Shown: in pieces, positions 1 through 18,189 of the stretch | Numbering within the stretch: the stretch's first letter is position 1 | Layout of the letters: the number at the start of each line of letters is the position of its first letter | Assembly: GCA_963749915.1 (NCBI GenBank) | Contig: CAVVOP010000023.1 | Span: 1-18,189 of the forward strand | Source: an uncultured cyanobacterium | GTDB lineage: Bacteria > Cyanobacteriota > Cyanobacteriia > Cyanobacteriales > Cyanobacteriaceae | Length of the DNA: 18,189 nt | Direction: 5' to 3' | The notes under the pieces: generated by a model | Told to the model about the DNA's origin: nothing | The model's input: only the letters and a program-made list of their open reading frames with translations | Databases searched by the model: none | Program-made: the position numbers and the translations under genes

Positions 1-107
1 AGAATTGAGGAACAGCGATTTTATTGGCTGCTTTTTCTGGAGAACCAGATTTAGCTGATAAGTCAGAAGAAACTCCTAAAGCTATTTTAGCTGAAAAAAA
101 TAACTAA
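1..107 (+). pseudogene. 3' end of a probable antitoxin gene upstream of the PIN toxin, with an apparent +1 T frameshift
   Basis: Reads ELRNSDFIGCF, then SGEPDLADKSEE...AILAEKNN* if one T is removed from the T5 run at 32-36. The stop at 105-107 lies 2 nt before the PIN ATG, as in a toxin-antitoxin operon. Confidence 0.45.
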
Positions 108-109
108 TT

Positions 110-364
110 ATGATTATTACCGATACTGGTTTTTTTGTAGCTTTAGGTAATAAGAAAGATAATTTTTATCATTTAGCTAAACAACAACTTTTAACTCTTA
201 AAGAACCATTAATTACCACATATCCAGTAATTGTAGAAACAAGTTATCTACTTTTTGAGAGAGCAGGAAAAGAAGCTCAGTTTAAATTTTTGCATCAGTT
301 AACTAAAGATAGTATTAATATTTTTCAACTAGAAAAAAATCATTTAATAGGTAGAAGAACCTGA
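110..364 (+). pseudogene. vapC: PIN-domain (VapC-like) toxin, 3'-truncated
   Basis: N-terminal MIITDTGFFVAL and TTYPVIVET motifs of PIN proteins. Only 84 aa, and the C-terminal DxxD acidic residues are absent. Confidence 0.75.
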
Positions 365-397
365 ATAAATATAGAATAAAATTAATTTCTCTTAAAA

Positions 398-1458
398 ATG
401 AAACGTTATGGCAATTTATATTCTCAAATAGTGGATTTTGATAATTTATATTTATCGGCTAAAAAAGCCCAAAAAAGTAAACGATTTAGACCAAATGTTC
501 TAGCTTTTAATTATAACTTAGAAACGGAATTACTTACTCTGCAACAAGAATTAATCAATAAAACTTACCCAGCCCGGTGAATATCGCACCTTTCGTCTTC
601 GAGATCTGAAAACTCGCTTAATCTCAGCAGCACCCTATCGAGATAGAGTGGTTCATCATGCTTTATGCAATATTATTGTACCGATTTTTGAGAGGACATT
701 TATTAGTGATACTTATGCTAATCGGGTTGGTTTTGGCACTCATAAAGCCCTCAAAAAATTTACTCAATTTGCTCGTTATCATCGTTATGTTTTACAATGC
801 GATATTAGAAAATATTTTCCCACTATTGACCATGAAATTCTCAAAGAAATCATCCGTCGTAAAATTAAATGTCCAGATACACTTTGGTTAATTGATACAA
901 TTATTGATAATAGTAATGAGCAAGAACAGATTATTCAATATTTTGCAGGAGATGATTTATTAACACCAATAATGAGAAGAAAAGGTTTACCAATTGGTAA
1001 TCTAAGCTCGCAAATTTTTGCCAACGTCCTCCTCAGTAATTTTGACCATTTTATCAAAGAAAAATTAAAAGCTAGAAAGTATGTGCGTTATGTTGATGAC
1101 TTTGGCGTTGTTTAGTAATGACTATCAATTTTTAAGAGAAGCCCGAATAGGAATAGAAGAATATTTAAGTAAATTAAGATTAAAAATTCATCCGATCAAA
1201 AGTCAATTATTTGAAACTAAAATAGGGGCAACTTTTCTGGGATTTAGAGTATTTCCCCACAGAATTAGAGTGAGAAATATGAATCTTCATCGAGGCAGAA
1301 AAAGAATAAAAAGATTGCAAAAAGACTATGCAGAAGCTAAAATTAACTTAAAAGATATTAAACAATCATTACAAAGTTGGGTTGCCCATTTAGAATATGG
1401 TGACACCTACCAACTAAGAAAACAGATATTCAGTGACCTTGTCTTTACAAGGGATTGA
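398..1458 (+). pseudogene. DGR-type reverse transcriptase split by two +1 frameshifts (352 aa when corrected)
   Basis: Removing one C at 568-570 gives [35 protein letters not shown]. Removing one G at 1104-1105 gives YVDDFALFSND. Motifs: [22 protein letters not shown] (the SQ form typical of DGR RTs), YVDD and FLGF. A TR/VR pair lies next to it. Confidence 0.93.
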
Positions 1459-1480
1459 AGAGGGGATAGACGAACCCGAC

Positions 1481-1603
1481 TGCGGGGTGGTTCATGGAAC
1501 AATAATCCGAACAACTGCCGTTGTGCTTACTCGCAACAACAATAATACGCGCGCGAACAACAACAACAATATCGGTTTTCGTGTGGTGTGTGTGTTCGGG
1601 AGG
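1481..1603 (+). repeat. DGR template repeat (TR)
   Basis: 123-nt near-copy of 2790-2911 with 14 AAC/AAT codons. 17 of the 19 substitutions versus VR fall at TR adenines, plus one extra T at 1531. Confidence 0.95.
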
Positions 1604-1754
1604 TCTCTTCATTGCCAGAGTCTTCAGGTGGGAATCTGGAGAGCGTGTATCCGAAGAGTCCAGTCTTATTCCTGCGATGCTGGTAACAGTATCCAAAAAT
1701 AAATTGGGTTGGAGAGCTTGGTAAGCTATTATTGGCTGAAGAGTTTTTCAACCC
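1604..1754 (+). ncRNA. Structured spacer 3' of TR, probably part of the DGR template RNA
   Basis: Hairpins at 1621-1642 (TCTTCAG/CTGGAGA), 1676-1693 (GATGCTG-GTAA-CAGTATC, GNRA loop) and 1706-1754 (14-bp stem with G-U pairs and an inner hairpin). Confidence 0.55.
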
Positions 1755-1826
1755 TTAAAATCAGTCATCAGTAAAGCATGGTAATACTGCTCACGCCTGC
1801 GTGCGAAAAACTCACTGTAGGGGGAA

Positions 1827-1852
1827 AGTAATGAGTAATGAGTAATGAGTAA
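1827..1852 (+). repeat. Heptamer tandem repeat (AGTAATG)x3.7, STRR-like
   Basis: Read directly from the sequence. Confidence 0.85.
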
Positions 1853-1900
1853 GTAGCAGAGAAATTTAGGTTTGAAAACGACCAATTTGGGGAGTTCAAG

Positions 1901-1934
1901 ATTCGTAATTCGTAATTCGTAATTCGTAATTCGT
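1901..1934 (+). repeat. Heptamer tandem repeat (ATTCGTA)x4.9, STRR-like
   Basis: Read directly from the sequence. Confidence 0.9.
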
Positions 1935-1990
1935 CAATTAATACCTTGAATAAAAATCATATTGACAAAACCCTCGCAGTATTGTAAAGC

Positions 1991-2920
1991 ATGGTTGAAA
2001 TTATTACTTTTAGCGAAAAAAAACCGATTCAAATTTTTACCGAAGAACTAGGTAATGGTGTCGAACTAGAGTTAGTACAAATCCCTTCAGGTCGCTTTAT
2101 TATGGGTGCTCCAGCCTCAGAAATAGGTAGCCAGAGTAGTGAAAGACCGCAACATGAAGTCAGAATTAGTAGTTTTTTGACGGGACGTTATCCTATAACT
2201 CAAAGACAATGGCAAGCGATCGCTAAGAGGAATGATCTGAAAAAAGATAGAGACTTAAATCCAGATCCTTCAAGTTTTAAAAAGCCATATCAAGGAAGAG
2301 AGAGAGGGGAAAGACCAGTAGAACAAGTAAGCTGGTATGATGCCGTCGAATTTTGCCAGCGATTATCAAAACTAACAGGCAGAAATTATCGACTTCCCAG
2401 TGAAGCCCAATGGGAATATGCCTGCCGAGCAGTGACCAGTGAGCAGTTATCAGTTACCAGTGAGCAGTTATCAGTGAGCAGTGAGCAGTTATCAGTGAGC
2501 AGTGATGAATCAGAAATCAATCAAATTATATACTCCCCCTTTCATTTTGGTGAAACTATCACCTCAGATTTAGCAAATTATAATGGAACTGAGATTTATG
2601 CAGACGAACCAAAAGGAGTCTATAGAGAAGAAACAACTCCGGTTGGGATGTTTCCACCTAATGCCTTTGGTTTGTACGATCTGCACGGCAATGTCTGGGA
2701 ATGGTGTGAGGATACTTGGCATGAGAACTATCAGAACGCACCCACGGATGGCAGTGCTTGGATTATCGAAGACGAGAACACTGCTGTAGTGCGGGGTGGT
2801 TCATGGGACGATGAACCGAGCAGCTGCCGTTGTGCTTACCGCGGCGATGCTGATACGCGCGCGGACGGCAGCAGCTATATCGGTTTTCGTGTGGTGTGTG
2901 TGTTCGGGAGGACTTCATAG
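1991..2920 (+). CDS. DGR target protein, formylglycine-generating enzyme (FGE-sulfatase/SUMF1, CLec-fold) domain
   Basis: Motifs IPSGRFIMG, ERPQHEV, PVEQVSWYDAVEFC, YRLPSEAQWEYACRA, PNAFGLYDLHGNVWEW and RGGSW...IGFRVV. The C-terminal VR matches TR. Confidence 0.95.
   Translation: MVEIITFSEKKPIQIFTEELGNGVELELVQIPSGRFIMGAPASEIGSQSSERPQHEVRISSFLTGRYPITQRQWQAIAKRNDLKKDRDLNPDPSSFKKPYQGRERGERPVEQVSWYDAVEFCQRLSKLTGRNYRLPSEAQWEYACRAVTSEQLSVTSEQLSVSSEQLSVSSDESEINQIIYSPFHFGETITSDLANYNGTEIYADEPKGVYREETTPVGMFPPNAFGLYDLHGNVWEWCEDTWHENYQNAPTDGSAWIIEDENTAVVRGGSWDDEPSSCRCAYRGDADTRADGSSYIGFRVVCVFGRTS
2430..2506 (+). repeat. Eleven CAGTKAN heptamers inside the target CDS, translated as V(T/S)SEQLS repeats
   Basis: cagtgac cagtgag cagttat cagttac cagtgag cagttat cagtgag cagtgag cagttat cagtgag cagtgat. 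Confidence 0.92.
2790..2911 (+). repeat. DGR variable repeat (VR)
   Basis: 122-nt match to TR at the 3' end of the target gene. It ends in an invariant GT-rich tract shared with TR, then diverges at an IMH/IMH*-like boundary (AGGACTTCA versus AGGTCTCTTCA). Confidence 0.95.
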
Positions 2921-3002
2921 CCCTTTTTCCTTTTCCCCTTTTACCCTTTACACTTCTTTTTACTTTTTCTCTCTCAGTTAGGCGCATTAAGCAGGGTGGG
3001 CG

Positions 3003-3218
3003 AAAAAAAGGGGTAAGGCAGATAAGTTGAGGTTTCTGAATATCGCACAAGGTTCGGTTGAAGAATGCCGATATTATTTGATTTTGATACAAGATTTACA
3101 ATATGCTCAGACTCAGAAATTGTCTGTACTTTTACAAGAAGTTAGTAAAATCCTTGAGGCTTATTCTCAGAGCATCGAAAATAAAAAAACTCCTAACTTG
3201 AAAATAAAAACTTATTAG
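3003..3218 (+). pseudogene. C-terminal half of a four-helix-bundle protein (23S rRNA intervening-sequence protein family)
   Basis: In-frame KKRGKADKLRFLNIAQGSVEECRYYLILIQDLQY is characteristic of this family. The N-terminal half is missing. Confidence 0.75.
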
Positions 3219-3252
3219 ACCTCTTGCAAAAGTTAAAAAATCTGGCCGTCAG

Positions 3253-3280
3253 AGGAGTCAGGAATCAGGAGTCAGGAGTC
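3253..3280 (+). repeat. Heptamer tandem repeat (AGGAGTC)x4, STRR-like
   Basis: aggagtc aggaatc aggagtc aggagtc. Confidence 0.85.
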
Positions 3281-3402
3281 AATACTGCGAAGGATTTGAA
3301 AAATTCCTGTGGTGACAAGGATAGGGAAGAGGGGAAGAGAGGCTTGGATAATCACCCCATTAAGCATAGTTTTTTCGCTCAGGATTTGCTATAAAATATT
3401 AT

Positions 3403-5179
3403 ATGCTTAACGTGAGTTCGACGGAGCTAAAAATTCAGAAAATTATGAGTTTTTCTAACTTGTTTAATACCTGAATTCCTGATTCTCTCGTTGAAAAAAA
3501 TTGTCCTGAGCGGGCAAAGGATCTAACTCCGCTCGGTACGACTGCGAAGCAGCACCCCGAACTCCTAACTCCGAACTCACGTTGCTTAATCCTTATTTGA
3601 CTTTAGTTTTAATTAGTTTTTTTTTCTTCCAGGGAATAACTATCTCCTAGCTCAAGATTATTTTTTCGTTCCAGAAAATACTCCGGTTCGGGCAGAAACT
3701 AATAGTTTTATCTTAAAAGAAGTAATCGTTGAAAATAGTACTGTTTTTACTGAAAAAGATTTTTTACCTCTGATTAAACCTTACTTAAATCAAAGAGTAA
3801 ATCTAACAGATTTAGAGAATTTAAAAAGAGAATTAACCAATTTATATCGGCAAAAAGACTATTTTAATTCCTTTATTATCTTACCGCCGCAAACCTTTTC
3901 TGACGGAAAAGTAACCTATCAAGCCAGAGAAGGAGAACTGGTTAGTTTAAAGATCAAAGGCTTAATTCATTTAAAACCAAGTTACATTCAAGCCAGAATT
4001 AAAAACGCCCTTAGTACTCCTGTTTCCCGTCAAAAGATAGAGTCAGCCTTGATCCTACTGCAACAAGATCCTTTAATTGAAACAATCTCCGCCAATTTCA
4101 ACCAAAGAGGTAATCGAAACCAAGCCGAAATCACTTTAACTATTCAAGAAGCACCGCGATTTCAGGTGGCAGTTAGAAGTGATAATGAAGAAAATCCGAT
4201 GATCGGGAGCTGGGGTTTTTCTGTTCTCGGTTCTGCCCAGAATCTAAGTGGATGGGGAGAGCGGTTGAATTATCAGTACAAAATTACCACTGAAACCGGC
4301 TTATCCCAAGTAGATGCTTTCTATTTTTTTCCCCTGACTGCCCATGACCAATTAAACTTAGAATTTAGAGATAACGATACCACCATCTTAGCCGAACCTT
4401 TTGCCGATTTGGATTTAGTTAACCGCAGTAGCACCCTCGGCATTGGCTACCAGAGATCGCTGCTGAAAACCATCAACAATAGTTTCGCTTTAGGCTTAAA
4501 ACTCGATTTAGTCGAAACCGAAGCCTTTATTTTTAACGATACCCCCTTTCCCCGCTTCGACGGCAAAAATCGACTCAACTTAACCGTCTTACGCTTCAGT
4601 CAAATATATACCAGTAATTCGACCGATTCCTTTTTCGCCCTTAGTTCCCAATTTAACTTTGGTCTTAACGCCTTCGCCGCTTCTCGGGCGAGTGAATTTA
4701 TTGATCCTGATTTTTTTTCCTGGCAAGGAATAGCCCAATATGCCCAAAAATTAACCGATGATTTAATTTTCTCGGTTCAAATTCAAGGTCAATTAACCCC
4801 TAACTCCTTACCGATTACCGAACAATTTGCCATTGGTGGCATCAATACCGTCAGAGGTTATCGTCGTAATATTCGTATAGGCGACAAGGGCTTGATTTTT
4901 TCTGCGGAATTAAGGCAAAAGATTTGGCAAGATCTTGATTGGGGCATAGTGCAAGGTTATTGCTTCTTCGATACCGGAGTAATCGGTAATAATAAATTAC
5001 CTCAAATATACCCCAACACCTTAGCTAGTATTGGCTTAGGCTTAAACTGGGAAATCCAATCAACTGCCCTTCTGGGAATCAATTATGGCTTAAAATTAGT
5101 CAATGATCCTAGTTTTGGCTCAGGAACCTTACAAGACGACGGCATTAACTTATTTTTTCAATTACAAACCAAATTTTGA
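3403..5179 (+). CDS. TpsB (ShlB/FhaC/HecB family) outer-membrane transporter, 5' end disrupted by the MITE and a T9 frameshift
   Basis: The frame of the 4049 ORF is open from 3617 and encodes a POTRA domain (FILKEVIVENSTVF...LTNLYRQKDYFNS..LPPQ). It has EQFAIGGINTVRGY (VRGY motif) and a terminal Phe. The signal peptide MLNPYLTLVLISFF lies in another frame upstream of the T9 run at 3617-3625. Confidence 0.85.
3409..3583. mobile_element. 175-bp MITE with 12-bp terminal inverted repeats and a 4-bp target duplication
   Basis: TIRs AACGTGAGTTCG (3409-3420) and CGAACTCACGTT (3572-3583). GCTT is duplicated at 3405-3408 and 3584-3587. A partial second copy is at 6002. Confidence 0.85.
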
Positions 5180-5228
5180 GCTTTTTTTCTAGCTGCAAGT
5201 GTTTTATTTTTGAGTTTTGACTTTTGCT

Positions 5229-5996
5229 CTATCTCGCTTTATGGGCTGAGATAAAAACAAAACGATCTCTGAATTCTAAATTTGATTGTTCCTGATATTT
5301 TTGCTTCATTTGTGTTAATCCTTGCTGTAGCTGTTGCTCATCAAATCTTGAAAGTAAGGACATATATCGATTTTCGACCATCTCAAAATAGTTTTCTTTC
5401 GAGATAGAGACAGGATAATCAACAAAATTGACTGTAGTTTGAAAGCCAATTTTTTGTAATAAATTTACGAGATCATTATAATGCGGTTGCACAGCTTCAT
5501 AGAGACGCAAAGCTTCTCTAAATAAAGGATATTCAATGCGAGGAGGAAGCAAAATTAACAATAAGATTCCTCCAGAATTTAATCGTTCTAATAATCCTTG
5601 TAACAACTTTTCTTGATCCTTAATATGATGAATCATTTCTTTGATTAAAATTTTGTCGTATTGTCCTGATTCATCAGCAAATTCCACCGCATCTTTAATT
5701 AGTGGTTGATATTGATTACTCCGAGGAATTTTAGCCAACATTTTGTCAGACGGATCAACACAAATGATCGGATTATCTAACGGTAATTGAGAGATAATTG
5801 CTTTACTGTAAATTCCTGTACCACAACCGAGGTCCACTAAAATATCCTCCGAAACTAATTTTAAAGATTCAATGATCTTTTGGGTTAAAAAATTGATAAA
5901 TTCTGGAGATGAGCCCCAAAATTGATCATATTTCTGAGCCAAAGTTTGATAATGATTTTGGATTGAATATTTCACTAGACTTTCACAGTTTTTCAA
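5229..5996 (-). CDS. Class I SAM-dependent methyltransferase
   Basis: Motif I VDLGCGTG, VDPSDKML, and a MIHH motif. The true start may be the GTG at 5975. Confidence 0.88.
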   Translation of the reverse strand: MKNCESLVKYSIQNHYQTLAQKYDQFWGSSPEFINFLTQKIIESLKLVSEDILVDLGCGTGIYSKAIISQLPLDNPIICVDPSDKMLAKIPRSNQYQPLIKDAVEFADESGQYDKILIKEMIHHIKDQEKLLQGLLERLNSGGILLLILLPPRIEYPLFREALRLYEAVQPHYNDLVNLLQKIGFQTTVNFVDYPVSISKENYFEMVENRYMSLLSRFDEQQLQQGLTQMKQKYQEQSNLEFRDRFVFISAHKAR

Positions 5997-6001
5997 GTTT
6001 T

Positions 6002-6071
6002 AACGTGAGTTCGACGGAGCTAAAAATTCAGAAAATTATGACTTTTTCTAACTTTTTTAACACCTGAATTC
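6002..6071. mobile_element. Truncated copy (left end only) of the 3409-3583 MITE
   Basis: 6000-6071 matches 3407-3478 at 69 of 72 positions. There is no right TIR. Confidence 0.85.
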
Positions 6072-6092
6072 TAAATTCGCGCATTCTAAATT

Positions 6093-8561
6093 TTACCTAC
6101 ATTCTTCTACCGTTTCTTCTGATGCCAGCAAATGGACAGTACCATCATCCATAACCACCATTCTGGTGGCATCAACCATGGGGTTACTGGCAGTTTTTTT
6201 AGCAATAGCAGCGATTTCTGGATCGGAAAAAGGAATAAACGAATAACTCACCTGTCCCGTTAACGATCGCCCTCCGAGTCCGCGCTGGAGGATTTGAATC
6301 GCTGATTCTGATTGACCATCAAAGCAACCTTGAGTAATTAATTGTTCTTCGGCAAATTGAGTAGGCTTAGAGGTTAAATCATTGATTTCGTAGATGTCCC
6401 CATTAATCTGTACTTGTCCATCAATACCTAACTCCGAAGAAGCAGAAATAATTGATTCTGAACCCATTAAAACATTGCCATTAATCTCGATATTGCCTCC
6501 ATTTCCTTGAAAAGCATTAGCGGTAATCTGACTATTTTCCCAAACCAGTAATAAATCACTATGGAGGTTAATATTGCCCCCATCACCTTGATTTTCAGCA
6601 CTGGCGGTAATTTTACTCCCATTTTGTAGCAACAGAGAGTCACCTTGTAGGCTGATATTTCCGCCCCTGCCAGAAAAAGTCTCCGCCGAAATGCTCCCTT
6701 GATCTAAAACTGTTTTTTCCGCTAAAAGGTTGATATTGCCGCCATTGCCGCTTCCTTCATTGGTAACATTAATTAAGCCACCATGGGCGATCGTTAAATC
6801 TTCGGTGTTGATCTCAATGGAACCAGCATTGCCCGAAGGAATTTCTGGGAGATTGAATAGCTCGGTCAGAAAAGAAATTGACTTGTTGGCAGAAGAAGAA
6901 ATCTGACTGGGGGTACCAGATAAATTTTGCCCAGTAATTTCAATGGAGCTGGCATTAATAATCATATTACTGGCATTGCCGGTGGCGTTGGTATTGGTGT
7001 TTATCGATCCCCCTGAAGCCAATTTTAGTTTGTTGGTAGAGATAACGACTTCGCCGGTATTTCCCGAAAATAAAGTCAAGCTTCCTATGGCACTAGAAAT
7101 GAACTCATTTCCTTGTAAATCCGCGGCAACTGAGCCGGAAACTTCTACCTCGTCAGCAACCGTAATTTCTAGATTGCCACTGTCTCCCGTTCCTAAACTT
7201 TGGGATATGAGCAAGCCACCATTTTCCACTGAAAGTCTCTTGCCTAAAATCAAGATATCTCCCGCTCTGCCTGTGCCTGCTCCTAAAGAAAGAATTGAGG
7301 TAGGCAAGAACAAGTTTATTTGCTCGCTTCCTTCTATTTGGAGATTTTCGGCAATATTCAAGAGCAGAGAGCCTCCCTCTCCTCTGGCGAAACTGAGTGC
7401 CGAGATGGTGCTAAAATCTTGTACCGATAAATTTTTAGCAGAGATAATAATATCCGCACCCTTGCCCTCCGAGAGAGTTTGAGTATAAATACCTCGAATT
7501 ATATTGTTATTATTTAGTCCCTGAAGCGAAAATTGGTTAAAATCGGTAATTCCTCTTAAATTCACCTCCTCAGTGGCTTTAATCTTGAGGGAACCATGAG
7601 GAGCATTGCCAAAATTAGTAATCATCACAACGGCACCATCTTCAATTGACACATTCTTTGCCCGTAGGTTAATTTGACCATTGGAGATCCCACTGGCATC
7701 TAAAAGAGCTTGTTGATGGAGGCTAATATCTTGGAATTGAGATATTCTCTCATAATTCAAAGTGAATCCGTCCTTATTTTCCGAAAATTGAACAATTCCC
7801 CTCTCCACACTTGCCAACTCAATTTGTCCGGAAAATGCGGTTAAAATTCCATTATCAATGATAATTTCGCCGCCAATCAATCCTAAAGTTTTCCCCGGAT
7901 TAGTTCTCAAACCAGTCTGACTCTCTCCACTGCCCAAAAATGGACCGTTAAAAGATCTGTTATCGATGGAAAACCCGTTGCCAAACTTTAACTGATGACC
8001 AGTTCCCTGGACAATAATTTGTCCAGGGTTATTTCCAAACCCTAATCCCATGGGACTATTAGCGGTCAGTAAGGGCTTTCGCTCAGTACTAGCCGTAGCA
8101 AATTCAAATCCATCGGCGAAAATAATCCGATTGGCCGTGCTACCAAAGAAAGAACCTCCAACCGCTAGAGTTGCACCAGAACCAAAAATAATACCATTGG
8201 GATTGAGAAAAAATAAGTTAGCTGTACCGTTAGCTGCCAGAACTCCGCCAATGTGAGAGAGAGAATTTCCTGTGACGAGGCTAAAAATATTCTCAACGTT
8301 TAAAGCATTGTTGAACAAGGCAACTTGCCCGCTGAGAACCGAAAAAGCCTCAAAAGTATGAAAAAGATTACTGCCACTAGCTGTGCCGCCATTGATAATG
8401 AGTTTATTTCCTTCAGTAATTACGGCTGAATTAACTGGTAAGGAATTATCTGGTCTTATTTGTGCTGTTGATGGAGTAACAGTTAATACTAAAGGAATAA
8501 ATTGAATCAGTACTTGGAAAAGAGTATAAGTTTCTAATCTTACTAATTTCTTAATGTTCAT
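6093..8561 (-). CDS. TpsA filamentous hemagglutinin-family exoprotein
   Basis: Signal peptide ending STA-Q, a TPS domain (NLFHTFEAFSV, NLFFLNPNGIIFG), and repeated GxGGNI beta-helix motifs. The ATG at 8561 avoids overlap with the upstream gene. Confidence 0.92.
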   Translation of the reverse strand: MNIKKLVRLETYTLFQVLIQFIPLVLTVTPSTAQIRPDNSLPVNSAVITEGNKLIINGGTASGSNLFHTFEAFSVLSGQVALFNNALNVENIFSLVTGNSLSHIGGVLAANGTANLFFLNPNGIIFGSGATLAVGGSFFGSTANRIIFADGFEFATASTERKPLLTANSPMGLGFGNNPGQIIVQGTGHQLKFGNGFSIDNRSFNGPFLGSGESQTGLRTNPGKTLGLIGGEIIIDNGILTAFSGQIELASVERGIVQFSENKDGFTLNYERISQFQDISLHQQALLDASGISNGQINLRAKNVSIEDGAVVMITNFGNAPHGSLKIKATEEVNLRGITDFNQFSLQGLNNNNIIRGIYTQTLSEGKGADIIISAKNLSVQDFSTISALSFARGEGGSLLLNIAENLQIEGSEQINLFLPTSILSLGAGTGRAGDILILGKRLSVENGGLLISQSLGTGDSGNLEITVADEVEVSGSVAADLQGNEFISSAIGSLTLFSGNTGEVVISTNKLKLASGGSINTNTNATGNASNMIINASSIEITGQNLSGTPSQISSSANKSISFLTELFNLPEIPSGNAGSIEINTEDLTIAHGGLINVTNEGSGNGGNINLLAEKTVLDQGSISAETFSGRGGNISLQGDSLLLQNGSKITASAENQGDGGNINLHSDLLLVWENSQITANAFQGNGGNIEINGNVLMGSESIISASSELGIDGQVQINGDIYEINDLTSKPTQFAEEQLITQGCFDGQSESAIQILQRGLGGRSLTGQVSYSFIPFSDPEIAAIAKKTASNPMVDATRMVVMDDGTVHLLASEETVEECR

Positions 8562-8596
8562 GGAGTGGGGAATTAACTGCCCTTCGGGCGAGGATG

Positions 8597-10054
8597 TCAA
8601 TGAGAGAGAAATATTTCCGAAGTCCAAGTTCCATGAAATCCGTGTGGAACATGATGTGACAGATAAAGTTTGGCAACCACTTGGGTAATATCTTCTGCGT
8701 TTAAAATGACAAGATAGCTGCGATGAAAAGAAGCATTATATACCATTGAAATAATCCAGCCGTCATCTTCTCCAGTTCCTCCAGGACGAGGAACAAATAC
8801 CGGTTCTCCGGCAAATCCTCGAGGGGCTGGACTCCAGATTTGTCTTTCTCCTGACTTTTTGTCAAGTTTCATAATCGCCTGGATCGGTCCGTTGGTCGAG
8901 GGGGAATGAGTTACGCTCATGTATAGGTAACGATGCTCTTTTCCTACCCATTGAGGGTGTACTGAAGGAAAATCGCATCCTCGAGTTTCTATCTTTTCAC
9001 GAACTACTGTTTTGGAACTTAATGAAAGGGTAAATTGCCATAAATTTCCAGTGGGGAAATCGGAGAAGTTAACTTCTTCAAGGTTCAGTTCTTCTTTTTC
9101 TTTTTTTGGGAACGAATTAGCACAAATTGACTCTAGGTAGATATTTCCGTCTTTTTCCCAAGCATTGCCATGATGAAATCCGAAAAAGGATTCTGTTTCT
9201 AAAATCTCCATCTTTCCGAATTCATGACGGGAGATAATGATTATTTTCGTAGGTTCTTTGGAATCAAAGTTAAAGCATTGCTCTATGCTTTTGAAACCTA
9301 GAAGAAAAGGTAATCCGTTTACCTTAAAAGGATGCTGGATAAAAATATAATAATTAGGTGTTACCAACATATCGTGCAAAAAAGCAAAGCCAGTTAGGGG
9401 ATAGGAATGTTCTTTGAGCTTGTTTCCTTGACTATCTAATTCCAAAATGGTTAATTGTGGTGAAGTAATTCCCCTGACACCAAAATTAATGAAAGTATTA
9501 TCGATAATTCGAGGATGAGCCGAAAAAGGTTGATTAGTTTCTAGTAAACCATTGAGGTTATCTTGACCAATGGTTTCCAATGTTTGTGGCTCTAGCTGAT
9601 GGGGTTGTCCACCTTCCCACAGTGCCCACAGTTTGCCGCCCCAATAAATAACATTGGTATTAGCTGCGTTTTTAAAATTGGTATCGAAAATATTTGCTAA
9701 CCATCCTCCTGGTTTCTGAGTGCCAAAACCTCGATAAAGAATCTTTCCTGCTTCTTGCTCTTTTAAATAACCTTCAGTCTGAACATAACGATTTTGAAAA
9801 TGGGCACGTCCTTGTGCAAAAGTAATGGCACAAATCATTCCATCACCATCGAACGGGTGTCCTATTTTTTGTCCATTGATCGACAATAATCCCGGACCAT
9901 TACGAAAAAGAGTTCCCTGTAAATCATGGGGAATCATCCCCTCAATTTCATCGAGCCAATAGTTATATTCATTAGGCTGTGATTCATAACCCTTCGCCCA
10001 ATCTTTTACTTGATAACTTGGTTCTATTGCATTTTCGATTAATAAATTTGACAT
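8597..10054 (-). CDS. Carotenoid/apocarotenoid cleavage oxygenase (RPE65 family)
   Basis: GTLFRNGPG, HPFDGDG, FSAHP, FLHD, FHH, GEPVFVPRP and HVPHGFHG; the four iron-ligand His motifs are present. Confidence 0.93.
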   Translation of the reverse strand: MSNLLIENAIEPSYQVKDWAKGYESQPNEYNYWLDEIEGMIPHDLQGTLFRNGPGLLSINGQKIGHPFDGDGMICAITFAQGRAHFQNRYVQTEGYLKEQEAGKILYRGFGTQKPGGWLANIFDTNFKNAANTNVIYWGGKLWALWEGGQPHQLEPQTLETIGQDNLNGLLETNQPFSAHPRIIDNTFINFGVRGITSPQLTILELDSQGNKLKEHSYPLTGFAFLHDMLVTPNYYIFIQHPFKVNGLPFLLGFKSIEQCFNFDSKEPTKIIIISRHEFGKMEILETESFFGFHHGNAWEKDGNIYLESICANSFPKKEKEELNLEEVNFSDFPTGNLWQFTLSLSSKTVVREKIETRGCDFPSVHPQWVGKEHRYLYMSVTHSPSTNGPIQAIMKLDKKSGERQIWSPAPRGFAGEPVFVPRPGGTGEDDGWIISMVYNASFHRSYLVILNAEDITQVVAKLYLSHHVPHGFHGTWTSEIFLSH

Positions 10055-10158
10055 AATGATAACAAACTTAATAAAACTTAAGATAACTAAATGTTATCAA
10101 AAAATCGCACATATCTATTTTCCTGCTCATCACCTTTTTTTATTTATCACTTATAATA

Positions 10159-10222
10159 TTCTGTATTTCTGTAAATCTTTATTTCTTTAAATACAATTAT
10201 CTGTATTTCTTTATTTATAGAA
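10159..10222. repeat. 8-bp periodic iteron array downstream of the par operon (putative centromere)
   Basis: ttctgtat ttctgtaa atctttat ttctttaa atacaatt atctgtat ttctttat ttatagaa. Confidence 0.7.
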
Positions 10223-10456
10223 AAACTCTTGTAATAATTCTCTTAGTAAGTCAGCCATAGGTATCCCTTCTTGAACTGATTTAAGTTTGATTGCTTTATG
10301 AAGCTCTTCACTAATATCAAGAGTCAATCTTTTCATCTTTACTTTTGGTTTTGGCGACTCTTGTTTTACTTCTTCTAGATTACGATTAGATACCCACTCT
10401 TCCATTTGCTCAACTTTATTAGTAGGTTTTTTGCCGATACTTATTTTCTTAACCAT
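10211..10456 (-). CDS. Ribbon-helix-helix centromere-binding partition protein (ParG-like)
   Basis: 81 aa with a flexible N-terminus and KRLTLDISEELHKAIKLKSVQEGIPMADLLRELL. Its start overlaps the parA stop. Confidence 0.85.
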   Translation of the reverse strand: MVKKISIGKKPTNKVEQMEEWVSNRNLEEVKQESPKPKVKMKRLTLDISEELHKAIKLKSVQEGIPMADLLRELLQEFFYK

Positions 10457-11081
10457 AACTTAATAACTCCTTCATTAATGATTTAATCTCTTTAACCGCA
10501 CTATTATTACGACTGGTTTCCAATACAGATTGACCAGTAATGGCCGATTCAGCAAAAATAACTCGTTGACAAATTTGAGTTTTCGCTACAGGAATGGAGT
10601 ATTGTTCAAGAGCTTCCGCTATATCTCTACCGATCGCCGTATTTACTATTTTACGATTAATTACAAATACAGATTTCAGTGTTTCTTTAAATACAGAAGC
10701 TTCGTCAATTATTTTAACTGTTTCTGCTACTGCCCAAATATCATAAGGAGATGGTTGCACAGGAATAACAACTAAGTCAGCGGCAAGGATTCCAGATCTA
10801 GCTAAATCTGATACTCTAGGTGAACCGTCAATAACCACATAATCATAATCTTGAGCCATTTTTGGTAAATCTCGATGAATAGTAGGACGATCTAATCCCA
10901 CCACCATAAAAGGTAATTCATCTTCTCTAGCATTAGCCCAATCTCTAGCTGAACCTTGAGGATCTGAATCAACGAGTAATACTTTATTGGGCGACCTTTT
11001 TTTGGTTAAAGCATAACTAAGGTTAATGGAGAGAGTAGTCTTTCCTACCCCTCCTTTTTGACTTTGAATACTGATTATCAT
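10449..11081 (-). CDS. parA: Type Ib partition ATPase (ParA/ParF-like)
   Basis: Deviant Walker A KGGVGKTT, VDSDPQGS, YVVIDGSP and PVQPSPYD. 210 aa with no N-terminal HTH. Confidence 0.95.
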   Translation of the reverse strand: MIISIQSQKGGVGKTTLSINLSYALTKKRSPNKVLLVDSDPQGSARDWANAREDELPFMVVGLDRPTIHRDLPKMAQDYDYVVIDGSPRVSDLARSGILAADLVVIPVQPSPYDIWAVAETVKIIDEASVFKETLKSVFVINRKIVNTAIGRDIAEALEQYSIPVAKTQICQRVIFAESAITGQSVLETSRNNSAVKEIKSLMKELLSYG

Positions 11082-11084
11082 TAT

Positions 11085-11116
11085 TTACAGAAATCTTTAA
11101 ATACAGATTTACGGAA
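11085..11116. promoter_or_regulatory. 8-bp iteron array just upstream of parA (putative operator/centromere)
   Basis: ttacagaa atctttaa atacagat ttacggaa: the same units as 10159-10222, in mixed orientation. Confidence 0.65.
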
Positions 11117-11179
11117 ATTAAATGAAACTAAGATAGCACATAAAAACTTATTTTTCATAAATATTTTCAGTATGAACTA

Positions 11180-11626
11180 ATGGCGACGGATCAACTTATA
11201 CCATCAGTCAAACCAATTCCAACTCTTGAGTGTGTCTGTGTTGATAATCAAGAAACAAGAAAAGCAGTGGGTTATATTAATGCAGTTAGTTATCAGATGC
11301 GACCCGAACAGTTTTGTGAACCTTTAGAAAGAGAAGAATTTTGGGGAAAAACTGTATTGGGCACGGTGGGATACTTAGAGAATAAGCCTGTATCCACTGC
11401 TATGGTTTTGTGGCTCGAGGGGAAATTTTATGTAGCGTTTGTGGCAACATTACCCGAATATCGTAATCATGGCTATGCTCAAACCGTAATTAGACATTGC
11501 CTAGCACAGGCAGAGAAGAAATTTGGGAAGAGTCGCACTATTCTTCATGCTACACCTGCTGGAGTTCCTGTGTATAAACGACTGGGATATCAACCCAAGG
11601 CATATTTCTCTACTTATACGGCCTAA
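11180..11626 (+). CDS. GNAT family N-acetyltransferase
   Basis: Acetyl-CoA motif VATLPEYRNHGYA and LHATPAGVPVYKRLGY. Confidence 0.88.
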   Translation: MATDQLIPSVKPIPTLECVCVDNQETRKAVGYINAVSYQMRPEQFCEPLEREEFWGKTVLGTVGYLENKPVSTAMVLWLEGKFYVAFVATLPEYRNHGYAQTVIRHCLAQAEKKFGKSRTILHATPAGVPVYKRLGYQPKAYFSTYTA

Positions 11627-11884
11627 ATAGAAGGTTGGTGCGACATGGGGCAATCAATTCTTCTGTACTATTTTGAAGAGCCATTTGGGTAGTAGTAATA
11701 CTTGAATGTCCTAATGACTGGTGAAAAAGTGATAAATCACAACCACCCTTAATCGCCTCAGTGATATGGGAATGTCGTAACCAATGAGCAAATTATGTTC
11801 ATTGATGAGAGCAAAATTAACTATAGCGTCCTCAACTTAGAATGACTAGATCACTTCTTCAGCCCTGTCTTGAGACACGATATA

Positions 11885-12868
11885 TTATTTGTTCTGTGAT
11901 AAATAAATTAGATGATTAGGGTTATTCAACAATTGTTGAAGTTCTTCTCGCTCTTGAGGTTTATTTTTAACATGAGCATTGATAAATAAAATAATAATTT
12001 TTGACATTAAAGAGCGAATTTCTGTTTCTGATTCAGTGGTAGAGAAATCAGATAAAACTGTGCCTGTGGTTTTATCCAAAGGATGGGTAATGCAAAAATG
12101 ATTTGCTCCTTCTAATAAAACTAAATAACTATCTTTTCTTCCTCCTTTTATTCCTTGGGAAAAAGTATTAACAACTGAGTAGATTGGGTCTTTTTCCGTC
12201 ATTCCATAAAGTTGAGTATTATTAGCGATAACACCATCACGAGTTCCTCCCATTAAAAGTAAAGGAAGAGAGTCGGGCAAGGGTAAAATAGTTTTCGGTT
12301 CATACCCGAAGCTCTTTCCTGCTAATGTATGTCCCCCATAAGCAAAAGAGGCTACTATTTGAGGAAAAAAATCAGGATTGGCACTTTCAATTGCCACTCT
12401 TCCCCCTGCTGAATGTCCACCGATAATAACTTTTTCCAGGTCTAATTGTCCTGCTAAGATCCCTTTTTGTTGTAGCTTATTTATTTTCTCTAATAATGCA
12501 GGTAAGGCAGAAGCGGTTGCACCTGTGCCATAAAAATCAGGTTTTAATTTTTCTAGCTGTACTCCAGGAGTCAATCCAATCATTCCCGGAATATTTTCTG
12601 CTATCCAATTAAAGCTAACTACAACTAAGCCTGTTGACGCTAATTTTTCCATCAGCCATTGATAAGACTTTGCCTCACAGTTAACACCATTGAAAAAAAT
12701 CACGACGGGAAAGGGTGCATAAGTTGAATCTACAGGAATGACACCAAAATTCTGTTGTGTATCATTTTCTTTCAATTGGGCTGGGTAAAAGATTTTTAAA
12801 TGTAGAGTATCAAATGATGGTTTTGCTTCTTTTATTTTTACCGCCTCAAAAAATGCTCGAATTGTCAT
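11885..12868 (-). CDS. Alpha/beta hydrolase (chlorophyllase/dienelactone hydrolase-like)
   Basis: Nucleophile elbow GGHSAGG, acid motif GGTRDG, and His motif GANH. Confidence 0.88.
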   Translation of the reverse strand: MTIRAFFEAVKIKEAKPSFDTLHLKIFYPAQLKENDTQQNFGVIPVDSTYAPFPVVIFFNGVNCEAKSYQWLMEKLASTGLVVVSFNWIAENIPGMIGLTPGVQLEKLKPDFYGTGATASALPALLEKINKLQQKGILAGQLDLEKVIIGGHSAGGRVAIESANPDFFPQIVASFAYGGHTLAGKSFGYEPKTILPLPDSLPLLLMGGTRDGVIANNTQLYGMTEKDPIYSVVNTFSQGIKGGRKDSYLVLLEGANHFCITHPLDKTTGTVLSDFSTTESETEIRSLMSKIIILFINAHVKNKPQEREELQQLLNNPNHLIYLSQNK

Positions 12869-12952
12869 AGTTAAATTTGAGAATATTTGATTTTTTTCAT
12901 TCTAAACAATAGGAAAACAAACTAAACTCTTAATAATCATTAACTGAGTGCC

Positions 12953-12983
12953 ACATAAGAATAGATTATGTTTTCCCTACAGT
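12953..12983. other. Candidate recombination (res/dif-like) site next to the recombinase
   Basis: ACATAA-N7-TTATGT dyad at 12953-12971, running into TTTTCCCTACAGT, whose exact reverse complement lies at 14140-14152. Confidence 0.4.
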
Positions 12984-13038
12984 AACAGTATTAGGTTTAG
13001 GTACATTATTCAAAAAACATTATCAAAGAAAAAAAGAG

Positions 13039-14034
13039 CTAAACCATATCAGCCAGGATATTAACCGCTTCTTTCTGCAAAGCGACTCTATTATCATCGT
13101 AGCGAGTCAAAACATCTAAATTCTTATGCCTCGATAACTTTTGAGCCATGCGTACATTACCATTTGAAGCATCGAGTACCGCAGTAATCGAACTATGCCT
13201 TACTCGGTGAGGAGATAAAATTTTGTCGCTTAATACCTCATCAGCATATTTTCTGACAATGCAGTAAATACTTTTTCCTGTTAATCTATTGCCTCTAGTA
13301 TTGTGGGCTAGACTAATAAACAGGGGTGATTCAGGTTGAGGATTAGAGTAACAAGATAGCCAATTATTTAAAGCTGATACCGTCTTCGGTGCTAAATGAA
13401 TGACCTGTTTACCGATTTTACCCTTACCCTTAATTCTCAAGGTAGAATCAGCTTGATCATAATCAGCGATGGATAGATTACTTATCTCAGAACGTCTTAA
13501 AGCATTATCCCAAAGTAACCGCATAACGGCATAATCTCTTTTACCAGATAAAGTATCGGTGTCAATACCAGATAAAATCTGACTAAAACTATCCTTACTT
13601 ACCCCAGAAGTATCTCGATAAACCTCATTCCCTAGACTCTTTAAATCTTCAATTAACCAATTACAAAAACCTCTTTTAAAAGCAAATTTTACTAAACTAC
13701 GAATAGAAGCAATGCGGATGTTAATACTATTGGGAGTATAATCAGCCTCAATTAAATCTAATTGATATTGAGCAGTGTAAGCGATGGCCCTCACCTTTTC
13801 AAAACCTAAAAACTCACCGATAACCGCTTTGATTTGGATGTCAGGTAAAACTATCTTCTGACATTTATTTAAGAACCCATGAATCAGATAATGAGCAAAA
13901 TACTTGAGATTTTGACGATAAGTTTGACGGGTAGAAGCCTTATGCTTAGAAGCAATTAAAGCCTCAATAATACAATCGAGCGACTGATTCAAAGGCTGAA
14001 TCAAGCCACCATTGGCAGTAGCTAACTGTGTCAT
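13039..14034 (-). CDS. Tyrosine recombinase, XerC-like plasmid resolvase/integrase
   Basis: RDYA..LLWDNALRRSEI (catalytic R), KGKG (K), SPHRVRHS (HxxR), SRHKN (H) and TRYDD (Y). Confidence 0.93.
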   Translation of the reverse strand: MTQLATANGGLIQPLNQSLDCIIEALIASKHKASTRQTYRQNLKYFAHYLIHGFLNKCQKIVLPDIQIKAVIGEFLGFEKVRAIAYTAQYQLDLIEADYTPNSINIRIASIRSLVKFAFKRGFCNWLIEDLKSLGNEVYRDTSGVSKDSFSQILSGIDTDTLSGKRDYAVMRLLWDNALRRSEISNLSIADYDQADSTLRIKGKGKIGKQVIHLAPKTVSALNNWLSCYSNPQPESPLFISLAHNTRGNRLTGKSIYCIVRKYADEVLSDKILSPHRVRHSSITAVLDASNGNVRMAQKLSRHKNLDVLTRYDDNRVALQKEAVNILADMV

Positions 14035-14247
14035 AATATTAATTAATCAGATTAAAATCGATAGCTACCAAGCCCTTGGTAGTTATTTTACTATCAGGGG
14101 TTAGCTGATATACAAAATGATCGACTTTTTATATAAATAACTGTAGGGAAAAAGAGTCTTGCTGTCAAAGGGTACGAAAACCCGCATTAGCATACCCTAA
14201 AATTATTGTATGTATCACATATACTTGGGATCTTAAAGTTTAACGAC

Positions 14248-14281
14248 AAAAAAAAGAAGGCAGGGGCAAACAACCCCCACC
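14248..14281 (-). terminator. Putative intrinsic terminator of the adenine-free ORF
   Basis: Minus strand GGTGGGGGT-TGTTT-GCCCCTGCC (9-bp stem with three G-U pairs) followed by TTCTTTTTTTT, 7 nt after the TAG. Confidence 0.6.
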
Positions 14282-14288
14282 AGAGCCA

Positions 14289-14573
14289 CTAGGGAAGAGC
14301 AGCCCAAGCACCCCACCCACGAACGGGCGAGGACGCAGGAACAACAACGGGAACAGACACAACCCAGCACCCCGAAACAGCAGGACAACAACGAACCGCC
14401 ACCGCCGAGAAACCGCAAACACCAGCCCACCGCCGAGCAAAACCCGAAGCCAAAGCCAACGAACCAAACCGAGCCACCAGACGGAAGCCACCACCAGAAC
14501 GCCCCGGACGCAACCACCAAGAGCAACAGCCACAAGCCAACGCCGAACCAGAAACAACACGGAAAGAAACCAC
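14289..14573 (-). CDS. Adenine-free small ORF, 94 aa, function unknown
   Basis: GTG start at 14573, 9 nt after GGGGG. All 94 sense codons lack A, and the only A in 360 nt is in the TAG stop. A terminator-like hairpin follows. Confidence 0.65.
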   Translation of the reverse strand: MVSFRVVSGSALACGCCSWWLRPGRSGGGFRLVARFGSLALASGFARRWAGVCGFSAVAVRCCPAVSGCWVVSVPVVVPASSPVRGWGAWAALP

Positions 14574-14929
14574 GGGAACAAACCCCCAACGAAAGAACAG
14601 CTTCTTTTCACCCGTTCTCATTTTTCACAGTGAACTTTGATCTGTGCGCAAGGCAAAAATAAATAAATGGAGCGTAGCCGTTACGAAGACTATAACTAAC
14701 TAGAACTAAACTATGGCGGCGGAGCGACTTCAATTAAGGTGTTGCCTAGTCGCACCACAGAACGGGTATACTAGAAAAGCGGTCGTGTCATTGTCTCACC
14801 AGTTCCAGCCACGCAGTGACCTAGGGTCGGAAACAGTAGCCTTTGAGATAAACCGAAGGCAAAAAGACTATGTTTTTAACTGTATTTCAAGCTAGATATT
14901 AATATATATTAAGAAAAGTATCTAGGTAA

Positions 14930-15139
14930 TGGTTTTTCAGTTATAATGAATGGCTTACCCTTGAAGAGAAACAGAAACTACAATGGACAGCGTATTCAGA
15001 GCCTTCTGTTAACAAGTCAGCTCTCACAACTGCTTTTGAAGGAGTAGGTAGGTATATGCAGGAGATGGTTATCCCAGACGTAAGACGTATTCTGAGGAAA
15101 CAAGATCTTGAATCCAATTCCGCCCTGCCAGATGCCTAA
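14930..15139 (+). pseudogene. 3' remnant of an upstream cassette ORF
   Basis: Open frame WFFSYNEWLTLEEKQK...DLESNSALPDA*. Its TAA lies inside the GCCTAAC inverse core of the attC site, as is typical of gene cassettes. Confidence 0.5.
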
Positions 15140-15225
15140 CAAGCGGCTGCACTCGGAACGGTAGCTGACACTACTGATTCTGAGGCAAAGTGCGTCGCCG
15201 TCCGGTGAGCCGCAGGCCGTTAGAC
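15134..15225 (+). mobile_element. attC: Integron attC site (59-base element) 1
   Basis: Inverse core GCCTAAC (RYYYAAC) and core GTTAGAC (GTTRRRY). The arms GCGGCT[G]CAC[T]CGGA and TCCGGTGAGCCGC pair with two extrahelical bases. Confidence 0.88.
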
Positions 15226-15335
15226 CGCTCGAAAACAGTACAAAGGCCAGTACAAGCTACCTCGTGGATGTACAATCTACCTCATATCTTGACTCAACCC
15301 TAGCAGTCTCACTCTTCACATCACTGTAAACGCAA

Positions 15336-16526
15336 ATGAACTCCTCTACGCTTACGCGCATAAGACCATCCTCGCTGCTACTTTTGTGGGGAGTGCTCTT
15401 TCTCTTCACGGGCATCTTTACCTCCGGATGTGGTGTCTTGGAGCGTTTCGATCGAACGACTTCTGCAATTGAGCAGCTTGAAGCAGATATCGACAGAGGT
15501 ATCGCAATGATCGAAAACGACAAAGAACGGTGGCGATCCACGCTTCAAGAGCTTGCTTCGGACATTCCCAACGAGTTGCAAAGTACCGTACGTGTCGAAC
15601 TCCAACAACTTGCAAACCGCAGTGTCGCCACCGCCGGTACCGAGATACGATGCAACGTCGATTTCCTGGCGCATCGCGCTATCCAAGGACTCCAGCGCGT
15701 GAAGGCTATCCTCAGAAACCGTGATCCTAAGACGCTACCGCCTGAGATATGCCAGGTCTCTCCACTGACGCTTGACATGAATATCGAACGTGCGCGACGT
15801 GTCGATGTCAGCATCAGTGGCTACGACATGGATCATATTGACAACGAGGGAATGCCTCTCCGCTTCGTTTATCGTTCCGATGCCCAGAACAAAACTTTCC
15901 TCTTTCCTGAATCGCGTGTCGGTCGTACGACCCACTATCAAATCACACTTAATACTTCAGGAGCCGATTTCGACCAATTCATCTATGTTCATCAGATTAA
16001 TAAGATCTGGGGAGAATGGGAAGGTCGGAGTGAGTCTCCTCAGGTCAACTTGACACGGTGGGAGCCTCGGAAGAAAGAACTCAAAGTTCCCCTTGGTAGC
16101 TTTGATTACACGCCGCCTCTTACCCATGGTGACCGCGATTTCGATACGGACGATGACGATGAGACCGACGTAAATCTCTCCGTAAGAACCAGACAAGTCG
16201 GTAATCGCATTGAGGCCTCCGTCTACATGAAGGCACGGGAGCGCGATCCGGATAACACGACAGTAGAAGGCTGGTCGCGATGGTTCGTTGGCTACGAAGC
16301 ACCTGCAGGCTGGAAGATAATCAACATAACTCGCCTCGGCAGATCAGATACCTCCTTTGTAGCCACATCACACCAAATGAGGTCAAGTACATTGCCCCAA
16401 GGTGAAATCGCTGACAGGTTTGAGACGTGGATCGACCGCAGCGGTGATGAGGCAGGCAGCTTCACCCGCACAAAGGTTTTTCTGCGCCCAGTAGAGGTTG
16501 AACTAGAACAGATTCCTCCCTTCTGA
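15336..16526 (+). CDS. Predicted lipoprotein of unknown function, carried as an integron gene cassette
   Basis: 396 aa with a hydrophobic signal and lipobox-like FTSG-C, a helical N-terminal region, then beta-rich domains. GC is visibly higher than in the flanking host genes, and it is bounded by attC sites. Confidence 0.8.
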   Translation: MNSSTLTRIRPSSLLLLWGVLFLFTGIFTSGCGVLERFDRTTSAIEQLEADIDRGIAMIENDKERWRSTLQELASDIPNELQSTVRVELQQLANRSVATAGTEIRCNVDFLAHRAIQGLQRVKAILRNRDPKTLPPEICQVSPLTLDMNIERARRVDVSISGYDMDHIDNEGMPLRFVYRSDAQNKTFLFPESRVGRTTHYQITLNTSGADFDQFIYVHQINKIWGEWEGRSESPQVNLTRWEPRKKELKVPLGSFDYTPPLTHGDRDFDTDDDDETDVNLSVRTRQVGNRIEASVYMKARERDPDNTTVEGWSRWFVGYEAPAGWKIINITRLGRSDTSFVATSHQMRSSTLPQGEIADRFETWIDRSGDEAGSFTRTKVFLRPVEVELEQIPPF

Positions 16527-16698
16527 GCTTCGCCCTTTCCAGAAAAGATCTCAATCTATTATCCTTCACGCTCAGCCCCTGAGGTTCTCTGTAGATGTCT
16601 CTACTTGTAAGAGGTATTCCTACGGCAGCTCGTGATTAATCAGCCGATCAATGCCTGGGAATGCACCTCGATCACTGTCTTTAAGCGAGTGAGACGCA

Positions 16699-16797
16699 GT
16701 CTAACAATGCCCATGCACACCGACCGCCGATAGTTGATTGGTTATGGTATGGTATGGTATGGAGGTTATCTGCGGCGGCTCAACTTGGTCGTTAGTG
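16699..16797 (+). mobile_element. attC: Integron attC site 2, degenerate or chimeric
   Basis: The inverse core GTCTAAC is the exact complement of GTTAGAC at the cassette start. Inner arms CCGCCG/CGGCGG pair, the site ends in CGTTAG, and the loop contains (TATGG)x4. Confidence 0.72.
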
Positions 16798-16890
16798 GGA
16801 AATTGAGAGGCGACCAGGCTTTGCCTGCCGCTGCGCGATCGAAAATGATATGGGTACGGTTCTTTTGAAAAAGACAGAGACATTAAAAAT

Positions 16891-17133
16891 TTAATTGAGA
16901 AGATTAGGATAAAGTATTTTGCTTAAACCAGCCAATAAGGCTAGAATAACTCCACCAATTACAGTTCTAGCTATAAAATCCAAATTATCTAGCCTTTTAT
17001 TGATACCATTTTGCCCTTCTTTTAATACGGCTACCCCGACTTTAAGATCGTTTAACTTCTCATTGACTTGCTCAAATTTAGAGTTAATTAAATCCTTTAA
17101 CTCTCTTAAGTCGTTATCTGTTACTGTGCTCAT
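16891..17133 (-). CDS. Small coiled-coil protein with a C-terminal transmembrane helix (cyanobacterial hypothetical)
   Basis: 80 aa with a heptad pattern followed by TVIGGVILALLAGL. Codon usage is AT-rich and host-like. Confidence 0.75.
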   Translation of the reverse strand: MSTVTDNDLRELKDLINSKFEQVNEKLNDLKVGVAVLKEGQNGINKRLDNLDFIARTVIGGVILALLAGLSKILYPNLLN

Positions 17134-17168
17134 GTTAAAATTCCCATTAAGTAAGATGTTTACAAATA

Positions 17169-17207
17169 TTTAGTTAGGAGTAGTTTAGCCCTCTACTCCT
17201 AACTAAA
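17169..17207. repeat. Perfect 15-bp inverted repeat (hairpin)
   Basis: TTTAGTTAGGAGTAG-N9-CTACTCCTAACTAAA. Confidence 0.85.
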
Positions 17208-18189
17208 ATTTTACTCTACTATTAACTATTCGTGACTGACTGTTTACACCATCCCTGCTGTGAGCGTTTTTATGCGTGTTCTGGTGGTCACTTTTCGTGG
17301 GCGGGTAACGTTTCTTCTCCCCCACCCTTTTCACCAGGAATGCGTCTTTGTTTTGTTTTTCTTTGCCACGCGGTCACTGCGTTGGCCAGTCGTCTTTCTT
17401 TTGCGTCATTCAATGACGTCACTGATCGCCCACCCGATTACCGGTCACTGCCCTTTTCTGACTGAATCGTTTGTCCCTAACCCGTATTTCCACTATACCA
17501 TTCCGTTGCCGTCTTATCACTTTGTACCGCTTACCCTACCCCAACCTTAGGCGTTGTCGGAACATCTTGTTTGATTTCCGTTTGCCTTGTTGGAGTCGTT
17601 CTCCTCGTATGCGTTGTGGAAGTGGTGTGCGGTGACGATGTAGTCGTCGTGATGCATTGCCCCCGCAACGAAATGACGAGAAGCAGAAGAGGCAGAGGAG
17701 GCCGAAGATGATGAACACCATGACGGAGGCGAAGGTAGAGGTGGTAACCGCTGCCACCATGTTGTAGCGTGTCGCGCGTGATGGCCTTCAAGGCCTCATG
17801 CCGGCCTTCTAACAACCTTCCACGAGGGCGAAGCTGCATGGCGATGCAGGCTTCAAAGGACGAGTCGATGACACTTATGACCAAACTTGTATTTTGCGTT
17901 TCGTGTTACATCCTTAAGCTCTGCGAAAGGACTGCCCCGTTAAGAGGGTTTCTCGTGCTTTTATACTAGCGCACAAATACGTAACATATTGTACAATCTG
18001 AGTCATGCTTTGTTCTTCGTTCTTCTTTAAAGAGTTGACGGCCTTGAATGACGCAACCCGGTCGTTGGTCCCGGATCAAGGGAAACGTTATCGGCAACGT
18101 TTCCCGTTAGCTCACGTAGGCGTTGCGTAGGCGTTGTTGCGTTGGTGCGCTCGACATACCGGTTCAGTGTTGGAATGTGGTTTGTCAAG

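Follow-up and report, generated by a model that had tools for sequence, protein, structure and literature searches.

Comparison with described systems

The mechanistic prototype of DGRs is that of Bordetella phage BPP-1. According to the established mechanism, an RNA that begins at the RT gene end and covers the TR and a structured spacer is bound by RT and Avd and primes its own copying, which is error-prone opposite adenines; in genes of the CLec fold, the resulting cDNA then replaces the 3´-terminal VR. In cyanobacteria, a well-catalogued group of DGRs is clade 5E (Dore et al. 2024, PMC10907252; Vallota-Eastman et al. 2020, PMC7517822), characterized by a C-terminal CLec VR, CLec-only as well as vWA-CLec targets, remote targets and a link to MoxR and VMAP genes. 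Plasmid-borne and degraded cassettes are described for the cyanobacterial clade in the same two papers. In Trichodesmium erythraeum IMS101 (PMC4143802), the RT gene is followed by a TR RNA of 265 nt and 12 targets, including remote VRs, are served; its RT is inactive in the sequenced genome due to one nonsense mutation and intact in wild relatives. Plasmid p1FD4 of Microcystis aeruginosa FD4 (NZ_CP046974.1), a closed replicon, carries MoxR, a SAV_2336-N (vWA) target, avd, an intact RT, TR and a short CLec-only target as one locus.

The window analysed here is a whole contig of 18,189 nt (C23) from a genome assembly of 4.69 Mb in 34 contigs. Its locus shares with clade 5E the traits of VR, targets and MoxR/VMAP link listed above, and differs from it in that RT and TR are broken as assembled, avd is absent in cis, the RT has the palm motif NLSSQIF and the VR is strongly A>G-skewed. 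The p1FD4 RT is its nearest named relative (77% identity over 351 columns); like p1FD4, the window has the order RT-TR-spacer followed by a CLec-only target, and a vWA target next to MoxR exists in the genome, but on another contig, frameshifted and with an IS behind it. The stretch between the start of the TR and the end of the spacer measures about 275 nt, close to the IMS101 RNA, and remote VRs are common to both; in contrast to the single nonsense mutation of IMS101, we find two frameshifts, two targets, and a DGR known from sequence alone. With BPP-1 the locus shares a structured spacer, a predicted distal duplex and equivalents of residues R74, I181, G182 and Q187, although its RT is just 32% identical, its order is RT-TR-target, it is cellular and not phage-borne, and its VR has no GC inverted repeat after the IMH. 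The target has the FGE-type CLec fold known from the DGR target TvpA of Treponema. The locus is a new addition to the known cyanobacterial clade 5E, broken as assembled, and one more example among those already catalogued. Coordinates of all features are collected in Table 1.

Table 1. Features of the cassette and of its replicon, numbered from the first nucleotide of the window
Feature	Position	Strand	Remarks
Truncated PIN/VapC gene, 84 aa	110..364	+	at the place of avd in relatives; Pfam PIN positions 1-77 of 120, below cut-off
DGR RT	398..1458	+	three frames; +1 insertions near 568 and near 1100-1104; IGNLSSQ at 993, YVDD at 1089
cPRT-Stop-like duplex, upstream arm	1463..1471	+	predicted pairing with spacer 1663-1672; one-base bulge 1666/1667
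TR	1481..1603	+	123 nt; 33 adenines, 14 AAY codons, extra T at 1531
IMH* and 3´ spacer RNA	1604..1754	+	three conserved helices, about 1621-1642, 1676-1693 and 1706-1754
Stand-alone FGE/CLec-fold target, 309 aa	1991..2920	+	Pfam PF03781, structure model
In-frame short-tandem-repeat insertion in target	2430..2519	+	low-confidence loop; C21 paralogue has one too
VR	2790..2911	+	122 nt; variable residues 273-275, 277-278, 285-288, 292-296
Pyrimidine tract after IMH	2921..2975	+	typical of clade; no GC mini-hairpin behind
C-terminal fragment of four-helix-bundle (23S rRNA IVP family) gene, not Avd	3027..3218	+	profile matches
parA-parG partition pair	10211..11081	-	ParA NF041546 over cut-off; Pfam ParG
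XerC-like tyrosine recombinase	13039..14034	-	below every NCBIfam cut-off; relatives on cyanobacterial plasmids

Identity of the element

The element is almost certainly a cyanobacterial clade-5E DGR. Its DGR nature, proposed earlier in a first-pass annotation, is supported by the A-specific differences between TR and VR, by the RT motif and by the RT tree. Our recount of TR 1481-1603 against VR 2790-2911 returned the same 19 substitutions, 17 of them at TR adenines. Of the 33 A sites, 17 are changed, compared with 2 of the 89 other sites (Fisher P=6e-10), and all 14 AAY codons lying in frame in the TR are changed in the VR (14/14). The VR is in frame at the 3´ end of a gene for a CLec-fold protein, and the 3´ stretch common to IMH and IMH* stops at 1603/2911, after which the sequences diverge. 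One point had been missed: TR (123 nt) is longer than VR (122 nt) because of the extra T at 1531, which occurs in neither the window VR nor a second VR on contig C21. A cDNA crossing this base would therefore frameshift the target. The repertoire of 15^14 (2.9e16) given in the annotation is arithmetically correct; it is an upper bound, since PMC12875486 reports that, starting from AAC, no more than 8 of the 14 alternative residues attain 1%.

For recognition of DGR RTs, we looked for [I/V/L]GxxxSQ together with YxDD, as opposed to QGxxxSP of group II and retron enzymes, a distinction taken from PMC7826257. Positions 398-1458 do not represent a single ORF; read across the frames, the RT contains IGNLSSQ and YVDD and lacks QGxxxSP. 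Its central part is 71-82% identical to 80 RTs, mostly cyanobacterial. The nearest intact RTs are 352 aa long and align without gaps at 94.5% (P0001), 91.6% and 88.2% identity. Equivalents of R74, I181, G182 and Q187 are retained, no nonsense codon is present, and 10 of 199 conserved sites depart from the clade consensus (median 7), 8 of these 10 residues being common to both nearest intact RTs. The palm motif NLSSQIF was absent from 167 other RT loci scanned, 13 of which have no readable motif.

In a tree of 22 rows, which drew on 13 of the 73 intact relatives, contained no retrons, had long branches to the outgroup, read the RT breaks as X and was distinct from the published reference set, the window RT groups with the p1FD4 RT and an RT of a Trichodesmium MAG with support 99/96, and a split supported at 100/100 sets the DGR rows apart from the three group II RTs. 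Taking at least 55% identity as the limit of the cyanobacterial DGR-RT group, the window RT lies inside this group. Clustering with group II RTs, which had been named in advance as the outcome incompatible with a DGR, is therefore not what the tree gives. A group II or retron RT accidentally lying beside a chance or duplicated repeat is an exceedingly improbable explanation. It could draw on the top NCBIfam model for the RT, which is a group II RT scoring 86 bits, below its cut-off of 300, with no DGR-RT model among the results, and on databases naming the relatives "retron-type". Against these labels stand IGxxxSQ in place of QGxxxSP, the tree, A-specific differences in two VRs and the search of PDB, in which BPP-1 bRT (E 1.8e-26) is far ahead of group II (3.3e-13) and retron Ec83 (0.11) structures; the structural match, the tree and the VRs together refute a group II or retron identity.

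Structured spacer RNA

The clade as a whole conserves the 150 nt behind the TR. In an alignment of 38 sequences chosen from 59 extracted, the three spacer helices are paired in 97% of cells and show compensatory change in 23 of 27 pairs, slid controls being paired in at most 46%; this one alignment served both to derive and to score the structure, which biases the counts toward it. Position 1666/1667, with its additional base, forms the bulge of the predicted cPRT-Stop-like duplex (-9.4 against -13.2 kcal/mol by duplex folding). A Rfam scan of the whole window returned no match. Conserved stem-loops and duplexes, including an element of the cPRT-Stop type, are reported for cyanobacterial DGRs in 10.1101/2023.10.23.563531, and the notion of a hitherto undescribed spacer structure was accordingly rejected.

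Target protein and surroundings of the cassette

The target was expected to be a lone FGE/CLec domain devoid of any N-terminal signalling domain, and Pfam PF03781 indeed covers residues 27-302 of 309. Its predicted structure (mean pLDDT 83) agrees with the proposed CLec fold, matching PvdO and Treponema TvpA (structure 2y3c, E 4e-18). A cysteine pair preceding RxAAR has the catalytic role in formylglycine-generating enzyme. This pair was not found in the target, where the corresponding stretch is, by alignment, the variable region.

Behind the IMH of the window VR, we found no GC-rich hairpin by an ad hoc rule applied without shuffled control. Among relatives, such mini-hairpin follows 54 of 63 upstream VRs and 6 of 11 downstream VRs, and the hairpin is described as non-essential (PMC5758913). 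A scan of positions 250-3300 for promoters and terminators gave 9 and 2 sites, equal to shuffles and hence uninformative. No avd is present on C23; Avd matches over the cut-off occur in the genome only on C1 and C8, with the full-length copy on C1, whereas avd adjoins the RT in 66 of 74 related loci having at least 700 nt upstream.

Two other DGR loci were noticed in the genome. That of C1 comprises a caspase-nSTAND1-CLec target whose VR has one additional base, an intact Avd, an intact RT of 356 aa (67% identical to the window RT) and a different TR. This TR shows 18 non-A mismatches to the window VR and therefore cannot template it. In the C8 locus, a deletion in the RT reaches into the end of its TR. 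Truncated Avd genes lie on C8 and C5.

A remote target in a conflict operon

The first-pass annotation supposed that the DGR could also act on remote targets and recommended a genome-wide search for their VRs. Such a target does exist: a scan with the last 60 TR bases, adenines serving as wildcards, detected the TR and two VRs only, the second of them at C21:764,176-764,297 (minus strand) in a vWA-CLec gene of a 778-kb contig. Relative to the window TR, the C21 VR has 15 A changes and one other (P=2e-9). Between the two VRs, 19 of the 33 TR-A sites and 3 of the 89 other sites are different; the 169 nt directly upstream of them differ at 26 sites. Since differences between the VRs are concentrated at A sites while their upstream sequences have diverged, the VRs were homogenised by the TR and diversified separately. 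We regard this as a sequence-based demonstration that one TR has written two VRs independently. Other FGE genes and a VR-like remnant (two on C8, one on C22, two on C5, one on C1) were rejected as current targets of the window TR, having 13-20 non-A mismatches each.

The C21 gene encodes a SAV_2336-N (vWA)-FGE protein and follows VMAP-C/EAD1 and MoxR AAA genes; the target thus sits in a VMAP-MoxR-vWA ternary conflict operon, and it is through this remote target that the locus has the MoxR/vWA/VMAP link of clade 5E. As assembled, the gene has a frameshift within its FGE domain and is followed by a transposase of ISAs1 type (read by eye). The ternary conflict system was tied to clade 5E by Dore et al. 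2024 (PMC10907252); as these authors proposed, the DGR products may serve as hypervariable ligand sensors of the conflict system. The genome offers a natural case of a template on probably mobile DNA matching a sensor gene on a chromosome-sized contig, and its second Avd and RT allow cross-use between DGRs of one cell to be tested.

Origin of the lesions

A clean TR/VR signature does not equal a working cassette. The first-pass annotation implied a complete cassette sampling 3e16 variants and overlooked several lesions: two +1 frameshifts interrupt the RT and make it untranslatable as assembled, the TR has one additional base, the spacer contains extra bases, and avd is missing in cis. Our preferred reading of the whole, with a probability of roughly one half, is a clade-5E DGR with two targets acting as conflict sensors, organized as a split module, in which six insertions of one or two bases within 568-1734 would most probably be consensus errors near the contig end; the living element would then probably have an intact RT and TR. 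This is consistent with related contigs from four public runs of three studies (relatives, not the source strain; best word share 0.42), which mostly lack the bases at 568, 1100, 1531, 1664/1666, 1729-1730 and 1734, as seen among 12 of 41 indel rows listed. These runs, RNA runs such as X6 among them, contain only small shares of such sequences and were used as contigs, with no bearing on expression or habitat. In long related contigs over 398-1852, each gap corresponds to a base gained by the window (gap letters 1 + 5 in X6 record 23 and 1 in X2 record 10), and a related piece of 185 nt has 2 substitutions yet 4 gap letters. Error is also favoured by the stop-free RT with its ordinary consensus departures mostly common to the nearest intact RTs, by coincidence of base 1666/1667 with the predicted duplex bulge, and by single IS copies elsewhere in the assembly, where a noisy patch and private +1 insertions occur. 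Against error, a same-genus comparison (219 ORFs from 400 kb of a genome, 186 matched, 153 scorable) gave 149 clean genes and 4 with stops only at alignment ends, so that none of the 153 orthologues (57,432 codons) is internally broken; other long ORFs of C23 are uninterrupted, and a related contig at 95-347, even closer to the contig end, is gap-free. Contig ends in repeats have no insertion bias (11 inserted against 30 deleted bases), small contigs no private insertion in 33 kb of repeats, and some covering contigs do not differ from the window, namely X1 at 568 (0 of depth 9.4) and at 1664/1666, and X4 at 1729 and 1734. A survey of frameshifts based on hexamers (4 in 170 kb of ends, 33 in 4.52 Mb of interiors) was discarded after it had missed the known breaks of the window.

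If, on the contrary, the lesions are real, the locus would be a relic of recent inactivation: its two VRs would either be frozen or depend entirely on the intact Avd and RT of C1 acting in trans. We consider such an origin only somewhat less probable than error, given the genome-wide rate of broken genes of 0/153, the loss of avd in cis and several damaged DGR parts elsewhere (the C1 VR, the C21 target with its IS, the C8 RT, Avd on C8 and C5), two of them hit by IS insertion or deletion; absence of the mini-hairpin behind the window VR also speaks against an intact element. Precedents are the RT of Trichodesmium IMS101, pseudogenised in culture (PMC4143802), degenerate DGR loci in Thiohalocapsa (PMC10907252) and DGR decay documented in PMC7517822. 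Among the 80 related RT loci, a set biased toward intact central regions, 2 RTs are internally broken, 3 are 3´-truncated, 2 are cut by contig ends and 73 are intact. Yet each of the six lesion events is an insertion, accompanying substitutions are almost absent and no stop codon occurs, whereas bacterial sequences decaying neutrally lose bases more often than they gain them and accumulate many substitutions. The C1 TR cannot template the window VR, and service in trans would depend on use of the window RNA by the C1 RT, which is 67% identical. Insertions arising by back-integration of error-prone cDNA were rejected, the RT having no excess of changes. Improbable, finally, is a mis-joined left end of the contig, with a chimeric PIN-RT junction at about 347-367 and the true cassette continuing upstream into avd and a long target. 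No related contig among those listed bridges 347-367 (one piece ends at 347, another begins at 367), the C23 contig end is unique sequence, and avd occupies this place in 66 of 74 relatives; however, holes in contig cover are no proof, 8 of 74 relatives likewise lack an adjacent avd, and an orphan intact avd fitting the cassette was not found, the matches over the cut-off being restricted to C1 and C8.

Replicon and mobility

The plasmid location suggested earlier was based on nearby par and resolvase genes. ParA and ParG are present, while the supposed resolvase is a XerC-like tyrosine recombinase situated 10 kb from the cassette. With 1 HIP1 site where 6.2 would be expected, C23 has the lowest density among all 34 contigs (P=0.015). 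These traits make the plasmid inference plausible, and a mobile origin of C23 is likely. On the other hand, scans of window proteins (18 with Pfam; 10 window references with NCBIfam) recovered no Rep family, the contig lacks a terminal overlap and may be partial, and an internally deleted copy of its par-recombinase region, 93-99% identical, resides in the 940-kb contig C8. On balance we slightly favour a free plasmid; plasmid-borne cyanobacterial DGRs are already known (PMC7517822).

The vWA gene is part of the same locus in 8 of 12 relatives having a downstream CLec target. Compared with this layout (long vWA target-avd-RT-TR-short target), there is an even chance that the window carries an RT-TR-short target module split off onto mobile DNA, which would need Avd in trans.

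A>G skew of the window VR

Among the 17 changes at AAY sites of the window VR, 15 are A>G, whereas codon context in 131 VRs of 99 out of 167 loci predicts 6.4. This skew was noticed post hoc. The share of G exceeds that of every one of the 118 related VRs having 10 or more changes (beta-binomial P=6e-4), the next highest being 10/12 and 9/11 (0.82-0.83). The C21 VR alone has 9 A>G out of 15, which is not significant (P=0.09).

The RT sub-lineage comprising the window RT, P0001 and P0002 has changed palm residues S203, I206 and L/M211 beside IGxxxSQ. It is conceivable but doubtful that RTs of this sub-lineage misincorporate mainly dC opposite adenine, which would yield an A>G-skewed repertoire of Asp, Gly and Ser instead of Tyr, Asp, Leu and Phe typical of the clade; selection on the protein accounts for the skew equally well. 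The T>S change in NLSSQ is insufficient alone, as five scorable loci have 29 G out of 62. A metagenome scan found no relatives of P0001 above 80% identity, and consequently no TR/VR pair of the same RT sub-lineage to score. If true, misincorporation of dC would represent a natural variant tuning the DGR mutation spectrum and identify residues that set it, and a skew intrinsic to the RT would be relevant to engineering of DGR-based diversification. The BPP-1 RT in E. coli likewise favours dC (PMC12875486). Over both VRs, A>T makes up 4 of 32 changes, against about half in the clade.

Target gene and variable repeat

Between positions 2410 and 2620 of the window, the target gene differs from its paralogue on contig C21 (a remote vWA-CLec target gene whose VR matches the window TR) at a single one of 211 nucleotides, and the flanks of this segment are 15-30% divergent from the same paralogue. 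Judging by this sequence comparison, the segment is a recent gene-conversion tract. The tandem-repeat insertion of the target falls inside it.

Of the 17 adenine changes in the window VR (2790-2911), 15 are A>G, a share exceeding that in every one of 118 related VRs. The changes yield D, E, S, G or A residues, with only one aromatic residue. VRs of this clade (the window and loci L041-L120) are followed on their 3' side by a pyrimidine tract of 45-60 nt, about 80% C/T. These tracts mostly terminate in a GC or GNA mini-hairpin plus T run (scored without a shuffled control). The window has retained the tract at 2921-2975, and no mini-hairpin was found after it by the same scoring, likewise without a shuffled control.

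Other DGR loci in the genome

The second DGR possesses intact Avd and RT, a TR and spacer of its own, and a caspase-nSTAND1-CLec target whose VR carries one additional base. A deletion has fused the third RT with its own TR, at the 3' end of the latter. Upstream of this RT, a transposase-like ORF was read by eye, and some 8 kb separate the RT from a copy of the window par-recombinase region that carries a deletion. For the further FGE genes and VR-like remnant on C8, C22 and C5, no matching TR was found in the assembly; truncated avd genes adjoin two of these sites.

Features of the window and of other contigs (C) of the same assembly; L001, L002 and L004 are loci cut from it
Feature	Location	Remarks
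Cargo	window 3500-10054	ShlB/FhaC-type transporter, methyltransferase, TPS-domain protein (844 aa), RPE65/carotenoid oxygenase
ORF, 396 aa	window 15336-16526	within 50% GC segment
Inverted repeat	window 17164-17212	near right end
Inverted repeat	window 17401-17421 with 18036-18056	near right end
Second DGR	L001:2910-7990 = C1:19909-24990	
Third RT	L002:6073-7227 = C8:888069-889226	
Further FGE genes and VR-like remnant	L004 (C8:364908-371737); C22:661905-662663; C5:283333-284088; C5 about 190050-190400	

Remaining parts of the window

A 91-nt repeat occurs at 3407 and 6000. The GC-rich element at 14186-14951 is shared with contigs C7, C8, C9 and C13; by-eye reading places tyrosine-recombinase-like ORFs next to it on C7, C8 and C13. 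The 396-aa ORF has no match in Pfam or NCBIfam, and its nearest ESM Atlas clusters bear DUF8251 (score 0.91, of low recognition value), a link to be taken as a lead only. Both right-end inverted repeats have arms of 20-21 nt that are 90% complementary. At the left end, the terminal part of a probable antitoxin gene (1-109) appears, when read by eye, to change frame near position 33.

Follow-up and report, generated by a model that had tools for sequence, protein, structure and literature searches.

Why should a gene be written almost entirely without one of the four bases? The question is raised by an 18,189-nt stretch of DNA from an uncultured cyanobacterium (the whole of which is here called the window), in which the + strand between positions 14242 and 14601 holds 148 A, 134 C, 77 G and a single T. 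That T lies at 14290, and the flanking ones are at 14241 and 14602. The initial annotation had pointed to this one T in 360 bp and had taken it for the A of the TAG that closes a 94-codon reading frame on the - strand; the base count and the position of the stop codon (14291-14289) agree with both statements. The stretch comprises T-free runs of 311 and 48 nt, and the next-longest such run in the window is 34 nt. At a T frequency of 0.297 the chance of a 311-nt run is about 10^-47.6 per start position, for about 9.4 million genome positions. A genome-wide scan of the 4.69-Mb assembly found runs longer than 130 nt lacking any one base at only four loci, all of them homologous copies of the same element: C23:14291-14601 (the window), C13:15521-15840, C8:877342-877652 and C7:9342-9667. 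Together with these four full copies the genome contains three partial ones, and the full copies are T-free despite 5-17% divergence. Variant contigs from three metatranscriptome runs and one DNA run tell a similar story: 26 places on the + strand vary among A, C and G, and a single place (14396, at a depth of 3.9) changes to T.

The absence of A from the sense strand makes stop codons impossible, so that all six frames are trivially open; an open frame by itself proves nothing, and the reality of the gene rests on homology. A word search found nine homologs at 49-92% identity, and a profile of the family, which we call family X, has 115 matches and scores the window ORF at E 2.4e-27 over a conserved core of about 80 residues (motifs FRxVxGSAL...RSFSG...VSVPV). 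The length of 94 codons is identical in C23, C8, C13, C7 and L012, with pN/pS of 0.28-0.72, and all copies keep the stop codon in frame; start frames differ in C13 and C7. The GTG start and 94-codon frame originally proposed are thus upheld, as homologs begin at the same place, share the frame and show pN/pS below 1. An AlphaFold2 model of the 94-aa protein has an alpha/beta fold (pLDDT 81.6), and the gene product is a member of an uncharacterised family of alpha/beta proteins of about 80-110 aa carried on cyanobacterial mobile DNA. Searches for its function gave no match in Pfam, PHROGs or PDB sequences, no usable ESM Atlas result and an empty Foldseek output at E <= 0.001; a wide structural search with the model gave nothing better than a generic match to two-layer alpha/beta folds (best Z 6.0), and the cluster names for the family are all 'hypothetical protein'. 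No match was obtained for the window protein against plasmids by tblastn, for the DNA of the unit against PLSDB, or for the family in the viral contigs searched, and a protein-pattern scan of genome contigs gave two spurious matches only, in the unrelated MAGs L013 and L014.

A single small transcription unit, complete and encoded on the - strand, has the T-free stretch as its template (14242-14601). It comprises a short 5' UTR, the 94-codon gene, a 3' UTR and an intrinsic terminator, and its limits match the base of a leader hairpin on one side and the end of the terminator tail on the other. The gene (14289-14573, - strand) starts with GTG at 14573-14571, which is preceded at 9 nt by the Shine-Dalgarno-like GGGGG already remarked upon in the initial annotation (14583-14587, CCCCC on the + strand); the same motif, followed after 8-9 nt by ATG or GTG, was read by eye in L021, L023, L025, L026 and L034. 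The adenine-free terminator stem that had been suggested was recovered by a terminator scan as an intrinsic-terminator-like hairpin at 14281-14259 followed by a T8 tail (14248-14281 in all, - strand), and a hairpin with a T-tail also follows the stop codon in G003, L012, L021-L036 and a Nostoc relative. An in-frame ATG further upstream (14619-14621, - strand) would give a reading of 110 aa. This ATG is probably not the start of the gene: the 16 additional N-terminal residues are not conserved among homologs, residues 1-13 are predicted to be disordered, and a 1-nt indel in copy C13 throws the equivalent ATG out of frame. Downstream of the unit, on the same strand, lies a tyrosine recombinase gene (13039-14034; Pfam Phage_integrase, E 1.1e-17), and integrase genes or fragments adjoin the C8, C13 and C7 copies too. 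No tRNA was found in the window.

The core of the initial annotation stands, namely that something bars A from the transcript (or T from its template) wherever the base can be dispensed with. In the window gene A-free codons are used at 82 of the 83 sites that offer a synonymous choice, compared with 54 expected (about 1e-16), and in the G003 relative at 148 of 148; both UTRs and the terminator of the window unit are A-free as well, and some members go so far as to avoid A in the start codon. Because synonymous sites and untranslated regions share the avoidance, adenine is excluded through selection on the nucleic acid rather than on the protein. Over 6.5 kb of A-free zones, strong depletion was seen in no other di- or trinucleotide. 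A-free units tolerate one to a few A's, and the A-free state has been kept through about 50% synonymous divergence and across 12 genera. Avoidance of UV lesions is an unlikely cause, since CC dinucleotides are not depleted on the template (53 of 359 in the T-free strand, about the number expected from its C content). Neither protein function nor mutation bias readily accounts for a total and context-free exclusion of this kind, which thus argues for a strong selective agent acting on nucleic acid.

Matches to family X occur in 17 of the 401 cyanobacterial genomes sampled and in 12 of 155 genera. The relatives are bimodal, being either nearly A-free or normal in composition: among 19 matches outside the source genome, 12 have 4% A or less, two have 7-11%, and five have 23-36%, and A-free zones reach 896 nt. 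The initial annotation had suggested testing whether homologs stay A-free at synonymous sites; in overall composition most relatives are almost A-free, and a minority are normal. A Nostoc homolog with 10% A retains the base solely where conserved residues are encoded by GAG, GAC or CAG, a pattern that is itself a signature of selection.

In other genera family X is accompanied by a protein with a DprA/SLOG fold, just as free of A, either as part of one fused ORF or as a neighbour. Fused ORFs are found in L031, L033, L040 and P0027, and in G003 the family's leader drives an A-free protein of 185 aa whose model (pLDDT 88.6) best matches DprA (3uqz, Z 9.2, rmsd 3.1 over 121 aligned residues; 4ljk, Z 9.0; 3maj, Z 8.9); its top ten structural matches are all SLOG folds, and ShosA is matched at Z 8.1. 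The partner thus shares its fold with the DprA/SLOG proteins, including ShosA of the ShosTA defence system, and differs from DprA in being about 170-190 aa long, in lacking the flanking domains and in being written without A; nor did six proteins tested match Pfam DprA (PF02481) or any other Pfam family at E up to 5. On the Nostoc plasmid family X is followed by an A-free DprA-like gene, and the pair lies upstream of ArdA and then ERF, all on one strand; ArdA and ERF are not A-poor, and PLSDB types the plasmid as non-mobilizable. A tblastn search of the source genome for a DprA-like gene found none, and the window has the family-X gene only. Of the neighbours that the initial annotation had proposed to look for, the DprA-like partner is present in other genera. 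The surroundings of all four copies yielded no oriT, no relaxase and no gene for type IV secretion.

Upstream of the unit lies a conserved leader of about 250 nt (14602-14880), which recurs in C8, C13, G001, G003, L011, L012 and G217; in G001 it precedes a homolog of normal composition. Two helices, P1 (14604-14618 with 14759-14779) and P2 (14644-14654 with 14744-14755), are supported by covariation: 91.9% of cells are paired, compared with 83.9% in shuffles, none of 500 shuffles reaches this value, and eight pairs change on both sides. Either DNA strand or the RNA could form these helices. As a whole the leader does not fold more stably than shuffled sequences (z -1.2 as DNA, 0.0 as RNA), and neither strand is consistently better in energy, so that fold energies do not separate single-stranded DNA from RNA as the folding molecule. 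Wobble pairs are few (columns 110/329 and 126/315) and read G-U in the sense strand, which favors an RNA leader. In the DNA fold a -10-type hexamer, TATACT (14767-14772, on the T-free + strand), lies in a bulge between the two halves of P1, on the non-template arm of the predicted hairpin and oriented toward the gene; in the equivalent hexamers of 14 leaders (eight aligned, the others placed by eye) the second base is always A and the sixth always T. No conserved -35 element, for which a spacing of about 17 bp from the -10 would be expected, was seen by eye in the leaders, the best in C23 being TTGCCT with a 19-nt spacer. In C23, Nostoc, L021, L023 and L034-L036 the base of the hairpin marks the beginning of the A-poor zone. 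Some A-free units (L031, L033 and the Nostoc DprA-like gene) are preceded by ordinary sense-strand TTGACA/TATAAT promoters, and a hairpin promoter is therefore not required for the trait. Rfam gave no matches at the gathering score over the window and none at E up to 5 over 14150-15000, and a degenerate leader motif had no matches among genome contigs.

By combining the composition of the unit with the structure of its leader, we hypothesize that the selected A-free unit is an establishment gene acting in the entry phase of mobile DNA, with a leader that works as an Frpo-type hairpin promoter; taken as a whole, this is our leading but tentative reading, held at slightly less than even confidence. 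The leader, present as single-stranded DNA of the T-free strand, would fold into the hairpin promoter, with P2 and P1 supplying the duplex and the -10-type hexamer sitting in the bulge. RNA polymerase would thereby be sent along a T-free template from a predicted start at 14598-14604, which coincides with the T-free boundary at 14601/14602, and the resulting message would have no A and its template no T. First expression would thus escape a host activity directed at single A's in RNA or at single T's in exposed template DNA. As to which activity exerts the selection, we give equal and limited weight to an action directed at T's in the incoming single strand (modification of the DarT type, or binding by single-strand DNA proteins that prefer T) and to A-dependent RNases, clearly less to ATP-poor transcription, and leave the rest to something else. 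The earlier suggestion of a T-free single strand has some plausibility from the hairpin leader with its -10-type hexamer on that strand and from the presence of DarT in 48 of the 401 sampled cyanobacterial genomes. DarT occurs in four of the 17 family-X genomes, a co-occurrence that is not informative against this overall frequency, and the source genome itself has no DarT.

The principal alternative, doubtful in our view though the most probable of the rivals, makes the leader an ordinary structured 5' UTR: transcription would start upstream of it, near 14890-14950, on double-stranded DNA, P1 and P2 would be RNA helices regulating translation, and only the coding part and 3' end would be A-free, to escape A-dependent endoribonucleases (MazF/ToxN-type motif cutters, RelE/HigB-type codon cutters, HEPN nucleases) that hosts turn on against invaders. 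The G-U wobble pairs of P1 speak for it (10 of 14 cells at two terminal pairs), as does the P1a helix of L011/L012 and Nostoc, which by eye requires U-G pairs on the sense strand; the units with canonical sense-strand promoters are in keeping with it, and contigs from RNA libraries cover the A-free region, a matter of presence only, which carries no strand, ends or expression level. It would, however, leave the A2/T6 hexamer of the opposite strand, with its promoter-like geometry, as a coincidence, and the RNA fold is no better than shuffles. Motif-specific RNases, moreover, select against motifs and not against every A, including those of the UTRs; total exclusion and a bimodal distribution exceed what the avoidance of ACA-type sites would need, and the leader, itself A-rich, would be cut. 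A separate and improbable reading holds that the unit can be transcribed with GTP, CTP and UTP alone and so be expressed under ATP scarcity, whether in the dark or under defences that degrade or deaminate ATP; defences that deplete ATP exist. In its favor, A is left out whatever the context and throughout the unit from the predicted start onward, which by eye is a G in C23, Nostoc and L034-L036; one to a few A's are tolerated, and no other base or motif is avoided. Translation would nevertheless depend on ATP for tRNA charging, and some units, such as L033, have A-rich 5' UTRs.

Two further readings are less probable still. The initial annotation had offered, as one option, that the gene is the end state of repeated adenine-specific mutagenesis by a reverse transcriptase, given the diversity-generating retroelement (DGR) of the window. 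The A-free state would then be the product of directed mutation and not of selection, for example through repeated rewriting of the gene from its own transcript. DGR reverse transcriptases and Avd-like genes are present in the genome, one in the window (648-1458) and others near copies on C8, and it is from the sense strand that A is missing, as this model predicts; adenine specificity and a DGR in the same window are points of likeness. Classical DGRs require a separate invariant template. An adenine-bearing template copy is absent from the genome, where all full copies are T-free, and the TR of the window (1481-1616) matches only its own VR (2790-2922), an unrelated pair, so that the A-free gene, unlike a DGR target, has no TR/VR pair. 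Its limits are those of a predicted promoter and a terminator rather than DGR landmarks, its copies diverge among C, G and T under purifying selection, and the Nostoc homolog's pattern of A retained only in GAG, GAC and CAG for conserved residues also runs against the model, which we hold to be very improbable. Lower still stands the reading of the stretch as a non-coding cis element (an origin, an R-loop former or a recombination site beside the integrase) with an incidental ORF. The six open frames, the G-rich sense strand, the adjoining integrases and the differing start frames of C13 and C7 could be taken for it; the homology evidence largely refutes it, as a protein family with some members of normal composition is conserved in one of the frames, pN/pS is below 1, a confident fold is predicted and every copy keeps the stop codon in frame.

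If the entry-phase reading holds, a broader proposal may follow, to which we give less credence than to that reading itself: that invading DNA in cyanobacteria, possibly including aquatic phages, writes its first-expressed unit in a three-letter alphabet, which would imply a widespread host activity on single A's or T's and a new class of establishment proteins, family X with the A-free DprA/SLOG protein, under the control of a cyanobacterial single-strand promoter. The agent would act when mobile DNA enters or establishes itself, and identifying it could reveal a new principle of defence or counter-defence. A-free composition may offer a simple way to recognise the genes first expressed by uncultured mobile elements; the two uncharacterised families are opened for study, and the leader may be the first single-strand promoter from beyond the classical plasmid models.

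A full-text literature search found no description of a natural gene with one base excluded from the whole transcription unit across genera. A comparable case is that of ACA-less mRNAs, which survive MazF because the message lacks the nuclease's recognition letters. The A-free units share this principle of survival by missing letters; the MazF case avoids one trinucleotide only, whereas the present genes, which are natural and spread over many genera, shun A altogether, in the UTRs as well. The G-less cassette, a few hundred bases without one nucleotide on the transcript strand, is an engineered tool for in-vitro transcription; unlike that man-made and non-coding sequence, the A-free unit is natural, coding and evolutionarily maintained. 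For the leader, the comparison is with Frpo/ssi elements, which the available parts of two reports (PMC11541004; bioRxiv 10.64898/2026.01.09.698686) describe as single-strand promoters in the leading regions of conjugative plasmids (F, ColIb-P9) that drive ssb, psiB and ardA on the incoming strand. The available sections of PMC11541004 and PMC13478746 make no mention of base exclusion in Frpo-driven genes. The leader described here differs from Frpo in having no conserved -35 and a cyanobacterial host, and in that neither oriT nor relaxase was found. It would resemble Frpo in being a conserved, predicted hairpin of a few hundred nucleotides directly upstream of a putative establishment-type gene, in carrying a -10-type element on the strand proposed to fold, in the orientation that makes this strand the template, and in that a relative of the gene, like Frpo-driven loci, adjoins ArdA on the Nostoc plasmid.

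As the initial annotation had read it, the + strand of 14242-14601 holds a single T at position 14290 (A 148, C 134, G 77, T 1), and the T's that border this unit lie at 14241 and 14602. The longest T-free runs of the window measure 311 nt, 48 nt and 34 nt, and at the window's T frequency the chance of the first is about 10^-47.6 per position. We mark the window's genome (4.69 Mb, G+C 37.5%, with the window as the whole of its 18,189-bp contig C23) as cyanobacterial, judging from its HIP1-type GCGATCGC sites and the relatives found. A scan of this whole genome for runs of more than 130 nt lacking any one base returned four loci only, C23:14291-14601, C13:15521-15840, C8:877342-877652 and C7:9342-9667, all homologous to one another (83-95% identity). 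Partial copies lie at C8:374124-374527, C9:43056-43175 and, with the leader only, C8:887795-888034. Differences between the copies are numerous and often clustered in patches, and a single one of them adds a T, in C7.

In DNA without A, stop codons are absent from both strands and all six frames are trivially open, so that an open reading frame alone is no proof of a gene; the proof is given by homology. The frame that ends at TAG (14291-14289, - strand) matched nine proteins at 49-92% identity, and a profile search with its uncharacterised alpha/beta family (family X) found 115 proteins at E <= 0.001, with the common motifs FRxVxGSAL, RSFSG and VSVPV. A-free codons encode ten residues only (F, L, S, C, W, P, R, V, A and G), and at least 90% of residues fall within this alphabet in 77 of the 115 matches; because a minority of members have ordinary composition (for example P0043, P0064, P0069 and P0103), the match reflects more than shared bias. 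The conserved core begins at GTG 14573, and the gene has exactly 94 codons in C23, C8, C13, C7 and the metagenome locus L012, with pN/pS of 0.28-0.72 among copies; the 94-codon GTG-to-TAG gene model first proposed is thus correct, and homologs keep its frame. Translation probably does not begin at the in-frame ATG at 14621: the 16 residues that it would add are unconserved in homologs and predicted to be disordered, a 1-nt indel in the C13 copy shifts the equivalent ATG into another frame, and the 5' end of the C7 copy differs. By eye, GGGGG followed after 8-9 nt by ATG or GTG recurs in relatives, and a terminator-like hairpin (14281-14259) and a T8 run lie 3' of the stop. The structural model is a confident alpha/beta fold (pLDDT 81.6) with merely generic structural matches (best Z 6.0). 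One profile match, P0010 (4,561 aa), contains 38 separate stretches that match the family (E 2.7e-94), and could represent either a giant protein made of repeats or A-free DNA that is simply read through.

Measured against the codon usage of 1,015 long ORFs of the genome, the window gene is A-free in 82 of the 83 codons that have an A-free synonymous alternative, where 54 are expected (~1e-16), and the sister species G003 is A-free in 148 of 148 such codons; the window copy and L012 differ at about 43 synonymous sites and both are still almost A-free. In the genome's ordinary proteins about 48% of residues require an A-containing codon, and in the body of the window gene none do. Adenine is also absent from the 5' UTR (14601-14574), the 3' UTR and the terminator. 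Across 6.5 kb of A-poor zones (14 loci) the A content is 1.5%; the other dinucleotides all occur about as often as expected (O/E 0.94-1.06), and among trinucleotides CGC is the lowest (O/E 0.55). Among residual A's in 7.5 kb (16 loci), 61 of 103 precede G, mainly in TAG (21), CAG (20) and GAG (17), which is third-position A avoidance once more. The stops of A-free units are TAG in 12 of 15, TAA in two and TGA in one; genome-wide the figures are TAA 63%, TAG 21% and TGA 15%. TGA, like TAG, holds a single A, yet ends only that one unit. Judged from these sequences, the constraint is one that acts on nucleic acid.

When 401 genomes from across the phylum (a sample of 155 genera) were searched in six frames, family X turned up in 17 genomes and 12 genera, all within the window's order. 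The A content of the matched part is bimodal: of 19 matches outside the window's genome, 12 have at most 4%, two 7-11% and five 23-36%. The A-poor zones range from about 260 nt up to 896 nt; the long ones at L031, L033 and L040 are single ORFs of ~270-300 codons that end in sequence of a second, DprA-like protein type, and P0027 is a fusion of family X to this second protein. At locus L037 (genome G348) a family-X relative of normal composition stands directly 3' of the terminator of an A-free DprA-like gene, in an order reversed with respect to Nostoc. At locus L002 of G001 (1172-1790), a normal-composition, A-rich member is joined to the leader a few bases past its closing helix; this leader-linked gene is a family-X homolog (hhalign 96.6%) and amounts to a naturally 'recoded' version of the A-free one.

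In G003 the leader precedes the second protein alone (185 aa, with three internal A's). It has 120 homologs in Microcoleus, Leptolyngbya, Anabaena and others, all called 'hypothetical protein', and of 119 homolog sequences examined, 113 draw at least 90% of their residues from the A-free alphabet. A Pfam search with it gave no match; the best structural matches of its model (pLDDT 88.6) are DprA proteins (3uqz, Z 9.2; 4ljk, Z 9.0; 3maj, Z 8.9), with further SLOG folds next, among them ShosA and the SLOG domain of ThsA (each Z 8.1). The plasmid pNOS7524.01 of Nostoc sp. PCC 7524 carries on one strand, in this order, family X (10% A vs ~30% in neighbouring genes), the A-free DprA-like gene, several small genes, ArdA and an ERF-family protein; the DprA-like gene (NC_019677.1, 6838-7377) is unannotated and is overlapped by the opposite-strand annotated gene NOS7524_RS30500. 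The copies in the window's genome adjoin tyrosine recombinases, ParA/ParG, SSB, Sipho_Gp157 and Avd-like genes. Of the neighbours that the initial annotation had proposed, the DprA-like gene adjoins or is fused to family X in relatives. A relaxase is absent around the copies of this genome. Elsewhere in the window, 4049-8627 holds a two-partner secretion pair, made up of a transporter of the ShlB/FhaC type (4049-5179) and, on the - strand, an exoprotein of 844 aa with a TPS domain (6093-8627).

Near-identical sequence occurs in sediment, lake and other metagenome runs. In three metatranscriptome libraries, contigs extend over the A-free region (one of 383 nt spans 14249-14603), although contigs reveal neither strand nor ends nor level of expression, and DNA can be present in libraries of this kind. 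Taken together, the contigs of these three libraries and of one DNA run show 27 differences from the window; 26 of the changes are among A, C and G on the + strand and one is to T (14396, depth 3.9). The neighbouring stretch 14832-14951 is far deeper than the A-free region in the RNA libraries (mean word depth 413-705 in run X12 and up to 796 in run X13, vs 3.9 and 25.9), and depth is even in the DNA run. It holds the inverted repeat CTAGATA...TATCTAG, with a T run after it on the + strand, and is also found with other left flanks; a small RNA and a repeated promoter module are possible readings.

Most likely, integrative or plasmid elements carry the unit as an entry-phase establishment gene, which selection on message or template would keep adenine-free. 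Since the exclusion is total and context-free and the distribution bimodal, we argue for an agent that targets individual A or T residues and not longer motifs. Candidates are T-directed action on the exposed template DNA (48 of the 401 genomes sampled have DarT domains, though the window's own genome has none), A-dependent RNases, and transcription without ATP. The earlier proposal that the A-free state is the end point of adenine-specific mutagenesis by the window's DGR is unlikely: the genome has no adenine-bearing template copy, this DGR has its own TR/VR pair, and the Nostoc homolog keeps A in codons for conserved acidic and Gln residues only. That DGR spans 648-2922, with a reverse transcriptase (648-1458) split into overlapping ORFs (648-1115 and 1081-1458), a template repeat (1481-1616) and a variable repeat (2790-2922) at the C-terminus of an FGE-sulfatase-type target (1991-2920), and related parts lie on C1, C8, C21 and C22. 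The leader-only copy on C8 lies directly 3' of a DGR reverse transcriptase with a degenerate-looking template-repeat region, and is cut short by an insertion bordered by inverted repeats.

Conservation extends over about 250 nt 5' of the unit: the paralogs share this leader, as do G001 and G003 (72% identity) and the metagenome loci L011 and L012, and G217 shares part of it. RNAalifold folds this leader into a closing helix P1 (14604-14618 with 14759-14779) and an inner helix P2 (14644-14654 with 14744-14755); paired cells reach 91.9% vs 83.9% in shuffles and 29-50% with partners slid, and eight pairs change on both sides (equalled by 0/500 shuffles), figures that are inflated as structure and test come from the same seven sequences. 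Folding of the T-free strand as DNA places the hexamer TATACT (14767-14772) in a bulge that separates the two halves of P1. Its equivalents in other lineages are TATAAT, CATAAT, CATACT, TACAAT, TATCAT, TAGACT, GATAAT, CACAAT and CATCCT, and each of the 14 hexamers read carries A as its second base and T as its sixth (eight aligned, the others by eye), the two positions best conserved in the sigma-70 -10 element. In the hairpin the hexamer arm would be the non-template strand and the opposite arm would run on into the T-free template, so that RNA polymerase would head into the gene. A start counted from the -10 would fall at 14598-14604, where the T-free run begins at 14601; in Nostoc, L021, L023 and L034-L036, too, the hairpin base marks the start of the A-poor zone.

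With moderate confidence we favour such a hairpin single-strand promoter for the window copy. Against it, leader fold energies are no better than shuffles (z -1.2 as DNA, 0.0 as RNA), neither leader strand is more stable throughout, the wobble pairs are G-U on the sense strand, a conserved -35 is absent, and the G001 leader stands before a homolog of normal composition. Also against it, ordinary sense-strand promoters whose spacers are palindromic serve L031, L033 and the Nostoc DprA-like gene; those 5' of the A-free zones at L031 and L033 are near-consensus (TTGACA-N18-TATAAT and TTGTAT-N17-TATAAT), and the perfect palindromes in their spacers look like operator sites for tight repression. 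Full-text literature searches turned up no account of adenine-free or thymine-free prokaryotic genes. The papers listed were eukaryotic, medical or in-vitro-tool work, or dealt with plasmid leading regions and conjugation, and the matching papers of the latter kind do not use the term 'DprA-like'; PMC13478746, on leading-region composition, speaks in the passages searched of GC content and GC skew only. The hairpin promoter that we favour has a leader architecture like that of Frpo/ssi, the single-strand promoters of plasmid leading regions, as described in two reports (PMC11541004; bioRxiv 10.64898/2026.01.09.698686).
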